From Escherichia phage BME3: DNA of 64,000 nucleotides. The stretch lies in the sequence record PP239276.1; one strand, written 5' to 3'. Made by a program: the position numbers and the translations under genes. The notes under the pieces were generated by a model, which was given only the letters and a program-made list of their open reading frames with translations, was not told where the DNA came from and did not search any database. Positions 1 through 64,000 of this stretch are shown here, in pieces (the first letter of the stretch is position 1; the number at the start of each line of letters is the position of its first letter).

Positions 1-55
1 AACGCGATTTTCAGCGCCCCCCGATTTCTGCCGACCGTCCCCCTCAAATATCAAT

Positions 56-84
56 GAGAATAATTATCATTTGCATTATCATTC
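56..84. repeat. Fur-box-like AT-rich repeat (gagaataattatcatttgcattatcattc)
   Basis: Matches hexamer-repeat pattern of Fur box GATAATGATAATCATTATC at about 14/19; one of several related copies. Confidence 0.4.
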
Positions 85-250
85 AATGACTTATAAGACT
101 TTTGATTATTTTCTGAGCGAAAAAGGTGCTACTCACAACAAAACAGATAAATTCTAAGTAAATCAATGACTTGGCAAGTCTAAACATCTATATACACCTT
201 GCCAAATGAAATGATCCTGCGTGAAATAGTGCTACCCGTGGAAGATAGCT

Positions 251-271
251 GATAATGATTATCATTTGCAT
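251..271. repeat. Fur-box-like repeat (gataatgattatcatttgcat)
   Basis: 16/19 identity to Fur box consensus by eye. Confidence 0.45.
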
Positions 272-660
272 ATTTTCTATACTATAAAACGCCCTAAAAA
301 TCAAGATAATTCTACTTTATTGCGCTTTTAAGAAAGTAGGCTCAACAAATAGGGAGATACATTGCAACAAATAGGGGTAATTTTATCCAACAAATAACAA
401 CAAATAGTAAGTTATATGGGGCAATAGTATGAAAAATCATCTATTCAGATATAAATAATTTTGCGCAATAGTAGTAATATTTTCTTGACAAGAAAGATTT
501 CTTTGTGTTCACATAGCGCCCCCTGGAAGGTGGCGCATTATGATCATCGGTGTCATTATTCACGATGTTTACTATTGCATAGCTCATTATTTAGCTTATA
601 TTATAGCCAATGTTCTAAACATTAGCTAATAATAACGCACCGCAACAATGTAAGGGAATA

Positions 661-793
661 CAATATACCATGTATATTGTTGCGCTTGCAATTGTTGCAA
701 GCTACATAAGCACAAATAATAACTATCGGTGATAGTTATTATGTGGGGTGTGTAGTTGCGTTATTATTAGCCGCCTATGTGTCCGGCATAGGC
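661..793. repeat. Cluster of four inverted repeats in non-coding DNA
   Basis: caatatacc-atg-tatattg (661-679), cttgcaa-ttg-ttgcaag (685-701), aataactatc-ggt-gatagttatt (718-740), gcctatg-tgtccgg-cataggc (773-793). Confidence 0.5.
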
Positions 794-1161
794 TGCTAAT
801 GATACGCTTGCGAATTATATTTCTTGTTATAGTTATTGTATGAAATGATTACTGTATGAAATTGTTATTTAGGTAATAAATAGTAAGGTAAAGATTAGAT
901 CATAAATAGATAGGATATTAATTATTTAGCAATGTTACTAACAATTTAATAGTTACTTTGTGCAACAATTCGATAGATTATAGTTATAGTTTTAAAGGTT
1001 AGATAGATTATAGTTAGCTTAGTAATGATTTACATTGATTATTGTTGTTTAATATAAGGTTATCAATGAGATAGTAACAGTAAGTTATAAATAAAGGTGA
1101 GATAATTAGTTTTAATTTAGTTAGATAACTTATTATTTTATAGATTAGATGGTCATAAGTT

Positions 1162-1236
1162 AAGAATGATTATCATTATTGCATTATGCAGTTTATTGCA
1201 TAAATAATCAGCTATAAATAAGAATGATTATCATTT
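1162..1236. repeat. Two Fur-box-like repeats (aagaatgattatcattattgcat; agaatgattatcattt)
   Basis: Copies at 1162-1184 and 1221-1236 share the GAATGATTATCATT core. Confidence 0.4.
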
Positions 1237-1440
1237 AAGAGGAAAGACAAGAAAAAGGCTGTTTTTGCCAGATAGTTGCATGAAGAAATTAAAAATAAGC
1301 GGTCTAAAACACGCTGTAAGCGCCTTATGATCTTCATGGTATGGTTGTTCATCTGCTCCTTGATTAGCTCGATACCGCGATCTATTCACTTTTTTCGGTG
1401 AACGTTTTTGATAGGTAAAAGCTATCATCTTTATTTAGGT

Positions 1441-1467
1441 AAAAAGAAAGGGCGCTTTGTGCGCCCT
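1441..1467 (-). terminator. Rho-independent terminator after early gene 1483..1866
   Basis: Hairpin agggcgc-tttgt-gcgccct; T-tract follows on minus strand. Confidence 0.5.
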
Positions 1468-1482
1468 GGTGTGAAATGTTAT

Positions 1483-1866
1483 TTACTGATAAGCTGGATC
1501 GTTTGTTATATCAATCCAATGAGTTAAATTAATTTTATTTTTTGCTTTCATTTTCTCGATCAAACGTTCGGCTAATGTTTCTGAACGAATATAAACATAG
1601 TCGCTAAAATCTTGCCCCGTTTCTTCGTCGATCATCTCGCGATATTCAATTTTCCCGATAAACGCATGATTCAGCGCATAAGTTTTACCCGTGTACCAGT
1701 TGTGCAAATGAATCTCACATTTATAATCATCGCTATAACCTTCGGTTGTTCTAACTTCAACCAAGTCGCCTTTGAACACGGATAAGCACCACATAGGATC
1801 ACGATCTACAGCGCCGTTAAAATCTTTACCGTTTACAGTAGCCGCCAGGTTGATGATATTGCTCAT
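1483..1866 (-). CDS. hypothetical early protein (127 aa)
   Basis: ORF track 1483..1941 trimmed to ATG at 1866 preceded by RBS acgagg and a sigma70-like promoter. Confidence 0.6.
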   Translation of the reverse strand: MSNIINLAATVNGKDFNGAVDRDPMWCLSVFKGDLVEVRTTEGYSDDYKCEIHLHNWYTGKTYALNHAFIGKIEYREMIDEETGQDFSDYVYIRSETLAERLIEKMKAKNKINLTHWIDITNDPAYQ

Positions 1867-1912
1867 GGTGATTCCTCGTTTACCGTTTAAAATGATTTGC
1901 CCTACGTGATAA

Positions 1913-1941
1913 ATAATAATGTAAGCGTGATCCGGTGTCAA
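1913..1941 (-). promoter_or_regulatory. sigma70-like early promoter (TTGACA-17-TATTAT)
   Basis: -35 at 1936-1941, -10 at 1913-1918 on minus strand. Confidence 0.5.
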
Positions 1942-2284
1942 TAGGCGAGATTGTAAAGATTTGATAGTTTATTCCTTTGATGTTTTGTTGTTTGATAGGT
2001 GGAAGCTATCAATATATAGCGGGATCTTCCGGTGATTATCTTCCCCTGTCCCCAAGTGCCGCCCGTTCCATAATAATAATCAAAAGCAGAATAAAAGGCA
2101 AGATAAAAAGCAAATTATTTCCTATGTGCTTTAAACGCTCTAAACAGCTTTATAACAGCTTTTTCATCCTGGTAAGGGGATTAATCATTACTACCTTGTT
2201 TAAACGGTTACAATCGGTTTTAGGCTGTTTTACGCCACCTTTACGCCTATTCTTTACGTGTTGTTTCCATCGTGAAAAAAGAAT

Positions 2285-2316
2285 ACAAAAAAGGGCGCTT
2301 AGTGCGCCCCTTTCTT
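2285..2316. terminator. bidirectional hairpin terminator gggcgc-ttagt-gcgccc
   Basis: A-tract upstream and T-tract downstream; lies just after stop of 2327..2716 (-). Confidence 0.5.
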
Positions 2317-2326
2317 TTACCGTGTA

Positions 2327-2716
2327 TTAATATTCGTTATAATACATCGCTAACTTTTCATCAAAAGCCGCTTGACGATCTGCATACTCCCAAAACATTT
2401 CCTGATCCTGCTGGTCATCTTCATCCATCATGTTAAACTGTGCCACTTCCTGGTAAGTGATCGCCATATTATAACGATAGGTGATCTCTTCTGCGATGTT
2501 TTCCGGTAAAGATGATTCTACACTGTCTAACAGCATATTTAACATCATTTCAGCCGCTTTTTCATCATTATCAAAGCAGTAAGCAGACCATGCCGCATGA
2601 TGTTTATTTTTCATCTTTGCAATCAAGCCATTGACTAAAAAAGGCGCTACGTTGTTAACGATACCCTGCAAGGATTGGAATTTTTCAACGTTAGAAACAG
2701 AAACCAGGTTGCGCAT
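2327..2716 (-). CDS. hypothetical acidic early protein (129 aa)
   Basis: ORF track 2327..2776 trimmed to ATG at 2716 (MRNLVSV) downstream of leader hairpin; C-terminus rich in D/E. Confidence 0.6.
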   Translation of the reverse strand: MRNLVSVSNVEKFQSLQGIVNNVAPFLVNGLIAKMKNKHHAAWSAYCFDNDEKAAEMMLNMLLDSVESSLPENIAEEITYRYNMAITYQEVAQFNMMDEDDQQDQEMFWEYADRQAAFDEKLAMYYNEY

Positions 2717-2739
2717 AGTATTTACCTTTTTGATTACCT

Positions 2740-2800
2740 GGCGGGAAACCATTTCCCGCCCTATGTGGTAAATCATACCATATTGGGGATCGGTGTCAAT
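2740..2800 (-). promoter_or_regulatory. early promoter plus leader hairpin module
   Basis: TTGACA (2795-2800), 17 nt spacer, TATGAT (2772-2777), box ttaccacatagg, perfect hairpin ggcgggaaaccatttcccgcc (2740-2760). Confidence 0.6.
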
Positions 2801-2805
2801 ACTTT

Positions 2806-3192
2806 TTATTCAATATAAATCAAATTATCTTCACCAATGTAAGCATGCACCGATGGCATTAATTTAGCTGCATTTGTTAGGCGGTTGGCGGTGTTAGTAG
2901 TGTATATTTCAGGGCGATCCCAAAAACCTATGCCGTGACCGTTACGGGTGAAATGTAAGTCATTCCCGATCTGGTTTGCTGTAGCGCCGTCGCTCATTGC
3001 CTCAGAGATAGCGGCAACATTGGCACTACAAAAGGCGGTCACATCGCTGGTAATACGTTTCAGGGCGCTAGAAGAAAAATCATAATCGTCTAGATTCTCA
3101 ATATATTCCCCATTGTGATCCGTCGCTGGTTCGGCAAAAATAAAGGCTTCTTTATAGCCGTTGATCATTTCGTTAATGATTTCAGTTTTCAT
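2806..3192 (-). CDS. hypothetical early protein (128 aa)
   Basis: ORF track; start overlaps stop of upstream gene (ATGA). Confidence 0.6.
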   Translation of the reverse strand: MKTEIINEMINGYKEAFIFAEPATDHNGEYIENLDDYDFSSSALKRITSDVTAFCSANVAAISEAMSDGATANQIGNDLHFTRNGHGIGFWDRPEIYTTNTANRLTNAAKLMPSVHAYIGEDNLIYIE

Positions 3193-3413
3193 GCTGTACG
3201 CTCGACAATAATAATGGTTTGCGGGATCTCGTTTTCTACTACTAACAAGGCTTTTTTCTGTGTGATAGATATTTTAACACGTTGTAAAGTAGCGGTGAAA
3301 TCTTTCATTTCGTCACGTGGTGTTTTAGTGCAATGCCAGATCTCAGGTTTACCTATTTGCAAGCCGCGTAAAAATTCTGTTTTACCTGTCTTATTCGTGA
3401 TCACTTGTTTCAC
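3189..3413 (-). CDS. hypothetical small early protein (GTG start; alternative GTG at 3404)
   Basis: ORF track; translationally coupled to 2806..3192. Confidence 0.45.
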   Translation of the reverse strand: MKQVITNKTGKTEFLRGLQIGKPEIWHCTKTPRDEMKDFTATLQRVKISITQKKALLVVENEIPQTIIIVERTA

Positions 3414-3414
3414 C

Positions 3415-3519
3415 TTAGCCGATACCGTGGGAAGATAGAATCATGTTAGCCATAGTTGCAATCACTCCAACCGATAACGCCAGGCCCACTATTGCAACCG
3501 TGAAAATTTTCTCTAACAT
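3415..3519 (-). CDS. 34-aa hydrophobic peptide MLEKIFTVAIVGLALSVGVIATMANMILSSHGIG
   Basis: Hand-translated; below the 60-aa ORF-track cutoff; sits behind its own promoter/leader module. Confidence 0.35.
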   Translation of the reverse strand: MLEKIFTVAIVGLALSVGVIATMANMILSSHGIG

Positions 3520-3537
3520 GATGCTACCCTCATTAGT

Positions 3538-3600
3538 GGGCGTTGCCTTATTGCCCCGCCCTATGTGATACATATTATCAGCTTATTAGCCGTTGTCAAT
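3538..3600 (-). promoter_or_regulatory. early promoter plus degenerate leader hairpin
   Basis: TTGACA (3595-3600), TAATAT -10, box gtatcacataggg, hairpin gggcg...cgccc. Confidence 0.5.
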
Positions 3601-3704
3601 CACTTTTTTAAACTTCTTTCAAAGAGAAGATCATCGATCTCAGAAACAATAAGCGTTATCAAAGGAATAATAACCGCCGCGCACATCATGGTAAGAATAA
3701 TCAT
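3600..3704 (-). CDS. 34-aa hydrophobic peptide MIILTMMCAAVIIPLITLIVSEIDDLLFERSLKK
   Basis: Hand-translated; single predicted TM helix; downstream of module 3724-3782. Confidence 0.35.
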   Translation of the reverse strand: MIILTMMCAAVIIPLITLIVSEIDDLLFERSLKK

Positions 3705-3723
3705 TTTAGTTCTCTCTATTCTG

Positions 3724-3782
3724 GCGGGAAACCATTTCCCGCCCTATGTGGTACACTTTACCAGATAACCGCATATTGTCAA
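3724..3782 (-). promoter_or_regulatory. early promoter plus leader hairpin module
   Basis: TTGACA (3777-3782), TAAAGT (3755-3760), box gtaccacataggg, hairpin ggcgggaaaccatttcccgcc (3724-3744). Confidence 0.6.
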
Positions 3783-3783
3783 A

Positions 3784-4053
3784 CTATTTTTTCAAGCTCG
3801 ACCAGTCAAAACACGGGGCGATCTCGTTAAAACTTGTACCCTGTAAAGCACATAATTTTTTAGCAATAGCCGCCGTAACCTGGCGTTGTACGCGCGGATC
3901 TGCTACTGATTGGAGAAAATAGGCGGTTTTATACGTGATCATGCTTTCGCCCGTTTCTTTGTTAATATGATGCACTATTTTAGCTTTATCATCTTTCACC
4001 AGGGTGTAACCGGATTCGATGGCCTTGATTGCAACGTCCAATGATATTTTCAT
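3784..4053 (-). CDS. hypothetical early protein (89 aa)
   Basis: ORF track; leader hairpin ggcgggg-n7-ccccgcc (4074-4094) and RBS aagagg upstream. Confidence 0.6.
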   Translation of the reverse strand: MKISLDVAIKAIESGYTLVKDDKAKIVHHINKETGESMITYKTAYFLQSVADPRVQRQVTAAIAKKLCALQGTSFNEIAPCFDWSSLKK

Positions 4054-4101
4054 GATTTACCTCTTTATTGACGGCGGGGAATACTCCCCCCGCCTTATTA
4101 A

Positions 4102-4272
4102 TTACTCTTCATCGTCGCCGTTATAGTATTCAATGCCGTTTTCATCGGTTACAGTAATGTTAACGCCACCGATAGCAACACGATCACGGGCAAACGTCAT
4201 GGCTTCATTTAAATCTTCAGACCAAAAAATATTGTGACCTTTGCGCGATACGTAAAACATAGTTGGGATCAT
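4102..4272 (-). CDS. hypothetical early protein (56 aa)
   Basis: ORF track 4102..4302 trimmed to ATG at 4272 (MIPTMFYV) after leader hairpin. Confidence 0.5.
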   Translation of the reverse strand: MIPTMFYVSRKGHNIFWSEDLNEAMTFARDRVAIGGVNITVTDENGIEYYNGDDEE

Positions 4273-4293
4273 GATTTGTTTCTCTTCTGTTAT

Positions 4294-4351
4294 GAGCGGC
4301 ACTATTGCCGCCCTATGTGATAAACTTTACTACGTTGTTTGCCTAGTGTCA
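4294..4351 (-). promoter_or_regulatory. early promoter plus leader hairpin module
   Basis: TTGACA (4346-4351), TAAAGT (4324-4329), box ttatcacataggg, hairpin gcggca-atag-tgccgc. Confidence 0.6.
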
Positions 4352-4353
4352 AA

Positions 4354-4638
4354 TTATTTTTTAATGTTTTGCCCTACAAAATTAATCACTTCCTTAAGCT
4401 GTTTCTCAGTCATGATCGTGCCTGGCAATTCTTCTTTGATTTCTTCCGGTAGATAGATATTACCGCGCCAGGTTAATAAACAACCGTTTTGATCTTCACA
4501 GATAGAATAAGAGAAGATCCACTCATTATCATTCTCAAGCTCCCAAAAGCACAAAAAATCTTCTTTCCCCAGGTTTTCAACGGATAAGCATAATCCGCGA
4601 CGTGCTGCATAGTTGGAAAGTGCTTTTGTGATCTTCAT
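4354..4638 (-). CDS. hypothetical early protein (94 aa)
   Basis: ORF track; ATG at 4638 follows leader hairpin and promoter. Confidence 0.6.
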   Translation of the reverse strand: MKITKALSNYAARRGLCLSVENLGKEDFLCFWELENDNEWIFSYSICEDQNGCLLTWRGNIYLPEEIKEELPGTIMTEKQLKEVINFVGQNIKK

Positions 4639-4657
4639 ATCTTATCTCTTCTGTTAA

Positions 4658-4720
4658 GGCGGGGAAACCATTTCCCCGCTCTATGAGATACAATATACTC
4701 CTTATCAGGTGTGCTGTCAA
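4658..4720 (-). promoter_or_regulatory. early promoter plus leader hairpin module
   Basis: TTGACA (4715-4720), 17 nt, TATATT (4692-4697), box gtatctcatagag, hairpin cggggaaaccatttccccg. Confidence 0.6.
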
Positions 4721-5044
4721 TCAATAATCTTCAATATTTTCTACATTGACAAAAGCATGTTTATTTTCTAAGTTTTCGCCGTACCATTGCCCCATGTTGA
4801 TTTCTGCGGTGCGTAACCAGGACATGCCGCGTTCTATCTTTTTGCTCGCAATGTCGATCCGGCTTTTGCATAGTGCTTTAGCTTGCAATGTAAAAACATT
4901 ATTGCCATGTAATGCTTCCAGGTCATCATGTGCAAGGCGATACTCTTTAAAGCCTGATTCTATCATTTCAATCGCATCAAGGAAACGAGCGCGATGATAG
5001 AAAAAATCAGAGTTATCCAAATAAACACCGATCACAGATTTCAT
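4721..5044 (-). CDS. hypothetical early protein (107 aa)
   Basis: ORF track 4721..5104 trimmed to ATG at 5044 (MKSVIG) with RBS aaaaggg. Confidence 0.55.
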   Translation of the reverse strand: MKSVIGVYLDNSDFFYHRARFLDAIEMIESGFKEYRLAHDDLEALHGNNVFTLQAKALCKSRIDIASKKIERGMSWLRTAEINMGQWYGENLENKHAFVNVENIEDY

Positions 5045-5144
5045 AATTTTACCCTTTTGTTTGCGGCCTTTGCCGTTTTCAAGATATAGTTTAAAGCATA
5101 ACAAAAAATTGTCAAGCCTTTAAAGCGTACAACTATAAAACCTA

Positions 5145-5264
5145 TTAAAACACAATGCATAACAACATGGTTATAGTAGCAATACAACATAAAGCCATGC
5201 TTGTTTTCCTTCCTTCCTCGTATGCTGGATTTATTACGCTATATTGTACGGGAATAATTTTCAT
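5145..5264 (-). CDS. possible 39-aa peptide
   Basis: Hand-translated ORF with RBS aagga; weak support. Confidence 0.25.
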   Translation of the reverse strand: MKIIPVQYSVINPAYEEGRKTSMALCCIATITMLLCIVF

Positions 5265-5273
5265 GCTGTTTCC

Positions 5274-5369
5274 TTAATGTCTTAAAACGTGGTTTACAAT
5301 AGAAACAAGTATACAGAAGAAAAAAGATCCTGACAATAAGATCCCGAAAAATAAATGTAAATAGGGCAT
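5274..5369 (-). CDS. 31-aa hydrophobic peptide MPYLHLFFGILLSGSFFFCILVSIVNHVLRH
   Basis: Strong RBS aaggag 7 nt upstream of ATG; hand-translated. Confidence 0.35.
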   Translation of the reverse strand: MPYLHLFFGILLSGSFFFCILVSIVNHVLRH

Positions 5370-5373
5370 GGTT

Positions 5374-5676
5374 TTACTCCTTAAAAAAATCATTGACAAT
5401 TAAACTGATAACGCCCAGCACCAGATCACCAGGTAGCGCCGCGCTTTCGTTGTTGCTTGTTTGCACTTCCTCACTAGTACCAGCATGATAGATCGCATGG
5501 TAAGCAATAGTATAATAACCTTTCGTTATTTCTTTAAGATTAATGATTAGCACGTTATTTGTTTCATCTTGAAACAATTTAGCGGTGATAGTATTGTTTT
5601 CTTTTACACTATCGACTTTTATTGATGGATCATTTACACCAGAAAAAAGAAAAAACGTTTTAGCTATGCCGTTCAT
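5374..5676 (-). CDS. hypothetical early protein (100 aa)
   Basis: ORF track; RBS aaaggaga; promoter upstream. Confidence 0.6.
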   Translation of the reverse strand: MNGIAKTFFLFSGVNDPSIKVDSVKENNTITAKLFQDETNNVLIINLKEITKGYYTIAYHAIYHAGTSEEVQTSNNESAALPGDLVLGVISLIVNDFFKE

Positions 5677-5688
5677 GTAGTTCTCCTT

Positions 5689-5717
5689 TGTTGTGTGTAT
5701 CTTATAACGTGCTTTCT
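5689..5717 (-). promoter_or_regulatory. sigma70-like early promoter (TTGACA-17-TAAGAT)
   Basis: -35 at 5712-5717, -10 at 5689-5694; no leader hairpin. Confidence 0.5.
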
Positions 5718-5723
5718 ATGTTG

Positions 5724-6125
5724 TCAATCTTTTATTTCGGTGCATTTTGCTAGGGTATACGTTGCAAGTGCTGCCACTAGTTTTTCATTGCTACGATCTG
5801 CGGCTGTACTGTGTACTTTTTGAATACTTTTTAACCACGGTGTAAAATTTTGAGTAGTCAGCACACTAGTAATAATTTCACATGGTACATCTTCATTTAA
5901 GCCATTAACAATAGATTTATCTATTTTTGCCGTTAGTTGTGTAACAGCACCATAAGCGATCATGTGTGAATCCTCCATGATTTCATCGGGGATCGCATTA
6001 TTAATAAGCATGACGTTTTCCATTGCATCAACGGCGCTTAATTCTGCTACTGTGGAGGATATCGCCGCGCTAGATGTTCCAACCATGCCAAAAGAGATTA
6101 AACCAGCGATCAATAATTTTTTCAT
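5724..6125 (-). CDS. secreted early protein (134 aa)
   Basis: ORF track trimmed to MKKLLIAGLISFGMVGTSSAA signal-peptide-like N-terminus. Confidence 0.6.
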   Translation of the reverse strand: MKKLLIAGLISFGMVGTSSAAISSTVAELSAVDAMENVMLINNAIPDEIMEDSHMIAYGAVTQLTAKIDKSIVNGLNEDVPCEIITSVLTTQNFTPWLKSIQKVHSTAADRSNEKLVAALATYTLAKCTEIKD

Positions 6126-6133
6126 TTCTTGCC

Positions 6134-6316
6134 TCATATATGTTTTATTGAGATTATATTGTCACTATATACAACGTTTTTCAACGTGTCAATAAAAATC
6201 TTATTGCCTTCAATCCCCAGGATCACGCCGCTAGTTATAAAGCCATATTGATCACGATATCGGGCGCATAACCTTTGCCCCTGGGCTAGTGCCTTGCTTA
6301 TTTCGTCTAATTTCAT
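6134..6316 (-). CDS. hypothetical small protein (60 aa)
   Basis: ORF track; RBS acaggag. Confidence 0.45.
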   Translation of the reverse strand: MKLDEISKALAQGQRLCARYRDQYGFITSGVILGIEGNKIFIDTLKNVVYSDNIISIKHI

Positions 6317-6406
6317 TTTTAAAGCTCCTGTAAAGCTGTCTAACGTGGTTTATAGGCTTATCCTGGCGTTACCATTGCCTATGGGTAACAAGCCTCTATA
6401 TAAGCT

Positions 6407-6433
6407 AAAAGGGCGCTTATTGCGCCCTTTTTT
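6407..6433. terminator. bidirectional hairpin terminator gggcgc-ttat-tgcgccc
   Basis: Flanked by A-tract and T-tract. Confidence 0.5.
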
Positions 6434-6434
6434 G

Positions 6435-6572
6435 TTATTCGTTCCAGTATCTTTTTGTGCTGCGATCTCTTTTTGTTTTGTTCCGCTTGTCGCCTTTTTT
6501 GGTGATCTCTTCGTTCCAATCTTTACGCGCTTTGTTGCGGTTGAATTTTTCGATCTGCTGTGATGCGTTCAT
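6435..6572 (-). CDS. possible 45-aa basic protein
   Basis: Hand-translated (MNASQQIEKFNRNKARKDW...); RBS agagga; ends at terminator. Confidence 0.35.
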   Translation of the reverse strand: MNASQQIEKFNRNKARKDWNEEITKKGDKRNKTKRDRSTKRYWNE

Positions 6573-6587
6573 GTTTCTTCCTCTTAA

Positions 6588-6947
6588 TTACGCCACGTTG
6601 TGCTGTTTTGCCAGGGTTACGATCATGCTTGCAATATATAACCAATAATTTTCCCGCTCACGGGTAACGGTTGTTTCTTTGCTTGTTTCTTTTATGTACT
6701 TCCATTCAATTAATAATTGATCGATCTCGTTATAATTAAAAGCTATATTTATTTCTGACGGTAAACCTTGTAACCAGCTTTTAACAGCTTGTACCATGTT
6801 GTTATTATAACGATCACGATTAGATTGATACCAGTATTCAGAATTAAAACGGCGCATCAGTTCGGTGATTTTTTCTTTTTCGGTTGTAGTACCATCAAAA
6901 GAAATAGCCGACAAAATGTAAGTTTTAATTGCTTTTGCTGATTTCAT
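6588..6947 (-). CDS. hypothetical early protein (119 aa)
   Basis: ORF track; preceded by module 6969-7026. Confidence 0.6.
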   Translation of the reverse strand: MKSAKAIKTYILSAISFDGTTTEKEKITELMRRFNSEYWYQSNRDRYNNNMVQAVKSWLQGLPSEINIAFNYNEIDQLLIEWKYIKETSKETTVTRERENYWLYIASMIVTLAKQHNVA

Positions 6948-6968
6948 AATCTTATCTCTTTATTGATG

Positions 6969-7026
6969 GCGGGAAACCATTTCCCGCCGTTGTTGTCACT
7001 TTACTTATAAATGATGCTACTGTCAA
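6969..7026 (-). promoter_or_regulatory. early promoter plus leader hairpin module
   Basis: TTGACA (7021-7026), 17 nt, TAAAGT (6998-7003), hairpin ggcgggaaaccatttcccgcc (6969-6989). Confidence 0.6.
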
Positions 7027-7033
7027 GCGAATA

Positions 7034-7204
7034 TTATTTATTTTTTAGCGTTAACGTTCCCAGCTTATCAGCGTGACGCAGACCAGGGAAGATCCATTTA
7101 CCTGATTCATCTTTTACCGGGGCTTTAAGCGTAGCGCCCAGGTTGGCGGCGTTAACTTTACGTGCAACGTTGCGAGCGGCTTCACGGGTAGCGAAAGTGA
7201 TCAT
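7034..7204 (-). CDS. possible 56-aa protein
   Basis: Hand-translated; leader hairpin ggcggtgg-n-ccaccgcc and TTGCAA-17-TAAACT promoter upstream. Confidence 0.4.
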   Translation of the reverse strand: MITFATREAARNVARKVNAANLGATLKAPVKDESGKWIFPGLRHADKLGTLTLKNK

Positions 7205-7295
7205 GATGTTTTCCTCTTCTCTTTGTTAGGCGGTGGGCTATTCCACCGCCTTGATGAATACAGTTTACTTTATTTTTGCAGTATTGCAAGCGGTT

Positions 7296-7511
7296 TTATG
7301 AAATAAATGTCAAAGTAAAATCATAATCTTTTGATAGTTTATATTGCACCTTGTTACCGTATATGTCACCTTTACGTAAAGATCCACGGATACCGATAAC
7401 ATCTTTCACATCTTTAAGATTTTTCACGCCTGTAATATCTTTATTAAAATATTCGTCATCTGAAAATAAAACTTGCTTTGCATTTTTTAACAAGGTGCGG
7501 ATATTAGCCAT
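7296..7511 (-). CDS. hypothetical early protein (71 aa)
   Basis: ORF track 7296..7559 trimmed to ATG at 7511 (MANIRTLL). Confidence 0.55.
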   Translation of the reverse strand: MANIRTLLKNAKQVLFSDDEYFNKDITGVKNLKDVKDVIGIRGSLRKGDIYGNKVQYKLSKDYDFTLTFIS

Positions 7512-7532
7512 GATGATTTCTCTTTTAGTTGT

Positions 7533-7590
7533 GAGCGGCACTATTGCCGCCCTATGCATTACATTTTACTGATTTTAGTTATCTTGTCAA
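7533..7590 (-). promoter_or_regulatory. early promoter plus leader hairpin module
   Basis: TTGACA (7585-7590); hairpin family gagcggcactattgccgccc (also at 4294 and 11175). Confidence 0.55.
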
Positions 7591-7598
7591 GATTATTT

Positions 7599-7826
7599 TT
7601 AGTTTAATCCATCCAGGCACAACAAGCGATCAACATTCAGATCGGTTAGGCTAATCGTTGGCACCTGGTAGGATTCGATGTACTCAACGCTCGACCATTG
7701 CCCAAAGTTAGCGACCGCCCAGCTATTCAAGGAGGAGTGAAGATCATCCCCTTTCTTCTCGGTGATAACTGCTACTACCTGGGAGATTCCAACCGTACCG
7801 GATACGCGAACAATAACGATAGCCAT
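7599..7826 (-). CDS. hypothetical early protein (75 aa)
   Basis: ORF track. Confidence 0.55.
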   Translation of the reverse strand: MAIVIVRVSGTVGISQVVAVITEKKGDDLHSSLNSWAVANFGQWSSVEYIESYQVPTISLTDLNVDRLLCLDGLN

Positions 7827-7848
7827 AATTATAACCTTTCTTTGATTT

Positions 7849-7908
7849 GGCGGGAAACCATTTCCCGCCTTATGTGATATATCTTACACTAATTTAAAAC
7901 GTTGTCAA
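7849..7908 (-). promoter_or_regulatory. early promoter plus leader hairpin module
   Basis: TTGACA (7903-7908), TAAGAT, box atatcacataagg, hairpin ggcgggaaaccatttcccgcc (7849-7869). Confidence 0.6.
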
Positions 7909-8003
7909 ATTATTTTCTATTTCTTCCGTAATAGCCCAATTTATGATCTAAGCTAAAACGTTTTGTGAGATAGGTCGAACGATGTTTCATTTTTATGTCT
8001 CCT

Positions 8004-8243
8004 TTACATTCCAACCATAGCGGCACGGATCGCGGTTTTACTGAACTTGAATCCGTCTGGCGTTTTATCTTGATCCATACTTTCAAGAAATAACATCATA
8101 TCCCGCGCTGCGTCATTTTTATTGGTGTTAGCTGCGATAAATTCACGCGCAAGATTATAAAAACCTTCATCGTTGTTGATCCAAAGGCTTACATTCCAAT
8201 GAGTTTTATTTTTGTGACCGTTGTACATTTTAGATTTAGCCAT
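8004..8243 (-). CDS. hypothetical early protein (79 aa)
   Basis: ORF track 8004..8300 trimmed to ATG at 8243 (MAKSKMY) after leader hairpin. Confidence 0.55.
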   Translation of the reverse strand: MAKSKMYNGHKNKTHWNVSLWINNDEGFYNLAREFIAANTNKNDAARDMMLFLESMDQDKTPDGFKFSKTAIRAAMVGM

Positions 8244-8264
8244 GATGTTAATCTCTTTTTCAGT

Positions 8265-8326
8265 GAGGCGGGAACTATTCCCGCTCTCGATGTAAACCAT
8301 TATATAGTAATAAAATACTTTGTCAA
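8265..8326 (-). promoter_or_regulatory. early promoter plus leader hairpin module
   Basis: TTGACA (8321-8326), 16 nt, TATAAT; hairpin gcgggaa-cta-ttcccgc. Confidence 0.6.
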
Positions 8327-8328
8327 TA

Positions 8329-8511
8329 TTATTTTTTGGAAAGTTTACGCATTAATTCTACGCTTTCTTGTGAACGTTTCGCTACCTGGCAAGCTGCATG
8401 GGTAGTGAACATTTTTGTATAGTCTGACGGTTTGCCACCGAACTTAGCGGCACGTTCACGGGCACTTGGAACTAATACTATTTCTTTCTTACAGATAGTG
8501 CATTTAGCCAT
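8329..8511 (-). CDS. hypothetical small protein (60 aa)
   Basis: ORF track. Confidence 0.5.
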   Translation of the reverse strand: MAKCTICKKEIVLVPSARERAAKFGGKPSDYTKMFTTHAACQVAKRSQESVELMRKLSKK

Positions 8512-8530
8512 TTTTATTTCTCTCTTTGTT

Positions 8531-8593
8531 AGGAGGGGAAACCGTTCCCCGTCCTGATGTGATACAGTTTACTCTTTTTATTCGTGCTGTCAA
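8531..8593 (-). promoter_or_regulatory. early promoter plus leader hairpin module
   Basis: TTGACA (8588-8593), TAAACT; hairpin ggggaaaccgttcccc. Confidence 0.55.
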
Positions 8594-8599
8594 TACTTT

Positions 8600-8965
8600 T
8601 TATAAATCTTTTTTACGTTTTACATCGCTTGCATGACTGTATACAGTGATCCCATTGTCACGGCAAAAACGGGAAAGATAAGCATAATTTGAAAACTCTT
8701 TACCTTCCAGGTTGATAACCTTGCTAAACTCTTCCAGGGCGACGGTATCAAAATGATCACCATAACCATATTGAAACGGAACGTTAACGACTTCAATCAG
8801 TTTACCGCCGATCTCAACGTCAACCATCAAAGAGAAATAAGTATTACCATAAGACTTTTGAAACCAGCGACGGGCGCTAATATGTACCGCTTCAATGCTG
8901 GATAGTTCAATTTTAGCAGTGTTAGCCAGGGTAGCATAAGCAGAAACATTGATATTTTTAGCCAT
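8600..8965 (-). CDS. hypothetical early protein (121 aa)
   Basis: ORF track. Confidence 0.6.
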   Translation of the reverse strand: MAKNINVSAYATLANTAKIELSSIEAVHISARRWFQKSYGNTYFSLMVDVEIGGKLIEVVNVPFQYGYGDHFDTVALEEFSKVINLEGKEFSNYAYLSRFCRDNGITVYSHASDVKRKKDL

Positions 8966-9012
8966 AGTCTTTAATCTCTTTTGATTAGTTAGGAGTATTC
9001 CCGATAAAAGTT

Positions 9013-9041
9013 ATTATGCTTGTACTATCGTTCGTTGTCAA
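9013..9041 (-). promoter_or_regulatory. sigma70-like early promoter (TTGACA-17-CATAAT)
   Basis: -35 at 9036-9041, -10 at 9013-9018. Confidence 0.45.
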
Positions 9042-9060
9042 TAGCACAAGACTAAAACTT

Positions 9061-9240
9061 TTAACGATAATCATCATATGCTTTATTGACCTGGCGAATA
9101 TAGCTTTCAAAAGCTAGATCAATAGATTTATATTCACGGATATAATCACCATAGGAAACCACATACATTTCTATAGCTTCCTCATATGCCAGGATGATAG
9201 AATCTAAACCTACGATCTCAGTCTTTGCAATAATAGCCAT
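9061..9240 (-). CDS. possible 59-aa protein
   Basis: Hand-translated (MAIIAKTEIVGLDSIILAYEE...); RBS aaggaa; TTGACA-16-TATAAT promoter at about 9268-9295. Confidence 0.4.
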   Translation of the reverse strand: MAIIAKTEIVGLDSIILAYEEAIEMYVVSYGDYIREYKSIDLAFESYIRQVNKAYDDYR

Positions 9241-9387
9241 GCTTTTATTCCTTAGTAATGTTTCAATCTATATAAGCATTATAGCTTACTGATTTCAGGT
9301 GTCAAGTGATTTTTTATTTCACTTTATGGGGGCGTTGCCCCGCTCTATGTGGTATATATTACGGGGCTTGTTTGCATATGTCAAGCC

Positions 9388-9942
9388 TTACACAATGCAA
9401 TTTTCATAATTTTCTAAGGCTTGTCTTTTTTCCTCTTCCGTTGGCATGTATGGCTGGATCTCTTCCTCTTCCAGGGTAGACATGATTTCTTCCTCTTCCT
9501 CCTGGTCGCCCTGGTCTTCCTCTTGCGCTATGGTAACAAGTTTATTGATCTTCTCCTGGGCTTTAATCAATTTTGCATCTAGCACCATTTTAGCGGTGTT
9601 GTATACCGTCCATGCCATGCGCTTTTCTTCGTATGCCTTATCTAGTGCGGCTAATTTAGCGGGATACTCTTCCAACACCTTAAAAGCCGGATCAATGCTG
9701 TATAAGGGATTATTTTTAGCGTCATCGCTTGGATCTGCGGCGCTTGCAATGTCAGCGTTACCATTCGCCAGCCATCCAGGGCGAACGGATCGTGTCCTGG
9801 TGTTGCCGTTGCTCTTTGCCGCTCGATTTCCTATCTGCTCCCCGCTATACCCTACCATGTGATCGATCATGTCATCTGGTATTATGCGCGGATCATTAGC
9901 ATCATGCTTTACCCAGGACTGGATCACATATTCACGCCCCAT
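9388..9942 (-). CDS. hypothetical early protein with poly-acidic C-terminal region (184 aa)
   Basis: ORF track; EEDQGDQEEEEEIMSTLEEEE stretch. Confidence 0.6.
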   Translation of the reverse strand: MGREYVIQSWVKHDANDPRIIPDDMIDHMVGYSGEQIGNRAAKSNGNTRTRSVRPGWLANGNADIASAADPSDDAKNNPLYSIDPAFKVLEEYPAKLAALDKAYEEKRMAWTVYNTAKMVLDAKLIKAQEKINKLVTIAQEEDQGDQEEEEEIMSTLEEEEIQPYMPTEEEKRQALENYENCIV

Positions 9943-9943
9943 G

Positions 9944-10204
9944 TTAGTTCGCCTCTTCTGTTAGTAGTTTACATACCTTAAACATGCTTGCCGCGTCTTT
10001 TGACGGTAGCCAGCCTATGCGATACACTCCAGGGCCTGGGTTAGTTATATCCGTTAATTGAGCGTTACGATGATTAAAGATAGTGTAACCGCCGCCAGCA
10101 CGGGGATAAACATTATCTTTAAACCTGATAGCGTATCTCGCCAGGTCGAACGTTGTAGCATGTTCAAAAGCGATCACATTATCAAAAACTTTTAGAAAAA
10201 ACAA
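9944..10204 (-). CDS. hypothetical early protein (86 aa, TTG start)
   Basis: ORF track; start codon reads TTG with strong RBS ggagga 5 nt upstream. Confidence 0.5.
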   Translation of the reverse strand: MFFLKVFDNVIAFEHATTFDLARYAIRFKDNVYPRAGGGYTIFNHRNAQLTDITNPGPGVYRIGWLPSKDAASMFKVCKLLTEEAN

Positions 10205-10221
10205 GATTATCCTCCCCAGCG

Positions 10222-10353
10222 TTTAAAGCCCGTTGCACGGTTGTTTTTTAGCTCTCGTTTTAGTCTCTTGCAACGGTTTACAAGTGCAAACCGTGCCGGA
10301 GTCGTAACAGTAGCGCCGTTTTTGGTATGAATACTCATTACATATTGTTTCAT
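10222..10353 (-). CDS. possible 43-aa basic Cys-rich peptide
   Basis: Hand-translated (MKQYVMSIHTKKRRYCYDSGTVCTCKPLQETKTRAKKQPCNGL); follows module 10372-10425. Confidence 0.3.
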
Positions 10354-10371
10354 AAAGTTTTATCCTATGTA

Positions 10372-10425
10372 AGCGGGAACTATTCCCGCTTTAAGATAGC
10401 TTATCAGGTTTTAGTGCAATGTCAA
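10372..10425 (-). promoter_or_regulatory. early promoter plus leader hairpin module
   Basis: TTGACA (10420-10425), 16 nt, TAAGCT; hairpin agcgggaa-ctat-tcccgct. Confidence 0.5.
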
Positions 10426-10431
10426 CCGTTT

Positions 10432-10794
10432 TTATTCGTAAATTTTACCGCTTTCTACCCATACCATAACACGGCGCATGTTATCCCATGCATCTTGTCG
10501 CAGATTTAAGGCATGCAATTCTTCCGTGGTGCTCATGCCTGGCACGGGCTTGCTATATGTTACAAAAAGATCGCCAGCATATTCATAAGCCAGAGTAAGA
10601 TCACATTGAATCATCTTTTTAATCATAGCATTAAGCATCATATTAGCGGCATGTTGATCACGTTTTAGCGGTAGCGTTGCGATCTGTGAGCGATAGCTTT
10701 CGATACGTGCATCCACTGCATCACGCGAAAGATTTTTCACGTCATCGCGGAAAGATACCAGGTTAAACATTATAGTATTGATTTGCTTGCTCAT
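10432..10794 (-). CDS. hypothetical early protein (120 aa)
   Basis: ORF track. Confidence 0.6.
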   Translation of the reverse strand: MSKQINTIMFNLVSFRDDVKNLSRDAVDARIESYRSQIATLPLKRDQHAANMMLNAMIKKMIQCDLTLAYEYAGDLFVTYSKPVPGMSTTEELHALNLRQDAWDNMRRVMVWVESGKIYE

Positions 10795-10817
10795 TGTGTT
10801 ACCCTTTCTTTGATTTG

Positions 10818-10876
10818 GCGGGAAACCATTTCCCGCCTTATGTGGTATATATTACTAAATTATTTTTCAGTGTCAA
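10818..10876 (-). promoter_or_regulatory. early promoter plus leader hairpin module
   Basis: TTGACA (10871-10876); box ataccacataagg; hairpin ggcgggaaaccatttcccgcc (10818-10838). Confidence 0.6.
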
Positions 10877-10879
10877 GTC

Positions 10880-11152
10880 TTAAAGCAAAAACGCTACATC
10901 TTTCGCTTTTAGTGTAGTGTCAATCATGTTCGGGCTTTTATAATCCACAAAGCGCGCGGTTTTTTCAATAGCGAAACCGAGATAATCTTGCTTATTGAAG
11001 TTACATTCTTTTTTAAATGTTTCCCGTGCCACTGTGATCGCTGCGTCCAGGGATAAACGCCCGTCAATGTTGATGTTAGCGAAAGATCCGCCACCGCGCA
11101 TAGGTTTACCAGTGATACCCATTACGATCATTGATGCGCTATATGATGCCAT
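10880..11152 (-). CDS. hypothetical early protein (90 aa)
   Basis: ORF track. Confidence 0.6.
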   Translation of the reverse strand: MASYSASMIVMGITGKPMRGGGSFANINIDGRLSLDAAITVARETFKKECNFNKQDYLGFAIEKTARFVDYKSPNMIDTTLKAKDVAFLL

Positions 11153-11174
11153 GATTATTTCTCTCTTCTGTTAT

Positions 11175-11236
11175 GAGCGGCACTATTGCCGCCCCTCGAC
11201 AAGATGAATACTACGCTACCAGGTGAGGAACGTCAA
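11175..11236 (-). promoter_or_regulatory. outermost early promoter plus leader hairpin
   Basis: TTGACG (11231-11236), 17 nt, TAGTAT (11208-11213), hairpin gagcggcactattgccgccc. Confidence 0.55.
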
Positions 11237-11271
11237 CCATTTTTTTAATCTTTTTTTCATTTCTTTTTTGC

Positions 11272-11300
11272 TTGCTATCTATAAAGGAAACGGCTATTAT
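11272..11300 (+). promoter_or_regulatory. divergent sigma70-like promoter (TTGCTA-17-TATTAT)
   Basis: -35 at 11272-11277, -10 at 11295-11300, upstream of ATG 11348. Confidence 0.45.
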
Positions 11301-11347
11301 CTTTCTACCGCGCCAACCAGGGCGCACATCAAAGAAAGGGCGATACC

Positions 11348-11614
11348 ATGACAAATACTCCTTTACATCTCATGCACTCATTGGGCTGGCAAGGCGGCAC
11401 GGTGCACCAGGTAGCAAGCGCAACGGGCTTAAAGGTTGAAACCGTTCTCAACCTGGGCGATCATAAAGTGGAAGAGATAGAACATTTTGATCCGTTCGCT
11501 GATGGTTATCTATGGGCTTGCAGTGGCGGTGGGGAAAGCAAGATCCCACCAGGGGCGCGGGGCGACATGTATTTTTGGTTAGGTGTCCTATCCTGGCAAG
11601 AAAACAAAAAATAA
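11348..11614 (+). CDS. hypothetical protein (88 aa)
   Basis: ORF track; RBS aaagaaaggg. Confidence 0.55.
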   Translation: MTNTPLHLMHSLGWQGGTVHQVASATGLKVETVLNLGDHKVEEIEHFDPFADGYLWACSGGGESKIPPGARGDMYFWLGVLSWQENKK

Positions 11615-11616
11615 TC

Positions 11617-11645
11617 TTGACAAGCCCAGGGATCGGGCTTATACT
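11617..11645 (+). promoter_or_regulatory. strong sigma70-like promoter (TTGACA-17-TATACT) with no obvious downstream ORF
   Basis: -35 at 11617-11622, -10 at 11640-11645; spacer contains hairpin agccc-n7-gggct. Confidence 0.45.
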
Positions 11646-11875
11646 GTTTTACATACAGAAGAGGAAGCGCCACCCCCACGGCGTAAAGGCGGGGCTAACA
11701 TACCAGGGGGCACTGGTTGGAAGGTTGATCGCCGGTAGCTCGTCTAAAATAAATTTGTAAAGAAATGTAAAGATAAAAATAATCGCTTGCTTTTGTTGTT
11801 GGTTATGCTATTCTTATTGTATGGCGAGGGGACACGGGAGCGCGAGACAAACACCACCCCTGCGCGTTATTCTCT

Positions 11876-11990
11876 AAATGAGAAAAATTCTCATTTGCTA
11901 ATGATTCTCATTCTCTTAGTGAGAATGATTATCACTTACATAATTAAATGATAATGATTCTCATTTACAAATGAGAATGATTATCATCCG
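11876..11990. repeat. Array of Fur-box-like palindromes
   Basis: aatgagaa/ttctcatt, tcattctc-ttagt-gagaatga, tctcattt-aca-aaatgaga; gagaatgattatca core recurs. Confidence 0.5.
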
Positions 11991-12010
11991 CACACCCATA
12001 AAAACACGAA

Positions 12011-12225
12011 ATTGAACTTTTCATTTTTGATTTTTCTACGGAAAAAGGCAAAAAAACTTTAAATAAACTGGGGAATTTTTTAAAAATTGAAGTTTTCATT
12101 TTCAAAATCTGGATAGAAATACATACAAAAACTTTAAATAATTTTGACCAAACTTGAACTTTTCATTTTCAAAATTTGTATCCAAAAATCTGTAAAAACT
12201 TTAAATAATTTTGTCCTTTTTATAA
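12011..12225. repeat. Three imperfect tandem repeats of about 68-75 bp
   Basis: Units start near 12011, 12086, 12153; each has ttgaacttttcattttcaaaat and aaaactttaaataa. Confidence 0.6.
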
Positions 12226-12427
12226 AAATGATTTTACTGTTCTGTTATAAATAGTAGTTAAGAGATAGTATGCCTTTTAAAAACCAGATATCATAATCCA
12301 ACAAACAAATTAAATAATTTATTAACAGAGTACAAAATAATATTTACTCTGAATATATTATTCAGAGGGTGAATTTCCGTACATGAAACCCACACCCCTT
12401 TTTATAAAAATAAAAATTTTCAAAATA

Positions 12428-12979
12428 TCAGGAAATATCAGATTGTGCTTTTAGATAAACAGCAAGGTCTGTATGCCATTTTCCTAAAAGATTTTGTCCT
12501 TTCCAACAGTCCTTATTTTCCACGTCACGATCCCACATCCCCATTTTGATACCATAAATAGAATCATAAGGGCTTGCCTCTACGAACTCCTTATCTGCGT
12601 AGGTTATAAGTTTATTTTTGAGATCTTCATTTTGTGTGTATTTAAGATACAAACCACGTTTGACAATCTTCTCCCGTAAAGAAGTCCAGGTATCTTCATC
12701 ATAATCTTTAACTAATCTGCCTAGTCGCTTATAATATGCTTGTTCTTTTTCTCCTGTATATCTTAGATCTCCGGTTAAAATAGAAGATGCAATACTGTAA
12801 TCATAAAACAAACATGCTTTTCTCCACATCATATATTGTTCCACACAAGTAAATTCAACAGAACTTGTAATAGAATTATTATACTTGGGTGCTAAAGGTT
12901 CAATAAAAGATGATAGATACCAGTTGCTAAATTCATCTTTTGCTGAAAAGAAGAACACATACTTATCAGTAATCCGCAT
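12428..12979 (-). CDS. NADAR-domain (YbiA-like) protein
   Basis: FFFSAKDEFSNWY, CVEQYMMWRKA and GMWD motifs fit NADAR pattern; TAA-ATG coupling to upstream gene. Confidence 0.6.
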   Translation of the reverse strand: MRITDKYVFFFSAKDEFSNWYLSSFIEPLAPKYNNSITSSVEFTCVEQYMMWRKACLFYDYSIASSILTGDLRYTGEKEQAYYKRLGRLVKDYDEDTWTSLREKIVKRGLYLKYTQNEDLKNKLITYADKEFVEASPYDSIYGIKMGMWDRDVENKDCWKGQNLLGKWHTDLAVYLKAQSDIS

Positions 12980-13969
12980 TTACATCTCCTTACTGTATAC
13001 TAATTTGCCACCATATTGTGTAATAATTTTTTGAAGATTTTCCAAATCAGAAACACTTACTGTTTCTGTATAACCGTCTTTCAACTCTCTTTCCGTTAAA
13101 ATACCAGTTTTTAATTTTTTCTTTATAGCTCTTTCAGCAGCCTTACATTGTTTTACTGTGCTAAAATCATATAAACAAATACGCTCCATAGGAAACATAT
13201 TACGGCTATTTTGAATTTTTAATCGTCTATCACTATCTTTAGCTATACCAAACTTAAGAGCAACTATAATATTATCATCCTTAACAATATTAATATATAA
13301 CTGCTGCTGACTATGACCAGCACACATAGGACAACCTCGACCGAGGCTTAATAAATTATGAGCACTCCCTATCTGCTCACCATGCACAAGACAAAGATAT
13401 TTAAACTTACCTATAGAAGAGGGTTTGGTAATCCAATCTACCCAGACATACCCTTTCCCTTCTACTTCCTTTTTTACCCTATAGGTGATCTGGTCTTCTG
13501 TATACCGATAGTTCCCACAACGACACGGAATATACCCTCGTTTAAGGTTATCTCCTTCAGAGTAAAATTTACCATCACAAACACCTGCTTGAACATATTC
13601 ATCATGAGAGCAAACAGGACATTCAACCATCCAGATAATATTCCTACATCCTTTACCCCGTGTTCCTGTGTTAGTGAAGATAGTGCCTTCCTTAAATTCC
13701 CCTGTAGAAAAGAAATCTGCAATATGTTGATCGTCGGACATTGTTTGTGACTTCCTTATATTCTTCCTCCTACATTGTGGACAACCGCTACCACATTTAA
13801 AACTGTTAATACTTGTAGTATCCCATTTATAACCACAATGGCACAACAAATCAAGTTTTGTGTGGACCCCTTTCCATTGTCCCGTCCATCCTAAGATTTG
13901 GATTTGCTTACTCTCTGCTATTGGTATACACTCTTCTTTATATTGTTCCCATGATTTTGGTGCTGCCAT
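12980..13969 (-). CDS. Zn-ribbon-rich protein, possible GIY-YIG-superfamily nuclease-like C-terminus
   Basis: CxxC pairs (GCPQC, CPVC, GCPMC); C-terminal LYINIV...FGIAKDSDRRLKI; RBS aagaggag; function low confidence. Confidence 0.55.
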   Translation of the reverse strand: MAAPKSWEQYKEECIPIAESKQIQILGWTGQWKGVHTKLDLLCHCGYKWDTTSINSFKCGSGCPQCRRKNIRKSQTMSDDQHIADFFSTGEFKEGTIFTNTGTRGKGCRNIIWMVECPVCSHDEYVQAGVCDGKFYSEGDNLKRGYIPCRCGNYRYTEDQITYRVKKEVEGKGYVWVDWITKPSSIGKFKYLCLVHGEQIGSAHNLLSLGRGCPMCAGHSQQQLYINIVKDDNIIVALKFGIAKDSDRRLKIQNSRNMFPMERICLYDFSTVKQCKAAERAIKKKLKTGILTERELKDGYTETVSVSDLENLQKIITQYGGKLVYSKEM

Positions 13970-14006
13970 CTACTACTCCTCTTATTAAATCTGGCATTAA
14001 TGCAAG

Positions 14007-14029
14007 AAAACCCGCCGAAGCGGGTTTTT
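14007..14029. terminator. bidirectional terminator aaaacccgc-cgaa-gcgggtttt
   Basis: Perfect GC stem flanked by A- and T-tracts; follows stop of 14044..15171 (-). Confidence 0.6.
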
Positions 14030-14043
14030 ATTTGCTGGCTTAC

Positions 14044-15171
14044 TTAAAACACACTTGCCAAAGTTGCACCATTGGTGATAGTTGGTTCCAGAACAATACG
14101 GAAAGAATCTTCTGGATCATCACTAAACACAACGATTTTACCGCCTGTGATAAGATCTGCTTTCATTTTTGTCGCATTCAATGGAATTCGAGCATCGCCT
14201 TCATCATCAAAAACCACGTAAGAGCTATTAGCAAGGGCTTCTTTAGAGTCTGCATCACTTGGAGATGACAAGTACACGTCTAGTGTGCACGAACCACCTA
14301 AAAAGATTGCAGGTGTAAAGTTATGCCAACTAGATACCCAGCTAACTTTCTGAAGTTTTCCATTAATAACAACGCTGCTGATATCCCATTTATTACCACC
14401 ACCTAAAGAAACGCCCATCATAGAGATGCATTCTTTAAAGGATAAATCAGGGTAGAAATTAAGTTCTTCTACTATACCTTGGATCACATCAAAGGACAAC
14501 TCTAAACTTACATCCCAAAGTCTTTGGAAATTATCAAAGTGTGCTTTGTTATCCAGGTTTTTATCTAAATAGTCAATCATAGTTTCTAGTGAGATTTTAT
14601 CATAATTAAAATTATAAAACACACGACTAGGACGATTTAAAAAGAATTCAGAGATAAAACCACTGTTTTTAGTCAGAATAAACAGTTTATTACCACTGCC
14701 AGTACCATCTAACAAAGTGAGAAGTGCTTCTTGATCTTGTTTCTTCTCATACACTTTATCAAACTCGTCAAAAATAATCACTGCTTTGTCGGTGATCTTG
14801 CTAATAAGTTCAATGAAATTAGCATCGCTGTAGGCTTGAGTAACCATAATAGTTGGAATACCTTCTTCTACAAGGTCACGACTAATGAGTTTGGCTAACA
14901 TAGTTTTACCACTGCCCTTAGTTCCTGTCAGGAGCAAACCTGTATTTTTACCTTGTGCACTCCGGCGATGGAATGTACGAATAACGTGATTTGCTCGTTT
15001 TTCTGTTTCACCATACAGAACATCCGGTACACCTGTTAGATTACCACGGCTTAAAAAATAATTGCCAAGGGGATCACGACTAACAGTATAGAATCCAGGT
15101 GGAAGATAGTTAGATTCCACGCCCATATCTTTATTTACACTTACAATATCACCATAAATCGTGTATTTCAT
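14044..15171 (-). CDS. classic-clade AAA ATPase (paralog A)
   Basis: Walker A GTKGSGKT, Walker B IIFDEFDK, LLTLLDG, sensor-1-like FILTKN. Confidence 0.7.
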   Translation of the reverse strand: MKYTIYGDIVSVNKDMGVESNYLPPGFYTVSRDPLGNYFLSRGNLTGVPDVLYGETEKRANHVIRTFHRRSAQGKNTGLLLTGTKGSGKTMLAKLISRDLVEEGIPTIMVTQAYSDANFIELISKITDKAVIIFDEFDKVYEKKQDQEALLTLLDGTGSGNKLFILTKNSGFISEFFLNRPSRVFYNFNYDKISLETMIDYLDKNLDNKAHFDNFQRLWDVSLELSFDVIQGIVEELNFYPDLSFKECISMMGVSLGGGNKWDISSVVINGKLQKVSWVSSWHNFTPAIFLGGSCTLDVYLSSPSDADSKEALANSSYVVFDDEGDARIPLNATKMKADLITGGKIVVFSDDPEDSFRIVLEPTITNGATLASVF

Positions 15172-15182
15172 TTTAACCCCTT

Positions 15183-15620
15183 TTATCTTTGTTGAGATGA
15201 ACGAATTAAATCAGCAGCAAATTCAATCAGATACACTTTTGGTGCAATAATAATTTTTAGCCAATCGAAATTCGAAAAGAAAATAATAAATCCTAAAAGG
15301 AAAAAGAAAGCAGAGACAACAAGACCAACAATAGGTAAAGCAGATACTCCACCATAGCGATCTCGTGACCACAGGCATTCTTTATCTTTAATTGCTTTTA
15401 TGAGGTTCCGCACAGCAATAAAAGCAATAAACATAAAGCAAATACCAAAAAATTGCCATAAACCTGCGGATACTGCTTTCCACATTAATAATTGATGGAT
15501 TACTTCTGGAATTTGTTGTTTTCCAAACTCTACAACATCACTCATTGTTTGAATAGTGACGTTAACCATGTTCAGAAGTACATCCGTTGCTTTATCTGCG
15601 ATTGCGTTTGTTTTACTCAT
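15183..15620 (-). CDS. membrane protein (145 aa)
   Basis: ORF track; hydrophobic helices (WQFFGICFMFIAFIAV, ALPIVGLVVSAFFFLLGFIIFF). Confidence 0.6.
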   Translation of the reverse strand: MSKTNAIADKATDVLLNMVNVTIQTMSDVVEFGKQQIPEVIHQLLMWKAVSAGLWQFFGICFMFIAFIAVRNLIKAIKDKECLWSRDRYGGVSALPIVGLVVSAFFFLLGFIIFFSNFDWLKIIIAPKVYLIEFAADLIRSSQQR

Positions 15621-15634
15621 TCTTTATTCCTCAC

Positions 15635-15808
15635 TTACCTTTTAAGGAAACCAATCATAATGAAGAACCACATCCATGCAGGAGAGATAATAAAGCCAAA
15701 GAAACCGCAAATAACCGCTTTCTTAATCTCTTCCAGACAACCCACCAGGAAAAGAACGAGTGAGACTACAATCCAGATAGCCATAAACACTGTAACAAAG
15801 AAACTCAT
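15635..15808 (-). CDS. possible 57-aa membrane peptide
   Basis: Hand-translated (MSFFVTVFMAIWIVVSLVLFLVGC...); RBS gggagaaagg. Confidence 0.35.
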   Translation of the reverse strand: MSFFVTVFMAIWIVVSLVLFLVGCLEEIKKAVICGFFGFIISPAWMWFFIMIGFLKR

Positions 15809-15828
15809 ACCTTTCTCCCATCTGTATT

Positions 15829-16080
15829 TTAAAATTCAATCACCACTTTATCGAGGTGCTCTGCTTCAACTTGATCTAATGTTAACACCTCAACTAAACC
15901 CTTGTCAATACCTAATTTAATAACATCAACATATTGTCCAAACAGATCCTGGATAGATATCTTGTGTTCGACAACAACCACCACTTCATTCCCTTTTGTG
16001 AATTCTCTCCATACACGTCCACATTTGAAAATAAAGTCTGCTTCGTCTTCTGTTATCATTTTAGGTTTGATACTTAACAT
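15829..16080 (-). CDS. hypothetical protein (83 aa)
   Basis: ORF track. Confidence 0.55.
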   Translation of the reverse strand: MLSIKPKMITEDEADFIFKCGRVWREFTKGNEVVVVVEHKISIQDLFGQYVDVIKLGIDKGLVEVLTLDQVEAEHLDKVVIEF

Positions 16081-16631
16081 TATAAAACTCCGTACTCCGG
16101 CTCAAAATCATATTTTTCACAAATCATGTCCCAGCGTTCGTTGCCGAAGCTGCGACCACAAATTGCATCGTAAGCATAATGCTCTGCTAACCATTTTACA
16201 ACAGTGTCTACATCATTATCAAGTGATAATCTGAATTCTTTGCCATAGCGCATACGAAGAACAAATTCATCCCCTTCTTCAAACAAGTGCATATGGCTTT
16301 TTGCATAAGAAGCCAGGTTGAAAAAAGATACCTCTTCCCAGCATTCTTTTTCCACTGCAATCCCGTGATCAACAACTAAAGCACCGATAACGCGATACAT
16401 AATAGGGCTAAACAGTGCGCTTGAGCTAGGCTGCTCTTCAACTATAGACCAACCTGTTCCCTGCCAAATTTCATTTTTGAACCATTGTTCCATGTTATTT
16501 CCTTTTTCGTCTACAAGGGATCGGTTACGCATTTCAAACCATTCCCCTTCGCAAAAGTATTTATGTTTAACACGTTTACCTTTTAACATTGCTTCTTTGG
16601 CTTCTACCCAAGTCAGATCGGTGTTTTGCAT
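16080..16631 (-). CDS. hypothetical protein (183 aa)
   Basis: ORF track 16080..16691 trimmed to ATG at 16631 (MQNTDLTWVEAKEAML) with RBS gaggag. Confidence 0.6.
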   Translation of the reverse strand: MQNTDLTWVEAKEAMLKGKRVKHKYFCEGEWFEMRNRSLVDEKGNNMEQWFKNEIWQGTGWSIVEEQPSSSALFSPIMYRVIGALVVDHGIAVEKECWEEVSFFNLASYAKSHMHLFEEGDEFVLRMRYGKEFRLSLDNDVDTVVKWLAEHYAYDAICGRSFGNERWDMICEKYDFEPEYGVL

Positions 16632-16663
16632 TCGTTTATCTCCTCTCATTTGTGTATGCATTA

Positions 16664-16691
16664 AGATTAGCACAATAAAACAGTATGTCAA
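16664..16691 (-). promoter_or_regulatory. sigma70-like promoter for minus block 16631..12428
   Basis: TTGACA (16686-16691), 16 nt, TAATCT (16664-16669). Confidence 0.45.
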
Positions 16692-16747
16692 TACTTGATC
16701 TGAAATTAGTTTCTGGTACTCTGTGTGTATCGTAACAAAAGAGGTAG

Positions 16748-17041
16748 ATGATGAACATTACTTTAGCAACTAAGAATATTTCTGAAACAATTAACGGTTT
16801 TGGTGTGATTGTAGCCTTGCACGGTAACAATGAGAAATGGTTGGCTTCTTTTGAAGAGGATCGGCAGCACAACATCATTTTAGACGCTCCTATAAAAGTT
16901 ATGCATATTGTTGGTGAAAGCAAAGTGCTCACTTCCTCCCGTTCAAGGGAACAAATTACAAATGAATTAGTAAAACTGCTTGACAATGTTCTTAACATGT
17001 TTGATGATGCTCCCACCAACACAAAACGTGTCTTAATGTGA
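16748..17041 (+). CDS. hypothetical protein (97 aa)
   Basis: ORF track; RBS aaagaggtag. Confidence 0.55.
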   Translation: MMNITLATKNISETINGFGVIVALHGNNEKWLASFEEDRQHNIILDAPIKVMHIVGESKVLTSSRSREQITNELVKLLDNVLNMFDDAPTNTKRVLM

Positions 17042-17053
17042 GAGGAGAACCAA

Positions 17054-17341
17054 ATGTATTATTCACAAGACGAAGTAGCAAACATTAAACTGGCAGTGGG
17101 CGATCTTATTGTGTCACCTAACTACTATTGGGATAACACAGATTTAGTTGAAGTAGTAACCTATGTTGGAGTTGAAGGTATTGTGCTCTACACACTAGGT
17201 GGAGGTGTTGTTGGGGAAATGGAACGTTATACGACAACGAAGAAACTGGTAAGCTCTTATCACATGTTTTTACACCAAGGTTCGGAAGAGTATACAGCTT
17301 TCTTGTTGAAATTAGATGCAGATCGGGAGAAGGCACGATGA
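17054..17341 (+). CDS. hypothetical protein (95 aa)
   Basis: ORF track. Confidence 0.55.
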   Translation: MYYSQDEVANIKLAVGDLIVSPNYYWDNTDLVEVVTYVGVEGIVLYTLGGGVVGEMERYTTTKKLVSSYHMFLHQGSEEYTAFLLKLDADREKAR

Positions 17342-17691
17342 AAATTGTACACGATGAAATTCAATTTGAAGAGAGTGATCTTCTTGATCTGGATGTGACA
17401 CTAAGTAAACTGATCTACAATGCACTTTCTGCGTATCGTGTAAAAGTGATAGCCACAAACAATGTTAAAATTCCTAGTGGGTTACTTCGTCGGATGTACC
17501 CACACGCTAAAGGTGATTATCTACCTTATATGGAAGAACGAGCAGCAGAACACTGGTTAGAAATTCTTGAAAAAATGGAGTCTTCTTTTAAGGACTCAAC
17601 TCCACCAGAAGAAGTTAATGAAAAACAGCGGCAAGATCGTTTAGAAGGTCGCATTTTGTTTGCTAAGTATTTTCATAACCTGTGGATGTAA
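17338..17691 (+). CDS. hypothetical protein (117 aa)
   Basis: ORF track; ATGA overlap with upstream gene. Confidence 0.55.
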   Translation: MKIVHDEIQFEESDLLDLDVTLSKLIYNALSAYRVKVIATNNVKIPSGLLRRMYPHAKGDYLPYMEERAAEHWLEILEKMESSFKDSTPPEEVNEKQRQDRLEGRILFAKYFHNLWM

Positions 17692-17703
17692 CAAGGAGTA
17701 AAG

Positions 17704-17859
17704 ATGGTTATCTACAAAAATAAGTTCACTGGCTGTCTGCGTAAATTTATTGACAAAAAAGGGTATGTTTCTGTTGACAATGGTGTTACGTGGGTGCAGA
17801 ATGGCACTTCAGAACAACTGGTCAAGGCTTTACCTTACTACGAGGAGTTTACAAAATGA
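17704..17859 (+). CDS. possible 51-aa protein
   Basis: Hand-translated; RBS caaggag; ATGA overlap with next gene. Confidence 0.35.
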   Translation: MVIYKNKFTGCLRKFIDKKGYVSVDNGVTWVQNGTSEQLVKALPYYEEFTK

Positions 17860-18056
17860 CAGAATGGGTAAAAGTAGAAGATCCATACGATATCCCACTA
17901 GGTGAGTATGTGGTGGTAATGGAAGATGGTGGAAAGGGGTATTGTGAAGTGCATAAAAGTATGTCTGGTAAGATTATTGTGGTGAACCATCATTTTCACT
18001 TTGATTACCCTCCTATTGTGGCATATATGCCTTTACCTAAATATGAAGGGGATTAA
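17856..18056 (+). CDS. hypothetical protein (66 aa)
   Basis: ORF track 17790..18056 trimmed to ATG at 17856 with RBS aggagtt. Confidence 0.5.
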   Translation: MTEWVKVEDPYDIPLGEYVVVMEDGGKGYCEVHKSMSGKIIVVNHHFHFDYPPIVAYMPLPKYEGD

Positions 18057-18203
18057 ATGTTATTCTTTAGACTTAATATTGCTTTCTGTTTGTTTGCAAA
18101 CATTGCATTCTGGGTATTAGGTAGTGTAAAATTAGGCTACTTCTTTACTGTACTGCAAGCTATTTGTTTAGCTGGTCAAATAATCACTAAGGGGCGAGTA
18201 TGA
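18057..18203 (+). CDS. possible 48-aa membrane peptide
   Basis: Hand-translated (MLFFRLNIAFCLFANIAFWVLGSV...); TAA-ATG and ATGA coupling to neighbours. Confidence 0.4.
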   Translation: MLFFRLNIAFCLFANIAFWVLGSVKLGYFFTVLQAICLAGQIITKGRV

Positions 18204-18628
18204 CACAACAAATCCAAGACAAATTTAATGAACTCTATCCAGCAAGCGAAAGCGGCACTCATAACGTGCGTAAATCGCTCTATAACGTCTTTAAAGCCGG
18301 ATGGGAGGCTTGCCTTCAGGCTCAAGAAGAACCAGCGTCAGGGACGCGTAACGGCTTTTATATCCCGATTGTTGAAAGTGAGGAAGGATGGGGTAGCAAA
18401 CATGATGGTTATATGGTAGGATTCACCATAGAAGATCTTGAAGAACGCCGTAAAGTCTTTGAGGCAGCTAATACAGAAAAGTATGGCTACTATTATGAAC
18501 GACCTGTTCGTTACATTCCTGTTGTGCTTAGTCCTAAAGCTGTTGAAACAATATCTGCAACAGAAAAAGAAAGGACTCGCCATTGTGTATGGTTTGATGA
18601 TATTGACGATTTTCGATTTGGAGAATAA
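18200..18628 (+). CDS. hypothetical protein (142 aa)
   Basis: ORF track. Confidence 0.6.
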   Translation: MTQQIQDKFNELYPASESGTHNVRKSLYNVFKAGWEACLQAQEEPASGTRNGFYIPIVESEEGWGSKHDGYMVGFTIEDLEERRKVFEAANTEKYGYYYERPVRYIPVVLSPKAVETISATEKERTRHCVWFDDIDDFRFGE

Positions 18629-18631
18629 TTT

Positions 18632-18904
18632 ATGAAAAATAAACACCCTTACTATAAACTATTGCATGTACTGCGCCGATTGCGCAATAAACAGATTGAA
18701 GATTTCCGTCACTTCAAACGTGATCGTGTGAATCGTAAGTGGATGGATCATCGTTTCTTCTCTTTAACTGTACGTAAGTTCCGTGAAGAGATTAAGAAGA
18801 CAGACCAGGTAATTGCAGGTGCTAAACGTGCAATCTCTATGTCAAAAATCACAGGTGTAAATCATATGTACGACTTCAAAACAGATTCTGTTGTACCTAT
18901 GTAA
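18632..18904 (+). CDS. hypothetical basic protein (90 aa)
   Basis: ORF track. Confidence 0.55.
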   Translation: MKNKHPYYKLLHVLRRLRNKQIEDFRHFKRDRVNRKWMDHRFFSLTVRKFREEIKKTDQVIAGAKRAISMSKITGVNHMYDFKTDSVVPM

Positions 18905-19068
18905 AAGTATTTTGTAAAGTTTTGTGGAGAGTATTGACTTTTTCAGAAAAACATGCTACCCTAAACCTGAAAGGTGACGAGCGAAGCGAGTTAGTATTCT
19001 CTATAGATATTGTTCCTGTCACTCATGGAGGGGCAGGAACAGAGTATATTACTGTATAGGAGAATACT

Positions 19069-19335
19069 ATGGATGTTACTACACTAAGGTTTATACTTCT
19101 CTTCTTACTTATAGTTATAGGATTAATTGTTATACCCTATCTATATGTCTACATGTTATCTCGTAAGTATGGTTATGATCGTATACCATTTTACTATTTA
19201 ATACCTGTCTTAGTTATCTATCTATTTCTCTTTTGTAGATATTGTCCTGAATTAGTTCCTGAACATTGGAAGTTAGAACCTGTTGAAGTTTACCATTGTG
19301 AATGGAAGACAGAATACAGATCTAACAGTAATTAG
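19069..19335 (+). CDS. membrane protein (88 aa)
   Basis: ORF track; TM-like LRFILLFLLIVIGLIVIPYLYVYML; RBS aggaga. Confidence 0.55.
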   Translation: MDVTTLRFILLFLLIVIGLIVIPYLYVYMLSRKYGYDRIPFYYLIPVLVIYLFLFCRYCPELVPEHWKLEPVEVYHCEWKTEYRSNSN

Positions 19336-19395
19336 TTATTGACTCTATCTACTAAATAATCTAGACTCTATGTAAAATTTACTAAGGAGACTACT

Positions 19396-19560
19396 ATGCA
19401 AAACATTTCTATCACTAAAACAAAAAGATCTGTACCTAAACTTACTCACTCTACATACCCTGTTATCATCCGTAAAGGAAAAGAATGGATTAAAGATGAT
19501 CATGGTGGTTATGTAGAAGTGTCAAAGCTGAAAGAAGCAGAAGTTAACTTTGTACGCTAA
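19396..19560 (+). CDS. possible 54-aa protein
   Basis: Hand-translated; RBS aggaga. Confidence 0.35.
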   Translation: MQNISITKTKRSVPKLTHSTYPVIIRKGKEWIKDDHGGYVEVSKLKEAEVNFVR

Positions 19561-19570
19561 GGAGTAGACT

Positions 19571-19864
19571 ATGACTGAAGAATTTAAGCAATGGTTTGAT
19601 AAAAACTTTCCACCACATATGTGGCCTAACGAAGAAGAACGTCAAGAAGTGATGATCTACACTTGGCTTGCCTGGCGGGATGGTATCCGTAGCAAAGAAG
19701 CCCAGGAAGAGGAACCTATTGCTTACATCTTTAAACATCCAGCAGGTAAGTTGTTTTGGGCTTTAACAGATGAAAGTAATAAAGATCATGATGATGTTAT
19801 TCCTGTATATACCAAGAACAATGTAAAGGATCAATCAGATGACAATGTACAGCATATGGGGTAG
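19571..19864 (+). CDS. hypothetical protein (97 aa)
   Basis: ORF track; RBS aaggag. Confidence 0.55.
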   Translation: MTEEFKQWFDKNFPPHMWPNEEERQEVMIYTWLAWRDGIRSKEAQEEEPIAYIFKHPAGKLFWALTDESNKDHDDVIPVYTKNNVKDQSDDNVQHMG

Positions 19865-20321
19865 AATGGGCGAAGACCATGATTACTATTGCTTGAAAAG
19901 TAATGTTGAACAGGCAGATGTTGATAAAATCATAAAGCACTACCTAAAAACGTGGCGTGAAGTGGAGTTTAGAGAGTTTGCTATCCTCCATAGTCAAGAA
20001 GGAGAAAAGGAGATAGACATGAGTACACTAACTAAAGCAGTACAAACGCATAAAGAATATGAGGAAGCAGTTAAAGATGAAGTAAACCCTACTTCACTGA
20101 CCTTCGAAAACCTTACCCCTTTGTTTTGGTCATATGATGGTAATGAAATTTTTACACATGATACACCAGAGGCTGTTAAAAATTGGGAAGGCTGTTGTAA
20201 TTCCTATGAGGTGTTATATGTCGTAGAAGAAGATGATACGTACATTATGTTCCGCATAGATAACGGTTGTGGTGATCAATGGGACATTGTTCTTTCTAAA
20301 CATTTGCAATTGGGTGGTTAA
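19839..20321 (+). CDS. hypothetical protein (start uncertain, 19839 or 19868)
   Basis: ORF track. Confidence 0.5.
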   Translation: MTMYSIWGRMGEDHDYYCLKSNVEQADVDKIIKHYLKTWREVEFREFAILHSQEGEKEIDMSTLTKAVQTHKEYEEAVKDEVNPTSLTFENLTPLFWSYDGNEIFTHDTPEAVKNWEGCCNSYEVLYVVEEDDTYIMFRIDNGCGDQWDIVLSKHLQLGG

Positions 20322-20322
20322 A

Positions 20323-20685
20323 ATGCTAAAGTACCTGATGATCACTTGGTTATGCTTACTTTCATTTGCGGGACATGCAACAGAGGGTTTTAAACTTGGT
20401 GCTGACGGTACTAAATTCTTTACATATTGGGGTGGGAAAGCCTTATACCAAGAAGAAAAGAATAGCATAGAGTGTACGGTTAGTAAGAAGATTAAATCAG
20501 TAGATCAATATGGGGATGCCTATACTGGTGTAGGTTTTAACTGTGGAAAAGATTTATTTCTATTTGTTAAGAAGTATTTAGATGTTAACCTTGTATTGCT
20601 TATTGTTGTAGATCCTGCTAAGTTTGAAGAGCGTAAAGCATATCGTGCAGATATGTTCTTAGAATATGATGATAAGGAGAAATAA
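20323..20685 (+). CDS. secreted protein (120 aa)
   Basis: ORF track 20269..20685 trimmed to ATG at 20323; signal-peptide-like MLKYLMITWLCLLSFAGHA. Confidence 0.55.
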   Translation: MLKYLMITWLCLLSFAGHATEGFKLGADGTKFFTYWGGKALYQEEKNSIECTVSKKIKSVDQYGDAYTGVGFNCGKDLFLFVKKYLDVNLVLLIVVDPAKFEERKAYRADMFLEYDDKEK

Positions 20686-21036
20686 ATGCTTGATGTAACT
20701 ATTAATGGTGTTAAATATATCCCTTATGTAGAGAAAAGCAATCCTGATGCCCTGGATGTTATGTTTGAGGATTCAGATCTTGGTACTGTCACTGTACGGG
20801 AATATTTCCGACAACTACTCTCTACGTTATGGAGAGAAGAAGAGTGTTTTAATGGTAAACGTCCATTTGGTAACTCATGCTGGCAATTTGATATGATCCG
20901 CGCCTTAATTGAGGCAGGGTATATTGAAGGTACAGTTGTGTACGATGAAGATGGATATCCAGAAGAAACTGACTACGACAGTAAAGAAGCTAATAAATTT
21001 ATACAAGGCTTGATCGCGCAGATGTGTTTGGGTTAA
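20686..21036 (+). CDS. hypothetical protein (116 aa)
   Basis: ORF track. Confidence 0.55.
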   Translation: MLDVTINGVKYIPYVEKSNPDALDVMFEDSDLGTVTVREYFRQLLSTLWREEECFNGKRPFGNSCWQFDMIRALIEAGYIEGTVVYDEDGYPEETDYDSKEANKFIQGLIAQMCLG

Positions 21037-21037
21037 T

Positions 21038-21424
21038 ATGAAAGTATTAAATTTTTACCACTTAGGTAAAGTAATACCTGAAGGTGCAGTGTACATTGGC
21101 AGAGCTATGCCTCATATGGGGTTAAAAGCCTCAAAGTTTGCAAATCCTTTTAAGTTAAAGGATGATGAACCACGAGGATCAACTATACAAAGATATAAAG
21201 AGTGGTTGTGGGAACAAATTCGTTGTGGTAAAATCACTCTTGAGGATTTGTTAGAATTGGAAGGGAAAGACTTAGTTTGCTTCTGCTCACCTCAACCTTG
21301 TCATGGTGATGTGTTGGTAGCAGCGGTTGCTTGGGCTAGAACAGAGTGGGATAAAAGGCATCCTACTTACACAGATGATTATTGGATTTGGGAGGATATT
21401 TATGAAGACTACACAAGAAATTAA
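21038..21424 (+). CDS. hypothetical protein (128 aa)
   Basis: ORF track. Confidence 0.55.
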   Translation: MKVLNFYHLGKVIPEGAVYIGRAMPHMGLKASKFANPFKLKDDEPRGSTIQRYKEWLWEQIRCGKITLEDLLELEGKDLVCFCSPQPCHGDVLVAAVAWARTEWDKRHPTYTDDYWIWEDIYEDYTRN

Positions 21425-21767
21425 CGTATTTGATCTGTCAGGTTTAGATATGGAAAAAGCAACCCTGTATCATCACGATAAAGATAACATTACGTACATC
21501 TACATCGGAGCAGATAAATATAACATTCCTGAAAACTCCCTAGCGGTAATGAAGGAAGGGGATATGCCTTTGCAAGAGAAGATGCTTGGTTTTTCCTTTC
21601 GTCAAGATGTTAAGATGGATGGTGTTATTGCTGTCTTCCAGGTGGACGAGTTTTATATGGTTACTTTTGTCACACCAAATTTCACCAATATCAATGGGGA
21701 AGAGGCAGCAAACGATGTTATTCTTCTAACGTTGGGTAATGCCTTAAAAGATTTAGAAAACGTTTAA
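21402..21767 (+). CDS. hypothetical protein (121 aa)
   Basis: ORF track 21327..21767 trimmed to ATG at 21402 with RBS ggagga. Confidence 0.5.
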   Translation: MKTTQEINVFDLSGLDMEKATLYHHDKDNITYIYIGADKYNIPENSLAVMKEGDMPLQEKMLGFSFRQDVKMDGVIAVFQVDEFYMVTFVTPNFTNINGEEAANDVILLTLGNALKDLENV

Positions 21768-21788
21768 TAAACCAATAAGGAAAATATA

Positions 21789-22304
21789 ATGTTTTTTGAT
21801 GCTCAATCTCCACTTGTTGACTCTGTAAGCAGAGCGGTAATATATCCAGACTTTGATGAAAGAGAAATATGGCTTAAGGAACACCATTATAATCCAGAAA
21901 ATGTCAACTGGTGCAATCTGGATGTTGGTAAGTATTCGCGAGATAAGGGCATCTTGAAATATTATGCTTGCTATACGGTGGATAACATCTATGAATACTA
22001 TGTGTTTCGTAGTTTGATTATCCATCTAAATAAATTGGGTGCTCTAACAGGGGATTCTCAATTCACTCTAGGCCACTATAAACCATTTAAGAAAGGTGGA
22101 GAGCACTTTCCAAGCAATTGGATTATACAAACATTAAAAGATAATTCTCGTGCTAGTGATGTTATCCCGGACAAAAAAGAAAAGTGGACATGGCATGAGC
22201 AAATGGAGTATATTATACAACATATGCCACAACGTGTATTGTATGAGGAAAAGTTGGTCAACCGTTGTGCCGAGTTAATACAAATTGTTAAGGGGTTTTA
22301 CTAG
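21789..22304 (+). CDS. hypothetical protein (171 aa)
   Basis: ORF track. Confidence 0.6.
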   Translation: MFFDAQSPLVDSVSRAVIYPDFDEREIWLKEHHYNPENVNWCNLDVGKYSRDKGILKYYACYTVDNIYEYYVFRSLIIHLNKLGALTGDSQFTLGHYKPFKKGGEHFPSNWIIQTLKDNSRASDVIPDKKEKWTWHEQMEYIIQHMPQRVLYEEKLVNRCAELIQIVKGFY

Positions 22305-22312
22305 GGGGAAAT

Positions 22313-22789
22313 ATGTCTAAACGTTTTGGTCGTAATCAAAAAAGAAAGTTAAATGCGCAACTAGCAGCTTTGCAAAAAGAGGTTAACACTTTACAAAAAA
22401 GTGTTTGTGAACTTAAGGAACAAAACCAACTTGAAAAAGAGTGTATTCAGCTTACACAGGAAGTTATTGGGGAGTATTTCCCTTCACTAATTCCTAAGAA
22501 GGTGGCTCTTAGGGAAAATCTACCTTTTACCTTATCCTTGATGCAAACAAGGGATAGATTCCAAACTGAAACTGATGATTTGATGTTTGCAATGCATCAA
22601 TTACGTGGTTTAGAATATACAGCACAAGTGGATAAACTTCGTAACATGCTATATGTGCGGGTAGAAACACCTAAAGGTGAGACAGTAGCGTTTAATTATA
22701 ATTTCCAACAGCTACCTGATCATATTATTGAACAAATTTTAAAACGAGATTTTGTTCCTATGCTTGTTAAACAAATTAAGAGAGGTTGA
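22313..22789 (+). CDS. hypothetical protein with coiled-coil N-terminus (158 aa)
   Basis: ORF track. Confidence 0.6.
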   Translation: MSKRFGRNQKRKLNAQLAALQKEVNTLQKSVCELKEQNQLEKECIQLTQEVIGEYFPSLIPKKVALRENLPFTLSLMQTRDRFQTETDDLMFAMHQLRGLEYTAQVDKLRNMLYVRVETPKGETVAFNYNFQQLPDHIIEQILKRDFVPMLVKQIKRG

Positions 22790-22790
22790 A

Positions 22791-24527
22791 ATGGCTAAGA
22801 AAGAGTTGAGTTTTACTCCAACAGAAGAGCAAACAGCTATTAAGGAGGCTTTTCCAGATCATCGGTTTTTAACTATCCAAGCTAAATCTGGATCAGGAAA
22901 AACGTCAACACTTTATTTGCTGGCTAACAGTACAGAAGATCGCATTCTTTACTTAGCTTTCAATAAAAGCATGGCAGAAGAAGCACGGCGTAAGATGCCA
23001 CCAAATGTAGAATGCCGTACATTGCATTCCATTTGCTATCAATTCCTGGATCATCGTTTACGTGCAAAACTGTCACGACCAGAAGGACAGTATGTTAACG
23101 TTGCAGGTACAGGTAGCGAGATAGCAAAGAAATTTAAGATTAATAATCTTATTGATAAACGAGGGAAAACACTGTTAACTCGTGCTATGATTGGTTTAAT
23201 GATCAAGCAAACCGTAGGTAAGTTTGAATTTTCGGATGATCCTTTTATCAGCCGTAAACATTTTCCTAGTGTACATCTTGCAGATATTAAAAGAAAAGGT
23301 ATTAACGAACACAAACTAATTACAGAAGTAGTTAAGTATGCAAAACAATTGTGGCGAGAGCGCATCGATCCTAATACAGATACTTTGATGACGCATGACA
23401 CCTATGTAAAATTGTTTGAATTGTCTGGTGCTGATCTTGGTTATGATATTATTTTTGGTGATGAATTCCAAGATGTTAACCCTGCATTCTTGTCTATTCT
23501 GCGAAATGCTAAATCTGCAAAACAAGTAGTAGTGGTGGGTGACGAATATCAGAGCATCTACCAGTTCCGTGGAAGCCAAAATATGATGAAGGAAACATCT
23601 ACATATGGGGCAGAGCTTCCATTAACTGCTTGCTTCCGTTTTGGCCCCAAAGTGGCAAACATTGCCAATATGATTTTAAGCGATAAAGAACCTTTGCGTC
23701 ACCCTTTGGTTGGTAAAGGCTTTGATACTGTAGTAGGTAGCTACAAATCAGATGTTGTAGACTATACAAAACCTTACACTATCATCTTTCGCAAGAATTT
23801 AACCTTGCTTATGGAGGCAATGGATCGTATTGCAGATGGGGAAGAAATTATTATTAACGTAGATACCAGGGATTTTATCTCTATGGTAGATAGTGTTAAT
23901 GCTCTTCGGAGAGGAGATATTGAGAAAGTAAAACATGAAACTGTATTACCTTACGCAGACTGGAATGAATTTGTTGAGTGTGCAGAGGCTGATCCAGATG
24001 CTAAACGCTTGTTAAACATCGTAGTTTCTGGTAAGGCAAACACTATAGCACATACACTTAGAACGCATAGAAATTCTCCTACAGCAAAAGTCACACTAAC
24101 TACAGCACATAAGTCTAAAGGTTTGGAGTGGGATCAGGTTATTGTTGCTAATGATTTTCCTTCCAACTATGATAAAAAGACTGGTGAATGGGTAGGACTG
24201 GAAGAGGCAGAGCGAAACCTGCTGTATGTAGCACATACCCGTTGTGTTAAATGCTTACAATGGAATACAACCGTACAGGAGATTATAGATATCAATCGTG
24301 TTGCAACAGAGAAAGTACCAACAAGCACCACTTTACCGATCAATGGTATTAAACTTGGTGTATTTGGCGCTGGCACATCTCGAAAAGCTGTAGAAAAATT
24401 TGTTGCAGATTCTTTTGATGGTAACTATAATCATGCACAAGCATATGAGAGTTGGCTAGAGGAAGGTGAAGGTGATTTTTTAGGTGAAATAAATCTTTTA
24501 CCAGATATAAATAAACTGGTAAACTAA
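22791..24527 (+). CDS. SF1 DNA helicase, UvrD/RecD-like
   Basis: Walker A AKSGSGKTST, motif II IIFGDEFQD, C-terminal TAHKSKGLEWD; start trimmed to ATG 22791. Confidence 0.75.
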   Translation: MAKKELSFTPTEEQTAIKEAFPDHRFLTIQAKSGSGKTSTLYLLANSTEDRILYLAFNKSMAEEARRKMPPNVECRTLHSICYQFLDHRLRAKLSRPEGQYVNVAGTGSEIAKKFKINNLIDKRGKTLLTRAMIGLMIKQTVGKFEFSDDPFISRKHFPSVHLADIKRKGINEHKLITEVVKYAKQLWRERIDPNTDTLMTHDTYVKLFELSGADLGYDIIFGDEFQDVNPAFLSILRNAKSAKQVVVVGDEYQSIYQFRGSQNMMKETSTYGAELPLTACFRFGPKVANIANMILSDKEPLRHPLVGKGFDTVVGSYKSDVVDYTKPYTIIFRKNLTLLMEAMDRIADGEEIIINVDTRDFISMVDSVNALRRGDIEKVKHETVLPYADWNEFVECAEADPDAKRLLNIVVSGKANTIAHTLRTHRNSPTAKVTLTTAHKSKGLEWDQVIVANDFPSNYDKKTGEWVGLEEAERNLLYVAHTRCVKCLQWNTTVQEIIDINRVATEKVPTSTTLPINGIKLGVFGAGTSRKAVEKFVADSFDGNYNHAQAYESWLEEGEGDFLGEINLLPDINKLVN

Positions 24528-24537
24528 GGGGGTTAAA

Positions 24538-24789
24538 GTGGCAGGGTATCATTTGAAGGAGATTAGCAAAGAGGACTATGGTTCTGTTGCTAAGATTCAA
24601 GAAGAGCTTTATGAACTTCAGGATGCTATTGATCAAGATTGCAAGCTGATGCAACTTATTGAGTTATCAGATATTGTAGGCGCTGTTGAAGGTGTTCTTG
24701 AACAGCATTTTCCTGATATGACGCTTCAAGATTTGATCACTATGTCAAACATTACTAAACGTGCATTCCGCAGCGGAGGTCGATCATGA
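24538..24789 (+). CDS. MazG-like NTP pyrophosphohydrolase (small all-alpha type)
   Basis: IQEELYELQDAI and downstream acidic motif resemble MazG EExxE/ExxD pattern. Confidence 0.4.
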   Translation: MAGYHLKEISKEDYGSVAKIQEELYELQDAIDQDCKLMQLIELSDIVGAVEGVLEQHFPDMTLQDLITMSNITKRAFRSGGRS

Positions 24790-25358
24790 ATGTTGCAGTA
24801 ATAGCTCAAGCTATTGATTACTATGGTCGGTTTGCACAAATGTTGGAAGTTCCATATCTCGTGGATGCTGATATACTGGCGTACACACTACCAGAAAATA
24901 AAGAGGATCGCCCATTAGGGCATCCTAACGGTAAATACTATGTAGCCAGTGCAGAACAATCTTTCCTGCAAATGGAGAAGGATGGTTTTGAATTTGCAGC
25001 AGGTAATCCGTATATGGCACTAACACCATGTTACCGTACAGAAGAAAATTTAGATGATACTCATTTTAATATTTTCTTGAAATTGGAGTTGATTGAGTTC
25101 TACCCTGATGCTACAATTGAAGAGTATGCTAACGCTATGCGCTGTTTCTTCTCTACTTATTATGGAGTTAAAACATATTTAGTACCCACTAATATTGGGG
25201 TTGACGTAGAGGATGAATATGGTTTAGAATTAGGTTCATTCGGTATGAGGGAGTCTCCAAAAGGTCATCCTTATATCTATGCAACAGGTATTGCAGAGCC
25301 TAGGGCTTCACTGGCAATAAACCGTGTTGTAAACAAGACTCAAAGCATTAGCAAATAA
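24786..25358 (+). CDS. hypothetical protein (190 aa)
   Basis: ORF track; no confident motif. Confidence 0.55.
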   Translation: MNVAVIAQAIDYYGRFAQMLEVPYLVDADILAYTLPENKEDRPLGHPNGKYYVASAEQSFLQMEKDGFEFAAGNPYMALTPCYRTEENLDDTHFNIFLKLELIEFYPDATIEEYANAMRCFFSTYYGVKTYLVPTNIGVDVEDEYGLELGSFGMRESPKGHPYIYATGIAEPRASLAINRVVNKTQSISK

Positions 25359-25370
25359 GAGGAGAATAGA

Positions 25371-25805
25371 ATGTCTATTGTGACACAAATGAAAGCAGAT
25401 CGTATCTTAGCACGTACAACCGATAAGGGTGCTTTTGCTTTGTTAACTAATATTATTGGTGAGTTTGACCTTGCTCGTACTCAAAAGGCAAATCTAAACA
25501 AATCAGAAGACGATATTATGATTAACATTGTTAAGATTGGTATTGCACACGCTAAAGAGGAACTAGACTCGCTTAAGAAAGTTAATGCCTCCATTAGCAA
25601 ATGTGAGCGAGCTATGCGTGATATCACCACTCTGGAAAAATATTTGCCAGAAATGCTATCTGAAGATGATCTTCGAGCTATTGCTGAAGAATTTGCCTTG
25701 ACAGGCAAGAAAATGCCAGATATGATGAAACACCTTAAAGCAGAGTATCCGAATCAATATGATGGAAAACTTGCTTCTACCATTGCAAAAGAAATTTTAA
25801 ACTAA
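25371..25805 (+). CDS. GatB/YqeY-domain protein
   Basis: KYLPEMLSEDDLRAIAEEF and C-terminal GKLASTIAKEIL fit YqeY family pattern. Confidence 0.55.
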   Translation: MSIVTQMKADRILARTTDKGAFALLTNIIGEFDLARTQKANLNKSEDDIMINIVKIGIAHAKEELDSLKKVNASISKCERAMRDITTLEKYLPEMLSEDDLRAIAEEFALTGKKMPDMMKHLKAEYPNQYDGKLASTIAKEILN

Positions 25806-25822
25806 TTTAGAAGGAGAACATA

Positions 25823-26773
25823 ATGATTGCATTTTACGCTAATAAACTGGAAGTTAAAAAAGCAGCAGAAGAGATGGGTATCCTGCATATTCTTAACGAA
25901 GCAATTCACAAGAGTTTTGGTTACACAACTGAAGCAGAAATCAATGATCTGATTCACAGTGTTAATGATTTGTTCTTCTACCCTAACTTCCTACAGCAAT
26001 TAGATGGTTGTGGATTTGAATATATGGAGCTTCATCCTGAATATAAATTTATGGAAGTAACACCTGAAGGTTTTCTGGAGATTATTCGTACTGAATATCT
26101 TGCTAAAGAGGATAAAGAAAAAGATATGGCTGAAAAAGTACAACTGACTGTGCATAATACGTGTTTCCTGGATACTGATGCCACGGAAGAAGATATTAGT
26201 TATCTGCTTTCCGTTTGTAATTCTCGTTGTCCACAACCACATTGGAAAAATGCAGATCATTATCTGATGTATTCAACTGAAGAAAACATTACTTTCTTCG
26301 ATGAAAACAGTGGTATTAATGGTGCACATAAGAATTCTCCATATAGGAAAGATCGGTTTGTAGTTGATGTAAAAACATTTACTAAACTGTTTGAGGAGTA
26401 TTATTCAAAAAATGAAAGTAAGACTGAATCTTCACCAAAACCACGTTTTCGCCGACCGCGTAAACCTGTGCCTACTCGTTCTGTAAGCTATGTTCGTATC
26501 ATTTACACTACGCAGCAGGTATATACTCTTAAGAACGTAAGTGCTCTTACTGTACAAGAAGATGCAATTAATATTGTGCGCAATAATGTTATTACAGAGG
26601 GTATTGAGGAAAAGATTATGTCTGTTATCGATCCTAAACTTGTTATGGCAATCATTATTAATGAACCAAAAGGTGTAACAACATTGTTCCGAAATATTCA
26701 TGGCACTTGGGAAACTCAAGTTGACGGTTTGACTTCTGACGGTTGTACACGTATTACCAAAAACCTTGACTAA
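25823..26773 (+). CDS. hypothetical protein (316 aa)
   Basis: ORF track. Confidence 0.6.
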   Translation: MIAFYANKLEVKKAAEEMGILHILNEAIHKSFGYTTEAEINDLIHSVNDLFFYPNFLQQLDGCGFEYMELHPEYKFMEVTPEGFLEIIRTEYLAKEDKEKDMAEKVQLTVHNTCFLDTDATEEDISYLLSVCNSRCPQPHWKNADHYLMYSTEENITFFDENSGINGAHKNSPYRKDRFVVDVKTFTKLFEEYYSKNESKTESSPKPRFRRPRKPVPTRSVSYVRIIYTTQQVYTLKNVSALTVQEDAINIVRNNVITEGIEEKIMSVIDPKLVMAIIINEPKGVTTLFRNIHGTWETQVDGLTSDGCTRITKNLD

Positions 26774-26820
26774 GATCAAGGACAATCTTACGAAAAAGAT
26801 TTAAAATAAAGATCCACCCT

Positions 26821-26848
26821 AAAGCCAGCTTAATGCTGGCTTTTATTT
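26821..26848 (+). terminator. hairpin terminator aaagccagc-ttaat-gctggcttt
   Basis: T-rich tail; between 25823..26773 and nrdD. Confidence 0.5.
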
Positions 26849-26862
26849 TCCACGGAGGATTA

Positions 26863-28662
26863 ATGACCCAAAAACTATATGAGGATGTAATCGGATTCCT
26901 CGAACAAACATCCGAAGAATTTACTCGTGAAAATGCAAACAAACCTGCAATGATTGTTAATACTCACCGAGATTTACTAGCAGGTATCCTAAGCAAGCAC
27001 ATGGCAATGACCCATATTTTACCTGAAGATTTAGCAGAATGGCATAAAAGTGGGTATGGTCACATCCACGATTTAGATTATTTACTCTCACCTTTAACTA
27101 ATTGTTGCCTGGTAAATTACCAAGATATGCTTGAGAATGGTTTCCGTATTGGTAATGCACATATTGAAAAACCAAAATCTATTGGCGTAGCAACTACTGT
27201 CCTAACTCAAATTATTCAAGCAGTAGCTTCTAGCCAATATGGTGGACAAACTTGTGCACATATTGATACTGGGCTTAGTCAATACGTTAAAGCAAGTTTT
27301 AATAAAATATATGCCGATGTTGGCGATTATGATATTGCTATGCGTATGGTAGATAAACAGGTTTACGATGCAATGCAAACTTTAATCTACCAGGTGAACA
27401 CCCTAATGAGTGTAAATGGTCAGTCACCTTTTATAACAATTAGTTTAGGTTTGGATACCTCTGCTTTTGGTAGAATGATCACTAAAAACTACCTAATGGT
27501 GCACAAACAAGGATTAGGAAAAGATAGGGTAACTCCTGTGTTTCCTAAAGTTATCTTCTTCTTAGAAGATGGTGTTAACATGAAAGCTGGCGATCCAAAC
27601 TATGATTTGAAGCAACTGGCAATGGAGTGTTGTGCTGAACGCATTTATCCTGATTTTATCTCTGTACCTTTAAACAAAGAAGTTACAGGATCTTCAGATG
27701 GTCGCGTCACAAGCATGGGTTGCCGTAGTTTCTTGTCATACTATGCAACAGAGCAAGGTGAAAAGTATGATGGTCGTTTCAACTTAGGTGTAGTTTCTTT
27801 AAACTTACCTATCATTGCAGCAGAGTCCCGTGAAAAAGGCATCTTATTTACTGAACTGTTGGAACAACATATGGAGATGGCGTATAAGGCACATATGCTA
27901 CGTGTTAACCGTATCAGACATACCAAAGCATCTCAAAACCCTACATTGTTTATGGAAGGGGCTTTAGCTCGACTAGAAGCTAATGAAGAGATTGGTAAAC
28001 TATTTGAAGGTGGTTATGCCTCTATTAGTATCGGTTATGTAGGTTTAGCAGAAGCTATGGAAATTTTATACCCAAATAACACCAATCCAAAAGCAATGGG
28101 TAAAAACATCCTTCAATATATGAAGGATATCTGTTGCACATTTAAAGAACGTTCTGGTTTAGCTTTTAGTTTGTATGGAACACCAGCAGAATCCTTGTGC
28201 TATAAATTTGCCAAAGCGTTAAATGATCGCTATCCTGGTTCTATTGATCGTGACTACTTGACAAACTCTTTCCATCAACCTGTATGGATGCACACTACCC
28301 CGTTCCAAAAATGGGATTATGAGGAAGGTTTTGCACAAATTAGTAATGGTGGGAACATAGGTTATGTAGAAACACCAAACCTTAAAAATAACTTGCAAGC
28401 ACTGGAAACTCTTGTAGATTATGCCTACAACAAAATTCCTTACTTTGGCGTGAACCAACCTGTAGATCAGTGTTTCAAATGTGGTTTTCATGGTGAATTT
28501 AAGGCAACAGCTAAAGGCTTCGAGTGTCCAAGTTGTGGTAATCATGAAGAAGAATCTATATCTGTGATCAGAAGAGTGTCAGGATACCTTTCTGCCCCTA
28601 ACTCTCGCCCTTATAATAAAGGTAAAATGCAAGAGGTACTAGAAAGGGAGAAACACTTTTGA
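26863..28662 (+). CDS. nrdD: anaerobic ribonucleoside-triphosphate reductase (class III)
   Basis: C-terminal Zn ribbon CFKCGF...CPSCGN and glycyl-radical motif RRVSGYL; start trimmed to ATG 26863 with RBS ggagga. Confidence 0.85.
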   Translation: MTQKLYEDVIGFLEQTSEEFTRENANKPAMIVNTHRDLLAGILSKHMAMTHILPEDLAEWHKSGYGHIHDLDYLLSPLTNCCLVNYQDMLENGFRIGNAHIEKPKSIGVATTVLTQIIQAVASSQYGGQTCAHIDTGLSQYVKASFNKIYADVGDYDIAMRMVDKQVYDAMQTLIYQVNTLMSVNGQSPFITISLGLDTSAFGRMITKNYLMVHKQGLGKDRVTPVFPKVIFFLEDGVNMKAGDPNYDLKQLAMECCAERIYPDFISVPLNKEVTGSSDGRVTSMGCRSFLSYYATEQGEKYDGRFNLGVVSLNLPIIAAESREKGILFTELLEQHMEMAYKAHMLRVNRIRHTKASQNPTLFMEGALARLEANEEIGKLFEGGYASISIGYVGLAEAMEILYPNNTNPKAMGKNILQYMKDICCTFKERSGLAFSLYGTPAESLCYKFAKALNDRYPGSIDRDYLTNSFHQPVWMHTTPFQKWDYEEGFAQISNGGNIGYVETPNLKNNLQALETLVDYAYNKIPYFGVNQPVDQCFKCGFHGEFKATAKGFECPSCGNHEEESISVIRRVSGYLSAPNSRPYNKGKMQEVLEREKHF

Positions 28663-29129
28663 ATTACGCCGGATATGAACCTGTTGACATGCTCAACGGT
28701 GACGGTGTAAGATGCTCTTTGTGGGTGAGCGGTTGTAGCCACGGTTGCCGTGGCTGCTTTAACCAGAAAGCCTGGTCGTATAACTACGGACAAGAGTTCA
28801 CTGCTGAAACATTAGATCTTATCTTGGAAGATTTATCTAGACCTTTCATTAAAGGATTAACAGTTTTAGGTGGTGAACCTCTTGACAAAGAGAACATTGA
28901 CACTGTAGAGTATGTTCTTGAGAAGGTAAGAGATTGTTTTGGAAACAAAAAAGATATTGTCTTATATACAGGATATCTTTTTGAGGAAATTCCAGAAAAA
29001 ATTAAAAAACTGGTTGACATAGTGATAGATGGTAAGTATGATATGAATCAACCAACAACGAAACGTTATAGAGGTTCAGATAATCAACGAATGTGGATTA
29101 AGAAAGACAACATTTGGGAATCTGACTAA
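28659..29129 (+). CDS. nrdG: anaerobic RNR activating protein (radical SAM)
   Basis: N-terminus MNYAGYEPVD..NGDGVRCSLWVSGCSHGCRGC closely mirrors E. coli NrdG; TTG start overlapping nrdD stop. Confidence 0.85.
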   Translation: MNYAGYEPVDMLNGDGVRCSLWVSGCSHGCRGCFNQKAWSYNYGQEFTAETLDLILEDLSRPFIKGLTVLGGEPLDKENIDTVEYVLEKVRDCFGNKKDIVLYTGYLFEEIPEKIKKLVDIVIDGKYDMNQPTTKRYRGSDNQRMWIKKDNIWESD

Positions 29130-29149
29130 ATTAAATAGAGGAGAAAACT

Positions 29150-30310
29150 ATGTTTACAGTATTCGGCAATCAAATCTTCCTGCGTCAGAAGTCTGGTACA
29201 GATATTGAAGAAATTCCAGCAGGAACTTTTGGTGTAGGTGTTACTCAAAGTGGTGAGTTCTTCCTATATCCTAAAAACGATATGGAAGTCCCTTCAGTAA
29301 CATACGGTGATACTGATGATAAATCAGAACGTATTATCAAGACGTTCCTTAGCCGCAAAGGTAAAAACACAGGTGTTCTCCTTGAGGGTACGAAAGGTAG
29401 CGGTAAAACTTTGCAAGCTAAAATGCTGTCTTCTGCTCTTCGTGAAATGGGTATTCCTACTATTTCTATCGGTAGTGCTTTTAATGGTGAAGGCTTTATC
29501 AATTTTATGTCTAAAATCACACAACCTGTGATGATTATGATCGATGAATTTGATAAACTGTATGCTGAAAAAGATGCACAAGATGGTTTGCTTACCCTGC
29601 TGGATGGTGTTGGTGGCTACGACAAGCTGTTTGTATTGACTAAAAATGATGGTTATGTATCAGAATTTTTGCGTAATCGTCCTAGCCGTATTTTCTACAG
29701 CTTTAGCTATAAGAAACTACCTAAAGCTACTATGGATGACTATCTGGCTAAAAATCTGGAGAACAAAGCCTTTTTACCAGATTTTGAAACGCTTTATAAT
29801 CTCTCCGTGGATTTGAACTTTGATATTGTTCAGTCATTAGTAGAAGAACTTAACCGTTACCCTAATGACAAATTCTCTGATGCACTTGCATTGATGGGTA
29901 TCAGTATTACTGAACACCGCTATGCTGCAAAAGAGGTTAAACTTCTGAAAGTTAACGGTGTAGATCGTACAGGAGATGTTTCGTCAGATACCGATATTGA
30001 CGGTATGACAGCACAAGGTTTGTTTAGCGGTAATCGTTATGTTGTAGCTGTAGACCATAAACTAGGTGAAGAGCATCTTCCTGAAATGGAAGGGATTGTT
30101 ACCGTAGAAGATAAAGATGAAGAAGGTGACTACTACTGGGGTGTAGACCGTATCTTGCTAACGTATGATGAAAAACACATTCGTACAATGGGTGGTGACG
30201 GCTATCACTTTATGTTCACCGATGATAAAGGTAACAACATTGAAGTTGTTATTAAAAACAAAGAACGTAAAAACTACACAGAGTATGTGTTTGGTGGTCG
30301 TTCTTACTAA
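29150..30310 (+). CDS. classic-clade AAA ATPase (paralog B)
   Basis: GTKGSGKT, MIDEFDK, LLTLLDG, FVLTKN; collinear with 14044..15171. Confidence 0.7.
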   Translation: MFTVFGNQIFLRQKSGTDIEEIPAGTFGVGVTQSGEFFLYPKNDMEVPSVTYGDTDDKSERIIKTFLSRKGKNTGVLLEGTKGSGKTLQAKMLSSALREMGIPTISIGSAFNGEGFINFMSKITQPVMIMIDEFDKLYAEKDAQDGLLTLLDGVGGYDKLFVLTKNDGYVSEFLRNRPSRIFYSFSYKKLPKATMDDYLAKNLENKAFLPDFETLYNLSVDLNFDIVQSLVEELNRYPNDKFSDALALMGISITEHRYAAKEVKLLKVNGVDRTGDVSSDTDIDGMTAQGLFSGNRYVVAVDHKLGEEHLPEMEGIVTVEDKDEEGDYYWGVDRILLTYDEKHIRTMGGDGYHFMFTDDKGNNIEVVIKNKERKNYTEYVFGGRSY

Positions 30311-30316
30311 GTGATA

Positions 30317-30345
30317 AAAGGAGGCGAAAGCCTCCTTTATTTATA
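30317..30345 (+). terminator. terminator aaaggaggc-gaaa-gcctccttt plus T-tract
   Basis: Follows stop of AAA paralog B. Confidence 0.6.
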
Positions 30346-30356
30346 TGGAGGGTATT

Positions 30357-30548
30357 ATGGATCATTATTTTGTTTTTAAAGATAAAGTTGATACCGCAGG
30401 TGGTCACGTTGCTAAAAATGATCGTGACATTAAAGAAGTATTAGGAGATCTGATTAACATTTTAGAACAAAAAGAGTTGCTTTTAGATAAGGATATTGCT
30501 AGACTTCTTGGTGTGGGGATAAGTGACATACAAAGATTACCATTCTAA
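30357..30548 (+). CDS. small putative HTH protein
   Basis: ORF track trimmed to MDHYFVF; C-terminal DKDIARLLGVGISDIQRL looks HTH-like. Confidence 0.4.
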   Translation: MDHYFVFKDKVDTAGGHVAKNDRDIKEVLGDLINILEQKELLLDKDIARLLGVGISDIQRLPF

Positions 30549-30559
30549 AGGGGAAGAAA

Positions 30560-30715
30560 ATGCTTACAGATGATGAATATAAAGCTATCCAAGAAAAACT
30601 AACGGAGCTTGAAATTCTTGCTGTCAATATTAAAGATCAATCACATGCTGGAAAGTTACTACATCAAGAGATCAATAAAATTAAGCAGATGATATTCTTT
30701 TGGACGGAGGATTAA
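30560..30715 (+). CDS. possible 51-aa protein
   Basis: Hand-translated; RBS aaagggg. Confidence 0.3.
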   Translation: MLTDDEYKAIQEKLTELEILAVNIKDQSHAGKLLHQEINKIKQMIFFWTED

Positions 30716-30717
30716 AA

Positions 30718-31374
30718 ATGACTGTTAAGCATATTTCTTTTGATGTATGGAATACTCTTATTACTGCTAATCCTTTGTATGCAGAAGAACGCAACAAGGT
30801 TATTGCCGAGTATGCCTCTTGTTCTGAGGTAGAAGCAGCTACCGTATATAAAGAGGTAAAAACTCTCCTGGATTTAAAAGCAGAAAAAGGCATTTGTGGA
30901 ACATCTAGAAATGCTTGGGAAACACTTTCTGCTCATTTGAACATTGATCTTGATAAGGTGGATGGGTTAAAAAGAGATTGTTTGGCAATGTTTATAAAAC
31001 ATCCTCCAACGTTGAATCCTGAACTTTGCAAGAAGTTGGAAGAGCTAAGTTCAACCTACTCTTTGAGTATTAAAAGCAATACCAATTTTGTACCTGGCAG
31101 TTTCTTAGCTGTATATTCTGGCTTGACAAAATTACCATTCGATTTTATGCATTTTTCTGATGAGTTTTGCTTGTGTAAACCAGATCCCAGGTTTTTTAAA
31201 CTCTCTTTTGATGAAATGGTAACGTTTGATCTCGCACCAGAGGAGATTTTACACGTTGGAGATAGTTTGATCTATGATGGAAAAGCTGTTGACATAGGGA
31301 TGAAGTTCTGTCATATTATTAATCCAGAAGACTTGTTGGCTAAACTTAAAAAAGAGGAACTTATTAATGCGTAA
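30718..31374 (+). CDS. HAD-superfamily phosphatase
   Basis: N-terminal ISFDVWNTLI matches HAD motif I (DxDxT-type); start trimmed to ATG 30718. Confidence 0.6.
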   Translation: MTVKHISFDVWNTLITANPLYAEERNKVIAEYASCSEVEAATVYKEVKTLLDLKAEKGICGTSRNAWETLSAHLNIDLDKVDGLKRDCLAMFIKHPPTLNPELCKKLEELSSTYSLSIKSNTNFVPGSFLAVYSGLTKLPFDFMHFSDEFCLCKPDPRFFKLSFDEMVTFDLAPEEILHVGDSLIYDGKAVDIGMKFCHIINPEDLLAKLKKEELINA

Positions 31375-32224
31375 TCAAATTCAACATTTTGCTAATACTT
31401 TTACTAACCTGAAGGAAGCAAAATTTAACATTGCAGATTATTCCAAACTGAAGTTTGGTAGTAACCAGGCAGCAAAAAGAATGGGGCGCATTTTGGCTGA
31501 AAGTTTCTTTTCCAAGTATGAAGAACGACTGGTAAATGAAAGTTTTGTTGTTATTCCATCTCCATATAACTATGTGAAAAATGCAGCTACAATGTTATCT
31601 GAACATTTTGCAGATCACCTCAACTACCTAATCTCTATCAAAGGAGGTAAAGCAGTGGAGTGGGATATCGTTCATCGTAAAGTGAGCTATATCAATGATT
31701 ATGGATTTCTTAGCAAAGAAGATCGTAAGGCTTTGATCGATGGTGACACTTTCTCTATCAACCGTGATTTCTGGAGTAATAAAACTCTGATTTTCATTGA
31801 TGATGTTAATATTACAGGAACGCACGAAGAAAAACTTATTGAAATTTTAGACAAAGAAGGTGTTGAAAACGATACGTTTTTCCTGTACTTTGCAAAGTAT
31901 GAAGGTACAGAAGCCAATACCGAAGCTGCACTTAACTTCAACTATATCAATAATCTGGCAGCTTTTATTAAAATGATTAAGCAAGAAACTGATGCTAAAT
32001 GTTTGGTTCGTCCTATTAAGTATCTAATGAGTCAAAGCGAAGTTGATTTTAAAATTGCACTTTCACAACTTCCTTTGTATTATGTAGAACAACTGTTCTT
32101 TGGTTGCCTTGCAGAAGGTTACAATAACATTGAAAAATACAAAGAGAACTTTGATTTCCTACGTCAATTTTTTGAAAGCAATATTATCGACAAATCTAAT
32201 GTTAAAGGGGATTATTATGTCTAA
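31367..32224 (+). CDS. type I phosphoribosyltransferase (PRTase)
   Basis: PRPP-binding motif TLIFIDDVNITGTHEE. Confidence 0.6.
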   Translation: MRNQIQHFANTFTNLKEAKFNIADYSKLKFGSNQAAKRMGRILAESFFSKYEERLVNESFVVIPSPYNYVKNAATMLSEHFADHLNYLISIKGGKAVEWDIVHRKVSYINDYGFLSKEDRKALIDGDTFSINRDFWSNKTLIFIDDVNITGTHEEKLIEILDKEGVENDTFFLYFAKYEGTEANTEAALNFNYINNLAAFIKMIKQETDAKCLVRPIKYLMSQSEVDFKIALSQLPLYYVEQLFFGCLAEGYNNIEKYKENFDFLRQFFESNIIDKSNVKGDYYV

Positions 32225-32933
32225 TAAAGTAATGACTTTCGGAGATCCTATTACCAATATTACAGAAAAAGATTTTGGGCGCGTAGCAACAGATAAAGAT
32301 GGTGTCTTAAGAATTCGTGTACAAGGCATTACAGCACAGGATGAATATGCTGTGTATGTTTCAGGTCTTAACTATATTGATGATCGCATTACACAAAACT
32401 TTGCACTGATCGGTGGTGTAGAGAAAATGTACTGGGAAGATGAAATTGTAACAAGTTATCCAGCAGGTATCATTGAGGTATACGGTGATCTTTTAGCAGC
32501 AGCCGAGAGAGGCGATATAGACGCTATAGCACACTGCTGTAACTGTTTTTGCACTATGGGTAGTGGTATTGCACCAAAAATTAAAAGCAAGTGGCCTGGT
32601 GCGTTTAAAGCAGATTGTGCCACTACACGTGGTGATTATAAAAAATTAGGTACGTTTACCAAATATACAGAAAACAATTTGACAATTTATAATTTATATG
32701 GACAATATGGTTATAGTCGTCGTGAGGAAGGTAAGCGTGACCTGAATTATGAAGCTATCTACAATGCGCTAGATAGTATGGGAGACGATGTTGTATCTTC
32801 AGGCGGTAAAATTGTAGGTTTACCAATGCTTGGTTGTGGTTTGGCTGGAGGTTCTTGGAATATTGTAAAACTTATGATCGAAGAAACTCTAGTAAACAAA
32901 GGTTTAAATGTAATTGTTTACAAACTGAAATAA
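32217..32933 (+). CDS. macro-domain protein (putative ADP-ribose binding/hydrolase)
   Basis: GDIDAIAHCCNCFCTMGSGIA and GLPMLGCGLAGGSW resemble the two macro-domain glycine-rich motifs; start trimmed to ATG 32217. Confidence 0.5.
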   Translation: MSNKVMTFGDPITNITEKDFGRVATDKDGVLRIRVQGITAQDEYAVYVSGLNYIDDRITQNFALIGGVEKMYWEDEIVTSYPAGIIEVYGDLLAAAERGDIDAIAHCCNCFCTMGSGIAPKIKSKWPGAFKADCATTRGDYKKLGTFTKYTENNLTIYNLYGQYGYSRREEGKRDLNYEAIYNALDSMGDDVVSSGGKIVGLPMLGCGLAGGSWNIVKLMIEETLVNKGLNVIVYKLK

Positions 32934-32942
32934 GGAGAAAGT

Positions 32943-33149
32943 ATGGCAGGTGTTTTAGCAGTATTAGGTTGTTTTATTGTTGTGTTCTTGATTGTGTTAA
33001 TCCCTAGTTGGCTACTGCTTTTAGCATACAACTATATGATTGACATTATCGGCTTAGACTGGCATCATGTTCCTGTAACGTTTTGGAGTGTAGTCTGTGT
33101 GACGTTCATTCTTGCGGTACTCCGTGGTATCTTTCAATCTAACAAATAA
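32943..33149 (+). CDS. small membrane protein (68 aa)
   Basis: ORF track; two hydrophobic helices. Confidence 0.5.
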   Translation: MAGVLAVLGCFIVVFLIVLIPSWLLLLAYNYMIDIIGLDWHHVPVTFWSVVCVTFILAVLRGIFQSNK

Positions 33150-33163
33150 GAGAGGATCTTTAT

Positions 33164-33412
33164 ATGCGTAAAGTAAATGTTGAAGTGCTTGAAAAATTTA
33201 TAAACACCCGTGATTGTACTATCGGCAAGGTTTACGAGGCTATTCTCATTGAAGATGGGGATGAAGTTCCTGCCCCGTATCATGCCTTTAACGGTCAGGT
33301 TAGCAAAGTGGAAGGTGGTCTTGCTATTTGCTTTATTGATGATGTAGGTGATGCTGTAGCTTTCCCTATCATTAACAAAGAAGATAAACTTAAAATTACA
33401 GAACTGAACTAG
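33164..33412 (+). CDS. hypothetical protein (82 aa)
   Basis: ORF track. Confidence 0.5.
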   Translation: MRKVNVEVLEKFINTRDCTIGKVYEAILIEDGDEVPAPYHAFNGQVSKVEGGLAICFIDDVGDAVAFPIINKEDKLKITELN

Positions 33413-33489
33413 TTGACTTTCTTTAAAAACAGTTTATAGTATAAGACATAGAGCGGAGGATTGTCCTCCGCATTAAAGAGGAGAAAAGA

Positions 33490-34467
33490 ATGCAACTGGG
33501 TTTCCCAATTATTGATGTGGTTGTTTTAGTGGGTATTTTAGTGTTGTCGATTTGTATTGATTTCTTTGGACACAGAGAAAACAAAGAAATTTCATTTAAA
33601 TCTGCAATTGGTTGGTCAATTTTCTGGATTGGGGTATCATTAGCCTACTATGGTTTTGTATACTTCCAACACGGTGCTGATTTTGCGAGCTTGTTTTTGA
33701 GTGGGTATGTGTTGGAGAAATCTCTTTCTGTAGATAACTTAGTAGTATTTGTGGCAGTATTCGCAAGTTTTGGTATTAAAAGCACACACTTGCAACACAA
33801 GATTCTACTTTGGGGTATTGCAGGTGCGATTGTCTTCCGAGGTGTGTTTGTAGCAGTAGGCACTTACTTGTTGAGTTTGGGCTGGTATGTTAATATCTTC
33901 TTCGGTGCGGTCATCCTTTTCTGTGCAGCTAAAATGGTATTCGCTGGAGATAATGACGCAGAAGTTGATTACTCTAAACACTGGGCTACTCGCATTGTTC
34001 GTAAACTGTTCCCTGTATCTGATCAGATGGATGGCGAGAAGTTCTTCACAATCAAAAATGGTGTTCGTGTAGCAACTCCGGCTCTGGTTTGTGTGTTTGT
34101 AATGGAAATGGTTGACGTAATCTTTGCAGTAGACTCTGTTCCAGCAGTAATTGCAGTGACACAAGAACCTCTGCTTGTATTTTCTTCAATGCTGTGTGCA
34201 ATTTTAGGTTTACGTGCTCTGTTCTTTGTCCTTAGTGTTGCACTGAAATATTTGGTTCATCTGGAGAAAGCAGTTATCGTAGTCCTGGTATTTGTGGGTG
34301 TAAAACTGATGTATCACCCGTTTGCAGAAACTCTGCACGCAAAAGTGAGTTTCCTGCCAGCACACATTGATCCGACGATCAGTATGTATATTGTGTTAGG
34401 TACTCTGGGGCTGGGTGTTATTGCAAGTTTAATCTTCCCTGAAAAAGAAGACCAAGCTGTTGCTTAA
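33490..34467 (+). CDS. terC: TerC-family integral membrane protein
   Basis: Signature EKSLSVDNLVVF and multiple TM helices. Confidence 0.8.
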   Translation: MQLGFPIIDVVVLVGILVLSICIDFFGHRENKEISFKSAIGWSIFWIGVSLAYYGFVYFQHGADFASLFLSGYVLEKSLSVDNLVVFVAVFASFGIKSTHLQHKILLWGIAGAIVFRGVFVAVGTYLLSLGWYVNIFFGAVILFCAAKMVFAGDNDAEVDYSKHWATRIVRKLFPVSDQMDGEKFFTIKNGVRVATPALVCVFVMEMVDVIFAVDSVPAVIAVTQEPLLVFSSMLCAILGLRALFFVLSVALKYLVHLEKAVIVVLVFVGVKLMYHPFAETLHAKVSFLPAHIDPTISMYIVLGTLGLGVIASLIFPEKEDQAVA

Positions 34468-34473
34468 TTCATT

Positions 34474-34495
34474 AAGCCCCTTCGGGGGCTTTGTT
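34474..34495 (+). terminator. hairpin aagcccc-ttcg-ggggctt after terC
   Basis: GC stem with tetraloop; weak T-tract. Confidence 0.45.
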
Positions 34496-34506
34496 GAGGT
34501 GATCTG

Positions 34507-34713
34507 ATGGTGGTTTTACGTGTTCTTTGGATTCTGTTTGAAAATATTTGTTTTGCTCTAGGGTTGTTTTGTTTGATTTTTATCTTGACAACATATATTG
34601 ATAACCATACAATTACTATCAACAGGAACGGAGAACAGATGTATTGTTTCTCTAGGGATTTTAAAAATTGTGTTGAGACTTTAAATGAGAGGGTTACAAA
34701 TGAAAAACATTAA
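34507..34713 (+). CDS. small membrane protein (68 aa)
   Basis: ORF track. Confidence 0.4.
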   Translation: MVVLRVLWILFENICFALGLFCLIFILTTYIDNHTITINRNGEQMYCFSRDFKNCVETLNERVTNEKH

Positions 34714-35290
34714 ATCTTTTATTGTTGCAGTTGTTTTAGGTAGTGCATTGTTGGTAGGTTGTGATGATTCTGAAAATGTACAAAACCAACGTTACCAACA
34801 AACACCAAATCAGATGGTAGATGAACAATATGTAAATCAACCTGCACCTCAAGTTGTTCAAGCAGCACCTGCACAACCTTCAACAGTTGTTGTGCAAGGA
34901 GGCGGTAGTGGTTCTTCTGGCGTAGGTGAGTTTGCTACAGGTATGCTTCTTGGTCATATGTTGAGTGGTAATAGTGGCGGTGGTGGTTATAGGGATGGTG
35001 GTAGCAGCACAACAATTATTAATAACAACGCTGCTCCTACAACTAACAATAAAGCATATACAACACAAAAGCATAGTTTTTATGATAAACAAGGAAATAC
35101 ATATACAACCACTAAACAAAACACAATTAAGCAGCAAAGTGTACAAACGTATTCACGCCCATCAACAACAAAAGTGAATAGTGATTACTCTGCTCGTAAG
35201 TCTTACTCAAGTCCTATTAGCTCTTATAGTAAGTCTTCGAAAAGTTATTCTTCGTCGAAACGTAGTTTTAGTAGCTCACGTCGTCGTTAA
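34700..35290 (+). CDS. lipoprotein with Ser/Tyr-rich C-terminal low-complexity tail
   Basis: MKNIKSFIVAVVLGSALLVGC lipobox; tail SYSSPISSYSKSSKSYSSSKRSFSSSRRR; start trimmed to 34700. Confidence 0.6.
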   Translation: MKNIKSFIVAVVLGSALLVGCDDSENVQNQRYQQTPNQMVDEQYVNQPAPQVVQAAPAQPSTVVVQGGGSGSSGVGEFATGMLLGHMLSGNSGGGGYRDGGSSTTIINNNAAPTTNNKAYTTQKHSFYDKQGNTYTTTKQNTIKQQSVQTYSRPSTTKVNSDYSARKSYSSPISSYSKSSKSYSSSKRSFSSSRRR

Positions 35291-35325
35291 TAATTTAATA
35301 CAGATTAAACAAGAAGGAGAAACAG

Positions 35326-36177
35326 ATGAAACTAGAAGTTGGTAAAGTGTATCGCCTGGAAGGTTGGATCTTTAATCAAGAAATTCTTGAGAAGAATAAA
35401 GATGGTTTTGAGTTTGTTGGTACTACCCAGGAAAGTATGCACGATGATGAATACTGTAAATTCGTTGGTAAAAATACAGGTCAAGAACAATTTTGCTTTA
35501 AGAGCGCAATCGGTGATTATGCTTCTGTAATGCCAACACCAGAAAAAACTCCGAAGCAATATACTGTCTTTGGTGTAAAACTTGAAGAACTTGTAGAACA
35601 CCCACGTTTTGAAGAGTTCAAGGTTGCTGCAATGTGCAAGCATTCTGAAATTAAAATACATAATTTGTTTGATTTAGAAGATCGGTTTGATATCTTTATG
35701 TATGATCGCAGGGAAAAGCATTTTGATGCAACGACTTCAAAATTTGCTGCAACAGAGGATATTAAAATTCTTGATGTTGATACCTTTCTTCAGAATGTAT
35801 CGTTTGTATTCATTCCTAAGTACAAAAAACGTAGTGATCATAAACGTGTGAAAGGAACTCCTCGTAAGAAACGTACTGTAAACAAAGCAACTTTGCACTT
35901 CACTTCTGGTGATAAGTATACTCTCAAAGGGTTTGAAAGTGTTTTGTATGATGCTGGAACGGGTAATATCAAGTTTATCATTAAGGCAACCTACAAAGGT
36001 ACGGTATTACACGAAGAGGCTGTTACACTACCTGTATTCGATATCTCTCGTGTTGAGGTACGGGGTGTTAAAGAGTCCTTCGATCTGGATTTCTTAACCA
36101 CTAATGCTACTGGTTATGTTAATCTGGAAGCAGATGGGGCGTTTATTACTACAAATTATTTAGATATGTTTGTTTAA
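35326..36177 (+). CDS. hypothetical protein (283 aa)
   Basis: ORF track. Confidence 0.6.
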   Translation: MKLEVGKVYRLEGWIFNQEILEKNKDGFEFVGTTQESMHDDEYCKFVGKNTGQEQFCFKSAIGDYASVMPTPEKTPKQYTVFGVKLEELVEHPRFEEFKVAAMCKHSEIKIHNLFDLEDRFDIFMYDRREKHFDATTSKFAATEDIKILDVDTFLQNVSFVFIPKYKKRSDHKRVKGTPRKKRTVNKATLHFTSGDKYTLKGFESVLYDAGTGNIKFIIKATYKGTVLHEEAVTLPVFDISRVEVRGVKESFDLDFLTTNATGYVNLEADGAFITTNYLDMFV

Positions 36178-36245
36178 TACTTAATTTGTGTTATGATGGT
36201 GGTACAGAGGTATCACCATCTACTAAAGAATATGGAGGAAATTGA

Positions 36246-37349
36246 ATGTCCAGTCCTTTTATCAGTGCCGTAAAAAGCAAACCGTCTGAAATGAGTGTAT
36301 TCACGGCAACAACAGAAAAAAGTAAGTCTTTGTTTGCTCCAAGTGCTATGGATGCAAGCCCTGTATATGCACCTGCTGTTGCACGACCTGTACAAATGCT
36401 GCCTCCAATGTCTCGTGAAGAGATTGAACAGGTTGGTGCTGATGCAGGACTTACTCTTCGTAACCTTAATGCTGAAGTGCTTAAACACCAGCGTTCATCT
36501 CAGGGAGATGAAATGAGTGAACGTTTAACTGCACTTATTAAGCAAGCAAAGCAACTTGATCCTAATTCTATTAAACAATCTAAAGGTTTAGGTAAGTTAG
36601 TTAAGAAAGTATTAGGTATGAAAGAAGATTTGTTTGGAGAATTTGACACCATCAATAATCGTATTGAAGGTTTGGTAAAGACACTCCAAACAGACTTGAA
36701 AAAAGAAGAAGATTCTTTACGATATCTGCAACGTTTAGAAGAGGCTATTGCAAAATATGCTCTTAGCTTAAACAGAGATATAGAGCTTCTAACAGCTACG
36801 TATGAAAAAGAAGAAGTTCGCCTTAATACACTACCTGAAAATGAAGTAGAAGAGCGTCAACGTACTCGTGATACTATGGATCTGCTTGAAATTCGTATTG
36901 CAGACCTGAAAGCATTACGTTTACTCTGTGTTCAGATGGGGCCACGTGTACAAAGTATGCAGAAAGTATCTGCAAGTTTGATGCGATCAGCACGTAACAT
37001 TGTGAATAATGTTATCCCTGCTTACTCTGCAAACTTTTCTATGTATATTGAAAGTCTACGCCAGAAGAAAGCAGCCGATACACAGAACAATGTACTGAAT
37101 GAATTTAATGCTGCTATTGCAATGGGTAGTGATCTGGCTGCACAAAACCAAATTGAAGCTACACAACTTGCTAATCGTCAAGTATTGGATATTGAAACAC
37201 TACGTCGCGATCAAGAAAACTTAGTTAAAATGTTGGAAGAAACTAACCGAATCAACACTGAAGCCCGTGCTGCTCGTATTGATTACATCCAAGAAGTGCA
37301 ATCTCTTGAAGATGGTATGATTCAAACTGTTAAACGTGGTCTACTTTAA
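36246..37349 (+). CDS. TelA-like toxic-anion-resistance family protein (tentative)
   Basis: 367 aa, long alpha-helical/coiled-coil; size and Ter context fit TelA/KlaB; motif support weak. Confidence 0.4.
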   Translation: MSSPFISAVKSKPSEMSVFTATTEKSKSLFAPSAMDASPVYAPAVARPVQMLPPMSREEIEQVGADAGLTLRNLNAEVLKHQRSSQGDEMSERLTALIKQAKQLDPNSIKQSKGLGKLVKKVLGMKEDLFGEFDTINNRIEGLVKTLQTDLKKEEDSLRYLQRLEEAIAKYALSLNRDIELLTATYEKEEVRLNTLPENEVEERQRTRDTMDLLEIRIADLKALRLLCVQMGPRVQSMQKVSASLMRSARNIVNNVIPAYSANFSMYIESLRQKKAADTQNNVLNEFNAAIAMGSDLAAQNQIEATQLANRQVLDIETLRRDQENLVKMLEETNRINTEARAARIDYIQEVQSLEDGMIQTVKRGLL

Positions 37350-37362
37350 GGAGAAATATATT

Positions 37363-37569
37363 ATGAATATTAAAATTTACAAACTGTCTGGTTCTATGAT
37401 TGCTGTCCAGTACGACAATGAAGATCGTTATGTTCTCCTCCAGGATGCTTGGTTAGATGATCCTAATGTATTCACTGTCCTGCGAGAACTACGTTCTGTC
37501 TATACCTATTCTTCTAAAGATGGTTTTGATAGTTCAACGATGGAATTGGTAAAAGAGGAGAATGTGTAA
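37363..37569 (+). CDS. hypothetical small protein
   Basis: ORF track trimmed to ATG 37363 with RBS aggaga. Confidence 0.5.
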   Translation: MNIKIYKLSGSMIAVQYDNEDRYVLLQDAWLDDPNVFTVLRELRSVYTYSSKDGFDSSTMELVKEENV

Positions 37570-37769
37570 TGAGTAAAGATATTCACTTAACTCGTGAAGA
37601 GTTACAAACCATTATGGAAGATGCTTTCATTGATGGTTGGAAACAAGGTCAAGAGTCAGATTGGTATGATGCCGAAGATTTTTTGTATTATCATATGACT
37701 GCACCTGTAGACGAGCAAACACACTCTGAAACAACTTTGGCTTTAATTGATCTTAAGGCTGGTGTATAA
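37569..37769 (+). CDS. hypothetical small acidic protein
   Basis: ORF track; ATGA coupling. Confidence 0.5.
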   Translation: MSKDIHLTREELQTIMEDAFIDGWKQGQESDWYDAEDFLYYHMTAPVDEQTHSETTLALIDLKAGV

Positions 37770-38332
37770 TGGGGTGTTTTAGTTTCTTGTGCAAAGAGTC
37801 TGGTAATGCTGCTCTTTCTACCTCTTTCGATGGCTCTCCTTGCTACCTATTTCTTTTGAAAGGTGGTAAAGTTGTTGAAGAGATGTATGGCAATTATGAT
37901 AGCTATGGTAGTGTTTTCTCTAACGAAGAAGATAAACATGGCAATCGTAAAAGATTCAAGTGGTCTATGCCTTGGGAAGAAGTTTGTAATTTGATGTTCT
38001 CTTCCGATCCTGGGGATGGTATCGCTATGATATTAGAAGAGCACTTTACAGGTGAGATCCCAACAGAAAGATCTGAAGAAGACCCTAACCAGGGCTGGGG
38101 TGATGGAGAAGAAGATCCAGATTGCTTCTTCAGTATTGAAAATAATAAATTTAAACGTGTTGACAATCCTTACCACAAAGTGCATAATACTTGCATTGAG
38201 ACAGAAGAAGACTCAAAGCTAGAAATTGAAGATGATTTAGTTGTAACTATCTCTTTAAACGAGTTACAAAAGATCACCAGAGAGGCTTTCTACTTAGGCT
38301 TGAGAGCAGGTAAAGGAGAAGACAGTGCTTAA
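37769..38332 (+). CDS. hypothetical acidic protein (187 aa)
   Basis: ORF track. Confidence 0.55.
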   Translation: MGCFSFLCKESGNAALSTSFDGSPCYLFLLKGGKVVEEMYGNYDSYGSVFSNEEDKHGNRKRFKWSMPWEEVCNLMFSSDPGDGIAMILEEHFTGEIPTERSEEDPNQGWGDGEEDPDCFFSIENNKFKRVDNPYHKVHNTCIETEEDSKLEIEDDLVVTISLNELQKITREAFYLGLRAGKGEDSA

Positions 38333-38594
38333 ATTTAATATCAAAGACGACAAATCAGATGAACCTAAATGTTTTGGAGAACTTGACGCAGGTGATACAT
38401 TCGTATATTATGTTGCCTATCAAGATGCTGGTTTAGATACGTTCAGAAACTTAGTGTTTATTAAGATTAATACAAACCAAGCAATGTGTCTGAACGGTTC
38501 ACAAAGAGGTCAACTTAACTGTATCTTATATGATACAGAAGTGGTAGAAGTGGATTTAGAAGTTACTAACATTACAGTCAGAAAGGAGAAATAA
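38325..38594 (+). CDS. hypothetical protein (GTG start)
   Basis: ORF track; RBS aggaga 5 nt upstream of GTG. Confidence 0.45.
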   Translation: MLKFNIKDDKSDEPKCFGELDAGDTFVYYVAYQDAGLDTFRNLVFIKINTNQAMCLNGSQRGQLNCILYDTEVVEVDLEVTNITVRKEK

Positions 38595-38595
38595 T

Positions 38596-39390
38596 ATGTC
38601 CAATAAAATCAGTCTTAAAAAACGTCAAGAAACTCTTACTGTATCTCTGCGTAAGAAAAAGATTAACGATGTTGTTCTTCGTGTCGGTAGCGCCTTAGAT
38701 ATTTCGGGCAGTATGTGTGAACTGTATCGTGATGGCACTGTTAGTGATTTTGTAGGTAAACTGCTGCCGTTTGGTATGAAGTTTGATGATAATGCACAGA
38801 TTGACATGTGGGCTTTCAATAGTTCTTCTTTTGAACTGCCTCCTGCAACGGCTGATGTGTATGATGATTATGTCGGCTCTTGCATGTCTAATGTTTGCAT
38901 CAACGGTGGTACAGCCTATGCTCCAGTAATGCAAGAGATCTATGATACATACTTCGGTAGTGTACCTATGAAAAATATTACACGCGAAGTCGTTGAGTAT
39001 GAAGAAGTTCCGGCTAAAGGTTTCCTTGCTAAACTAACTGGTAAAAAAGAACTTGTAGAAGTAACACGTACTATTGTAGAACAGGTTGTAGATACTGATG
39101 CACAAGTTGATCGTACTCCTGCAATGATTTTCTTCCAAACTGATGGGGAGAACATGGATACTTCAGCAGTACGTAGCTTACTGAACAAACACCGCAACAC
39201 GCCTGTTTACTGGTTTATGGTCGGTGTAGGTAATGCAAACTTTAAATTCCTGAAAGACTTGGCAAAAGAATACGATAATGTTGATTTTATCGGTATTGCA
39301 GATTTGTCCTTGTCTGATGAAGAACTTTACGATAAACTGTTATCCGAAGAGTTTGGTGAGTGGGTTAAAAAATTCGGAGCAAAAGCGTAA
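38596..39390 (+). CDS. von Willebrand factor A (vWA) protein, TerY-like
   Basis: MIDAS residues DISGSM ... TAY ... QTDGEN; N-terminus ISLKK resembles TerD N-terminus. Confidence 0.7.
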   Translation: MSNKISLKKRQETLTVSLRKKKINDVVLRVGSALDISGSMCELYRDGTVSDFVGKLLPFGMKFDDNAQIDMWAFNSSSFELPPATADVYDDYVGSCMSNVCINGGTAYAPVMQEIYDTYFGSVPMKNITREVVEYEEVPAKGFLAKLTGKKELVEVTRTIVEQVVDTDAQVDRTPAMIFFQTDGENMDTSAVRSLLNKHRNTPVYWFMVGVGNANFKFLKDLAKEYDNVDFIGIADLSLSDEELYDKLLSEEFGEWVKKFGAKA

Positions 39391-39462
39391 AAAACGCTTG
39401 ACTTTGTAGAAAAGATTAGTAAAATAGACAACGTAAATTAACAACAAAGGAGATAATAAATT

Positions 39463-40059
39463 ATGACTCAGAAAATTTCCCTGAAAAAAGGTTCTAGCGA
39501 AAAAATTTCTCTGAAAAAGATCGCACCAGCACTGAAACGCATTCGCCTGGAATTCTCTTGGAAATCTAACGAAAAACTGGATCTGGATGTTAGTGCTCTG
39601 ATTTGCCGACACAATGCATCTGGTCTGCCGGAACTGTTGTCTCCTCGTCACCTGGTGTGCTACGCGCAGAAATTTGATCCTGAACGTTCTACTTTTGCAG
39701 GTGAAGATGTTCGTGATGGTGTAGGGCAGATGGAACAGATTGATGTTACACTGGATAATATCTCTGCTGAAGCACAGGAAATTGCATTCGTAATTACTAT
39801 TGATGATGAAACGGGTAAGAAACGCCTTGGTCACGCTACCGAAGGTTTCCTTAAAATCTTCGATGATGAACGTAATGTTGAACTGCTGGACTTTGACTTC
39901 TTGGCCCCAGAACTTGCAGGTAACACCATTTGCCACGTTGCCTCCCTGGTGCGGGAAGATAGCGAATGGAAACTGAAAGCATATGGTGTAGGTAAAGCTG
40001 GGCTTGACATTTACGATGTAGTTAAAGCGTTTGGCGCTGGCGACGATTGGTTCGAGTAA
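39463..40059 (+). CDS. terD: TerD-domain protein
   Basis: Matches E. coli TerD across length: ISLKK, DLDVSALIC, AGEDVRDG, IAFVITIDD, SEWKLKAYGVG. Confidence 0.85.
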   Translation: MTQKISLKKGSSEKISLKKIAPALKRIRLEFSWKSNEKLDLDVSALICRHNASGLPELLSPRHLVCYAQKFDPERSTFAGEDVRDGVGQMEQIDVTLDNISAEAQEIAFVITIDDETGKKRLGHATEGFLKIFDDERNVELLDFDFLAPELAGNTICHVASLVREDSEWKLKAYGVGKAGLDIYDVVKAFGAGDDWFE

Positions 40060-40079
40060 TAAGTCAAGTAATAAATCAT

Positions 40080-40100
40080 AGCGCCCTTCGGGGCGCATAT
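40080..40100 (+). terminator. hairpin agcgccc-ttcg-gggcgc after terD
   Basis: GC stem; A/T-rich tail. Confidence 0.45.
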
Positions 40101-40123
40101 TTAAAATAAAAGAGGAGAAAACA

Positions 40124-40726
40124 ATGAGTATTACTTTAGAAGGTCAAAAACTTATTCGCAGCGGCAATTTTCTTGTAGATATTGACAACAATGAAGATTA
40201 TGCTTTAGAAGTTAGTGATGTGCTGTTTGATGCTTTGCAGTCTGGTTTCAATTTTGAAGTTTATGAAGTAATCCGTGGAACTAAACTCAGAGAAACCCTT
40301 GGATCATCTAGTGATGTTTATTCGGCAATCTGGCAATATTTCGGGTTAATGGATGGTAAGACATATCTTACTGATAGTTATTCTGAAGATGTTGTTTATC
40401 TTGATATGGAAGAGTTTCGTCGTCTGTTCAAAAGTGAAGAAAATGAAGAAGAGGGTGAACTTTTTGAAGGAATTACTCTCGAAGGTAATGTTGAAATTGT
40501 GTATAAAGCAGGAAAAACATTCCACTTACGTGAAAACGGTAAAGCAAAAGTTGATTTTGTAAACAAGACAGTGACAACTGAACATAATTATCTTAAAGAT
40601 GGTCAACCAGCTTTTGAACGTGTAAAAATTAAATTTAAAGTGTTATCTGCACTAGTCACGGATCAAGAACGTATTGATTTTGTAGAAGATGGTGTAGTAA
40701 CTCATACAAAGGTTTACAATATCTAA
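40124..40726 (+). CDS. hypothetical protein (200 aa)
   Basis: ORF track; RBS agaggag. Confidence 0.6.
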   Translation: MSITLEGQKLIRSGNFLVDIDNNEDYALEVSDVLFDALQSGFNFEVYEVIRGTKLRETLGSSSDVYSAIWQYFGLMDGKTYLTDSYSEDVVYLDMEEFRRLFKSEENEEEGELFEGITLEGNVEIVYKAGKTFHLRENGKAKVDFVNKTVTTEHNYLKDGQPAFERVKIKFKVLSALVTDQERIDFVEDGVVTHTKVYNI

Positions 40727-40818
40727 CAGAGTGTAAGAGGGGGATAGTCCCCCTCCACTTGCAAAATAGCCTCTTCTGTGTTACAATAAAAGTTCGTTTA
40801 ACAAAATAGGAGGCAAGT

Positions 40819-41328
40819 TTGTCAATAAAAACCTTTGTCGCAATTGCGTTACTATCCTTAACTGCTTTTACATTTACACCTGTTGTGGCGCAAGCCGAAG
40901 CTGCAAACGTAAAAACTGCTAAAGTAGTTCACAAGTGTACAAAGCGTGATAGTAAAGAAAATCTATTAGCTTGTGCAATCTATGCAGAAAGTCGTAATCA
41001 AGGAAAGCGCGGTATGTCTGCTGTTGGTAATGTAGTATTGAACAGGGCAAGAGATTCATATTTCCCTGATACTATAAAAGAAGTTTTGTTTCAAAAAGGA
41101 CAATTCTCTTACACGAAGACATTCAACGTTATGGAACACGATAAGTGGAAGGAAGCTAAGGCTATAGCAGAACGTCTACTTTATCTCGAAAACCATTTTC
41201 CAGAATTACGAATTGCATTAGATATTACAAAAGGAGCATTATACTTTAAAAAATCTACAATAAAAGCACACTGGGAAAAAGATATGGTTCTAGTGTACCG
41301 CTACAAAGAACATCAATTCTATCGCTAA
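40819..41328 (+). CDS. SleB/CwlJ-like cell-wall hydrolase with signal peptide
   Basis: AIYAESRNQG...VVLNRARDSYFPDTIKEVLFQKGQFS matches Hydrolase_2 pattern; TTG start after RBS aggagg. Confidence 0.7.
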   Translation: MSIKTFVAIALLSLTAFTFTPVVAQAEAANVKTAKVVHKCTKRDSKENLLACAIYAESRNQGKRGMSAVGNVVLNRARDSYFPDTIKEVLFQKGQFSYTKTFNVMEHDKWKEAKAIAERLLYLENHFPELRIALDITKGALYFKKSTIKAHWEKDMVLVYRYKEHQFYR

Positions 41329-41338
41329 GGAGATATAG

Positions 41339-41617
41339 ATGAAAGATGGCGTTATCGTTGCAAGTTATCTTGTTATTGGTCTTACAGAAGAGGATGTACA
41401 TTACATTAGGAAACATTTAGAACAGTTTGCAATGATGTTCATCGAAGACGAAGACAATGTGGATGTTTATTCAATTGAAATGATCAATGATAACGTCTAT
41501 CCTTGTATAGCTTTACGAGTCGATGAAGATGTTTGGGAACGTTTTTCACGTAGTCACGATAATGTTGAATGTTCTATGGTTATGTCACAAAACAACATAC
41601 TGGGAGTGTTACACTGA
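41339..41617 (+). CDS. hypothetical protein (92 aa)
   Basis: ORF track. Confidence 0.5.
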   Translation: MKDGVIVASYLVIGLTEEDVHYIRKHLEQFAMMFIEDEDNVDVYSIEMINDNVYPCIALRVDEDVWERFSRSHDNVECSMVMSQNNILGVLH

Positions 41618-41847
41618 TGGCTGATGTTATTGAAGTTAACTTTAAAACAAAAAAGAAAGTTGATAAGTATACAATCTTAAAAAATATTTGCGTTGTGTGC
41701 TTTAATTCTGTAATATATGACTCACGTAAGGGCGAAAATGAAAATGAACCTTACATCCAGATTTCTAAAGGTAAAGGGCAGTGTATCTGCAAAAACTGTG
41801 CTGTAGCAATTAAGGAGGTTGTAGATGAAAACCATTGGGATCAATGA
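41617..41847 (+). CDS. small CxxC zinc-ribbon-like protein
   Basis: ORF track 41569..41847 trimmed to ATG 41617 (TGATG overlap); CVVCF and CICKNC. Confidence 0.45.
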   Translation: MADVIEVNFKTKKKVDKYTILKNICVVCFNSVIYDSRKGENENEPYIQISKGKGQCICKNCAVAIKEVVDENHWDQ

Positions 41848-42019
41848 TACTGGTGAAGTTGTAAAATCTTGGGATGATCTTAGTGGTATCCCTACAGATA
41901 AACTGATTAAACTGCGTGATGTTTGTCGTGATCATCTTAATGAAACATATAAAGAGTATATGGAAGCACGAGATCACAGTTTAGCTATCCAAATGGAACT
42001 CGCAAAACGTAATCAATAG
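41825..42019 (+). CDS. hypothetical protein (64 aa)
   Basis: ORF track; RBS ggagg. Confidence 0.45.
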   Translation: MKTIGINDTGEVVKSWDDLSGIPTDKLIKLRDVCRDHLNETYKEYMEARDHSLAIQMELAKRNQ

Positions 42020-42076
42020 GTAAAACCATTTGGACTTTTTAGTCTAAAAATGCTAAAGTAATAATACGGAGGGAGT

Positions 42077-42640
42077 ATGATATTTCACATAACTCCCTAT
42101 CTTTCTGGAGATATTGGAAAAGGTATCAATGACACAATAAGTGTCTTACCAGAAGATAGTTGGATTTGCCTAAGAGACATTGATACAATGTTTCTTCTTC
42201 CAGAACAACCTGCTTGGTTGGAATCAATAGTCCGTTCAAATCCTGATTTTGATGTTCTTGGTGCATCTTGTAATAGGTTGGGATCAACATATCAATTATT
42301 TAATAATGAAAGAAGTGAAGATCCAAATATATTACACCACATTGAGATTGCAAAAAGAGCACATCTAGAATGGGGGAACTCAATAGAGGAAGTACCTACA
42401 GATGCTATCTTAGCAGGATTCTTTCTTCTCTTTCGTAAGAGTCTGTGGAATGAAATCCCTTTTGAGGAAAGATCAATACAGTTTGATATAATTTTCTCTA
42501 AAGCATTACACGCTAACAATAAAAGGCTAGGTTTACTACGTGGGTTATATTTATTTCACACATACCGTTTAGGTAATGATGATCCTAGAAAAGCTGTTTC
42601 ACACCTTTTACATTGTCAAGACATGAATAAAATTATTTAA
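42077..42640 (+). CDS. putative GT-A-fold glycosyltransferase-like protein
   Basis: RDID (DxD-like) near N-terminus; weak. Confidence 0.35.
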   Translation: MIFHITPYLSGDIGKGINDTISVLPEDSWICLRDIDTMFLLPEQPAWLESIVRSNPDFDVLGASCNRLGSTYQLFNNERSEDPNILHHIEIAKRAHLEWGNSIEEVPTDAILAGFFLLFRKSLWNEIPFEERSIQFDIIFSKALHANNKRLGLLRGLYLFHTYRLGNDDPRKAVSHLLHCQDMNKII

Positions 42641-42649
42641 GGAGTTATT

Positions 42650-43336
42650 TTGGAAAATACAAAAATTGGTGTTGGTGTTATTACTGTAGGTAAGCGTCCT
42701 CTTAAAGATTATCTTGTGACTGATCCTAATGCTACTTTTGTTGTACAGTATGATCGGGAACGAAAAGGTGTTGCATATGCCCGTAATGAACTGATGAAAA
42801 AGTTTTATGATGAAGGGTATGATTACTGGTTTATCTTTGATGATGATTGCTATCCGGTTGTGCCAGGTTGGGAAACATATTTTGTAAAACAGGCTAAGGA
42901 AAATGGCTGGGATTTCTTTGGTATGCCTGAATACTTTAAAGATAAAGTAAAAGGTATTGAAGGTGAAGTGGTTATTTGGGAACTAGGCATGTGCCAGTTT
43001 GGTATGTATTCCCGTGCAGTTATTGAGAAAGCTGGCTATTTCCGTTCATACACCCACGGTTACGGATATGAAGATGCAGAGTGGATTCAGCGTGTTCCAC
43101 TGGCAGGTTTGAACCGAGGTATTCACGGCGTACCATGTCCTATTCGAATTATGGCGTTTATCCATCCTGACGATGTGTTTGGAGATAATCCTTTACCTTT
43201 TGCGAATCTGTCAAAAGAAGAGAAAGAACAGGGGATTGGTGTAAACTGGGAACAATATAAACAATCACTGGAGGATCTTCGCAATGGTAAAACTTTTATC
43301 TCTTATGAGGAGGCTCAAAAATATGGTAAATCCTAA
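42650..43336 (+). CDS. putative GT-A-fold glycosyltransferase
   Basis: WFIFDDDCYP DxD motif after a predicted Rossmann-like N-terminus. Confidence 0.5.
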   Translation: MENTKIGVGVITVGKRPLKDYLVTDPNATFVVQYDRERKGVAYARNELMKKFYDEGYDYWFIFDDDCYPVVPGWETYFVKQAKENGWDFFGMPEYFKDKVKGIEGEVVIWELGMCQFGMYSRAVIEKAGYFRSYTHGYGYEDAEWIQRVPLAGLNRGIHGVPCPIRIMAFIHPDDVFGDNPLPFANLSKEEKEQGIGVNWEQYKQSLEDLRNGKTFISYEEAQKYGKS

Positions 43337-44297
43337 TACTCCTGTACTTAAGTGTGATAATAAGTTAGGCAGTGGTTGTGATTACCATCGTATTGTAATG
43401 CCATTTGCGGGAAATACGTTTAAGCCTAAGAAAGACGTTTTAGTTTTTAATAGAGTGTATTCTCGTGGATCAGACGAAGTTAAACGCCTGAAGGCACAAG
43501 GTGTTAAGATTATTGTAGACTTAGATGATTTTTATTCACTTAACCCTGAACATTATATGGCTGGCGTATTTAGTAATCACTCAAAGACTATTGTAGAGAT
43601 GATTAAGTTAGCAGATGTTGTTACTGTGACAACAGAATACCTAGCTTACAAAATTCGTCATTTAAACCGTAATGTTGTCGTTATTAGAAACGCACTGCCT
43701 TACGACGAAGGTCAATTTACTTTGACAAAAGACCGTTATTCTGACACGCCTATTATTTGGGCTGGAGGGGCGAGCCATGAGCCTGACTTATCTCTTGTGG
43801 CTAATACATTTGATGATACACTATTGACAATTGCAGGGTATGAAGTGTATCCTTCTGCACCTGTTGGAAATAATAGTCAGTATCTAACTACTGCGGAGTG
43901 GGTTAAAGTCAAACGTAAAATTCCAAATGCACAGTATAAACCAGCTATTAAAAATTTAGGTGAGTATATGTCTGTGTATGACGGTCACAGTATTGCAATT
44001 GCTCCTCTGGTAGATAACGACTTCAACAACTGTAAAAGTAATTTGAAGATTTTGGAAGCAGGTGCAAAGGGTCTTCCTATTATCTGTTCTCCTGTGCTGC
44101 CGTACTTCAATCCGGTAGATGCAAAGGCTGTTATCTATGCAGATTCTAAAGCATCTTGGCATTATGAAGTTGTCAAGCTAATGAGGAACCCTAGATACAC
44201 AGAAGATCGTGGTATGATGCTTGCAGAACACGTTCGTCTTAATTATAATCTTGCAGATGCCAATGAACTGCGTCGTCAAGTTATTGAAAGTCTTTAA
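43323..44297 (+). CDS. putative GT-B-fold glycosyltransferase (paralog 1)
   Basis: C-terminal KSNLKILEAGAKGLPIICSP sugar-nucleotide-binding-like motif; collinear with 44309..45253. Confidence 0.45.
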   Translation: MVNPNTPVLKCDNKLGSGCDYHRIVMPFAGNTFKPKKDVLVFNRVYSRGSDEVKRLKAQGVKIIVDLDDFYSLNPEHYMAGVFSNHSKTIVEMIKLADVVTVTTEYLAYKIRHLNRNVVVIRNALPYDEGQFTLTKDRYSDTPIIWAGGASHEPDLSLVANTFDDTLLTIAGYEVYPSAPVGNNSQYLTTAEWVKVKRKIPNAQYKPAIKNLGEYMSVYDGHSIAIAPLVDNDFNNCKSNLKILEAGAKGLPIICSPVLPYFNPVDAKAVIYADSKASWHYEVVKLMRNPRYTEDRGMMLAEHVRLNYNLADANELRRQVIESL

Positions 44298-44308
44298 TAA
44301 GGAGCGAT

Positions 44309-45253
44309 ATGCCTAATATTATTCTTGACACACGCGGAAATGAAAAGTATAGTGTATGTGATTTTCATAGAATCATTTTGCCATATAAACGCAAGCTGAC
44401 CATTAATCCTAAGCATAATATTTTTGTGTTCAATGGAGTACCAACACGTGGGAAGCCAGGTTTCCTGGCTCTTAAACAACTTGGGTTTAAATTGGTAATG
44501 GATCTGGATGATTCTTTAATTATTCCTGAAGGGCATATGCTTGAAGGATTATTTGAAAATCAAATCCGAGATGACCTAAAATGGTTCCTTGAAAGAAGCG
44601 ATCTTGTAACTACAACAACTCCAGCATTAAAGGTTGAATTAAGCCAATACAATGATAATGTACATATTGTGCCTAACGGACTACCTTTTGATGAAGGACA
44701 GTTTGTTCTTACGAAAGATCGTTATTCTAAAAGTCCACTGGTTTGGGCGGGAAGTGAAACACATAAACATGATTTAGCTATTCTTCCTAGTTTTGGTAAA
44801 GATTTAACTTTATGTGGATTTCGTAGAGATCACGAAGAGTTAAGTAGTGCTCAATGGTTGCAAATTAAAGAAGATATTCAACCAGATTGTGTTTATGAAG
44901 GTATTCGTCCTTATGAGTGTTATATGGAAGCATACGATGGTCATCAAATCTCTATAGCTCCATTAGTAAATAATCATTTTAATAATGCCAAAAGTAATTT
45001 AAAAATTCTTGAAGCTGGTGCTAAAGGTTTGCCACTCGTTTGTTCACCACGAGAGAACTACTATACTGAAGAATTTAAAGATCTAATCTTCTTTGCTGAT
45101 TCAGTTAAAGAGTGGAAAGATATTGTAGAATACTTAATCGAATCTCCTGATGTTTGTATTGAGAAAGGATTGGCTCTTGCTAAGTATGTAAGAGATAACT
45201 ACAATATTGATGATTTAAATGAAACCCGCAGACTGCTTATCGAGGATTTATAA
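44309..45253 (+). CDS. putative GT-B-fold glycosyltransferase (paralog 2)
   Basis: KSNLKILEAGAKGLPLVCSP; shared CDxHRI(V/I) N-terminus with paralog 1. Confidence 0.45.
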   Translation: MPNIILDTRGNEKYSVCDFHRIILPYKRKLTINPKHNIFVFNGVPTRGKPGFLALKQLGFKLVMDLDDSLIIPEGHMLEGLFENQIRDDLKWFLERSDLVTTTTPALKVELSQYNDNVHIVPNGLPFDEGQFVLTKDRYSKSPLVWAGSETHKHDLAILPSFGKDLTLCGFRRDHEELSSAQWLQIKEDIQPDCVYEGIRPYECYMEAYDGHQISIAPLVNNHFNNAKSNLKILEAGAKGLPLVCSPRENYYTEEFKDLIFFADSVKEWKDIVEYLIESPDVCIEKGLALAKYVRDNYNIDDLNETRRLLIEDL

Positions 45254-45522
45254 TGAACACTTTTGATTTTGAGTATAAACAAGATAATAAAGAACCTATT
45301 ATTGTTGAAGTAGATTACTATTATGAAGAACCTAATCCTTTCTCACGAGAAAGTGATTGGGATTATTATGGTGGTCTTATTGTTGATGGTATTAGATTTT
45401 ATTCTGGTACAAAAGAACTTTTTGATATAGATATTTCCCCATCGGAAATTGTTTACCAATTTAAGAAACATATGGAAGATTTGGAAATGCAATATATTAT
45501 GGAGACAAACGAATCATTTTAG
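45253..45522 (+). CDS. hypothetical protein (89 aa)
   Basis: ORF track. Confidence 0.5.
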   Translation: MNTFDFEYKQDNKEPIIVEVDYYYEEPNPFSRESDWDYYGGLIVDGIRFYSGTKELFDIDISPSEIVYQFKKHMEDLEMQYIMETNESF

Positions 45523-45534
45523 TAGGAGAATCAT

Positions 45535-47307
45535 GTGTCTTATGTTGTAAATAAATATGGGTATAACATTGATCTAAGTCAAGAAGGACATACTGGGTGT
45601 CCTCGTTGTATGAAAGGAGGGCGTGATCGATCACAAAACAATTTGATGGTATATGGCTTAGATGCCGATGAAGACCATCGAGGCGCACATTGTTTTTCTT
45701 GTGGCTTTACTATCCCTGATCAAAAATGGTTAAATGCACACGGCGAAGAAATTGAAGAGGAGGATATCTTGGGTAGTGAGTTTAATCCAGAAGTACATGA
45801 TAAACTAAAAGCCAGCACTGGGACTAATCCAAAAGGTTATCGCGGTATTCGTGAAGATATCTCTAAGCCTTTCGGTGTACGCTATATGTACGATGAAGCT
45901 ACTGGCGAAGTAATTTCAACACTATACCCTACAACTAAAGATTACAATATTGCTGGGTATAAACAACGTATCGATCCAAAAGATTTTTCGCATCCTATCG
46001 GTGAAACAGGAAAGGATTGTGATCTTTTTGGGGAGTTTAAATATCGTAACCACAGCGGTACTATTCTAATCGTTGGTGGTGAACACGATATGCTGGCTGC
46101 AACACAGATGCTAAAAGATTATAACAAGGGTGGTAAATATCCTGTTCCTGCTGTAGTATCTGGTACTTGTGGCGAAACATCTCTGCATAAGCAGCTTCAA
46201 CATCGTTATAAATTCTTAGATCAATTTAAAAAGATTGTTCTGTGTATGGATAATGATGAAGCTGGACGTGCAGCAGTTGAGAAATGTGTTAAAATCTTAC
46301 CACGTAATAAAGTTTACGTGATGGAACTAACGGATGTTAAAGATCCTAACCAGGCACTAGTAGAAGGAAAAATTGATCACTTTCTTGATCGCTTTTTCAA
46401 AGCTAAACTGTACACACCTGCTGGTGTTTATGCTTCTAACGTACTGTATGAAGCAGCCTTGGAATGTCTGGAAGCTAAAATGATTACTCTTCCTCCATTC
46501 ATGCGTGTTGCTTCTAATATGTTAGGTGGAGGCTTGGTAGAAGAAGAAATTACTGTTATACTTGCAAAAACAAGTATTGGTAAGACACTGTTGGTTAACG
46601 AGATTACGAAACACATTATTCTTGCACACCCAGAACATACTCTTGGTATTTTATCTTTGGAGGCAACGTATAAGAAGTATTCTCGTAACTTACTGTCTTC
46701 ATTCTTGCACATCCCTCTTCACCGTAAAACAAAAGAAGAGAAGGAAAAGATTTTAAAAGATAATGAAGAAAAGATTCGTGATTTTTACGAACGGGAAGAT
46801 GGAACACCACGTTTCTATGTTTGTGATGATCGTGGAGCTAACGTAGATGTGATTAAAGAGAAGGTTCTGGAAATGATTATTTATTTCGGAGTAACCATTC
46901 TTGTTATCGACCCTTATTCTGACTTGCTTTCTGGTATGGACGTGTCACAACAAGAGGAACTTGCGACGTGGCTCAAACGCATTATGAAAGAGTACGCAAT
47001 CACCATTGTTGTAATTTCACACGTTAAAAAGTCTTCTAACAATAGTAATGAACATATTGTAGAAGATGATGCAATGGGTAGTAGCTTCCTTGCTAAAGGT
47101 GCTGGTATCACAATTGCGCTGGAGCGTGATAAACAAGCTGAAGATCCTATGGAACGTAACCGCACATATTGCTACATCCTAAAGAACCGTGAGTTCTCAG
47201 AGACTGGTGCAGCAGGTAGTTTCTTCTATGAGATTAAAACAGCGACACTTCACGATTACGATCAATACACAAGTAACCCAGAGAATATTCCTGATGGTTC
47301 TTATTAA
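45535..47307 (+). CDS. bifunctional DNA primase-helicase (T7 gp4-like)
   Basis: Zn-binding CPRC/CFSCG, TOPRIM (EHD, DNDEAG), DnaB-like Walker A KTSIGKT; GTG start with RBS aggaga. Confidence 0.8.
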   Translation: MSYVVNKYGYNIDLSQEGHTGCPRCMKGGRDRSQNNLMVYGLDADEDHRGAHCFSCGFTIPDQKWLNAHGEEIEEEDILGSEFNPEVHDKLKASTGTNPKGYRGIREDISKPFGVRYMYDEATGEVISTLYPTTKDYNIAGYKQRIDPKDFSHPIGETGKDCDLFGEFKYRNHSGTILIVGGEHDMLAATQMLKDYNKGGKYPVPAVVSGTCGETSLHKQLQHRYKFLDQFKKIVLCMDNDEAGRAAVEKCVKILPRNKVYVMELTDVKDPNQALVEGKIDHFLDRFFKAKLYTPAGVYASNVLYEAALECLEAKMITLPPFMRVASNMLGGGLVEEEITVILAKTSIGKTLLVNEITKHIILAHPEHTLGILSLEATYKKYSRNLLSSFLHIPLHRKTKEEKEKILKDNEEKIRDFYEREDGTPRFYVCDDRGANVDVIKEKVLEMIIYFGVTILVIDPYSDLLSGMDVSQQEELATWLKRIMKEYAITIVVISHVKKSSNNSNEHIVEDDAMGSSFLAKGAGITIALERDKQAEDPMERNRTYCYILKNREFSETGAAGSFFYEIKTATLHDYDQYTSNPENIPDGSY

Positions 47308-47317
47308 GGAGAGAAAT

Positions 47318-47713
47318 ATGAAAGACAACGAAAATATCCTCTATGGTGTAGCCCCTTCTGCGTTAGGGTATGATTATACAAAAACTGTTGCTAAGTTTAA
47401 ATTTCAAGATGGATCGGAGTTAGAACCATACGGTTATGCTTATGGTGAACATTTGTGGTTTGAGGATGGTTGTCTATACCTTCTCATTCAAACTACCAGT
47501 GGTTTTGTGGGAGAGCTTGTAGATCGTATGCTGAAAAATGTTAGTGATAAAGTTGTTCTTGATATCGCTAGTAAGGATGAAAACATTAATAACATTGTTT
47601 CCACTTTTAGTGGCTTAACAGGGACAGTTAAAATTGACCGTGTAGGCTTGAGAAATACCAATGGTGTCCCTAATTGCCTTATTAAAGTACAATTAAGTGC
47701 TGACAATAAATAA
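47318..47713 (+). CDS. hypothetical protein (131 aa)
   Basis: ORF track 47189..47713 trimmed to ATG 47318 with RBS aaggagag. Confidence 0.5.
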   Translation: MKDNENILYGVAPSALGYDYTKTVAKFKFQDGSELEPYGYAYGEHLWFEDGCLYLLIQTTSGFVGELVDRMLKNVSDKVVLDIASKDENINNIVSTFSGLTGTVKIDRVGLRNTNGVPNCLIKVQLSADNK

Positions 47714-47717
47714 CAAG

Positions 47718-47740
47718 AAGGGGCGAAAGCCCCTTTACAA
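47718..47740 (+). terminator. hairpin aaggggc-gaaa-gcccctt
   Basis: GC stem with GAAA loop; weak T tail. Confidence 0.4.
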
Positions 47741-47803
47741 AACAATTAATTTATGGTACAGTATTAACAAATTAAGACTTTAGAAATATTTTAAGGAGGG
47801 AGA

Positions 47804-50383
47804 ATGGGAGCTTTTACTTTCGACATTGAAAGTAACAACTTGCTTAATGACGAAAGTGTAGATTACTTGGCAAGTCCATATCGTTTAAAAGATAGTTTTG
47901 CAATGCACTGTATTGTGTGCGAAAGTCATGATACTGGAGAGATTATTGCTTTCCATGATGGTGATAAATATCTTTTCGATGGTCGTCCGTATGTTGAGAC
48001 TGACGGAAAGTATGAATACCGACTGGAGGAATATGAGCATTTAGAATATACCCATTTCCCTCTTAAAGATTTTCCTGATTTTGTAAATGGAACAGGTAAA
48101 TTTAAAGGTAATTCAAACTATAAAATTACCAAAGTAGTTGGACACAACATCATTAACTTCGACTTACTGGCAATTAAATTATTTTTTAAACTCAACTACA
48201 GTATTAAGTACAATACTTGGGGTAATAGTAACATTGAAATTTGTGATACTATGATCTTAAGTAAGACACTAAACCCTGATCGCTTCGGTGGTCATAGTCT
48301 GGCAGAGTTATCTAAGAAAGCTGGAGGGGATGTTAAAATTGATTTCAGAAAAAACATTCCTGAAACTGAAAGATTTAGAACATTTGCAGCAGATATGCTG
48401 TATTACTGTATTTACGATAACAAAGCTAACACCGCAGTGTTCCGTTATCTGATGGAAGAATGGGGTGATTATAGTAAGTGGTCTGAACCATTTAACTTAG
48501 AACAACGTGTAGCTGATATTATTACACGTCAAGAGCACCGTGGCTTTGCTTTCAATATGAAACAAGCAGAAGATAATATTCGTGATCTGGATGCTCGAAT
48601 GGAAGCATGTCGTTTAGAGGCAGAACCTGTACTACCTCCTAAACCTGCTACTAAAGGTTATTTGAAATCATTCATTCCACCTAAACTACAGTTTAAAAAG
48701 AATGGTGAACCTTCAAGTAACATGATAAAGTTTGCAGAGAAACATTCTGGTGAACTTGTACAAAAAGAAGATGGTTGGTGGTTATTTGCTTTAGGTAAAG
48801 AATTCAAACTCCCTATTCCAGCAGAAGAACCTATTTGTGATCCTACAGTACCTGCTACTTTAGACGACACTACACATATTAAAAACTGGTTAGTTGGTTT
48901 AGGTTGGAGTCCATCTGAATATAAAGATAAAGATATCACTCTTAAATCTGGCACTAAGATTAAGAAAGATGAAGCACAAATGGAGAAAGCTATTCGTGAC
49001 TATGTTGATCAAACATTAGCATCTAACTTCTGCCAGGATAGATGTGATCATCTGGAGTGCACACCAGAAACTTTGGAATGGAAACTAAGAGATCGTATTG
49101 CTAAAGCTAAAGGTCGTGGTGTTAAAGTGCTTACTAACCCTTCCTTTACAAAAGGGCAAGAGAAAGATATTTGTCCTAACTTGGAAGCACTAGGTGAAAA
49201 GTTTCCTTATGCTACGCAGATTGTGCAATATCTTACGTATAAACATCGTAGAAACTCTATTCTAGGTGGTGGTGCTGATTGGGAAGAAGATGAAGAGGAT
49301 TACGATAAAGGTTATCTGGCGGCAGTAAGGGCTGATGGTCGTATACCAACTCCTGCTGCAACGTGTGATGCAGCTACGTCTCGTATGAAACATAGGTTAG
49401 TAGCAAATATCCCACGTGTAACATCTCTGTACGGATATGAAATGCGTAACTTATTTGGTGTAGAAGTTCCAAAATACTTCCAGATTGGTTATGACTTCGA
49501 TTCTCTTGAAGCAAAAATAGAATCACACTACTGTTGGCGGTACGAGCAGGAGCCACACGAATATTGTAATGCTCTATTGTTGGAAAAACCTAATGATGTT
49601 CATACAATGATGGCTCGACGTATTTCTGACACTATTGGTCGTAAGTTTGAACGAAGCCCTGCTAAATCTGTTAAGTATGGTATTACCTATGGTGCTCAAG
49701 CTGCAAAAGTAGCAAAAACTATTGGTAGTGATATGTATACAGGACAGCTTGTATACGATGCTTTCTGGGAAGCTGCAAAACCTCTTGCGCTTCTTAAAGA
49801 ACGTCTGCATGATTTTTGGGTTAAAACAGGTAAGAAATACATTCTTGGTATTGATGGTAGAAAAGTACCTACACGATCTGCACACGCAATACTTAACTCT
49901 CTGTTCCAGAGTGGTGGTGTTATTTGTGCAAAAAGAGCAATGGTTATCTACGACGATCTTATCGAAGAAGAAGGATTAGCTGTTGACTTTTTTGTTGATG
50001 ACTGGAAAAATAAGTCATTCGTTCAACAAATGATTGCATATCACGATGAAGCACAGCTTGAAGTAACTCGTGATCTGGTGCATTTTAAATGGTTCTCTAA
50101 AGAATCTTTAGGTTGGACTCAAGTTGATGATCCAGAAGAACAAAAGAAAATTGATAAAGAATGTTTGGATAAAGTTAACGCCTGGAAAGAAGAGGAAGAG
50201 AAACGTACTGGCAAGATTTGGGCTAACGTACATGAATCTCCTAAAGGTGGTTGGTTTACAGCCTACAGTCGTGCTGGAGAATTAGCATCTATTGCTGTTA
50301 ATAAAGCTGGTGAGTATTACAATCTTAATGTACCTCTCACTGCTGGTTACGATGTTGGTAACTCATGGGCTAGTTGTCACTGA
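47804..50383 (+). CDS. family A DNA polymerase with 3'-5' exonuclease domain
   Basis: Exo I FTFDIESNNL, motif B KSVKYGITYGAQ, motif C IAYHDEAQLEV; RBS aaggaggg. Confidence 0.9.
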   Translation: MGAFTFDIESNNLLNDESVDYLASPYRLKDSFAMHCIVCESHDTGEIIAFHDGDKYLFDGRPYVETDGKYEYRLEEYEHLEYTHFPLKDFPDFVNGTGKFKGNSNYKITKVVGHNIINFDLLAIKLFFKLNYSIKYNTWGNSNIEICDTMILSKTLNPDRFGGHSLAELSKKAGGDVKIDFRKNIPETERFRTFAADMLYYCIYDNKANTAVFRYLMEEWGDYSKWSEPFNLEQRVADIITRQEHRGFAFNMKQAEDNIRDLDARMEACRLEAEPVLPPKPATKGYLKSFIPPKLQFKKNGEPSSNMIKFAEKHSGELVQKEDGWWLFALGKEFKLPIPAEEPICDPTVPATLDDTTHIKNWLVGLGWSPSEYKDKDITLKSGTKIKKDEAQMEKAIRDYVDQTLASNFCQDRCDHLECTPETLEWKLRDRIAKAKGRGVKVLTNPSFTKGQEKDICPNLEALGEKFPYATQIVQYLTYKHRRNSILGGGADWEEDEEDYDKGYLAAVRADGRIPTPAATCDAATSRMKHRLVANIPRVTSLYGYEMRNLFGVEVPKYFQIGYDFDSLEAKIESHYCWRYEQEPHEYCNALLLEKPNDVHTMMARRISDTIGRKFERSPAKSVKYGITYGAQAAKVAKTIGSDMYTGQLVYDAFWEAAKPLALLKERLHDFWVKTGKKYILGIDGRKVPTRSAHAILNSLFQSGGVICAKRAMVIYDDLIEEEGLAVDFFVDDWKNKSFVQQMIAYHDEAQLEVTRDLVHFKWFSKESLGWTQVDDPEEQKKIDKECLDKVNAWKEEEEKRTGKIWANVHESPKGGWFTAYSRAGELASIAVNKAGEYYNLNVPLTAGYDVGNSWASCH

Positions 50384-50520
50384 CATCTCTTTGATTTTAA
50401 AGGAGTTTTTATGTGGGACAATCTGTTATTGCCAAGGTTGTTCCACACTTTTAAACCATTTCATAATTAGATGTTTGAACATCTAGAATAACGCAAAGAC
50501 CATAAGAGATAGGAGAAAAT

Positions 50521-51114
50521 ATGAATATTGAAGATCAAAAAGTACGAGCTTTAGAAGTATTACGTATGTGCCAACTGGTAGATCCGTTTGCAATTGTAGC
50601 TGGCGGCGCTGTACGTGACTGGCGATTAGAGAAACCTGCGCAAGATATTGATATTTACTTGCGTATGCCTAACCACAATACACTCGTACTAGTAGAGAAA
50701 TTTTTGATGTTGGGTGTTGGTGCACGTAATGTTAAACAACTTACTAAGCAAACAGAACACACTTATGCCGAACTACCACATTTGAAATGGGTATTTGAAG
50801 CATACTATAAAGACCTTAAATTTAATTTTATGATCATGGAAGAGGGTGTACGCAGTGAAATCGTATGGAACTTTGACGTAGCTATTTGCCTGTGTTACTG
50901 GGATGGTCAAAATTATGTATATCATCCAGATTTTGAATTTGCACTGAAAACTAATATTTGTACTATTAATCACCGATACACAGGTAAAGAAGCACACGTC
51001 CGTAAAATGGCAGAACGTTTCCCTATGTTCCGCTTTGTAAAAGACGTTTTCATTCCCAAAGAACCCGAAGTACGTACACTGGATTCATTTAACAACGAAG
51101 AATTTAAGATTTAA
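50521..51114 (+). CDS. minimal nucleotidyltransferase of CCA-adding/poly(A) polymerase head-domain type
   Basis: VAGGAVRD followed by DIDIY, as in class II CCA-adding enzymes; only about 197 aa. Confidence 0.55.
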   Translation: MNIEDQKVRALEVLRMCQLVDPFAIVAGGAVRDWRLEKPAQDIDIYLRMPNHNTLVLVEKFLMLGVGARNVKQLTKQTEHTYAELPHLKWVFEAYYKDLKFNFMIMEEGVRSEIVWNFDVAICLCYWDGQNYVYHPDFEFALKTNICTINHRYTGKEAHVRKMAERFPMFRFVKDVFIPKEPEVRTLDSFNNEEFKI

Positions 51115-51157
51115 GTGTTGACAAACATTATAATTATGTGTTATTATGAGGACTTGA

Positions 51158-51556
51158 ATGACAGATAATCGTTCTAAAATCTTAGTCGAGACGTTCTATA
51201 GTAGAGAAACTAATCGTCTTGAGTTAACTAAAAAAGATGTTGAACCTCAAGATAATACCTTTTTTATTCAAATACTATGTCTCTTTGGTGGATACAACCG
51301 TTTAACAGTGAGAGTAGAAGACAAAGAGATATCTGAAACCACTATCACAAAACGTGAACTAATGCTATTACAGGACACAATACGAGATGTTTTGGATAAT
51401 CCTGGAAAAGCAAAAGTAATTAACCTTGGTGGAGAAAAGATACAAATTCTCCATTTTGAAAGTGGTGAAATAGGATTTGGTATTGGTCTTGGTAAATACC
51501 TGTTGGAAGAAACTGACGCTACTCTTTTACGAGAGTTTTGTGTTAAAGTAATGTAA
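51158..51556 (+). CDS. hypothetical protein (132 aa)
   Basis: ORF track. Confidence 0.55.
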   Translation: MTDNRSKILVETFYSRETNRLELTKKDVEPQDNTFFIQILCLFGGYNRLTVRVEDKEISETTITKRELMLLQDTIRDVLDNPGKAKVINLGGEKIQILHFESGEIGFGIGLGKYLLEETDATLLREFCVKVM

Positions 51557-51572
51557 TTATAGAGGAGAATTT

Positions 51573-52520
51573 ATGCCAGTAATTAATTCTGAAATCGACC
51601 GCCGTACTAAAAAAGAAGCATTCTGGGCTGAAGGTATTGTCGAATATGTCAAACTAGATAAGTTTGATGAAATGAAAGTCTCTTATATTAAGGTTGCAGG
51701 TCAACCAGATAAGAAAATTGAATCAACTCACAAAGCATCTCTGCTTATTAAAGAGAAAGGTGCTAGTGCTGATGATAAAGGTGTTTGGGTTAGCCTAGGT
51801 GAAGTTAAACTGCATCCAGAACATGAAAACCTGCAAGTTAAAGATGGTGACAAGTGGGTTACTATCGAAAAAGGTGTAGAACTAACTATGGATGTTAAAC
51901 CTTCTGAATGGAATGGCAAAACATACTACAATTCCTCTAAAGGTAAAATCACTATTCTTTCAACAGAAGGTGTTCAGCAAGCACAATCTTCTTCAAAAGG
52001 TGGAAATAAGCCATCTAATAACGAAGGTAGCAAGCCTAACTACAAAAAACGTGATACCGTAGGGATTGAAACAGGACACGCTGTAAATGGCGCTCTGGAG
52101 CTTCTACGTGCTGGTGTGAAAGGTGATGCTTTCGACTTGGCTGGTGTGGTACAATCTGCAACTGTTACTCTGAAAGCAGAAATTGCTAAAGATCGTGGTG
52201 TTGATGTGACTGATTATGATCTTGGTGCTTCAGTTGGACACGCAATTCTTAACGCTTGTCGTGATCATACAGGTAAGACTGTAACTGCAGAAGAGATTAT
52301 TGAAGCTGCTCGTGAAGTTCTTGCTTTGTCTGATAAAGTAGCTGCTGCTATCCGTGGAATGTCTACCCCAGTACAAGAAGTTAAGAAAGAAACTAAAAAA
52401 GTAGAGAAGAAAGAGCCAGCACCGAAAGAACCAGAACCTGTTGTTCAAGATTTCGATGATGATATCCCATTTGCTCCTATTGGTTTGCAGTATGGTCGAA
52501 ACTTCCTGCACTGTTTCTAA
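51573..52520 (+). CDS. single-stranded DNA-binding protein (putative)
   Basis: C-terminal tail DFDDDIPF mirrors bacterial SSB interaction tip; flexible G/S/K-rich linker; RBS agaggag. Confidence 0.55.
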   Translation: MPVINSEIDRRTKKEAFWAEGIVEYVKLDKFDEMKVSYIKVAGQPDKKIESTHKASLLIKEKGASADDKGVWVSLGEVKLHPEHENLQVKDGDKWVTIEKGVELTMDVKPSEWNGKTYYNSSKGKITILSTEGVQQAQSSSKGGNKPSNNEGSKPNYKKRDTVGIETGHAVNGALELLRAGVKGDAFDLAGVVQSATVTLKAEIAKDRGVDVTDYDLGASVGHAILNACRDHTGKTVTAEEIIEAAREVLALSDKVAAAIRGMSTPVQEVKKETKKVEKKEPAPKEPEPVVQDFDDDIPFAPIGLQYGRNFLHCF

Positions 52521-52542
52521 TAGTTAAATATTGTGTGAATAT

Positions 52543-52569
52543 AAGGAGCCTAACGGCTCCTTTTCTTTG
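52543..52569 (+). terminator. terminator aaggagcc-taac-ggctcctt plus T-tract
   Basis: Follows SSB stop. Confidence 0.55.
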
Positions 52570-52580
52570 AAGGAGATATA

Positions 52581-53312
52581 ATGAGCGAATTTGTAAACAA
52601 CACCGCATTAAACTACCTGCAAACCCTCGAAAGCAATAGTGTAGATTTGATTCTTACTGACCCACCATATGCTATTTCTCGTGACACAAATTTTCAGTCT
52701 GGAGAGCCTACTGGAAAAGATACGGATAGATTCCGTGTATCTTACAACTTTGGTGATTGGGATGTTGTAGATATTCCTTACTTTAAAGAAGTATTCAAAG
52801 AAGCCTACAGGGTGCTTAGAAAAGGTGGTACTTGCATAGTTTGGTATGATATCTGGAAGATCCAGGAGCTACGTGAAATCCTTGAACCGCTTGGTTTTCG
52901 TATGTTCCGTACTATTGAATGGATTAAAACAAACCCTGTACCCATCAACAGTGGTGTTAACTACCTTAGTAACGCTAAAGAAATGGCTATTGTTTGTGTT
53001 AAAGGTTCTAAGCCAACCTTCAATGCTTCCTACCATAAGGGTGTGTTTGAGTATCCTATCTATCAAGGAGCAGATCGTTTTCATCCAACACAAAAACACT
53101 TGACTTTGTTTTGTGACCTTATTAATATACACACCAACGAAGGAGATGTAGTCTTAGACTTCTTCTCTGGAAGTGCAACAACACAAGTTGCGGCACTTTT
53201 AACAGGTAGAGAATACTTAGGCTGCGAAGCCGATGTAAATATTTTTAAGCAAGCGGAGGAACGACTAAATGAGTACACTGAACAGCAAAATCACCCTGAA
53301 AGCACTGATTAA
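52581..53312 (+). CDS. beta-class DNA methyltransferase (N6-adenine or N4-cytosine), orphan
   Basis: Motif IV DPPY near N-terminus, motif I FFSGSATT near C-terminus; no adjacent restriction enzyme. Confidence 0.8.
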   Translation: MSEFVNNTALNYLQTLESNSVDLILTDPPYAISRDTNFQSGEPTGKDTDRFRVSYNFGDWDVVDIPYFKEVFKEAYRVLRKGGTCIVWYDIWKIQELREILEPLGFRMFRTIEWIKTNPVPINSGVNYLSNAKEMAIVCVKGSKPTFNASYHKGVFEYPIYQGADRFHPTQKHLTLFCDLINIHTNEGDVVLDFFSGSATTQVAALLTGREYLGCEADVNIFKQAEERLNEYTEQQNHPESTD

Positions 53313-53700
53313 CAATGGTATGAACCTGGACTCTGGTCTGTCTCCAAAGATTTCTATGGCACGACTGGAACAAGTTACTGGTCTTCGTCAAGTAAGTAAT
53401 GGCGGGAAGATTATTCGTGATGACGCTGTACCTTTTAATAAATTTCAGATTGAACGTCATTACGATCCTGTAACTGCAAGTCTCACTGGTGTAACTTTCT
53501 CAGGTTATCGTACTGCTGGATACCAACGTAAGGTTGTAGCTGAACGTATTAAGAGTCGCAAACAGAAAATTGCAACATTGAAGAAACTGGTAGAGAAAGA
53601 TGTTTCAGAACTTCTTAACCTGTATGAAACTCTTGAAACAAAAGGTGAAGATCATAAACTCTTTTCTAAAGAAGATGTAAGCGTAATTTTCACTGATTAA
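53269..53700 (+). CDS. hypothetical protein (143 aa)
   Basis: ORF track; RBS ggagga; overlaps MTase 3' end. Confidence 0.5.
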   Translation: MSTLNSKITLKALINNGMNLDSGLSPKISMARLEQVTGLRQVSNGGKIIRDDAVPFNKFQIERHYDPVTASLTGVTFSGYRTAGYQRKVVAERIKSRKQKIATLKKLVEKDVSELLNLYETLETKGEDHKLFSKEDVSVIFTD

Positions 53701-53708
53701 GATAAAAG

Positions 53709-53734
53709 AAAAGGAGCCTAATGGCTCCTTTTTT
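53709..53734. terminator. bidirectional terminator aaaaggagcc-taat-ggctcctttttt
   Basis: Sits between convergent genes 53269..53700 (+) and 53736..56555 (-). Confidence 0.65.
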
Positions 53735-53735
53735 A

Positions 53736-56555
53736 TTAGTCGTAATATTTCAAACCTGTAATAAAGACTGATCCCCAATCGTACAAGCTGGAGTAGTTTA
53801 TTGTCCAAGTAGATGCCGTACCAGAGAATACGTCACGAACAACGTCGCCGTTGGAATAGTAAACATCCACACCAGTATGTCCGTTCCTTGGTATAGTGAA
53901 GGATACTCCTCCTAAATTTCCAGGATATGTGCAGACATAAGGCGATCCAGCTTTTGATGTTTCTCCTGTAGAAGCACCTTCAAGCTGTGGCAACCAAACT
54001 GCAAGGTTACTAGTACCATCTCCAGCGAAAATCTCCGCACCAGTTGCATCCAAGGCAATTATTTCAAAACTTATGGAGGACTGTTTGGCTATCCCTGTTT
54101 TATGCAGAATAGCACGATACCAACCGTTGCCCATAGATATAATATTAGCTTCACTTCCTGTGAATGTACCTGCTGCTAAATCAAAAGTACCCTCATTAAC
54201 TTCAGTTCCTGCTTTTAATCTTAGTTTGGCCTTAGTAATCCCGTTCGCTTTCAAGAAAACAGAGGCAGACCAGTTACGTCCGGCAGATATGTTGTACGCG
54301 TTAGTATATGTCGCAGTTAAGATATGACTACCAGAGGTTGTAGTCGGAGTTAATTTGAATACATTAGCAGTGGTTCCAGCCGGAGAGTTATCAGATGAAG
54401 CTGCAACAGTTAAGTTGGTCTTTACCCACGGGCTTGCGCTTGTTAAGGCGTTGTTGACAAAAATTTGTGTAGCTGTGTTAGCTGTTACACGTCTACCTAC
54501 AGGGGTAGTGCCAACATACTCCAACGGAGCAACCAAGGTGTTAGTGGCTACAAGTGTATCTCCAGAAGCACGAGCAAAAGAGTTCCCACCATTAACCTTA
54601 ACATCTGATGGAAGAGTTTCTTGTGTCAAATCATAGTCCATCACGACAGGTTTATCTTCTACTTTTCCTGCTGTAACGCTAACATTAAAACGTACTAAAG
54701 GAGATAACACATCATTTGCTTCGTCATAATATGCAACATCAAATATCGTAGTACCTGCTGCAAAACCATATTGTTCTACTTGATCTGCATAGGTAAACGT
54801 ATAACTGTTCGTATTAAGCGTTTGTTCAGTTAATACAGATGCTGTTAAGACGTTAATATTACGGAAGTAGTGTTTACTATAACCTTGAGCATCCCATGCT
54901 AAAATTGTATCTTGATTAGACTGGGAAGTAGCTGTTGCTCCAGTTGGAACAGCCATATCAACCCAAACAGGTGATGTTGATGTTAAGTCTGTACCGTCTG
55001 CTGCTGATTTAGCAAGTTTTGTAGCTGCTGTTTGGTATACAGAAGAAATATAATGGATACGACCATCAATACCTTCTTCATAAACATAACCACTGTAGCG
55101 TTCAGCACCATCCACCCAAGAACCAATGATAACATCATCACGTGCCGTAGAGATGGCTCTTTGTACATTTCTGTATTTCTGCCAATCCACACCATTAACT
55201 TCTACACCATATAGATAAGAACGTCCTAGGATCTGCCAAACAATTTTTGCTTGAGAAGCAGGAACTATTGTACGCATCTTATCAAAGATAGCTATCGTAG
55301 CATCATGGTAACGTGTAGTGTTACTGTATCTACCTGCAACAGTCGAAGATGCTGATACAGCATCATTTTCACCTTGTCCCCAAATAATCGCTTTAACCTT
55401 ACTTGCATAAGGTGTGACTTTAGTGATAAAGTTAGTTAAGCATGGCCCATCTGCTGTATTATCCAGATCATACCAGTAGTTGTCTGGTGTACCTGTTCCA
55501 GCTTTATCATCTGCATATTTATCTGCTGCTGATGATCCAGAAGCTGTATTTAACGGGAGAACTTCAGCATTTGCTAAACCACGTTGCGTAGCATATGCAT
55601 TACGGGCTGTTGTGCTACTCATTGCTGCTTTATTTGCACCAGATAGTTCTGTAAAGTGTGCATTTACGTTATCTTGTCCAGCAAAGACAATAACTTCTTT
55701 AATGAATGAATCATCTGTAGCTATTGAGTTATTAAAGATAACGGGTGCTGCTTTGGTGCTCTTAACGCTAATTTTAAGGTATGTTGGAGCAAACCCATAA
55801 AGAGGAATAGAGTCAGAGATATCAAAGTAAGCGTAAGTATTCGTGGTTGTTGTAGTCCACTGGACACTGTTATTACTTAAATCTAATACTTCTACAGTAT
55901 AAGTATCACCATCTAGCGGATCAGCTACATCCCAAGCAACACGAATGTCTCCATAGCTGTTTGCCACGGCTGTTACATTAGAAATAACAGGAATAGCATT
56001 AACACCTAAATAAGAACTATCAGAGGCCACCACTGTTCCTTGATAAGTTGCAGTACAACCTATACGGCAACTGCCATCTTTAAGAGCAGTTATTAATCCT
56101 GTAGGGCTTACAGTAGCTACTTCTGGATCTGTTGTGGTGTACGTAATTACCATGTCTGGAAGGTCTTTAGCACCTTCTGGACTGATTGTAGCAACCAATT
56201 GTTGAGTAGTTCCTGCATCCATAGCAGACAGACTTTCAGTGTACACACTTAATTCTGAAGCATAGCCACCAGATTGATCAGTTAAGACAGCACCTAAATT
56301 ATTTTTAGCTGTCATTATTGCATCAAAACCGCCTTCAGCAACAAACTCCATCATACCATTATTATCTATAACCATTTTGGTATTATCTGAAGATGAAAAA
56401 GCTATATCAAATAACGCACCATCTTCTGGTGAAACTGTGTATGTCAGTTGCTTTTTACTACCAACTATTGCAATACCAATAGAGGAAGTGGTTATAGATG
56501 TAGCTGTTACTACTGAAGCTGATGTTGTTGACATAAATAAAGGAATAGGATACAT
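53736..56555 (-). CDS. tail fibre/spike with Ig-like domains and putative SGNH/esterase-like domain
   Basis: 939 aa; Big_2-like segments (DPEVATVSPTGLITALKDGSCRI); VIVFAGQDNVNAHF recalls GQSN esterase motif; RBS aaggag. Confidence 0.65.
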   Translation of the reverse strand: MYPIPLFMSTTSASVVTATSITTSSIGIAIVGSKKQLTYTVSPEDGALFDIAFSSSDNTKMVIDNNGMMEFVAEGGFDAIMTAKNNLGAVLTDQSGGYASELSVYTESLSAMDAGTTQQLVATISPEGAKDLPDMVITYTTTDPEVATVSPTGLITALKDGSCRIGCTATYQGTVVASDSSYLGVNAIPVISNVTAVANSYGDIRVAWDVADPLDGDTYTVEVLDLSNNSVQWTTTTTNTYAYFDISDSIPLYGFAPTYLKISVKSTKAAPVIFNNSIATDDSFIKEVIVFAGQDNVNAHFTELSGANKAAMSSTTARNAYATQRGLANAEVLPLNTASGSSAADKYADDKAGTGTPDNYWYDLDNTADGPCLTNFITKVTPYASKVKAIIWGQGENDAVSASSTVAGRYSNTTRYHDATIAIFDKMRTIVPASQAKIVWQILGRSYLYGVEVNGVDWQKYRNVQRAISTARDDVIIGSWVDGAERYSGYVYEEGIDGRIHYISSVYQTAATKLAKSAADGTDLTSTSPVWVDMAVPTGATATSQSNQDTILAWDAQGYSKHYFRNINVLTASVLTEQTLNTNSYTFTYADQVEQYGFAAGTTIFDVAYYDEANDVLSPLVRFNVSVTAGKVEDKPVVMDYDLTQETLPSDVKVNGGNSFARASGDTLVATNTLVAPLEYVGTTPVGRRVTANTATQIFVNNALTSASPWVKTNLTVAASSDNSPAGTTANVFKLTPTTTSGSHILTATYTNAYNISAGRNWSASVFLKANGITKAKLRLKAGTEVNEGTFDLAAGTFTGSEANIISMGNGWYRAILHKTGIAKQSSISFEIIALDATGAEIFAGDGTSNLAVWLPQLEGASTGETSKAGSPYVCTYPGNLGGVSFTIPRNGHTGVDVYYSNGDVVRDVFSGTASTWTINYSSLYDWGSVFITGLKYYD

Positions 56556-56573
56556 TTAATCTCCTTAAATAAT

Positions 56574-56591
56574 AAGCCCCCGAAGGGGCTT
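56574..56591 (-). terminator. hairpin aagcccc-cgaa-ggggctt between tail-fibre genes
   Basis: T-rich tail on minus strand. Confidence 0.45.
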
Positions 56592-56594
56592 TGA

Positions 56595-58556
56595 TTATGT
56601 GCGTTTAGCAACAATAGCATCCACGTAATCGCCAACACCACAATATGTTAGTTGTAGTATTGTTACTCCGTTAGGATCTGTATTAATATCACTAGAACCA
56701 ATTACTTTGTAAGATGGATCTAAAGTAACAGTACGACCTCCAGTGGCATCTTGGATAAGATAAACTATTGCAGAGAATGGTTTAGGTTTTGTACTATCTT
56801 CGACACCAGGCCATGCTTTTATAGTAGCGTTACCAGTAAGATTCAACACATTCATGTTATGTGTTCCTGGAGGTGTCCAGTCTCCTGTAACAGAATTGTT
56901 GGTATATGCTGTAACCTCTATAAAATTAGTTGTTACTTTTGTTGGAACTATATCTTGACCATCTACAGAACTAGTGAGTTCTTCCCATGCTCCATCTTTA
57001 CGAGCATAAGTCTTACCATCACTAGGTGCATCTGTGATACTAGGTAGTGTACCTTGAGAAGTCCAGACAGTTGCAGATGTTTTTAAGAACACCTCGCCCG
57101 TGGAGATATTAAAGGCATAATCACCTTGTTTACCATCACTAGAGATTGGATCTGTTGTTTTAACAATCCAAGTTGCACCGTCTGTACCGTTAGTACCAGC
57201 GTCACCTTTTTCACCCTTATCACCTTTCAAACTACCCATATCTACATATTCAGCAGTTTGAGTTTGTTCATCATAGGTGTAAATGTAAAGATGACCTGTA
57301 TCTTCCGTCAGATAAGCATCACCGTAATTAGCTGTAGGGGGAAGTGCACTTGCAGACGCAACGTGTCCTTTTGCAGTGATTGGAGTACCAGCTAAACGAC
57401 CAACATTTGTCCACTCTGTGGCTCCTTGCAACCAGACCCAAAGTTCATTATTGATCAGATAACCATCACCCTCTTCTCCAGTTTGTGGTAGTTCAGAAGT
57501 GCTAGTCAGAATGTCAATAATGGTCAACCCTGCACCAGTTGGCCCCGTCAAGCCTTGTATACCCTGTTCACCTTGATCACCCTTGTCTCCCTTATCACCT
57601 TTTTCTCCTTTCAGAGAGGCAATATATTCGTCAATAGTACCAACGTTACCAGCATTTAACCAGACTTGATAAGCTGAATCACCAGTGTTACCCTTATCTC
57701 CTTTGTCGCCTTTATCTCCTTTTGGCCCCACTATAGCGCCCATATTGATCCATTCTACACCGTTTGACACGTATAGATATGTACCAATACTCCATGCTTG
57801 AGATGTGTTTCCATGAGATGCAGAAGGAAGATCTGAAACGGAATTAGCTGCGCCTTGGTAATCAAAACCATTAGCATTGTTACCTGGCACACCTTGTGGC
57901 CCCTCTGGGCCAGGCTCCCCTTTATCACCTTTAATTGAGGCAAGATAATCTAGTTCTGTACCTTGGTTTCCTGCTGCAAGCCATACTTCATAAGCAGATT
58001 TACCTTCTGGCCCCTGTGAGTTTACTTTTCTCCAAGCAGTACCATCCCAAGCATACATATTCTCGCCTACAATCCATGCATCTCCTGCATTGTTTCCAGT
58101 TGTAGGTAATTGGTTGGTATTAGATAGCGTCCCTAGTAGCTTTAATGGAGCACCTGGATCACCTTTTAAAGAAGCCAACCACTGTGTCTCAGTGCCTTGG
58201 AAACCATTGTCTACGGCAATCTGGTAAGCTGATTTACCAGCTTCTGGGATGGATTCTCTAAGATCTTCAATTTCAGCTTCAATAGCATCTAATTCTGATT
58301 CTATTTGAGCAATGTCATCTGCATTACCCACATTTTTCCAAGCTGTATCTGAAATCCCTCCAGTAGATGTAGGAGTAGAGTTAGCAGGTACAACTTTAGG
58401 TAGAGAACCTTTCCACTGATAGTAGTTACCGTCAGCTTCAAAGAGCAATGCTTCACGAGCATCTCTTAAGGTAAAACCACTTGCAAAACTTCTACGCTTT
58501 CTATAGCGAGACTCTACCATGTCTGCAATGGCACTATTTGGACGTGTTAAAATCAC
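56595..58556 (-). CDS. tail fibre protein with collagen-like Gly-X-Y repeats
   Basis: GPKGDKGDKGDKGNTGD, KGEKGDKGDKGDQGEQGIQG; threefold repeat SAYQ(V/I)...G(F/N)xGTE...(L/I)ASLKG. Confidence 0.75.
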   Translation of the reverse strand: MILTRPNSAIADMVESRYRKRRSFASGFTLRDAREALLFEADGNYYQWKGSLPKVVPANSTPTSTGGISDTAWKNVGNADDIAQIESELDAIEAEIEDLRESIPEAGKSAYQIAVDNGFQGTETQWLASLKGDPGAPLKLLGTLSNTNQLPTTGNNAGDAWIVGENMYAWDGTAWRKVNSQGPEGKSAYEVWLAAGNQGTELDYLASIKGDKGEPGPEGPQGVPGNNANGFDYQGAANSVSDLPSASHGNTSQAWSIGTYLYVSNGVEWINMGAIVGPKGDKGDKGDKGNTGDSAYQVWLNAGNVGTIDEYIASLKGEKGDKGDKGDQGEQGIQGLTGPTGAGLTIIDILTSTSELPQTGEEGDGYLINNELWVWLQGATEWTNVGRLAGTPITAKGHVASASALPPTANYGDAYLTEDTGHLYIYTYDEQTQTAEYVDMGSLKGDKGEKGDAGTNGTDGATWIVKTTDPISSDGKQGDYAFNISTGEVFLKTSATVWTSQGTLPSITDAPSDGKTYARKDGAWEELTSSVDGQDIVPTKVTTNFIEVTAYTNNSVTGDWTPPGTHNMNVLNLTGNATIKAWPGVEDSTKPKPFSAIVYLIQDATGGRTVTLDPSYKVIGSSDINTDPNGVTILQLTYCGVGDYVDAIVAKRT

Positions 58557-58574
58557 TTTACTACTCCTTTTATA

Positions 58575-58593
58575 AAGGGGCTTTCGCCCCTTT
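58575..58593. terminator. hairpin aaggggc-tttc-gcccctt
   Basis: Between 58597..61011 and 56595..58556. Confidence 0.4.
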
Positions 58594-58596
58594 TAA

Positions 58597-61011
58597 TTAA
58601 GCATTATTGACAGTAACAAAAGTAACAGGGTTCAGAGCTTTAATTTTTGTATTCTCTGCTGTAGGTGTTACAATTGGATCTGCAATATCTATTGTGTACA
58701 AACTATTTGTCACATATGTAGCACGTGCTATAGTTGTCACAAGATCGCCGCCATTTGCACCTGCACCTGGAATAACAATCTTAGTACCTGCTGCTTTAGC
58801 GTAGCCATTACTAGCCCAGTTTAAAGCATTAGACTGTAGATAGGTTTGACCTGTAACAGTTGCTTTTATTTTCTCATTATCACTAAAGAAAGCACCACCT
58901 GCTGTAACAACGTGTTTTTTACCGCTTGCACAATGAATAACTGTTCCAGTAGGGAAGTCACGCCCACCTGGGAATTCATCATAATCTGTAAAATATTGTT
59001 CAGAAATAGTGGTTAAGACTGGCCCACGATGACCTGTACCATCAACAGCAGTTGGAACACCAAAGTTATTTCCAACCTGATCGCAACGATCCGTGTAGAT
59101 TTTAGCAAAAGAAACTGTTGTTTTATCTCCGCTAAGTGCTGTACATCCTACCCACTTCATATAAGTGAATTGGCTGCGAGTATAGAAACCGCCACCACTT
59201 CCTTCTCCGCTTCCGTGTTGACCAATAAAGTCAATACTACGGCAACGAATATTATTAAAAGTAGAGCTAGATGGTAGCCCACGCCATTTAAAATCATTAC
59301 AATTGATGTTACTAACAATTGTAGAGTTTTCCCAGGCGTCTGATCCAGCCGTTGCAATCTCAATCGAAGATTCTGGAATATCCAAATTCTTAATTGTAAA
59401 GTTAATTGGTGGCCCCGCATATCTTCCACCGTTAACACCCCAGTCAATAAAGACCATGCGTGTTGAAACAGACGGATCATTAAGCAGATAACCAGTTAAA
59501 CCATCAACTTCAAAGTCTTGGCATCCGTATAATGCAACACCACAAGTAGTTAAACCTGTACCTGTTGAAACTGCTGTGTTAGGATAAACTTCGTTATCAC
59601 GTATTGTGAAGTTTTTACCCATTTCAACGTGTAGACATTGACGGCAATTGTAAACTCTATTTCCAACGATACTGAAGTTACGTACATATTGTGAATCAGG
59701 AGCATCAACACCATATGGGCCACTACCTGCTACACCAATACCAATACCCCAGTTTGCACCTTGTCCAGAAGCATCTACGTTAGCAATGTGGTTATTCTCG
59801 ATGATCAAACCTTCAGTGTAGTGTCTTTGAACTACGTTAAGTTCAATAGCATCACCTTTGATATCGTGAATGTAGTTGTTAGAGTAACGCCCATAGGTCA
59901 TTACTTCTCCAGTACCTTGTTGCAGGATCGCATATTTACAACCATACATCTCGTTGTAACTGAAGTCCAACGTACCTTCACTTGTCATTGCTTGCATTAA
60001 GAATGCTGCTGTAGATGTTGCGTTGGAGAAGATATTACGATAGAATCGGCAATCACCACCTAACATCTTAACATAACATTTTTCAAAGCGAACGTTTTCA
60101 ATCCAACAGGACACAGTAGAAATCATTGTTCCACCGTTACCAGTGAATGTACCACCATACCAACGAATACCAGACATAGCAATTGAGCTTGTGAATCTAT
60201 AATTCTTATCTGCACGTACTTGAATGTTATTCGTGTTAGCGAAAGTAATGGTTTTTAGAATTGCTTGAGTATCATCGGTAACTCCATCACCAATTGCACC
60301 AAACTGCTCAGGCGTTACAAAGTATTGAGCTTGTAACAGGTTGCCTCCAGATGGAAGACCAACCATTGCTGCACCAGTAGTAGATGACAAAAGGTTTTTC
60401 TCTACGTAAGAAGTAGAGGCTGTTGTTTTACCAATAAAAGCAAACAATTTGTTAGGTAGACCAGTAGACGGATCTAAACCTAATGGTTCTGCCAGAATAA
60501 TTTTACTATCTTTAATAGTAAATGCTTCACCCTGAATCTGAATTACACCGTTAATGGTGACAATAGCATTATCAAAGATATAAGGAGGACTGATTTCTGT
60601 TTCATATCCTGTAGCACCTTTAAAATACCAAGGATACACATCTGAAGCTAACTGTTCAGTTTTAAGAGCGTACAGAGTCCAGTTACTGTCTCCTACAGGT
60701 GTACCCTGCATAGGTACAGGGTTCGCAGTAGTGGCAGATGGGGCATAGTAGTACCCACTCAAGATACCGTTTTCAAAATAACGTAACTGGTTAAATACAG
60801 TTTCAGTTGATCCTGCTGACCAAGCAACAGGACTCTTAAAGAAGAAGTTATCAACAAGTGCTTTACGCAGTGTAGGTATTAAACCTGTTTCGGTTTCTAC
60901 AGTTGCTGTAGCATCCCCGTTAATAACATCATGCATCTGGTTAGACGAGAATATAACCAGATCAACACCTTGTTCTAGTGTCGTAGCAGGATATGTTGGA
61001 AAATTCGCCAT
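58597..61011 (-). CDS. tailspike with pectate-lyase-like beta-helix (putative polysaccharide depolymerase)
   Basis: FGAIGDGVTDDTQAI motif typical of Pectate_lyase_3 tailspikes; 804 aa. Confidence 0.8.
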   Translation of the reverse strand: MANFPTYPATTLEQGVDLVIFSSNQMHDVINGDATATVETETGLIPTLRKALVDNFFFKSPVAWSAGSTETVFNQLRYFENGILSGYYYAPSATTANPVPMQGTPVGDSNWTLYALKTEQLASDVYPWYFKGATGYETEISPPYIFDNAIVTINGVIQIQGEAFTIKDSKIILAEPLGLDPSTGLPNKLFAFIGKTTASTSYVEKNLLSSTTGAAMVGLPSGGNLLQAQYFVTPEQFGAIGDGVTDDTQAILKTITFANTNNIQVRADKNYRFTSSIAMSGIRWYGGTFTGNGGTMISTVSCWIENVRFEKCYVKMLGGDCRFYRNIFSNATSTAAFLMQAMTSEGTLDFSYNEMYGCKYAILQQGTGEVMTYGRYSNNYIHDIKGDAIELNVVQRHYTEGLIIENNHIANVDASGQGANWGIGIGVAGSGPYGVDAPDSQYVRNFSIVGNRVYNCRQCLHVEMGKNFTIRDNEVYPNTAVSTGTGLTTCGVALYGCQDFEVDGLTGYLLNDPSVSTRMVFIDWGVNGGRYAGPPINFTIKNLDIPESSIEIATAGSDAWENSTIVSNINCNDFKWRGLPSSSTFNNIRCRSIDFIGQHGSGEGSGGGFYTRSQFTYMKWVGCTALSGDKTTVSFAKIYTDRCDQVGNNFGVPTAVDGTGHRGPVLTTISEQYFTDYDEFPGGRDFPTGTVIHCASGKKHVVTAGGAFFSDNEKIKATVTGQTYLQSNALNWASNGYAKAAGTKIVIPGAGANGGDLVTTIARATYVTNSLYTIDIADPIVTPTAENTKIKALNPVTFVTVNNA

Positions 61012-61352
61012 TAATTTTTGTCCTTACTTTGTGTGCGCTTCGTAATCTCCTCTAGCATTAATTGAACAGGAGCATTTTTTAAATCCATTATTTTTTCAAT
61101 CTTCTGTTCTAAGGCAGTATTATTTGCCATTAATGTAGAGTTGATCTGGTTAAGCATTTGCGCAAGTTCTGCTTTGGTAGCATAAGTGGATTCAACAAAC
61201 ACCAACTTCTTTTCTAGTTCGCGGTATTTGTCTTCCATTTTATCCAAATCACTTGCTATATCATCTATCTTCTGTTTGAAGACCACCCAGATTACGCCAA
61301 TAAGAGGGATAATCGCCTCTTTAGCGATATCCCATACTTCTGTTAGCTCCAT
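61011..61352 (-). CDS. small membrane/coiled-coil protein
   Basis: ORF track; TM-like IIPLIGVIWVVF then coiled coil. Confidence 0.5.
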   Translation of the reverse strand: MELTEVWDIAKEAIIPLIGVIWVVFKQKIDDIASDLDKMEDKYRELEKKLVFVESTYATKAELAQMLNQINSTLMANNTALEQKIEKIMDLKNAPVQLMLEEITKRTQSKDKN

Positions 61353-61361
61353 ACATTACCT

Positions 61362-61913
61362 CTATTTCTTAGGTCTTGTAGGCCAAGTTATATTAGGTGC
61401 ATCTTCAACGTTAATTTGAATTAATGTTGCACGATAGAGTTTAACTTTTCCTAACCAATCTTTTTGTTCTTCAGATAAACCTTGTAATTCCTCTAAATCT
61501 TGAATCGCAGACACTTGATTCGTAGCCCAAGTTAACTCCTTTTCTAACTTAAGAGTAGCATCTTCAATAGCAAGATTATTGTGAGGAACAAATTTACCTT
61601 CAACATATTGCCAAGAGCCAATATTACTTTCATCTTCTATTTTATCTGGTACATTATATGTAACTAAAATAGATTGTCCGGCAGGGAAATAGGTAGTAAC
61701 ATCTTTAGTAGCACCACGTACAATATTATTATCATCTAAGGTAATAAAATAAGCGTCGGGATATTCAGCCATCAAGGTTTTTTGAAGTTGATACCAATCA
61801 TTACCATCCTTGTCTTGCAAAAAACCACCGCCAACAGAAAGATAAAGAATGTTTTCCTCTGTTAATTCCGGTTCGTACAATTCAAAACCTGTAAAAATAA
61901 CATCTTTTTTCAT
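61362..61913 (-). CDS. tail fibre assembly chaperone (Tfa-like)
   Basis: C-terminal WLGKVKLYRATLIQINVEDAPNITWPTRP resembles Caudo_TAP signature. Confidence 0.55.
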   Translation of the reverse strand: MKKDVIFTGFELYEPELTEENILYLSVGGGFLQDKDGNDWYQLQKTLMAEYPDAYFITLDDNNIVRGATKDVTTYFPAGQSILVTYNVPDKIEDESNIGSWQYVEGKFVPHNNLAIEDATLKLEKELTWATNQVSAIQDLEELQGLSEEQKDWLGKVKLYRATLIQINVEDAPNITWPTRPKK

Positions 61914-61922
61914 AGACTCTCC

Positions 61923-62906
61923 TTATGAAACGTTGGTTACTGTTATCCAGCTACCATTAATATAATATTGTAGCGGGGCTGACCAATACCAAGCACCACG
62001 AAGTTCTTTCTTATCACCAAAGCCCCAACCTGTGATCACGTGACCAGCATAGAAACGAGACTCAGACACACCAGCTTGGATACGTGCTCCTAGACGGATA
62101 GCAGACACAACAGAAGAAACTCTATTGTTAATGTTATTAATTTGGCCTTGCAAGTTGCTATTAACGTTGTTAATATTATTTTGCAGTGTGCTTTGCAATG
62201 AGTTTAGTCTTGAGTTAAGATAATCTAATCTTACAAGAGCATTACCATTACCAGTATCTTGACCAGAATTAGAACGAGGGTTGTCTATTAAAACATAACC
62301 TGCATCATACAAACGGACTCCACAAGATGTTCCTCCAGTAGATGGATTTATTCTATAAATATAGAGTTGACCACCTGCACCTGGTTCAGAAGACATATTG
62401 CCTACTGTTTGTCCGTTATAGTTTCTAAAAAATAATGTTGCAGGATCTGTAGCACCTGTACCACAAGTGTAAATATCACCTGCATAGATAGCACCACCAT
62501 TATCACGCTTAACAAGGACATTTCCTACAACTTGGTTTGATGTTGCGTCTGTAATGTTAGCTGATAAGTGATTATGACTATTATCTACGACTTGAATAGA
62601 TAATGTTACAGCAGCATTACCATTCCATGTAACTTCACCTGTAGCATCACCTGCCATTGTAATTTTAGTACCGACTATAGGAAGATATGTAGTAGGCAAT
62701 GTTGGGAAGAATTCATCTTGCATATAGCGAATCCAAGACCCAATATTGTTTAAGATCCAGTTCATTTCTTCACAAGTCATAATCTGACCAAAATCCATAC
62801 CAACATTACGGATGGTTTCTTTTGGTCTAATCTTGTTTGTGTTTCCCGTTCCTGGGAGGGTTACTGTTTGTGTCGCCCAGTCAGGGTAGTATTGTGGCTT
62901 TGCCAT
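61923..62906 (-). CDS. tail fibre-like protein (third fibre/short fibre)
   Basis: Asn-rich coiled repeat NNINNVNSNLQGQINNINNRV; sits directly upstream of Tfa-like gene. Confidence 0.55.
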   Translation of the reverse strand: MAKPQYYPDWATQTVTLPGTGNTNKIRPKETIRNVGMDFGQIMTCEEMNWILNNIGSWIRYMQDEFFPTLPTTYLPIVGTKITMAGDATGEVTWNGNAAVTLSIQVVDNSHNHLSANITDATSNQVVGNVLVKRDNGGAIYAGDIYTCGTGATDPATLFFRNYNGQTVGNMSSEPGAGGQLYIYRINPSTGGTSCGVRLYDAGYVLIDNPRSNSGQDTGNGNALVRLDYLNSRLNSLQSTLQNNINNVNSNLQGQINNINNRVSSVVSAIRLGARIQAGVSESRFYAGHVITGWGFGDKKELRGAWYWSAPLQYYINGSWITVTNVS

Positions 62907-62919
62907 TAAGGGTAACTCC

Positions 62920-63549
62920 TTATTCTATTTGAGCTATCAGCATAGTCATTCGCCCTGTATCATCTCCTTCAGCCTCTGTGTAAAGAGAACCTAAACCACC
63001 TATACCATGAGGTGGCTTTGTGGCATAATAGGAAGTGAAACCAAAGGCTGCACCCGCTTTCGCACCTAAGCGATAACTGCTTAGGATCGGGAAAACGTTA
63101 AGTAACTGTGCTACTGCCTGATCGGATTGTAGACACAAATTATAAAAGAATACGTCGAATGTTTTATTTAATCCAACGTATGTATTGATCGTTTCTTTTT
63201 CTGTTCCTGTAAAACGAGCGAACATATCAATGATATCATCTCGCGTACCAGAAGACGCAACACGATAAGCCCTGATTTTTAATATTGTACGATACTCTTC
63301 ATCCGTAGCACCATTTCTCTCCATCCCCATCTCTTCACCAATAAGATCTAAATACTTACCAGTTGCAGTAGAGATTAAGCGGTGTTTGGCAAGATAGATC
63401 ATTGCCTGATCTATCTTTTGTTTTTCGCTAGAAATGATATAGAGTAGTTTGACAATGTTCGGAGAAGATTTAAAATCTTCAATCAGTAGGTCTTTAACAT
63501 CTTCATTGATACTATCCCACGTTGTCACATGGTCAACACTCACTGCCAT
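62920..63549 (-). CDS. putative tail/baseplate protein
   Basis: ORF track; position in structural module. Confidence 0.5.
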   Translation of the reverse strand: MAVSVDHVTTWDSINEDVKDLLIEDFKSSPNIVKLLYIISSEKQKIDQAMIYLAKHRLISTATGKYLDLIGEEMGMERNGATDEEYRTILKIRAYRVASSGTRDDIIDMFARFTGTEKETINTYVGLNKTFDVFFYNLCLQSDQAVAQLLNVFPILSSYRLGAKAGAAFGFTSYYATKPPHGIGGLGSLYTEAEGDDTGRMTMLIAQIE

Positions 63550-63551
63550 TT

Positions 63552-64000
63552 TTAGACTCCGTACTCGTAGGAAATATTATCAAGGTCAAAGGATGGTACA
63601 ACATTGTACGCTGGAGTGATATCTCCCTCATTATATTTACTGTCATCCTCAGTATTAAGTTTAACATAAACACGGAGAGAAGTCAAGCGTCCGAATGCAA
63701 GTGCAGAATAAATTACACCTTTTATCTGGTCGTTAGTTACTGTTGACCCTAATTCAAAATAAGCCTGTAAGTTTGCAAGAGCAGAAACAATATTTTCCCT
63801 TTCTGTTGTACTTAACACACTACCATTACCAGTTTGATATACCAGTTTAAGTGAGTATTCCGCATTATCACCAGGAGAAAAACGAATTACTTCTTGACCA
63901 CCATCTTCTGTTATGATAGTAATTGCTGTCGTACCATAAGTTAAGGTGTTAATAGGCTTAGTATTATAAATAACCTGTGCAACTTCTTCTGCTGTACCAC
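63552..64000 (-). CDS. structural protein, partial (5' end beyond window)
   Basis: Frame of ORF 63552..63818 stays open to position 64000; listed M is an internal GTG. Confidence 0.5.
   Translation of the reverse strand, partial: GTAEEVAQVIYNTKPINTLTYGTTAITIITEDGGQEVIRFSPGDNAEYSLKLVYQTGNGSVLSTTERENIVSALANLQAYFELGSTVTNDQIKGVIYSALAFGRLTSLRVYVKLNTEDDSKYNEGDITPAYNVVPSFDLDNISYEYGV

Follow-up and report, generated by a model that had tools for sequence, protein, structure and literature searches.

Introduction

Enterobacterial iron-uptake promoters such as fepA-fes, fepB-entC, fhuA and cirA, together with the aerobactin iucA operator, carry Fur boxes, which are defined by a match to the 19-bp consensus GATAATGATAATCATTATC or to the 7-1-7 inverted repeat TGATAATnATTATCA. 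Natural Fur sites contain paired boxes offset by 6 bp, and overlapping sites with this offset correspond to two Fur dimers on opposite faces of the DNA. In E. coli K-12, Fur clusters are 19-142 bp long and 83% of them overlap a promoter. Host Fur sites also occur on phage DNA, for instance at the stx1 promoter of a temperate phage. In lambdoid prophages, a Fur box is located upstream of the sitABCD cargo operon (PMC6969025). These are single promoter operators for cargo that is expressed by the lysogen.

The locus described here belongs to Escherichia phage BME3 (PP239276.1), of which a stretch of 64,000 nucleotides, hereafter the window, was analysed. An array of palindromes in an 814-bp gene-free region of this phi92-like virulent myophage follows the same 19-bp and 7-1-7 consensus as the iron-uptake promoters, and the scores of phage and host sites are interchangeable. 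Further, 6-bp-offset pairs are present in sister clusters of the phage, and the phage clusters, at up to ~110 bp, are within the range of lengths found in K-12. The array differs from the iron-uptake promoters in that it lies in a gene-free region of a strictly virulent phage with no iron-related gene downstream, its boxes are separate units instead of overlapping hexamer runs, and they do not overlap a good promoter. Unlike the temperate-phage boxes, those described here form arrays in lytic-phage gene-free regions and in a terminal repeat. Fur boxes are textbook elements, yet strictly lytic phages with arrays of them in core gene-free regions and terminal repeats do not seem to have been described; the literature searched contained no earlier report of Fur boxes in the gene-free regions of lytic phages or in the T5 injection-stop signal. 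Judged from its sequence, we give an even chance to the reading that the array represents five adjacent high-affinity operators for host Fur, which would serve as an iron-responsive operator or roadblock.

A five-box array in the gene-free region

The sequence-only reading had described a dense array of three inverted repeats at this position. Two of them, aatgagaa/ttctcatt (11877-11884 and 11888-11895) and tcattctc-ttagt-gagaatga (11908-11928), are present exactly as quoted. The third is also present, as atgattctcattt and aaatgagaatgat within 19-nt arms at 11948-11966 and 11969-11987 that are 95% complementary, but its spacer is 2 nt and not 3 nt. The array is indeed dense, but the count of three does not stand, as positions 11877-11988 hold five 19-bp palindromic units of the 7-1-7 type. 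Their 15-bp cores are TGAGAAAAATTCTCA (11879-11893), TGCTAATGATTCTCA (11896-11910), TGAGAATGATTATCA (11920-11934), TGATAATGATTCTCA (11949-11963) and a second copy of TGAGAATGATTATCA (11972-11986), with centre-to-centre distances of 17, 24, 29 and 23 bp; Tandem Repeats Finder reports a period of 29 bp. The proposed placement between divergent promoters and tandem repeats was borne out, with promoter-like matches on both strands at 11208-11300 and the repeats at 12009-12229.

The five units have the sequence of Fur boxes, with one to three mismatches to the 15-mer and 15.1-21.5 bits when scored with a matrix learned only from Fur-regulated regions of K-12. Box 1 (11877-11895, AATGAGAAAAATTCTCATT) has perfectly symmetric outer arms, scores 15.7 bits and differs from TGATAATnATTATCA at three positions. 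Box 2 (11894-11912, TTTGCTAATGATTCTCATT; 16.7 bits) has three mismatches to the 19-mer Fur consensus, and box 3 (11918-11936, AGTGAGAATGATTATCACT; 15.1 bits) a single mismatch to the 7-1-7 motif. The strongest is box 4 (11947-11965, AATGATAATGATTCTCATT) with 21.5 bits and three mismatches to the 19-mer, followed by box 5 (11970-11988, AATGAGAATGATTATCATC) with 18.1 bits; together these last two form the 19-nt inverted repeat noted above. The units are separate, and the only 6-bp-offset partner in the array is a weak one at 11975. Across the window, matches to GAGAATGATTATCA with at most two mismatches number 12 against 0.97 expected, matches to the 19-mer with at most three mismatches 5 against 0.01, and matches to the 7-1-7 motif with at most one mismatch 5 against 0.13. 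Sites of at least 14 bits by the K-12 matrix number 10 in the window (0.35 expected) and also 10 in a complete 148-kb relative (0.7 expected). Shuffle statistics ruled out chance or low complexity as the source of the palindromes.

The descriptions 'Fur-box-like' and 'operator cluster' were upheld by reciprocal matrix scans against K-12 and by motif discovery made without a prior. When 135 kb of K-12 DNA was searched with a matrix built solely from nine phage sites, seven of the ten best matches fell within five known Fur-regulated intergenic regions that make up about 1% of the scanned DNA, namely fepA-fes, fepD-entS, fepB-entC (three hits), fhuA and cirA. The phage motif thus picks out genuine Fur-regulated host promoters in this sample. 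Another of the ten lies upstream of yeiT/preT, where an experimentally trained model places one of its strongest predicted clusters (PMC2189734). Conversely, expectation-maximisation on the five K-12 regions alone returned AATGATAATAATTATCATT. Motif discovery in the gene-free gaps of eight phage lineages returned AAATGAGAATGATTATCAT, which correlates with the K-12 matrix at 0.88, the maximum for column shuffles being 0.61. Matrix scans of K-12 regions were used since BLAST of the array was uninformative: against 5,426 E. coli genomes it gave only matches of 26-35 nt, mostly to small plasmids, with E-values of 1-4.

The array does not have the layout of a classical promoter-occluding operator. 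The only -35/-10 overlaps are 9/12 promoter-like matches made by the palindromes themselves, such as TATCAT of box 5 with TTCTCA of box 4 at an 18-nt spacer, a weak match on either strand. As no strong sigma-70 promoter overlaps the boxes and the well-predicted promoters are upstream, the array is not an operator of that kind.

Alternatively, the boxes could serve a DNA-binding protein of the phage itself that merely has a Fur-like specificity; the syntenic small gene at 11348-11614 might encode it. This gene for an 88-aa protein of unknown function is a constant neighbour of the module, and Pfam and PHROGs show no recognisable or DNA-binding domain in its product, which leaves room for a DNA-binding role. 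However, the phage motif and the host Fur matrix each recognise the other's sites, and an identical motif is found in the arrays of separately classified phage groups, so that we regard a dedicated phage protein as improbable. A phage-encoded Fur was rejected as well: tblastn with E. coli Fur (E <= 0.01) found no match in records named Escherichia, Klebsiella or Erwinia phage, the groups that bear the arrays. The same search found a 99% match to E. coli Fur in a 1.9-kb unannotated contig labelled 'Salmonella phage'.

Palindromes can also act as RNA, and the array lies within a predicted transcript, in which a 19-bp hairpin could arise from boxes 4 and 5. Yet a hairpin function, be it as a terminator or as a processing site, is highly improbable. 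Single 7-1-7 units leave a loop of 1 nt and cannot fold on themselves, the stems are AT-rich and not followed by a T-run, and a terminator scan found none in the array. The half-sites within a box often differ (GAGAAT vs GATAAT), which breaks pairing and keeps the Fur consensus, and pairing between boxes is lost as their spacing and number change between lineages. Rfam matches were noise.

Conservation of the array

Box number and spacing vary between lineages, and every box retains the Fur consensus. In an alignment of four close genomes the array varies at least as much as its flanks, with 5.8% variable columns against 2.0% in the stretch from the upstream promoter P1 to the leader, and six of the seven variable array columns fall inside boxes. 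In both genomes that were scored, the boxes nonetheless keep 15-21.5 bits. Simple phylogenetic footprinting therefore gives no support to the array, and what support there is from conservation comes from the retained matrix scores.

The control region upstream of the array

The array belongs to a module whose order is conserved across phage subfamilies: a CpxR-type box precedes the sigma-70 promoter P2, whose 55-nt leader runs up to the Fur boxes, and these are followed by AT-rich tandem repeats of 67-75 bp. Ahead of the module, on the given strand, is promoter P1 (11617-11645; TTGACA, 17 nt, TATACT), an 11/12 match that is conserved in relatives. P1 is followed on the same strand by a conserved GC-rich element (11646-11745), predicted to be transcribed and possibly a small RNA. 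In a five-lineage alignment of this element, two of 18 predicted pairs show compensatory changes, and the modelled consensus fold of the P1 transcript is a plausible structure with weak covariation. Rfam at a permissive threshold gave no family for it, only microRNA-family noise with E-values of 0.3-0.7.

P2 (11787-11814, same strand; TTGCTT, 16 nt, TATTCT) is predicted from conservation. It matches the consensus at only 7/12 positions in the window, where a simple promoter scan misses it, and at 9/12 in the homologous position of Klebsiella phi1_175008, PVP-SE1, Tr1 and Ro1. As read from these sequences, P2 is weak in the window and probably dependent on an activator. A candidate activator site is the direct repeat GTAAA-N5-GTAAA at 11757-11771 on the same strand, the sole exact match in the window, which is found at the same place in nine related loci. 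Its centre is at about -58 relative to P2, with a variant at -47 in which one 10-bp insertion, or one helical turn, makes the difference. The consensus of the CpxR box is a GTAAA-N5-6-GTAAA direct repeat (PMC9600279), and in the K-12 cpxP control the motif is at about -60. The phage repeat is thus a candidate CpxR site at an activating distance, although in opposite orientation relative to transcription from that at cpxP. As a putative site for a second host regulator, it supports control of the region by host factors.

The conserved P2 leader (11815-11876, same strand; ATGGCGAGGGG...CCTGCGCGTTATTCTCTA) runs into Fur box 1. Phi92-like phages share it with PVP-SE1 or Cronobacter phages at ~80% identity, and reading frames across it are broken by indels between lineages. 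Relative to the predicted start of P2, Fur box 1 is centred at about +65, and five lineages keep this distance; measured from the -10 element of P2, the first-box centre is 71-73 bp away in these lineages, and RaK2 has the same layout. The boxes as a whole span about +55 to +170 of P2. Downstream of P2 there is no coding sequence, and the next gene converges on it. The neighbouring genes encode, besides the 88-aa protein, one NADAR protein and another that carries CapR and T5orf172 domains. If Fur binds, the 'hypothetical proteins' annotated across these elements in several database records would probably be spurious.

This layout suggests how the array might work. In iron-replete cells, we infer, Fe2+-Fur dimers would cover about 110 bp, from ~55 nt downstream of P2 to the edge of the AT-rich iteron-like repeats. 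Bound Fur would block RNA polymerase arriving from P1 and P2, and would also occlude the weak promoter-like sites in boxes 4 and 5. Transcription into the AT-rich repeats, and their opening, would thereby become dependent on iron; upon iron limitation Fur would depart and the block would be lifted. Several observations weigh against this reading: the boxes are not overlapped by a strong promoter, as most K-12 Fur clusters are, P2 matches poorly in the window, no coding sequence follows it, and among close relatives the array is conserved no better than its flanks.

Sister clusters and the genome end

The core motif had also been said to recur at 56-1236, and it does so at 55-69, 250-264 (a perfect TGATAATGATTATCA), 1161-1175 and 1219-1233. 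With the K-12 matrix these are a double box with sites 6 bp apart at 53-77 (21.2 and 12.8 bits), a double box at 248-272 (16.4 and 13.4 bits; zero mismatches to TGATAATGATTATCA), a double box at 1159-1183 (14.5 and 10.9 bits) and a single box at 1217-1235 (19.0 bits). The 6-bp offset typical of natural sites is seen in all three pairs (53/59, 248/254 and 1159/1165) and also in T5. The first two double boxes are inside the direct terminal repeat at 1-343, which is assigned as the physical genome end by homology to phi92. The latter has annotated terminal repeats at 1-343 and 148270-148612, and base 1 of the window is the reverse complement of the last base of the phi92 repeat; for BME3 itself, PhageTerm gave a terminal repeat of 342 bp. 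As at P2, a promoter (10/12 match) is located ahead of a Fur double box in the repeat, at a distance of ~100 nt.

Strong boxes are confined genome-wide. In the complete 148-kb relative they occur only in two gene-free regions, namely the array, 11.9 kb from the end, and the cluster in and beside the 343-bp terminal repeat that corresponds to the window start; the one exception is an isolated 14.5-bit match. Each of the two regions adjoins one of the two 300-bp stretches with the lowest G+C content in the genome. The minimum, 18.7% G+C, is at 843-1142, beside the double box at 1159-1183, and the second lowest is at 12042-12341, beside the array.

With ~11 strong boxes per genome, multiplied by replication, the phage might instead titrate Fur and so de-repress iron uptake for the benefit of its iron-dependent enzymes. 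With 15-21.5 bits the boxes equal the best host sites, and their clustering resembles that used in plasmid-based Fur titration assays. Further, the phage encodes the anaerobic ribonucleotide reductase NrdD (26833-28662), activation of which needs an iron-sulfur activase. Such a sponge would, however, not require boxes at a set distance from a promoter, beside iterons or in the terminal repeat. Fur is abundant, with thousands of molecules per cell, so its titration would come late in infection. T5 degrades host DNA within minutes, so that de-repression of host genes would be pointless in this phage, which carries the same arrays. Taken with these objections, titration has a small chance of being the function of the boxes.

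The AT-rich repeats and a possible architectural role

Immediately beyond the array are three AT-rich, iteron-like tandem units of 67-75 bp (12009-12229), each with TTGAAC/G-TTTTCATTTT and AACTTTAAATAA. They are part of a stretch (11991-12427) of 23% G+C. As AACTTTAAATAA is confined to the tandem units, it was rejected as a dispersed promoter motif. Tandem direct repeats beside an AT-rich region are the arrangement of iteron-type origins. Indeed, lambda ori, plasmid oriV and the transcription-activated origins of T7 and T4 share with this locus promoters directed into AT-rich tandem repeats and a block of sites for a host protein. An origin-like or architectural role thus fits the position of the array beside these repeats. 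The sequence-only reading had named a replication or packaging signal as the alternative to an operator cluster, and the array may conceivably be one.

On this basis, Fur could be a DNA-shaping accessory on the iterons, acting in replication initiation, in concatemer processing and packaging, or in pausing or anchoring of incoming DNA, and not in control of a transcript. IHF at lambda cos and DnaA at origins are models for such accessories. In favour of it are the three tandem units next to the array, the association of both Fur clusters with the two lowest-G+C stretches of the 148-kb genome, and the two clusters inside the 343-bp terminal repeat. Against it, and unlike in the iteron-type origins, a domain search of the neighbours found no initiator gene beside the array, and the gene-free gap contains no DnaA box (TTATNCACA) and no IHF consensus, both of which occur in the window at chance counts. 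Cumulative GC and AT skew have no turning point at the array, their turning points following gene orientation. The array itself was ruled out as a terminal packaging signal because it is 11.9 kb inside the genome, and this distance from the terminus also weighs against the architectural role in general. The constant +65 distance from P2 speaks for transcription instead, as does the CpxR-type box, and to our knowledge Fur is not an accessory factor of replication, including at origins, or of packaging. Overall, we consider an architectural function unlikely.

Comparison with the T5 injection-stop region

A parallel is found in T5. The matrix identifies Fur boxes of 14-21.6 bits at T5 positions 9473-9491, 9577-9595 and 9612-9636, and they correspond to 'direct repeat C' and the block of palindromes E-I in the left terminal repeat. 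In both phages the boxes are located in a large gene-free, repeat-rich region beside iteron-like repeats, at 7.8-7.9% of genome length from the end in T5 and at 11.5-11.9 kb, or 7.8-8.1%, here. The 814-bp gap thus has the features of a T5-type region, being gene-free, rich in repeats and palindromes and ~8% from the end. In T5 the order of elements in the gene-free injection-stop region is DnaA boxes, Fur boxes and nine iteron-like DRD repeats, which lends weight to an architectural role. The T5 boxes coincide with the 7.9% injection-stop point, and the calculated shear point of first-step transfer, 9618, falls in the last double box.

This raises the idea that host Fur, bound to such arrays, is the factor still missing from models of DNA-entry control in large virulent coliphages: the T5 stop would operate via Fur, and the phi92-like array would be an equivalent boundary for T5-like staged or paused entry that depends on the iron status of the host. 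On such a reading, the array would be the inner limit of the terminal block, which consists of small genes without known function. The two phages differ in that a terminal repeat of 10 kb encloses the T5 array, which has paired DnaA boxes next to it, whereas here the repeat is 343 bp and the gap has no DnaA boxes. Pfam and PHROGs scans of 19 genes of the terminal block found no family resembling T5 A1 or A2 and no DNA-binding domain; 18 of these genes match only PHROGs families of unknown function and the remaining one has no match. We know of no two-step DNA entry in phi92-like phages, and the T5 literature examined makes no mention of Fur. Control of DNA entry by Fur is a long shot.

Fur arrays in other phages

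Fur arrays were also found in separately classified groups, comprising Stephanstirmvirinae, Vequintavirinae, the jumbo phage RaK2, T5-like Demerecviridae and assorted metagenomic contigs. If Fur binds them, phi92-, phAPEC8-, rV5- and PVP-SE1-like phages, T5-like phages and RaK2-like jumbo phages would sense the iron state of the host, and the neighbouring CpxR-type box might also report envelope stress. These groups are widely used in therapy, and both iron state and envelope stress differ sharply between laboratory broth and infection sites. Binding would further give the long-unexplained T5 injection-stop repeats a concrete host factor, and a recurring Fur array with iterons would mark replication or packaging control in poorly mapped genomes. 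Among the metagenomic contigs, L037 (IMG/VR) carries, at 2 kb from a gene for a primase-helicase, six Fur boxes and after them four 17-bp iterons, and in L032 and L033 the arrays are 0.9-2.1 kb from the large-terminase gene. Both observations favour the architectural role; for arrays beside replication or packaging genes, or in the T5 injection-stop region, a structural role fits at least as well as a transcriptional one.

Identity of the palindromes

The phi92-like virulent myophage BME3 (genus Justusliebigvirus, subfamily Stephanstirmvirinae) has a gene-free gap of 814 bp at 11615-12427, which houses the array. On one side lies a small gene equivalent to phi92 gp224 (11348-11614, plus strand) and on the other a converging gene for a NADAR-domain protein (12428-12979, minus strand), whose 3' end faces the gap. 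The 1 kb surrounding the array is 99% identical to vB_Eco_PATM and 97.7% identical to phi92, and the 231 bases at 11780-12010 are the same in phi92. All three inverted repeats described in the sequence-only reading were found here; the array is, however, better read as five 15-bp palindromes of 7-1-7 form (11879-93, 11896-910, 11920-34, 11949-63 and 11972-86), with centre-to-centre distances of 17, 24, 29 and 23 bp and a period of 29 bp according to Tandem Repeats Finder. The core that this reading had also placed at 56-1236 recurs there at 55-69, 250-264, 1161-75 and 1219-33. Across the window, its 14-mer with up to two mismatches has 12 matches (0.97 in shuffled sequence), the 19-mer Fur consensus with up to three mismatches has 5 (0.01), and TGATAATnATTATCA with up to one mismatch has 5 (0.13).

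The description of the core as resembling the box of Fur, the host iron-sensing repressor, agrees with three independent sequence tests. A matrix built from nine phage sites only was run over a 135-kb sample of E. coli K-12 DNA, in which five known Fur-regulated intergenic regions lie (~1% of its length); seven of the ten top matches fell in known Fur-regulated regions, and all five regions were matched. An eighth of these ten, upstream of yeiT/preT, is among the strongest Fur clusters of an experimentally trained model (PMC2189734). In the opposite direction, the five K-12 regions were submitted to expectation-maximisation with phage sequence excluded, and the resulting motif was AATGATAATAATTATCATT. 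With this matrix, boxes 1 to 5 score 15.7, 16.7, 15.1, 21.5 and 18.1 bits, comparable with K-12 sites outside the matrix training (14.9-18.8 bits), and the window holds 10 sites of at least 14 bits against 0.35 expected. Finally, motif discovery with no prior, applied to gene-free gaps from eight phage lineages, yielded AAATGAGAATGATTATCAT, which correlates with the K-12 matrix at 0.88 (column-shuffled controls, at most 0.61).

By sequence, then, the array units qualify as Fur boxes. The sister sites near the genome end consist of paired boxes with a 6-bp offset, as is typical of natural Fur sites. The array itself lacks promoter overlap, a feature that is typical of Fur boxes though not defining. 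No Fur homologue is encoded in records named Escherichia, Klebsiella or Erwinia phage. That the palindromes serve as the operator of a phage-encoded protein is a weaker reading. Matches to the array in E. coli are 26-35-nt Fur-box-like stretches only. Most are found on 13-kb plasmids, in stretches without annotation, and such plasmids account for five of the seven matching records (e.g. NZ_CP020521.1 and NZ_CP035869.1).

A conserved promoter-leader-box module

The array is one element of a conserved module whose order is the same in Justusliebigvirus, Phapecoctavirus (tuntematon, phAPEC8), Klebsiella phi1_175008 and Citrobacter Tr1, and also in PVP-SE1 and Raoultella phage Ro1 of the separate subfamily Vequintavirinae. 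After the small gene come promoter P1 and a transcribed element of conserved, G+C-rich sequence, then the direct repeat GTAAA-N5-GTAAA and promoter P2, whose leader of ~55 nt is followed by one to five Fur boxes and AT-rich tandem units of ~70 bp. P1 (11617-11645, plus strand) is near-consensus, with an 11/12 match; P2 (11787-11814, plus strand) matches at 7/12 positions in the window and is predicted from conservation. In five lineages 71-73 bp separate the P2 -10 element from the centre of the first box, which places that box at about +65. The P2 leader (11815-11876, ATGGCGAGGGG...CCTGCGCGTTATTCT) is ~80% conserved across subfamilies, with indels that break any reading frame.

Box number and spacing vary between lineages, with a 29-bp inter-box spacing recurring, but the Fur consensus is retained in every box. 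A comparison of four close genomes shows seven variable columns in the array, six of them within boxes; in the two genomes whose boxes were scored, the scores nevertheless hold at 15-21.5 bits. Such variation with retained scores fits selection on binding rather than on exact sequence. A role of the palindromes as an RNA hairpin is a weaker alternative. The jumbo phage RaK2 carries the same promoter-leader-box unit together with another five-box array.

Several further features of the module deserve mention. The hairpin AAGCCCAGGGATCGGGCTT at 11622-11640, flagged as the terminator of the small gene, lies within the P1 spacer, so that terminator and promoter overlap. The G+C-rich element downstream of P1 (11646-11745; ~100 nt, 48% G+C) is common to Klebsiella, Salmonella (PVP-SE1) and Raoultella phages and has an invariant CGCC/GGCG hairpin and a longer helix with two compensatory pairs; it matches no Rfam family and may be a phage small RNA. 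The 5' end of the P2 leader (ACATAG/ACATGG, then CGGGA) resembles the P1 transcript start and a transcript start of RaK2. In this Klebsiella phage, the locus (L016 900-1320; 224.4-226.9 kb) is a 1.5-kb gene-free region with the promoter-leader-Fur-box unit, GTAAA-N5-GTAAA, the five-box array and many copies of CAGTACTG / AGTACT.

The GTAAA-N5-GTAAA repeat (11757-11771) exactly matches the published motif of CpxR, the host envelope-stress regulator (PMC9600279). With 0.36 exact matches expected in 64 kb, finding one is not significant by itself; the weight is carried by the conservation of the repeat at an equivalent position in nine related loci. It is centred about -58 or -47 relative to the predicted P2 start, depending on the lineage, a difference of one 10-bp insertion, or one helical turn; in the K-12 cpxP promoter the same repeat lies at about -60. 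This suggests that P2 may be activated by envelope stress, and the repeat would be a second sign of a region made from host-regulator sites.

A proposed iron-dependent roadblock or gate

The match of the units to Fur boxes, the restriction of strong boxes to two regions and the order of the module are shown directly; all functional statements on the array region derive from sequence. The most conserved relation is that of a promoter followed by Fur boxes from about 55 nt downstream, and the terminal repeat offers something similar, a 10/12 promoter with a double box about 100 nt further on. No good promoter overlapping the boxes was found, which makes classical promoter occlusion unlikely and thereby favours the array as a putative iron-dependent Fur roadblock or gate. 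With Fe-Fur on all five boxes, transcription that starts at P1 and P2 would be halted before the AT-rich repeats, and weak internal promoter-like sites would also be covered; under iron limitation the block would be lifted. Possible roles of the AT-rich repeats are those of an origin activated by transcription, a platform for binding, or a set of promoters that a modified polymerase uses.

Fur clusters, genome ends and AT-rich DNA

By homology to the phi92 terminal repeat, base 1 of the window is the physical genome end. Direct terminal repeats of 343 bp are annotated in phi92 (1-343 and 148270-148612), and the opening bases of window 1-343 are the reverse complement of the final bases of the phi92 repeat; read-start analysis gives 342 bp for BME3. 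The repeat contains two Fur double boxes and one promoter-like site (205-177, minus strand; TTGGCA, 17 nt, TAGACT, with TTGACA in phi92). By eye, five or six CAACAAATAG / GCAATAGTA-like motif copies are seen at 330-480, just within the terminal repeat boundary.

In the complete 148-kb genome of Justusliebigvirus alia, 10 sites reach at least 14 bits with the K-12 matrix (0.7 expected): five form the array, four lie in a second gene-free region and one (14.5 bits) is isolated elsewhere. The second region is the counterpart of window 53-1235, with two clusters inside the terminal repeat. Strong Fur boxes are thus limited to two gene-free regions, one isolated match aside. That these clusters act as a Fur sponge is a weaker explanation. 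The two lowest-G+C 300-bp stretches of this whole genome (18.7% and 21.7%) correspond to window 843-1142, the most AT-rich at 18.7%, and window 12042-12341, the tandem-repeat region, and each directly adjoins one Fur cluster. The stretch at 843-1142 is located between the terminal repeat and the final gene of the terminal block and has several short repeats, e.g. TAGATAGATTATAGTTA and GTATGAAAT.

These AT-rich neighbours, and the Fur-box copies inside the terminal repeat, speak for the main rival to a roadblock or gate, a structural role. In it, the adjoining iterons would carry a nucleoprotein complex with Fur as accessory factor, and this complex would act in replication, packaging or the entry of DNA. 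The array region resembles an iteron-type origin in its repeats and low G+C; however, it is without an initiator gene, host-factor sites or a skew signal.

Fur boxes in unrelated phages

With the array sequence as query, T5-like phages are also retrieved. The annotated copies of 'direct repeat C' and palindromes E-I of T5 include boxes of 14-21.6 bits (9473-9491, 9577-9595 and 9612-9636), which lie between DnaA boxes and nine iteron-like copies of 'direct repeat D'; the layout of SPC35 is that of T5. At the T5 injection-stop region (AY587007 9468-9637; L003 1440-1610), these repeats and palindromes read as Fur boxes and half-boxes. The calculated shear point of first-step transfer (9618) falls inside the last double box, so that the T5 array lies 7.8-7.9% of the genome from the end; the array studied here lies about 7.8-8.1% from the genome end, and this shared position may be chance. 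The likeness to the injection-stop region is one of composition and relative position. A long terminal repeat, DnaA boxes and A1/A2-type genes are lacking in the array region.

A pattern scan of IMG/VR gave 24 loci with adjacent Fur boxes, in diverse contexts. One of them (L037 270-620, IMGVR_UViG_3300025120_000601) combines a row of six Fur boxes at a 37-bp period with four 17-bp tandem iterons (CCGAAACCACGTTCCAG) that come directly after it. A gene for a primase-helicase (Prim-Pol, PriCT_2 and AAA_25 domains) is 2 kb away, and one for a PD-(D/E)XK nuclease is adjacent. Like the T5 arrangement, that of this locus supports a structural role. At two further loci (L032 and L033) the distance between the array and a large-terminase gene is 0.9-2.1 kb, and in another locus (L019) a T7-type primase-helicase gene is 3 kb away.

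Neither the accessible T5 papers nor full-text literature searches mention Fur boxes in lytic phages, and these T5 papers do not describe 'direct repeat C' or the palindromes as Fur sites. In the papers searched, just one Fur box carried by phages is reported; it precedes sitABCD, a cargo operon of lambdoid prophages (PMC6969025). The array presents a familiar operator whose carrier, layout and context are unfamiliar.

Five records named 'Campylobacter phage' (MG065639, MG065645, MG065650, MG065656 and MG065689) are 95% identical to E. coli phi92-like/phAPEC8-like phages across these regions and are probably mislabelled or contaminant assemblies.

Follow-up and report, generated by a model that had tools for sequence, protein, structure and literature searches.

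Three tandem repeats in Escherichia phage BME3 (PP239276.1) are real and non-coding; they are under purifying selection, and their number, their spacing and the architecture around them are kept among relatives. We analysed a stretch of 64,000 nucleotides (hereafter the window), and, judged from alignments, the repeats are the distal part of a putative rightward non-coding locus of ~0.8 kb (~820 bp) that is conserved and common to two subfamilies, Stephanstirmvirinae and Vequintavirinae. Tentatively, we read the array as docking sites for a lineage-specific factor, coupled to transcription; that it acts as DNA rather than RNA, that protein binds it and what the complex would do are points we infer. 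The locus is undescribed in the genome papers on these phages, and database records give at most "repeat_region". If it is an origin or a regulatory docking site, it would offer a handle for engineering or controlling these phages; an RNA would instead mean that the host Fur and CpxR control a regulatory RNA of the phage.

The repeat array and its non-coding locus

An in-register repeat search placed three direct units at 12009, 12084 and 12151, spaced 75 and 67 bp apart, with units 2 and 3 showing 65% and 72% identity to the reference, unit 1. Tandem Repeats Finder reported 12083-12213 (period 67, 2.0 copies, 82% matches, score 185) as its top-scoring array in the 64-kb window. The three tandem non-coding repeats described in the initial annotation are confirmed. 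Its estimate of ~70 bp per unit held for the three copies but not for a uniform length, the units being 75, 67 and 67 bp long and unit 1 clearly the most diverged. Each unit carries a box A, AAATTGAAsTTTTCATTTT, and a box B, AAAAACTTTAAATAA, ~41-45 nt beyond it. Of two motifs that the initial annotation had quoted for every unit, aaaactttaaataa is present in 3/3 (at 12053, 12128 and 12195, ending in ...ataaa in unit 1 but in ...ataat in the other two), whereas only units 2 and 3 match the 22-mer ttgaa(c/g)ttttcattttcaaaat exactly (12087 and 12154; 0.01 matches expected by chance), its unit 1 counterpart reading ttgaacttttcatttttgatttt. All three occurrences of CTTTAAATAA in the 64 kb fall within the array, and BLAST of the region against the window found no second array copy in the rest of it; a second copy suggested by two BLAST places per record proved to be an offset self-match of the tandem units. 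The features of the locus are as follows.

11348..11614, + strand: 88-aa ORF heading the rightward unit; phrog_19316, function unknown
11617-11645, + strand: promoter P1 (TTGACA-17-TATACT), 11/12 matches
11648-11745, + strand: RNA1, a conserved GC-rich segment, from alignment and consensus fold
11754..11773, + strand: CpxR-type box TTTGTAAAGAAATGTAAAGA, candidate site, a perfect GTAAA-N5-GTAAA direct repeat
11787..11814, + strand: candidate promoter P2 (TTGCTT-16-TATTCT), read from alignment A1
~11821-11870, + strand: RNA2, a conserved GC-rich segment downstream of P2
11879..11986, no strand: five Fur-box-like palindromes TGAKAATNATTMTCA, starting at 11879, 11896, 11920, 11949 and 11972
11958..11987, + strand: candidate promoter P3 (TTCTCA-18-TATCAT), inferred, 9/12 matches, pointing into the repeats
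12009..12083, + strand: repeat unit 1 (75 bp), with box A at 12009-12027, box B at 12050-12067, then a conserved CTGGGGAATTTTTT linker
12084..12150, + strand: repeat unit 2 (67 bp), with box A at 12084-12108 and box B at 12125-12144
12151..12217, + strand: repeat unit 3 (67 bp), with box A at 12151-12175 and box B at 12192-12211
12220..12362, no strand: AT-rich spacer beyond the repeats, unconstrained (between lineages, 38% identity and 25% gaps; within the genus, 15.4% variable)
~12348-12366, - strand: terminator hairpin of the NADAR operon, near the spacer end
12367..12403, + strand: candidate intrinsic terminator (GGGUG..CACCC, then CUUUUUAU), closing the rightward non-coding unit
12423..12440, + strand: AAATATCAGG AAATATCA direct repeat, the right edge of the module, overlapping the NADAR stop codon

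The order of elements is thus P1, conserved RNA1, the CpxR-type box, P2, RNA2, the five Fur-like boxes, the repeats, the terminator and the AAATATCA repeats. The segment holding P1 and RNA1 (11617..11745) is 82-87% identical across Vequintavirinae, and RNA1 has no match in Rfam. The CpxR-type box fits a CpxR consensus quoted in PMC9603713; it is unique in the window and invariant except at the N position in 11 phages, and it stands ~14 bp upstream of the P2 -35 in BME3 and 3 bp upstream in most relatives. P2 itself keeps the TTG of its -35 and part of its -10 invariant in the same number of phages (11). Fur-like boxes number nine in the window against 0.16 expected, and their array directly upstream of the repeats is present in all relatives. 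Both hexamers of P3 fall within Fur-like boxes; the corresponding position in Vequintavirinae holds a clearer sigma-70 promoter, and in three Stephanstirmvirinae lineages P3 has a poor -10 (TCTCAT). Beyond the spacer, the candidate + strand terminator, assessed by single-sequence folds, consists of a hairpin and then a U-rich run in 7/7 lineages, with weak folds and z near 0 in three; its segment has 1.5% variable sites within the genus. The AAATATCAGG AAATATCA repeat is unique in the window (0.01 expected) and was reported by Tandem Repeats Finder too, and the AAATATCA repeat holds the same place in relatives of both subfamilies, with 18 matching loci. Collectively, the locus carries likely host iron-stress and envelope-stress sites (Fur-like and CpxR-type, respectively).

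We searched 11150-12430 for DnaA, IHF and Fis consensus sites and found none; paired DnaA boxes were absent there as well, with neither TTWTNCACA nor any form of TTATCCACA with one mismatch present. By-eye readings of boxes A and B as sigma-E, sigma-32, FNR, OmpR, ArgR, UP-element or CpxR sites were set aside, since none fits. Nor did ATG avoidance serve as a strand test: ATG (12 vs 65 expected) and CAT (17 vs 60) are both depleted, probably as a by-product of the A- and T-tracts. The window holds no tRNA or tmRNA, and by reading of the relatives' alignments no conserved ORF encodes a peptide in the units.

Conservation, neighbouring genes and genome position

Comparison of copy number among relatives, as proposed in the initial annotation, found the units conserved and non-variable. 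In the phage collection, each of the 55 genus members matches a 271-nt query over 269-272 bp and so has all three units, at 96-99% identity. A hypervariable, slippage-prone repeat of the VNTR type was rejected on this constant copy number. Within the genus, 2.9% of sites vary in the units, compared with 5.6% for the NADAR gene and 15.4% for the non-coding DNA alongside. Between diverged Stephanstirmvirinae lineages, the units are kept one-for-one at 67% identity with 4% gaps, whereas the neighbouring non-coding DNA shows 38% identity with 25% gaps. Three units are present in seven Stephanstirmvirinae lineages; unit 1 is orthologous to unit 1 of the six others (alignment A2), and TTTAAATAAT of unit 3 shows no variation in the seven. 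Nine Vequintavirinae of several genera also have three units, of other sequence but of the same period. Successive units start 75-76 and 66-67 bp apart in six Stephanstirmvirinae lineages; the corresponding distances are 67 and 74-75 bp in three Vequintavirinae and 63 and 78 bp in CR3, and the two sum to ~142 bp in all ten phages or lineages measured. The units run in the same direction in every lineage. What is conserved is the primary sequence, as short boxes built on palindromic cores, TTTAAA for one subfamily and CGATCG for the other; between the subfamilies the motif differs and the layout is kept, with Vequintavirinae units ending in CGATCGAGAAC. In FBKp34, the array has been swapped for different repeats. 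Given this constant copy number and the one-for-one conservation of the units, the array appears to be a cis element maintained by selection, and the units are, on these alignments, ancient and under purifying selection.

The element order is kept across two large subfamilies of therapeutic-candidate coliphages while the surrounding genes have been swapped, which would mark a core cis function; relatives that keep the locus infect Klebsiella, Salmonella, Cronobacter, Serratia, Erwinia and Pectobacterium. Neighbours of the array encode a NADAR protein, a homing-endonuclease-like protein, a classical AAA ATPase (PF00004) and small unknown proteins. None is an adjacent initiator gene, the PF00004 ATPase lying outside the DnaA and IstB clades. 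The right-hand flanking gene varies by lineage (NADAR, DUF6939, others), and the units are retained where it is unrelated; because relatives keep the repeats beside unrelated genes, the NADAR gene is not their partner. The initial annotation had placed the repeats against an acquired cassette. The right-hand gene does differ between lineages, but the repeats, as their distribution among relatives indicates, belong to the conserved module on the left and not to that gene.

The 88-aa ORF at the head of the unit has an N-terminus (GGTVHQVASATGLKVETVL) that looks helix-turn-helix-like by eye. We considered its product as the array-binding protein and rejected it, as it does not co-vary with the repeat type: KP2025 lacks the ORF yet keeps the same units, Av-05 has it together with the other unit type, and Kashira apparently does likewise, with a + strand ORF matched by size. 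Separately, a ~255-bp length difference among genus members lies upstream of this ORF (an extra small gene in phi92), outside the repeats.

Read in reverse complement, the window corresponds to the right end of a phi92-like genome (Justusliebigvirus), and its positions 1-342 are the direct terminal repeat (342/343 bp). The phi92 annotation carries this repeat, several other records begin or end exactly there, and a PhageTerm-derived 317-bp repeat of FKP3 maps to the same genome end. The array thus lies 12.0-12.2 kb inside the terminal repeat, at ~8% of the genome, and the replisome genes are ~33 kb from it. These ends refute the packaging site offered in the initial annotation. Repeated sites are typical of terminase recognition regions and the starts of a few database records happen to fall close by, but with the physical ends set by the 342/343-bp repeat 12 kb away, a pac, cos or terminal-processing site is hardly tenable.

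Possible functions of the array

How the array works is addressed here by weighing its layout, composition and folding. Under our tentative reading, the two short boxes per unit, at fixed distances, would be iteron-like docking sites on DNA for a lineage-specific and probably phage-encoded factor, and three such sites over a fixed ~142 bp could form a single nucleoprotein complex. Upstream promoters apparently wired to host signals would supply the transcription to which assembly or firing of the complex is coupled; as at transcription-activated phage origins, the most likely result would be that phage DNA replication starts or that an early regulatory switch is thrown. The strict spacing of the units fits a DNA-protein architecture, and a change of motif with the layout kept between subfamilies is expected for co-evolution with a specific binding factor. 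Promoters are directed into the array, no RNA structure signal was detected, and the array is very AT-rich. T7 starts replication at promoters followed by an AT-rich stretch, using a replisome of the kind found here. The replisome is T7-like, with a gp4-type primase-helicase and a PolA-type polymerase (PMC3606486). Against docking, a cognate binding protein was not found, and the sole ORF of the unit (88 aa) does not co-vary; moreover, an upstream promoter and a downstream terminator-like element with no ORF between them suit an RNA product equally. The lack of DnaA, IHF and Fis sites and of a nearby initiator-clade ATPase, the replacement in FBKp34, the ~33-kb distance to the replisome genes and the unit spacings (75 and 67 bp, or 7.1 and 6.4 helical turns, which are not multiples of the turn) also speak against it. 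The initial annotation had proposed an iteron-like or protein-binding array; its generic form survives as the leading explanation of a conserved cis element, and the interpretation as a whole is partly supported.

The main rival, possible but somewhat doubtful, is that the array is the body of a phage non-coding RNA under host Fur (iron) and CpxR (envelope-stress) control. Such a transcript would start at the Fur-overlapped P3, or arise by read-through from P2 or P1, and stop at the terminator near 12403; at ~410 nt and ~80% A+U, it would present three repeated single-stranded modules that bind protein or pair with target RNAs. Control by Fur and CpxR is a usual trait of small regulatory RNAs. 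P3 falls within two Fur-like boxes in the window, Vequintavirinae place a good sigma-70 promoter right before the three units with no ORF behind, and the + strand hairpin and U-run precede the flanking gene in seven lineages, in a segment near-invariant within the genus. The single orientation of the units in every lineage is consistent with an RNA, as are the inverted repeats of Vequintavirinae units, whose sequence differs between units; folded singly, these units do better on the + strand in 8/12 cases, about equally in 2 and worse in 2. However, the fold of the array is not significant (z = -0.88 on the + strand and -0.03 on the - strand), the consensus folds of both subfamilies are weak (-2.65 and -7.85 kcal/mol, with 1 and 4 compensatory pairs), Rfam gave no relevant match at E<=1, and we found no complementary target in the window. 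The spacing is rigid, whereas an unstructured RNA should tolerate insertions and deletions, and the poor P3 -10 in three Stephanstirmvirinae lineages also argues against a transcript starting there. On base composition, the array could instead be a simple AT-rich unwinding element in a replication origin, its repeats being incidental. No other 300 bp of the window are as AT-rich (20.3% G+C vs a mean of 37.8%); the array is also among the least stable stretches in the 64 kb and, by a rough wedge model, among the most curved segments, and strong promoters lie upstream. Yet the equivalent arrays of CR3, BIS47, SSE121 and Av-05 have 32-48% G+C (47.6% in CR3), near the composition of their own loci, and strong predicted curvature is not conserved in Vequintavirinae arrays. 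Specific boxes are conserved rather than base composition; because AT-richness and curvature are not kept in Vequintavirinae, generic unwinding cannot be the shared function, which makes this explanation improbable. It is very unlikely, too, that each unit is a promoter, whether as tandem early promoters like T7 A1-A3 or as a late or middle promoter specific to the phage. A -35 hexamer is suggested by TTGAAC and TTGAAG and a -10 by AATAAT, there is a single weak match in unit 2 (TAGAAA-17-AATAAT), and box B bears a likeness, which we take to favour this idea, to the T4 late motif TATAAATA. PMC3606486 quotes the T4 late consensus. On neither strand, however, do the three units or the relatives share a -35/-10 pair at 16-18 bp, and the unit end CGATCGAGAAC of Vequintavirinae is not promoter-like. 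Box B occurs nowhere else in the 64 kb, despite the replication genes and the large ORFs of the opposite-strand block in the window, and since it is unique it is not a general promoter motif.

Comparison with known phage systems

Transcription-activated origins offer one parallel. The T7 primary origin consists of two tandem promoters and an AT-rich stretch, and T4 oriF and oriG of a promoter and a downstream unwinding element. Similarly, tandem + strand promoters (P1 and the candidates P2 and P3) lead into the 20% G+C array of BME3, which has a T7-like replisome. Unlike those origins, the BME3 promoters are of the host sigma-70 type with host-factor boxes, the downstream part is a three-unit repeat with specific boxes, and the sister subfamily has not kept the AT-richness of the array. 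Classic iterons measure 17-22 bp and follow one another closely in helical phase, beside an initiator gene and DnaA and IHF sites. The BME3 array shares with those of lambda ori, P1 oriR, F and pSC101 same-direction non-coding repeats, conserved in number and spacing and lineage-dependent in sequence; it differs in its period of 67-75 bp, in having two boxes per unit ~41-45 bp apart and in lacking an adjacent initiator gene and DnaA or IHF sites. For these phages, we found no transcriptome or origin mapping in the literature.

First-step transfer in T5 covers 7.9% of the genome (Davison preprint), and by analogy the DNA of phi92-like and rV5-like myoviruses might enter in two steps. First would come the end-proximal 12 kb (8%, all small early genes), and the repeat- and palindrome-dense region would hold the DNA until early proteins are made; the Fur boxes and the three units would be the cis stop, with iron and envelope regulators and inward promoters timing entry of the remaining genome. 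T5 Repeat Region 3, the candidate injection stop with its 66-bp DRE and many 22-bp DRD repeats, is, like the BME3 locus, a conserved non-coding island among end-proximal small early genes, dense in direct repeats and palindromes whose order is conserved though the neighbouring genes are not. It lies at a like distance, ~8% from the genome end in BME3 and, in the T5 type, from the first-entering end. Fur-box-like elements and the GTAAA-N5-GTAAA 20-mer occur in both: the 22-bp repeats of Gostya9 are the same Fur-like boxes as in BME3, and the exact CpxR-type 20-mer recurs in T5-like contigs, in their terminal repeats. These parallels are circumstantial. BME3 nevertheless lacks paired DnaA boxes, and a Pfam and PHROGs scan of the 15 larger ORFs (86-184 aa) in the 12-kb arm found no A1/A2 homologues. 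Its terminal repeat is 342 bp rather than 10 kb, and its ~70-bp units share no sequence with the 66-bp DRE. Two-step entry has never been reported for these phages, and the T5 stop element is itself without a proven mechanism. An entry checkpoint is therefore unlikely. Still, the Fur-like boxes and CpxR-type 20-mer common to BME3 and the T5 first-step region suggest that unrelated virulent phages may wire their earliest DNA to the same host sensors.

Three tandem units in a non-coding module

The initial annotation claimed three tandem repeats, which Tandem Repeats Finder and a repeat search confirmed with small corrections. The former returned 12083-12213 (period 67, 2.0 copies, 82% matches) as the top-scoring array of the window, and the latter located three units in register, starting at 12009, 12084, and 12151, with spacings of 75 and 67. 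Each unit carries a box A (AAATTGAAsTTTTCATTTT) and then a box B (AAAAACTTTAAATAA), which starts ~41-45 nt after box A, the range being set by the base from which it is counted. Only units 2 and 3 contain an exact copy of the 22-mer of the initial annotation (0.01 expected by chance); unit 1 is diverged. CTTTAAATAA occurs three times in 64 kb, every time in the array, and comparison of the array against the whole 64-kb window found no similar sequence elsewhere. The array lies inside a 1.27-kb gap between two minus-strand genes, 10880-11152 and 12428-12979, the second of which encodes a NADAR protein (Pfam E = 6e-36); the minus strand carries every gene between ~16.6 kb and the terminal non-coding region. 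The features of the locus are:

11348-11614, plus strand: 88-aa ORF (phrog_19316, function unknown)
11617-11645, plus strand: promoter P1, TTGACA-17-TATACT, near-consensus in the promoter scan
11648-11745, plus strand: RNA1, a GC-rich segment
11754-11773, plus strand: 20-mer TTTGTAAAGAAATGTAAAGA
11787-11814, plus strand: P2, a promoter-like site
~11821-11870, plus strand: RNA2, a GC-rich segment
11879-11986: five Fur-box-like palindromes, TGAKAATNATTMTCA
12009-12217, plus strand: array, units 1-3
~140 bp after the array: AT-rich spacer
12367-12403, plus strand: hairpin, then U-run
12423-12440: direct repeat AAATATCAGGAAATATCA, overlapping the NADAR stop codon

The direct repeat (AAATATCAGG AAATATCA, period 10) has no other copy in the 64 kb; in relatives of both subfamilies, the module's right edge carries this repeat, whichever gene follows, and it is also found at 431-447 of the Klebsiella phage FKP3 sequence L011, near that genome's end. 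Adjoining NADAR is a mobile insert, the gene for a 329-aa, homing-endonuclease-like protein with CapR and T5orf172 domains (12980-13969, phrog_681), which varies in length within the genus and gives way to other genes in relatives further removed. Two paralogous AAA ATPases, both phrog_2376, are encoded on opposite strands at 14044-15171 and 29150-30310, flanking the strand switch at ~16.6 kb; no initiator-clade ATPase was found among the neighbouring proteins. The N-terminus of the 88-aa ORF is helix-turn-helix-like, as judged by eye; as a unit-linked factor this ORF was rejected, because it does not co-vary with unit type. Unrelated small ORFs take its place in KP2025, BIS47, and SSE121.

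Conservation of the array in two subfamilies

The region matches E. coli myoviruses of Justusliebigvirus (phi92-like, Stephanstirmvirinae) with up to 99.1% identity. The genus count comprised 55 records covering at least 80% of a 271-nt query, and all 55 match at 95.9-99.3% identity over 269-272 bp; the copy number is therefore fixed at three (55/55), and the units proved to be conserved in related genomes. Among seven genus sequences, variable sites make up 2.9% of the units, 5.6% of the NADAR gene, 7.1% of the 88-aa ORF, and 15.4% of the spacer just after the repeats. Three units occupy the same place in Citrobacter phage Tr1, Phapecoctavirus tuntematon, an IMG/VR contig (L040), and the Klebsiella phages KP2025, phi1_175008, FKP3, and KP13-26. 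The units align one-for-one between lineages (alignment A2), with a mean pairwise identity of 67% (4% gaps) versus 38% (25% gaps) for the following spacer. Unit 1 is closer to its counterpart in other phages than to the two units beside it (2 and 3), so the triplication is old rather than a recent slippage product.

From P1 to the Fur-like boxes, the module can be aligned between Stephanstirmvirinae and the Vequintavirinae CR3, BIS47, and SSE121, with RNA1 at 82-87% identity in many Vequintavirinae, and the same layout is found in Av-05, Kashira, FENT2, pEa_SNUABM_55, CB7, and POP15. The module is older than the subfamily. In all nine phages, three tandem units follow the Fur-like boxes, and their sequence (an A5-6T6 tract, AAATACGATyTyGA, GAAAA, and CGATCGAGAAC, in that order) differs from that of the Stephanstirmvirinae units. 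The units of BIS47, SSE121, and Av-05 are spaced by 67 and 74-75 bp, those of CR3 by 63 and 78 bp; the two spacings add up to ~142 bp in these four, as in six measured Stephanstirmvirinae lineages. Short stretches of the two unit types look homologous by eye (GGGGAATTTTTT versus GGAAAAATTTTTT; GTTTTC..ATTTTsAAAA). In the Klebsiella phage FBKp34 (Stephanstirmvirinae), the module is kept as far as the Fur-like boxes, with different repeats downstream. There (L018 2440-2760), two copies of a ~40-nt element ~190 bp apart replace the three units and flank a strong plus-strand promoter, TTGAAT-17-TATACT.

To the right of the array, Justusliebigvirus and Phapecoctavirus encode NADAR, the Klebsiella and Citrobacter relatives encode a DUF6939 protein, and Vequintavirinae encode other proteins. 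The proposal that the array adjoins an acquired cassette thus holds insofar as the right-hand gene differs by lineage, but the array itself travels with the left-hand module, not with NADAR. It is established that the array is real, that it is an ancient cis element kept by purifying selection, with its number (three) and spacing fixed, and that its short boxes are kept as primary sequence and have changed between subfamilies while the layout persists.

Genome end and probable transcription

The direct terminal repeat of phi92-like phages (342/343 bp) corresponds to window 1-342. Left and right terminal repeats are annotated in the phi92 record, whose end (147942-148611 of 148612, minus strand) aligns with window 1-700, and the W22, PHB05, VEcB, PD114, and PD06 records start or end exactly at window 1-342. 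The 317-bp terminal repeat of FKP3, called with PhageTerm (PMC11663894), maps to the same genome end. Taken together, these records place the window at the right end of a phi92-like genome, in reverse complement, and the array 12.0-12.2 kb (~8% of the genome length) from a physical end. The FKP3 record (L011/L012) has a third copy of this repeat at 501-817, probably an artefact of assembly re-orientation; the ends of the phiWec187 record (L009/L010) share only 148 bp, mapping to window 5242-5389, which looks like an assembly overlap rather than a true terminal repeat. Window 343 to ~1400 is also non-coding and rich in short repeats, and 839-1238, adjoining the terminal repeat, is the second most AT-rich stretch (21% G+C). 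Repeats of the ATAGTTAT / ATAACTAT type, at 713-745, 826-842, and 969-1016, resemble nine tandem aataactatagaaat repeats of the T5-like phage Gostya9 (L013 ~5210-5330).

Vequintavirinae have a credible sigma-70 promoter between the Fur-like box and unit 1, with no ORF behind it; in SSE121 it reads TTGACA-17-GAAAAT with TGTGA ahead, and equivalents are present in BIS47, Av-05, FENT2, and pEa55. In the window, the promoter scan returned candidate promoter P3 (TTCTCA-18-TATCAT, 11958-11987), both hexamers of which fall within Fur-like boxes (those at 11949 and 11972). This arrangement is classic for Fur-repressed promoters. In three other lineages, the −10 of P3 is poor (TCTCAT). Near the flanking gene, a plus-strand hairpin ending just before a U-rich run is predicted in 7/7 lineages; the folds are weak, with z near 0 in three of the seven, and within the genus 1.5% of the sites in this segment vary. 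Given the upstream promoter and the downstream hairpin/U-run, rightward transcription through the array is likely.

TTTGTAAAGAAATGTAAAGA is a perfect CpxR-type GTAAA-N5-GTAAA site, located in BME3 ~14 bp ahead of the −35 of P2. It is unique in the window; among 11 phages from the two subfamilies it varies only at the N position, and in the Serratia and Erwinia phages it is degraded. RNA1 contains an invariant ATCGCCGGTA and has no Rfam match, and the consensus fold shows a long-range stem and a few compensatory pairs; RNA1 and RNA2, downstream of P1 and P2, are candidates for undescribed phage non-coding RNAs.

Possible functions of the array

The three units make up a conserved, cis-acting repeat array within an early control region of the phage that is non-coding. 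Databases annotate the locus at most as "repeat_region" (inny, alia, tuntematon), the phi92 record has no feature in the 1.27-kb gap, and the searched literature on these phages does not discuss the region. Because number and spacing are fixed, the boxes are kept as primary sequence, and the motif changes between subfamilies under a constant layout, we tentatively favor an array of docking sites: a lineage-specific factor would assemble on the three units in fixed geometry, its assembly would be coupled to transcription arriving from the upstream promoters, and the likely output would be replication initiation or an early switch. The replisome is T7-like (PMC3606486). DnaA, IHF, and Fis consensus sequences were not found in 11150-12430.

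Ranked just below the docking sites, and itself doubtful, is a non-coding RNA with the array as its body. The locus looks like an RNA gene (promoter, no ORF, terminator-like element), and control by Fur and CpxR would suit one, yet rigid spacing with no detectable fold speaks against it: the plus-strand RNA (421 nt) is predicted to be no more stable than shuffled sequences (z = -0.88; minus strand, z = -0.03), and consensus folds are weak, the two subfamilies showing 1 and 4 compensatory pairs. In Vequintavirinae, single units form modest hairpins (plus strand better in 8/12 units, about equal in two, worse in two); searches gave no relevant Rfam match and no tRNA/tmRNA. A plain unwinding element is unlikely. 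Although 12051-12350 is the most AT-rich 300 bp of the window (20.3% G+C; mean 37.8%, sd 3.8), with strong curvature predicted by a rough wedge model, Vequintavirinae arrays have 32-48% G+C and no predicted curvature, so AT-richness and curvature cannot be the shared property. Tandem promoters are less likely again, with one weak sigma-70 scan match (unit 2) and no hexamer pair common to units or relatives on either strand. A general phage promoter motif was rejected, as box B is unique in 64 kb that include replication genes and large ORFs of the opposite-strand block. The packaging site once suggested, the least probable reading of all, is refuted by the position of the genome end, the terminal repeat at window 1-342, 12.0-12.2 kb away. 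What probability remains goes to functions outside these readings.

A T5-like DNA-entry checkpoint is also improbable, ranking only just ahead of plain unwinding. In Davison's comparison of 25 T5-like phages, a region with 66-bp and 22-bp repeats, at 7.9% of the genome, is a candidate injection stop signal; repeat order is conserved, nearby genes are not, and Fur is unmentioned. The present locus is alike in position, style, and shared host-factor-like motifs, but differs in the sequence of its ~70-bp units. It lacks the paired DnaA boxes that define the T5 region and a long terminal repeat, and no A1/A2 genes were found among the 15 larger ORFs (86-184 aa) scanned in the 12-kb arm. The Fur-like array matches the non-coding terminal-repeat region of T5-like phages; in Gostya9, these boxes recur as 22-bp repeats in tandem, adjoining paired DnaA boxes (L013 7350-7610). 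The exact 20-mer TTTGTAAAGAANTGTAAAGA recurs in T5-like contigs (42 IMG/VR stretches; Gostya9 4711-4730), often at two places in one contig, as a position inside the terminal repeats would predict.

The window holds nine Fur-box-like palindromes against 0.16 expected, at 55-69, 250-264 (a perfect 7-1-7 Fur motif, TGATAATGATTATCA), 1161-1175, 1219-1233, and five in 11879-11986; they are clustered in the terminal repeat, the sub-terminal region, and beside the tandem repeats. This suggests iron-dependent control or titration of Fur by phage DNA. The same boxes occur in the predicted terminal repeat of the jumbo phage Muenster.

What the first reader, a model, noticed from the sequence alone, without database searches (positions are those of the whole stretch)
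12428..13969. AT-rich NADAR plus Zn-ribbon gene pair: candidate ADP-ribosylation eraser island
12428..12979 carries NADAR hallmarks (FFFSAKDEFSNWY, CVEQYMMWRKA, GMWD). NADAR enzymes have been shown to reverse ADP-ribosylation of guanine in DNA, the modification installed by DarT-type toxins. It is translationally coupled (TAA-ATG) to a 329-aa protein with several CxxC Zn ribbons and a possible GIY-YIG-superfamily-like C-terminus. The pair is visibly more AT-rich than its neighbours and is bounded by the repeat-rich region 11870-12430 and a bidirectional terminator at 14007-14029, consistent with a separately acquired cassette. Together with the macro-domain gene at 32217..32933 the phage would carry two distinct ADP-ribose-removing folds.
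Basis: partly seen in the sequence, partly recalled or inferred. Interest (0 to 1): 0.7.

Follow-up and report, generated by a model that had tools for sequence, protein, structure and literature searches.

The report
Known anti-DarT NADAR beside homing-type nuclease
This phage gene is a near-identical copy of a NADAR enzyme already shown to strip ADP-ribose from DNA guanines and defeat the bacterial DarTG1 defence, and its zinc-ribbon neighbour is an unrelated, well-described type of selfish phage nuclease, so the finding is real but ordinary.

Summary
The window comes from a Justusliebigvirus (phi92/VEcB-like E. coli myovirus). Both genes are real and lie on the minus strand. The 329-aa gene (13969..12980) is upstream and abuts the 183-aa NADAR gene (12979..12428) through TAA-ATG.

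The NADAR matches Pfam PF08719 (E=5.8e-36) and keeps all five active-site residues of the solved NADAR 8BAU. It is 181/183 identical to the NADAR of BASEL phage Bas60. That protein, AdfN^Bas60, was shown in Nat Commun 2025 to neutralise DarT1 and restore phage growth on DarTG1 hosts. It had no effect on DarTG2 and needed no other phage factor.

The two genes are not a functional pair, and the "acquired cassette" idea fails. GC3 is unremarkable, and the gene order is conserved across two genera. The macro-domain gene is a homologue of T4 Tk.4 (AdfM, anti-DarTG2).

Verdict: already known, low interest.

The parts
12428..12979 (-). adfN-type NADAR gene (183 aa). It is a DNA guanine-N2 ADP-ribosylglycohydrolase. 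Predicted active-site residues are E47, K54, K84, R88 and E134.
   Evidence: Pfam PF08719 E=5.8e-36. PHROG 1017 E=1.3e-49. PDB 8BAU E=7.4e-12, with E43/K50/K75/R79/E125 aligned to identical residues. 98.9% identical to Bas60 bas60_0111. Function of that ortholog shown in PMC11825919.
12980..13969 (-). T5orf172-family (GIY-YIG superfamily) endonuclease gene with CapR-type zinc-ribbon DNA-binding modules (329 aa). Homing-type or domesticated nuclease, functionally independent of the NADAR.
   Evidence: CapR PF21817 E=1.9e-25, 3 stretches; T5orf172 PF10544 E=6.7e-4. PHROG 681 'endonuclease' E=8.3e-69. ICP1 'putative homing endonuclease' homologues. Class described in PMC10448857.
13319..13903 (-). 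Coding region for the three zinc-ribbon DNA-binding modules (about aa 23-217: C43xC45..C63xxC66; C117xxC120..C149xC151; C193xxH196..C213xxC216). This is the hypervariable part of the gene.
   Evidence: Cys/His positions. Nucleotide identity to sister phages falls to 51-81% only between about 13930 and 13330. Sister phages carry 201-nt or 408-nt insertions at 13879, giving 4 or 5 modules. Homologue lengths cluster around 325-330, 390-402 and 465-477 aa.
12983..13318 (-). Coding region for the C-terminal GIY-YIG-fold (T5orf172) nuclease domain (about aa 218-329). Y225, K239, G241, I242, R249, E279, D298, G299, E302 and T303 are invariant in 44 homologues.
12977..12990 (-). Gene junction: Shine-Dalgarno AGGAG (12990-12986) inside the end of the endonuclease gene, stop TAA (12982-12980) and NADAR ATG (12979-12977).
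   Evidence: Read directly from the sequence.
14007..14029 (.). G+C-rich hairpin (UUCG tetraloop on the minus-strand transcript) with A/T runs on both sides, between the ATPase gene and the endonuclease gene. Terminator-like in both directions.
   Evidence: MFE -17.8 kcal/mol on both strands, z -4.0 and -3.6, 0 of 200 shuffles as stable. Not listed by the consensus scan.
12364..12399 (-). Hairpin just downstream of the NADAR stop codon. A possible, weak transcript end because it has no clean U-run.
   Evidence: Centroid structure -16.4 kcal/mol in the fold of 12330-12430 minus strand. phAPEC8 annotates a terminator at the equivalent place.
32217..32933 (+). Macro-domain gene elsewhere in the window (238 aa; macro domain about aa 88-236). 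Homologue of T4-like Tk.4/AdfM and a candidate thymine-ADP-ribose (DarTG2) eraser. Not linked to the locus.
   Evidence: PF01661 E=2.3e-7. PDB SCO6735 5e3b E=4.7e-15, TARG1 4e-10, DarG 5m31 1e-3. PADLOC DarG E=7.7e-14; NCBIfam DarG 50 bits against cutoff 250. tblastn to tk.4 of PP01 and 44RR2.8t. AdfM function reported in preprint 10.1101/2025.11.20.689424.

Best explanation
The 183-aa gene is the Justusliebigvirus copy of adfN (anti-DarT factor NADAR). When the phage infects an E. coli carrying DarTG1, the DarT1 toxin ADP-ribosylates the N2 of guanines in phage DNA and blocks replication. The NADAR enzyme binds the ADP-ribose and hydrolyses the ribose-guanine bond. Pyrophosphate is held by K54, K84 and R88, and the distal ribose by E47 and the catalytic E134. 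This restores the DNA and allows replication.

The 329-aa gene directly upstream is a separate entity. It is a T5orf172 (GIY-YIG-fold) nuclease guided by three CapR-type zinc-ribbon DNA-binding modules, of the homing-endonuclease class described in ICP1, T5-like and other phages. It shares a transcript and an abutting stop/start with adfN only because the genome is tightly packed. It plays no part in ADP-ribose removal.

Shown here: domain identities, active-site conservation, orthology, fold of the nuclease domain, synteny and variability.
Shown in the literature for the 98.9%-identical protein: DarT1 neutralisation and rescue from DarTG1 on ectopic expression, with no effect on DarTG2.
Inferred: the native role in this phage, expression timing, neutrality of T126A and A178T, and whether the nuclease still homes.
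For: NADAR identity:
- PF08719 E=5.8e-36.
- 8BAU alignment with all five ligand/catalytic residues identical.

Orthology:
- 181/183 identical to Bas60 bas60_0111, 181/183 to Bas61, 97.8% to phi92 gp223.

Function of the ortholog:
- PMC11825919 reports DarT1 neutralisation, full-titre rescue of RB69, T5 and Bas25 on DarTG1, no effect on DarTG2, and no need for additional phage factors.

Orphan status:
- The neighbours are an AAA ATPase and the endonuclease. PADLOC finds no DarT.

Endonuclease:
- CapR x3 plus T5orf172 and PHROG 681.
- Invariant nuclease-domain residues in 44 homologues.
- Architecture and repeat-number recombination match Barth et al. 2023.

Independence of the two genes:
- ATPase is 100% and NADAR 98-100% identical between sister phages, while the endonuclease is 70-100%.
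- Divergence is confined to the zinc-ribbon modules.
- NADAR homologues elsewhere lack this neighbour.
Against: - No deletion of adfN in a Justusliebigvirus has been reported in the papers read, so the native contribution is untested.
- No in vitro assay of AdfN^Bas60 was found in the text read. The evidence is genetic and from ectopic expression.
- NCBIfam's riboflavin-intermediate N-glycosidase domain model TIGR02464 also scores above its cutoff (109.5 against 73.7 bits), so a YbiA-like metabolic activity is not excluded.
- For the endonuclease, the gene appears to be present in essentially all Justusliebigvirus records: about 56 records at 60% identity or more, against 55 with the NADAR. 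No empty site was found, which is not what an actively homing element usually shows.
- The tight TAA-ATG junction is kept in all Justusliebigvirus loci read.
Confidence: 0.8

Rival explanations
1. The two genes form a functional two-component cassette. The zinc-ribbon nuclease would recognise or process ADP-ribosylated DNA and the NADAR would remove the adduct, with the pair acquired as one unit.
For: The genes abut (TAA-ATG) with a Shine-Dalgarno sequence inside the upstream gene. The adjacency is kept in every Justusliebigvirus locus read. The pair lies between a hairpin and a repeat region. In Seunaviruses the NADAR is also next to a nuclease gene, an HNH type.
Against: AdfN^Bas60 alone neutralises DarT1 and rescues three unrelated phages, 'without additional phage factors'. 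Phapecoctaviruses have two other genes between them. FBKp34 has the NADAR with no such neighbour. The same nuclease family occurs in several copies per genome in NADAR-less phages such as ICP1. GC3 is ordinary.
Confidence: 0.04
2. The NADAR acts mainly as a YbiA-like N-glycosidase on reactive riboflavin-pathway intermediates or other small molecules. This is a metabolic housekeeping role rather than counter-defence.
For: TIGR02464 'riboflavin biosynthesis intermediates N-glycosidase' scores 109.5 bits against a cutoff of 73.7. The catalytic position carries Glu, as in YbiA/NADAR families, not the His of T4-type phage NADARs. Public records annotate it 'YbiA-like N-glycosidase' or 'GTP cyclohydrolase II'.
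Against: Direct genetic evidence shows that the 98.9%-identical protein counters DarT1/DarTG1. The authors place it with non-YbiA bacterial NADARs. E. coli YbiA itself could not rescue cells from DarT1, whereas this protein's ortholog does. No riboflavin genes were seen next to it.
Confidence: 0.06
3. The 329-aa protein is no longer a selfish homing endonuclease. It would be a domesticated nuclease or DNA-binding regulator whose fast-changing zinc-ribbon modules track a moving target, such as competing phages, satellites or host DNA, as Odn and CapR do in the ICP1/PLE system.
For: The gene is fixed at one locus in two genera, with no empty site seen. Nuclease-domain residues are invariant while the DNA-binding modules are hypervariable in number and sequence against 98-100% identical flanks. 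Barth et al. propose Odn-like domesticated T5orf172 nucleases in the same phage group (inny, muut, Mt1B1_P17), though in a different RepA_N-bearing gene.
Against: There is no nucleotide-level match of the gene in 5,426 complete E. coli genomes, so no sign of recent exchange with chromosomal satellites or prophages. Module shuffling is also typical of bona fide homing endonucleases of this family. No target is known.
Confidence: 0.25

Closest known systems
AdfN^Bas60 (anti-DarT factor NADAR of BASEL phages Bas60/61/62; Johannesman et al., Nat Commun 2025, PMC11825919)
   Same: Same gene. It is 181/183 identical to Bas60 bas60_0111, has the same length, sits at the same locus after the ATPase and endonuclease, and is in the same genus.
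   Different: Two substitutions (T126A, A178T), neither at an active-site position. The upstream endonuclease allele has 3 modules here against 5 in Bas60.
AdfN^T4 (gp30.3), the T4-type 'phage NADAR' family
   Same: NADAR fold, an orphan antitoxin-like enzyme, guanine-ADP-ribose specificity and anti-DarTG1 role.
   Different: It belongs to a different NADAR clade. T4-type enzymes carry His at the position that is E134 here. AdfN^T4 does not neutralise DarT1 outside infection, whereas AdfN^Bas60 does.
DarG1 (DarT1-associated NADAR antitoxin) and P. nicotianae NADAR (PDB 8BAU)
   Same: Same superfamily and chemistry. All five ADP-ribose-contacting residues of 8BAU are conserved.
   Different: There is no adjacent DarT1 toxin. 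It has Glu rather than the Asp that DarG1 uses at the catalytic position, and it lacks the DarG1 N-terminal extension described in the papers.
T5orf172 homing endonucleases with CapR-type Zn-finger repeats (ICP1 gp165/gp174 and relatives; Barth et al. 2023, PMC10448857; Netter et al. 2021, PMC8096241)
   Same: N-terminal repeated CapR/DUF723 zinc-ribbon modules plus a C-terminal T5orf172 nuclease domain. Alleles differ by in-frame gain or loss of repeats through recombination between repeats.
   Different: About 32% identity to the ICP1 proteins. The gene is fixed at one locus in two genera rather than sporadic, and homing has not been demonstrated.
T4 Tk.4 / AdfM (macrodomain anti-DarTG2 factor; HIDEN-SEQ preprint 10.1101/2025.11.20.689424)
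   Same: The window's macro-domain protein (32217..32933) aligns with tk.4 products of T4-like phages over the macro domain (E about 1e-13, about 30-34% identity) and is of the TARG1/DarG class. Like T4, this phage would carry one NADAR and one macrodomain eraser.
   Different: It has an extra N-terminal region of about 85 aa. Its neighbours are a ComF-like PRTase and TerC. Its activity is untested.

Membership tests
NADAR superfamily (Pfam PF08719 / DUF1768) | Profile match above the curated gathering score | tested here: met
   124.6 bits against cutoff 35.1, E=5.8e-36, profile positions 9-154 of 163.
NADAR superfamily (Pfam PF08719 / DUF1768) | Conserved ADP-ribose-binding and catalytic residues (8BAU E43, K50, K75, R79, E125) | tested here: met
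   They align with E47, K54, K84, R88 and E134.
NADAR superfamily (Pfam PF08719 / DUF1768) | NADAR three-dimensional fold | not tested
   Only a sequence-level match to the solved structure 8BAU (E=7.4e-12). No model of this protein was built.
AdfN (phage orphan anti-DarTG1 NADAR) | Orthology to an experimentally validated AdfN | tested here: met
   181/183 identical to Bas60 bas60_0111, at the same locus.
AdfN (phage orphan anti-DarTG1 NADAR) | Orphan: phage-encoded with no cognate DarT toxin next to it | tested here: met
   The neighbours are a T5orf172 endonuclease and an AAA ATPase. PADLOC gives no DarT hit.
AdfN (phage orphan anti-DarTG1 NADAR) | Neutralises DarT1, restores plaquing on DarTG1 hosts and is guanine-specific | not testable with these tools
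   Reported for AdfN^Bas60 in PMC11825919. Not measured for this exact sequence.
T4-type 'phage NADAR' clade (gp30.3) | Histidine at the position of 8BAU E125 | tested here: not met
   Glu134 occupies that position. The authors also place AdfN^Bas60 outside this clade.
DarG1 (DarT1-linked NADAR antitoxin) | Encoded next to DarT1, with Asp at the catalytic position | tested here: not met
   No DarT neighbour, and Glu134 rather than Asp.
YbiA-type N-glycosidase (NCBIfam TIGR02464) | Profile match above the curated cutoff | tested here: met
   109.5 bits against cutoff 73.7. This is a domain-level model. Riboflavin-intermediate activity is untested, and the published phylogeny places the ortholog with non-YbiA NADARs.
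T5orf172 / GIY-YIG-superfamily homing endonucleases | T5orf172 nuclease domain | tested here: met
T5orf172 / GIY-YIG-superfamily homing endonucleases | Repeated CapR/DUF723-type Zn-finger DNA-binding modules | tested here: met
   PF21817 E=1.9e-25 in 3 stretches. PF05265 and PF21817 are recorded on all close homologues. Cys/His ligand pattern.
T5orf172 / GIY-YIG-superfamily homing endonucleases | Mobility: sporadic presence or absence with an empty target site in close relatives, or biased inheritance | tested here: inconclusive
   No empty site was found. About 56 records carry it at 60% identity or more, against 55 with the NADAR. There is strong allelic turnover limited to the DNA-binding modules.
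T5orf172 / GIY-YIG-superfamily homing endonucleases | Site-specific DNA cleavage | not testable with these tools
   This needs an in vitro or in vivo cleavage assay.
DarG/TARG1-class macrodomain erasers (AdfM-like), for the gene at 32217..32933 | Macro domain of the TARG1/DarG class, homologous to T4 Tk.4 | tested here: met
   PF01661 E=2.3e-7. 5e3b, TARG1 and DarG hits. tk.4 hits. The NCBIfam DarG equivalog is below its cutoff (50 against 250 bits), so it is not a DarG antitoxin itself.

The most novel reading that the evidence does not exclude
Two modest extensions are not excluded.

(a) This AdfN keeps the Glu that characterises the NADAR and YbiA families, which also remove cytidine-linked ADP-ribose, rather than the His or Asp of the guanine-only T4-type and DarG1 enzymes. 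It may therefore erase a broader set of nucleic-acid ADP-ribosylations than DarT1's, including C-ADPr and RNA adducts.

(b) The adjoining T5orf172 nuclease is fixed in two genera yet has hypervariable DNA-binding modules. It may be a domesticated arms-race nuclease, or it may drive co-conversion of the adjacent counter-defence gene between co-infecting phages.
Probability: 0.15. Interest if true: 0.4.

Novelty: already known. Interest (0 to 1): 0.12.

Why it matters
It matters little as a discovery. The NADAR's counter-defence role against DarTG1 has been published for an essentially identical protein from the same phage genus, and the neighbouring nuclease belongs to a described class.

The practical value is in annotation.
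- Public records label this gene 'hypothetical', 'GTP cyclohydrolase II', 'YbiA-like N-glycosidase' or even 'DNA methyltransferase'. It can be renamed adfN.
- The neighbour can be named a T5orf172/CapR-type endonuclease.
- The macro-domain gene can be flagged as an AdfM-like candidate.

For phage therapy candidates of the phi92/VEcB group, this predicts resistance to DarTG1 and possibly to DarTG2.

Tried and rejected
- **Composition as evidence of acquisition:** rejected. The pair is at the 10th percentile for GC but the 26th-29th for GC3, and it matches the two genes to its right.
- **Consensus promoter/terminator scan:** did not list the 14007-14029 hairpin and gave only weak promoter-like sites, 15 against 10.0±3.1 expected. 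The hairpin was confirmed by folding instead.
- **tRNA and Rfam searches of 11000-14300:** nothing above noise. No tRNA was found, and the only Rfam hit was rsmX at E=0.39, 21.8 bits against a gathering score of 56.
- **Sequence search of the endonuclease against PDB:** only chance antibody hits.
- **Paralogues of either gene in the window:** none.
- **Nucleotide search of the endonuclease gene in 5,426 complete E. coli genomes,** to test exchange with satellites or prophages: no match.
- **NCBIfam and PADLOC for the endonuclease:** no family.
- **Literature search for Fur boxes in these phages:** nothing relevant.
Full report
**Where the window comes from.** Megablast of 11500-14500 finds 139 phage records. 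The best is Escherichia phage VEcB at 99.4% over the full length, followed by other Justusliebigvirus members (Stephanstirmvirinae; phi92, alia, muut and BASEL phages Bas60-62). The locus is therefore part of a well-sampled lytic coliphage genus.

**Check of the observation.**
- Both ORFs exist at the stated coordinates but on the minus strand. The 329-aa ORF runs 13969..12980 and the 183-aa ORF 12979..12428.
- The junction reads AGGAG-ATG-TAA-ATG, so the upstream stop codon is followed at once by the NADAR start.
- The NADAR call is solid. Pfam PF08719 gives E=5.8e-36 and 124.6 bits against a cutoff of 35.1, and PHROG 1017 gives E=1.3e-49.
- The upstream protein has three CapR homology domain stretches (PF21817, E=1.9e-25) and a marginal T5orf172 match (20.6 bits against cutoff 20). 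PHROG 681 'endonuclease' gives E=8.3e-69.
- Its cysteines form three ligand sets: C43xC45..C63xxC66, C117xxC120..C149xC151 and C193xxH196..C213xxC216.
- The repeat region, the 14007-14029 hairpin (-17.8 kcal/mol on both strands, z about -4) and the macro-domain gene are all real.
- The composition claim is weak. The pair has GC 0.355 against a window mean of 0.378 (10th percentile). GC3 is 0.27 for both genes, the 26th-29th percentile of 73 ORFs, and about equal to the next two genes on the same strand. What stands out is the GC-rich left flank.

**What the NADAR is.** By tblastn the protein is 98.9% identical to the product of bas60_0111 of phage PaulScherrer (Bas60) and to that of Bas61. It is 98.4% identical to the Bas62 product and 97.8% to phi92 gp223.
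- The two differences from Bas60 are T126A and A178T.
- Johannesman et al. (Nat Commun 2025, PMC11825919) named this protein AdfN^Bas60. They showed that it neutralises DarT1 toxicity in E. coli.
- Its ectopic expression restores RB69, T5 and Bas25 to full titre on DarTG1 hosts. It does not help T5 on DarTG2.
- Unlike T4 AdfN, it needs no additional phage factor.
- Alignment to the solved P. nicotianae NADAR (8BAU, E=7.4e-12) puts E47, K54, K84, R88 and E134 opposite E43, K50, K75, R79 and E125. These are the ADP-ribose-contacting and catalytic residues described by Schuller et al. 2023.
- The protein carries Glu at the key position, not the His of T4-type phage NADARs or the Asp of DarG1. This fits the authors' placement of AdfN^Bas60 in a separate clade.
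- NADAR homologues occur in 716 phage records, mostly large myoviruses.

**What the neighbour is.** An AlphaFold2 model built on 44 homologues has mean pLDDT 91.
- Y225, K239, G241, I242, R249, E279, D298, G299, E302 and T303 are invariant in the family.
- tblastn finds relatives annotated 'putative homing endonuclease' in ICP1, with three or four copies per genome, and in many Vibrio, Aeromonas, Klebsiella and jumbo coliphages. It also finds a T5 protein.
- Barth et al. 2023 (PMC10448857) describe this exact architecture: a T5orf172 nuclease plus repeated CapR/DUF723 zinc-finger DNA-binding domains. They also describe alleles that gain or lose repeats by recombination between them.
- The same pattern is seen here. 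The window, VEcB and Bas61 have three modules (325-329 aa). muut, arall and KKP_3264 have four (396-397 aa). Bas60 and alia have five (465-467 aa). The indel maps to 13879.
- Among these phages the ATPase is 100% identical and the NADAR 98-100% identical at the protein level, but the endonuclease is 70-100%.
- In 60-nt windows, divergence is confined to about 13930-13330, the zinc-ribbon modules. The nuclease domain and both flanks stay at 90-100%.

**Are the two genes a unit?** The evidence says no.
- The published single-gene activity needs no partner.
- In Phapecoctavirus (ukendt, Mt1B1_P17, phAPEC8) two small genes separate the endonuclease from the NADAR.
- In Klebsiella phage FBKp34 the 64%-identical NADAR has no such neighbour within 4 kb.
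- In Seunaviruses (SSE121, 4MG) the NADAR sits in a replication/recombination module and is followed by an HNH endonuclease.

Nor is the pair a recent cassette. The order ATPase-endonuclease-NADAR is shared by two genera whose genes here are only 57-64% identical in protein.

One caveat concerns the 'homing' label. No genome with an empty site was found. About 56 records carry the endonuclease at 60% identity or more, against 55 with the NADAR. Active homing is therefore unproven and a domesticated role remains possible. A nucleotide search of 5,426 complete E. coli genomes found no match, so there is no sign of recent exchange with chromosomal satellites.

**The macro-domain remark.** The 238-aa product of 32217..32933 has a macro domain of the TARG1/DarG class.
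- PDB hits are 5e3b at 4.7e-15, TARG1 at 4e-10 and DarG 5m31 at 1e-3. PADLOC DarG gives 7.7e-14.
- It aligns with tk.4 products of T4-like phages.
- A 2025 preprint shows that T4 Tk.4 (AdfM) counters DarTG2.
- The phage thus mirrors T4 in carrying a NADAR and a macrodomain eraser. This is homology-based inference only.

**Verdict.** The sequence features are real and the NADAR interpretation is correct, but it is already published for the same gene. The 'pair/island/acquired cassette' reading is not supported. Novelty: already known. Interest: low.

Noticed in passing
window 11896-11987; also 55-69, 250-269, 1161-1233, 4523-4537: Palindromic TGAGAATGATTATCA-type motifs resemble the E. coli Fur box (consensus GATAATGATAATCATTATC, recalled from my own knowledge). 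There are 11 hits at 2 mismatches or fewer against 0.26 expected, and 5 hits at 3 mismatches or fewer to the 19-mer Fur consensus against 0.01 expected. The cluster downstream of the NADAR gene is conserved in all Justusliebigvirus and Phapecoctavirus loci fetched and absent from the four other loci. No literature on this was found. It could be iron-responsive control, or the operator of a phage repressor.
   Followed up: partly
window 12009-12229 (and 12301-12320): Three tandem ~70-bp direct repeats lie in the very AT-rich (GC 0.24-0.30) convergent intergenic region. Each carries TTGAACTTTTCATTTTCAAAAT and AAAAACTTTAAATAATTT. These motifs occur essentially nowhere else in the 64 kb. The region holds no tRNA or Rfam family. 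Iteron-like, and a possible origin or regulatory region.
   Followed up: partly
window 10432-12088 versus 12400-16300: The left flank is unusually GC-rich (0.43-0.49, 98th percentile) and is 84-88% nucleotide-identical to Phapecoctavirus. The NADAR, endonuclease and ATPase genes are only 66-72% identical to the same phages. A boundary between differently diverged segments therefore lies just downstream of the NADAR gene.
   Followed up: partly
window 31367-34467: The macro-domain gene (AdfM/Tk.4-like) overlaps the end of a ComF-like phosphoribosyltransferase gene (PF15610, E=3.7e-41). A TerC-family membrane protein gene follows about 550 bp downstream, after a small ORF. The macro protein has an extra N-terminal region of about 85 aa that is absent from the tk.4 matches.
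   Followed up: partly
L010 4001-4959 (Salmonella phage SSE121) and L011 4001-4946 (phage 4MG): In Seunaviruses the NADAR gene overlaps or nearly abuts an HNH endonuclease gene inside a ligase/exonuclease/endonuclease VII/DNA polymerase module. This is a second, independent case of a nuclease gene next to a phage NADAR.
   Followed up: no
public records matching window 12428-12979: The same NADAR gene is annotated variously as hypothetical protein, GTP cyclohydrolase II, YbiA-like N-glycosidase, swarming motility protein (in a more distant homologue) and DNA methyltransferase. Five near-identical genomes are deposited as 'Campylobacter phage', which looks like a host mislabel.
   Followed up: no
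window 14044-15171 (minus strand): The 375-aa AAA+ ATPase (PHROG 2376, E=6.6e-108) is annotated 'FtsH-like protease' or 'ATPase or Zn metalloprotease' in relatives. It is 100% conserved in protein among sister phages, while the gene next to it varies strongly.
   Followed up: no
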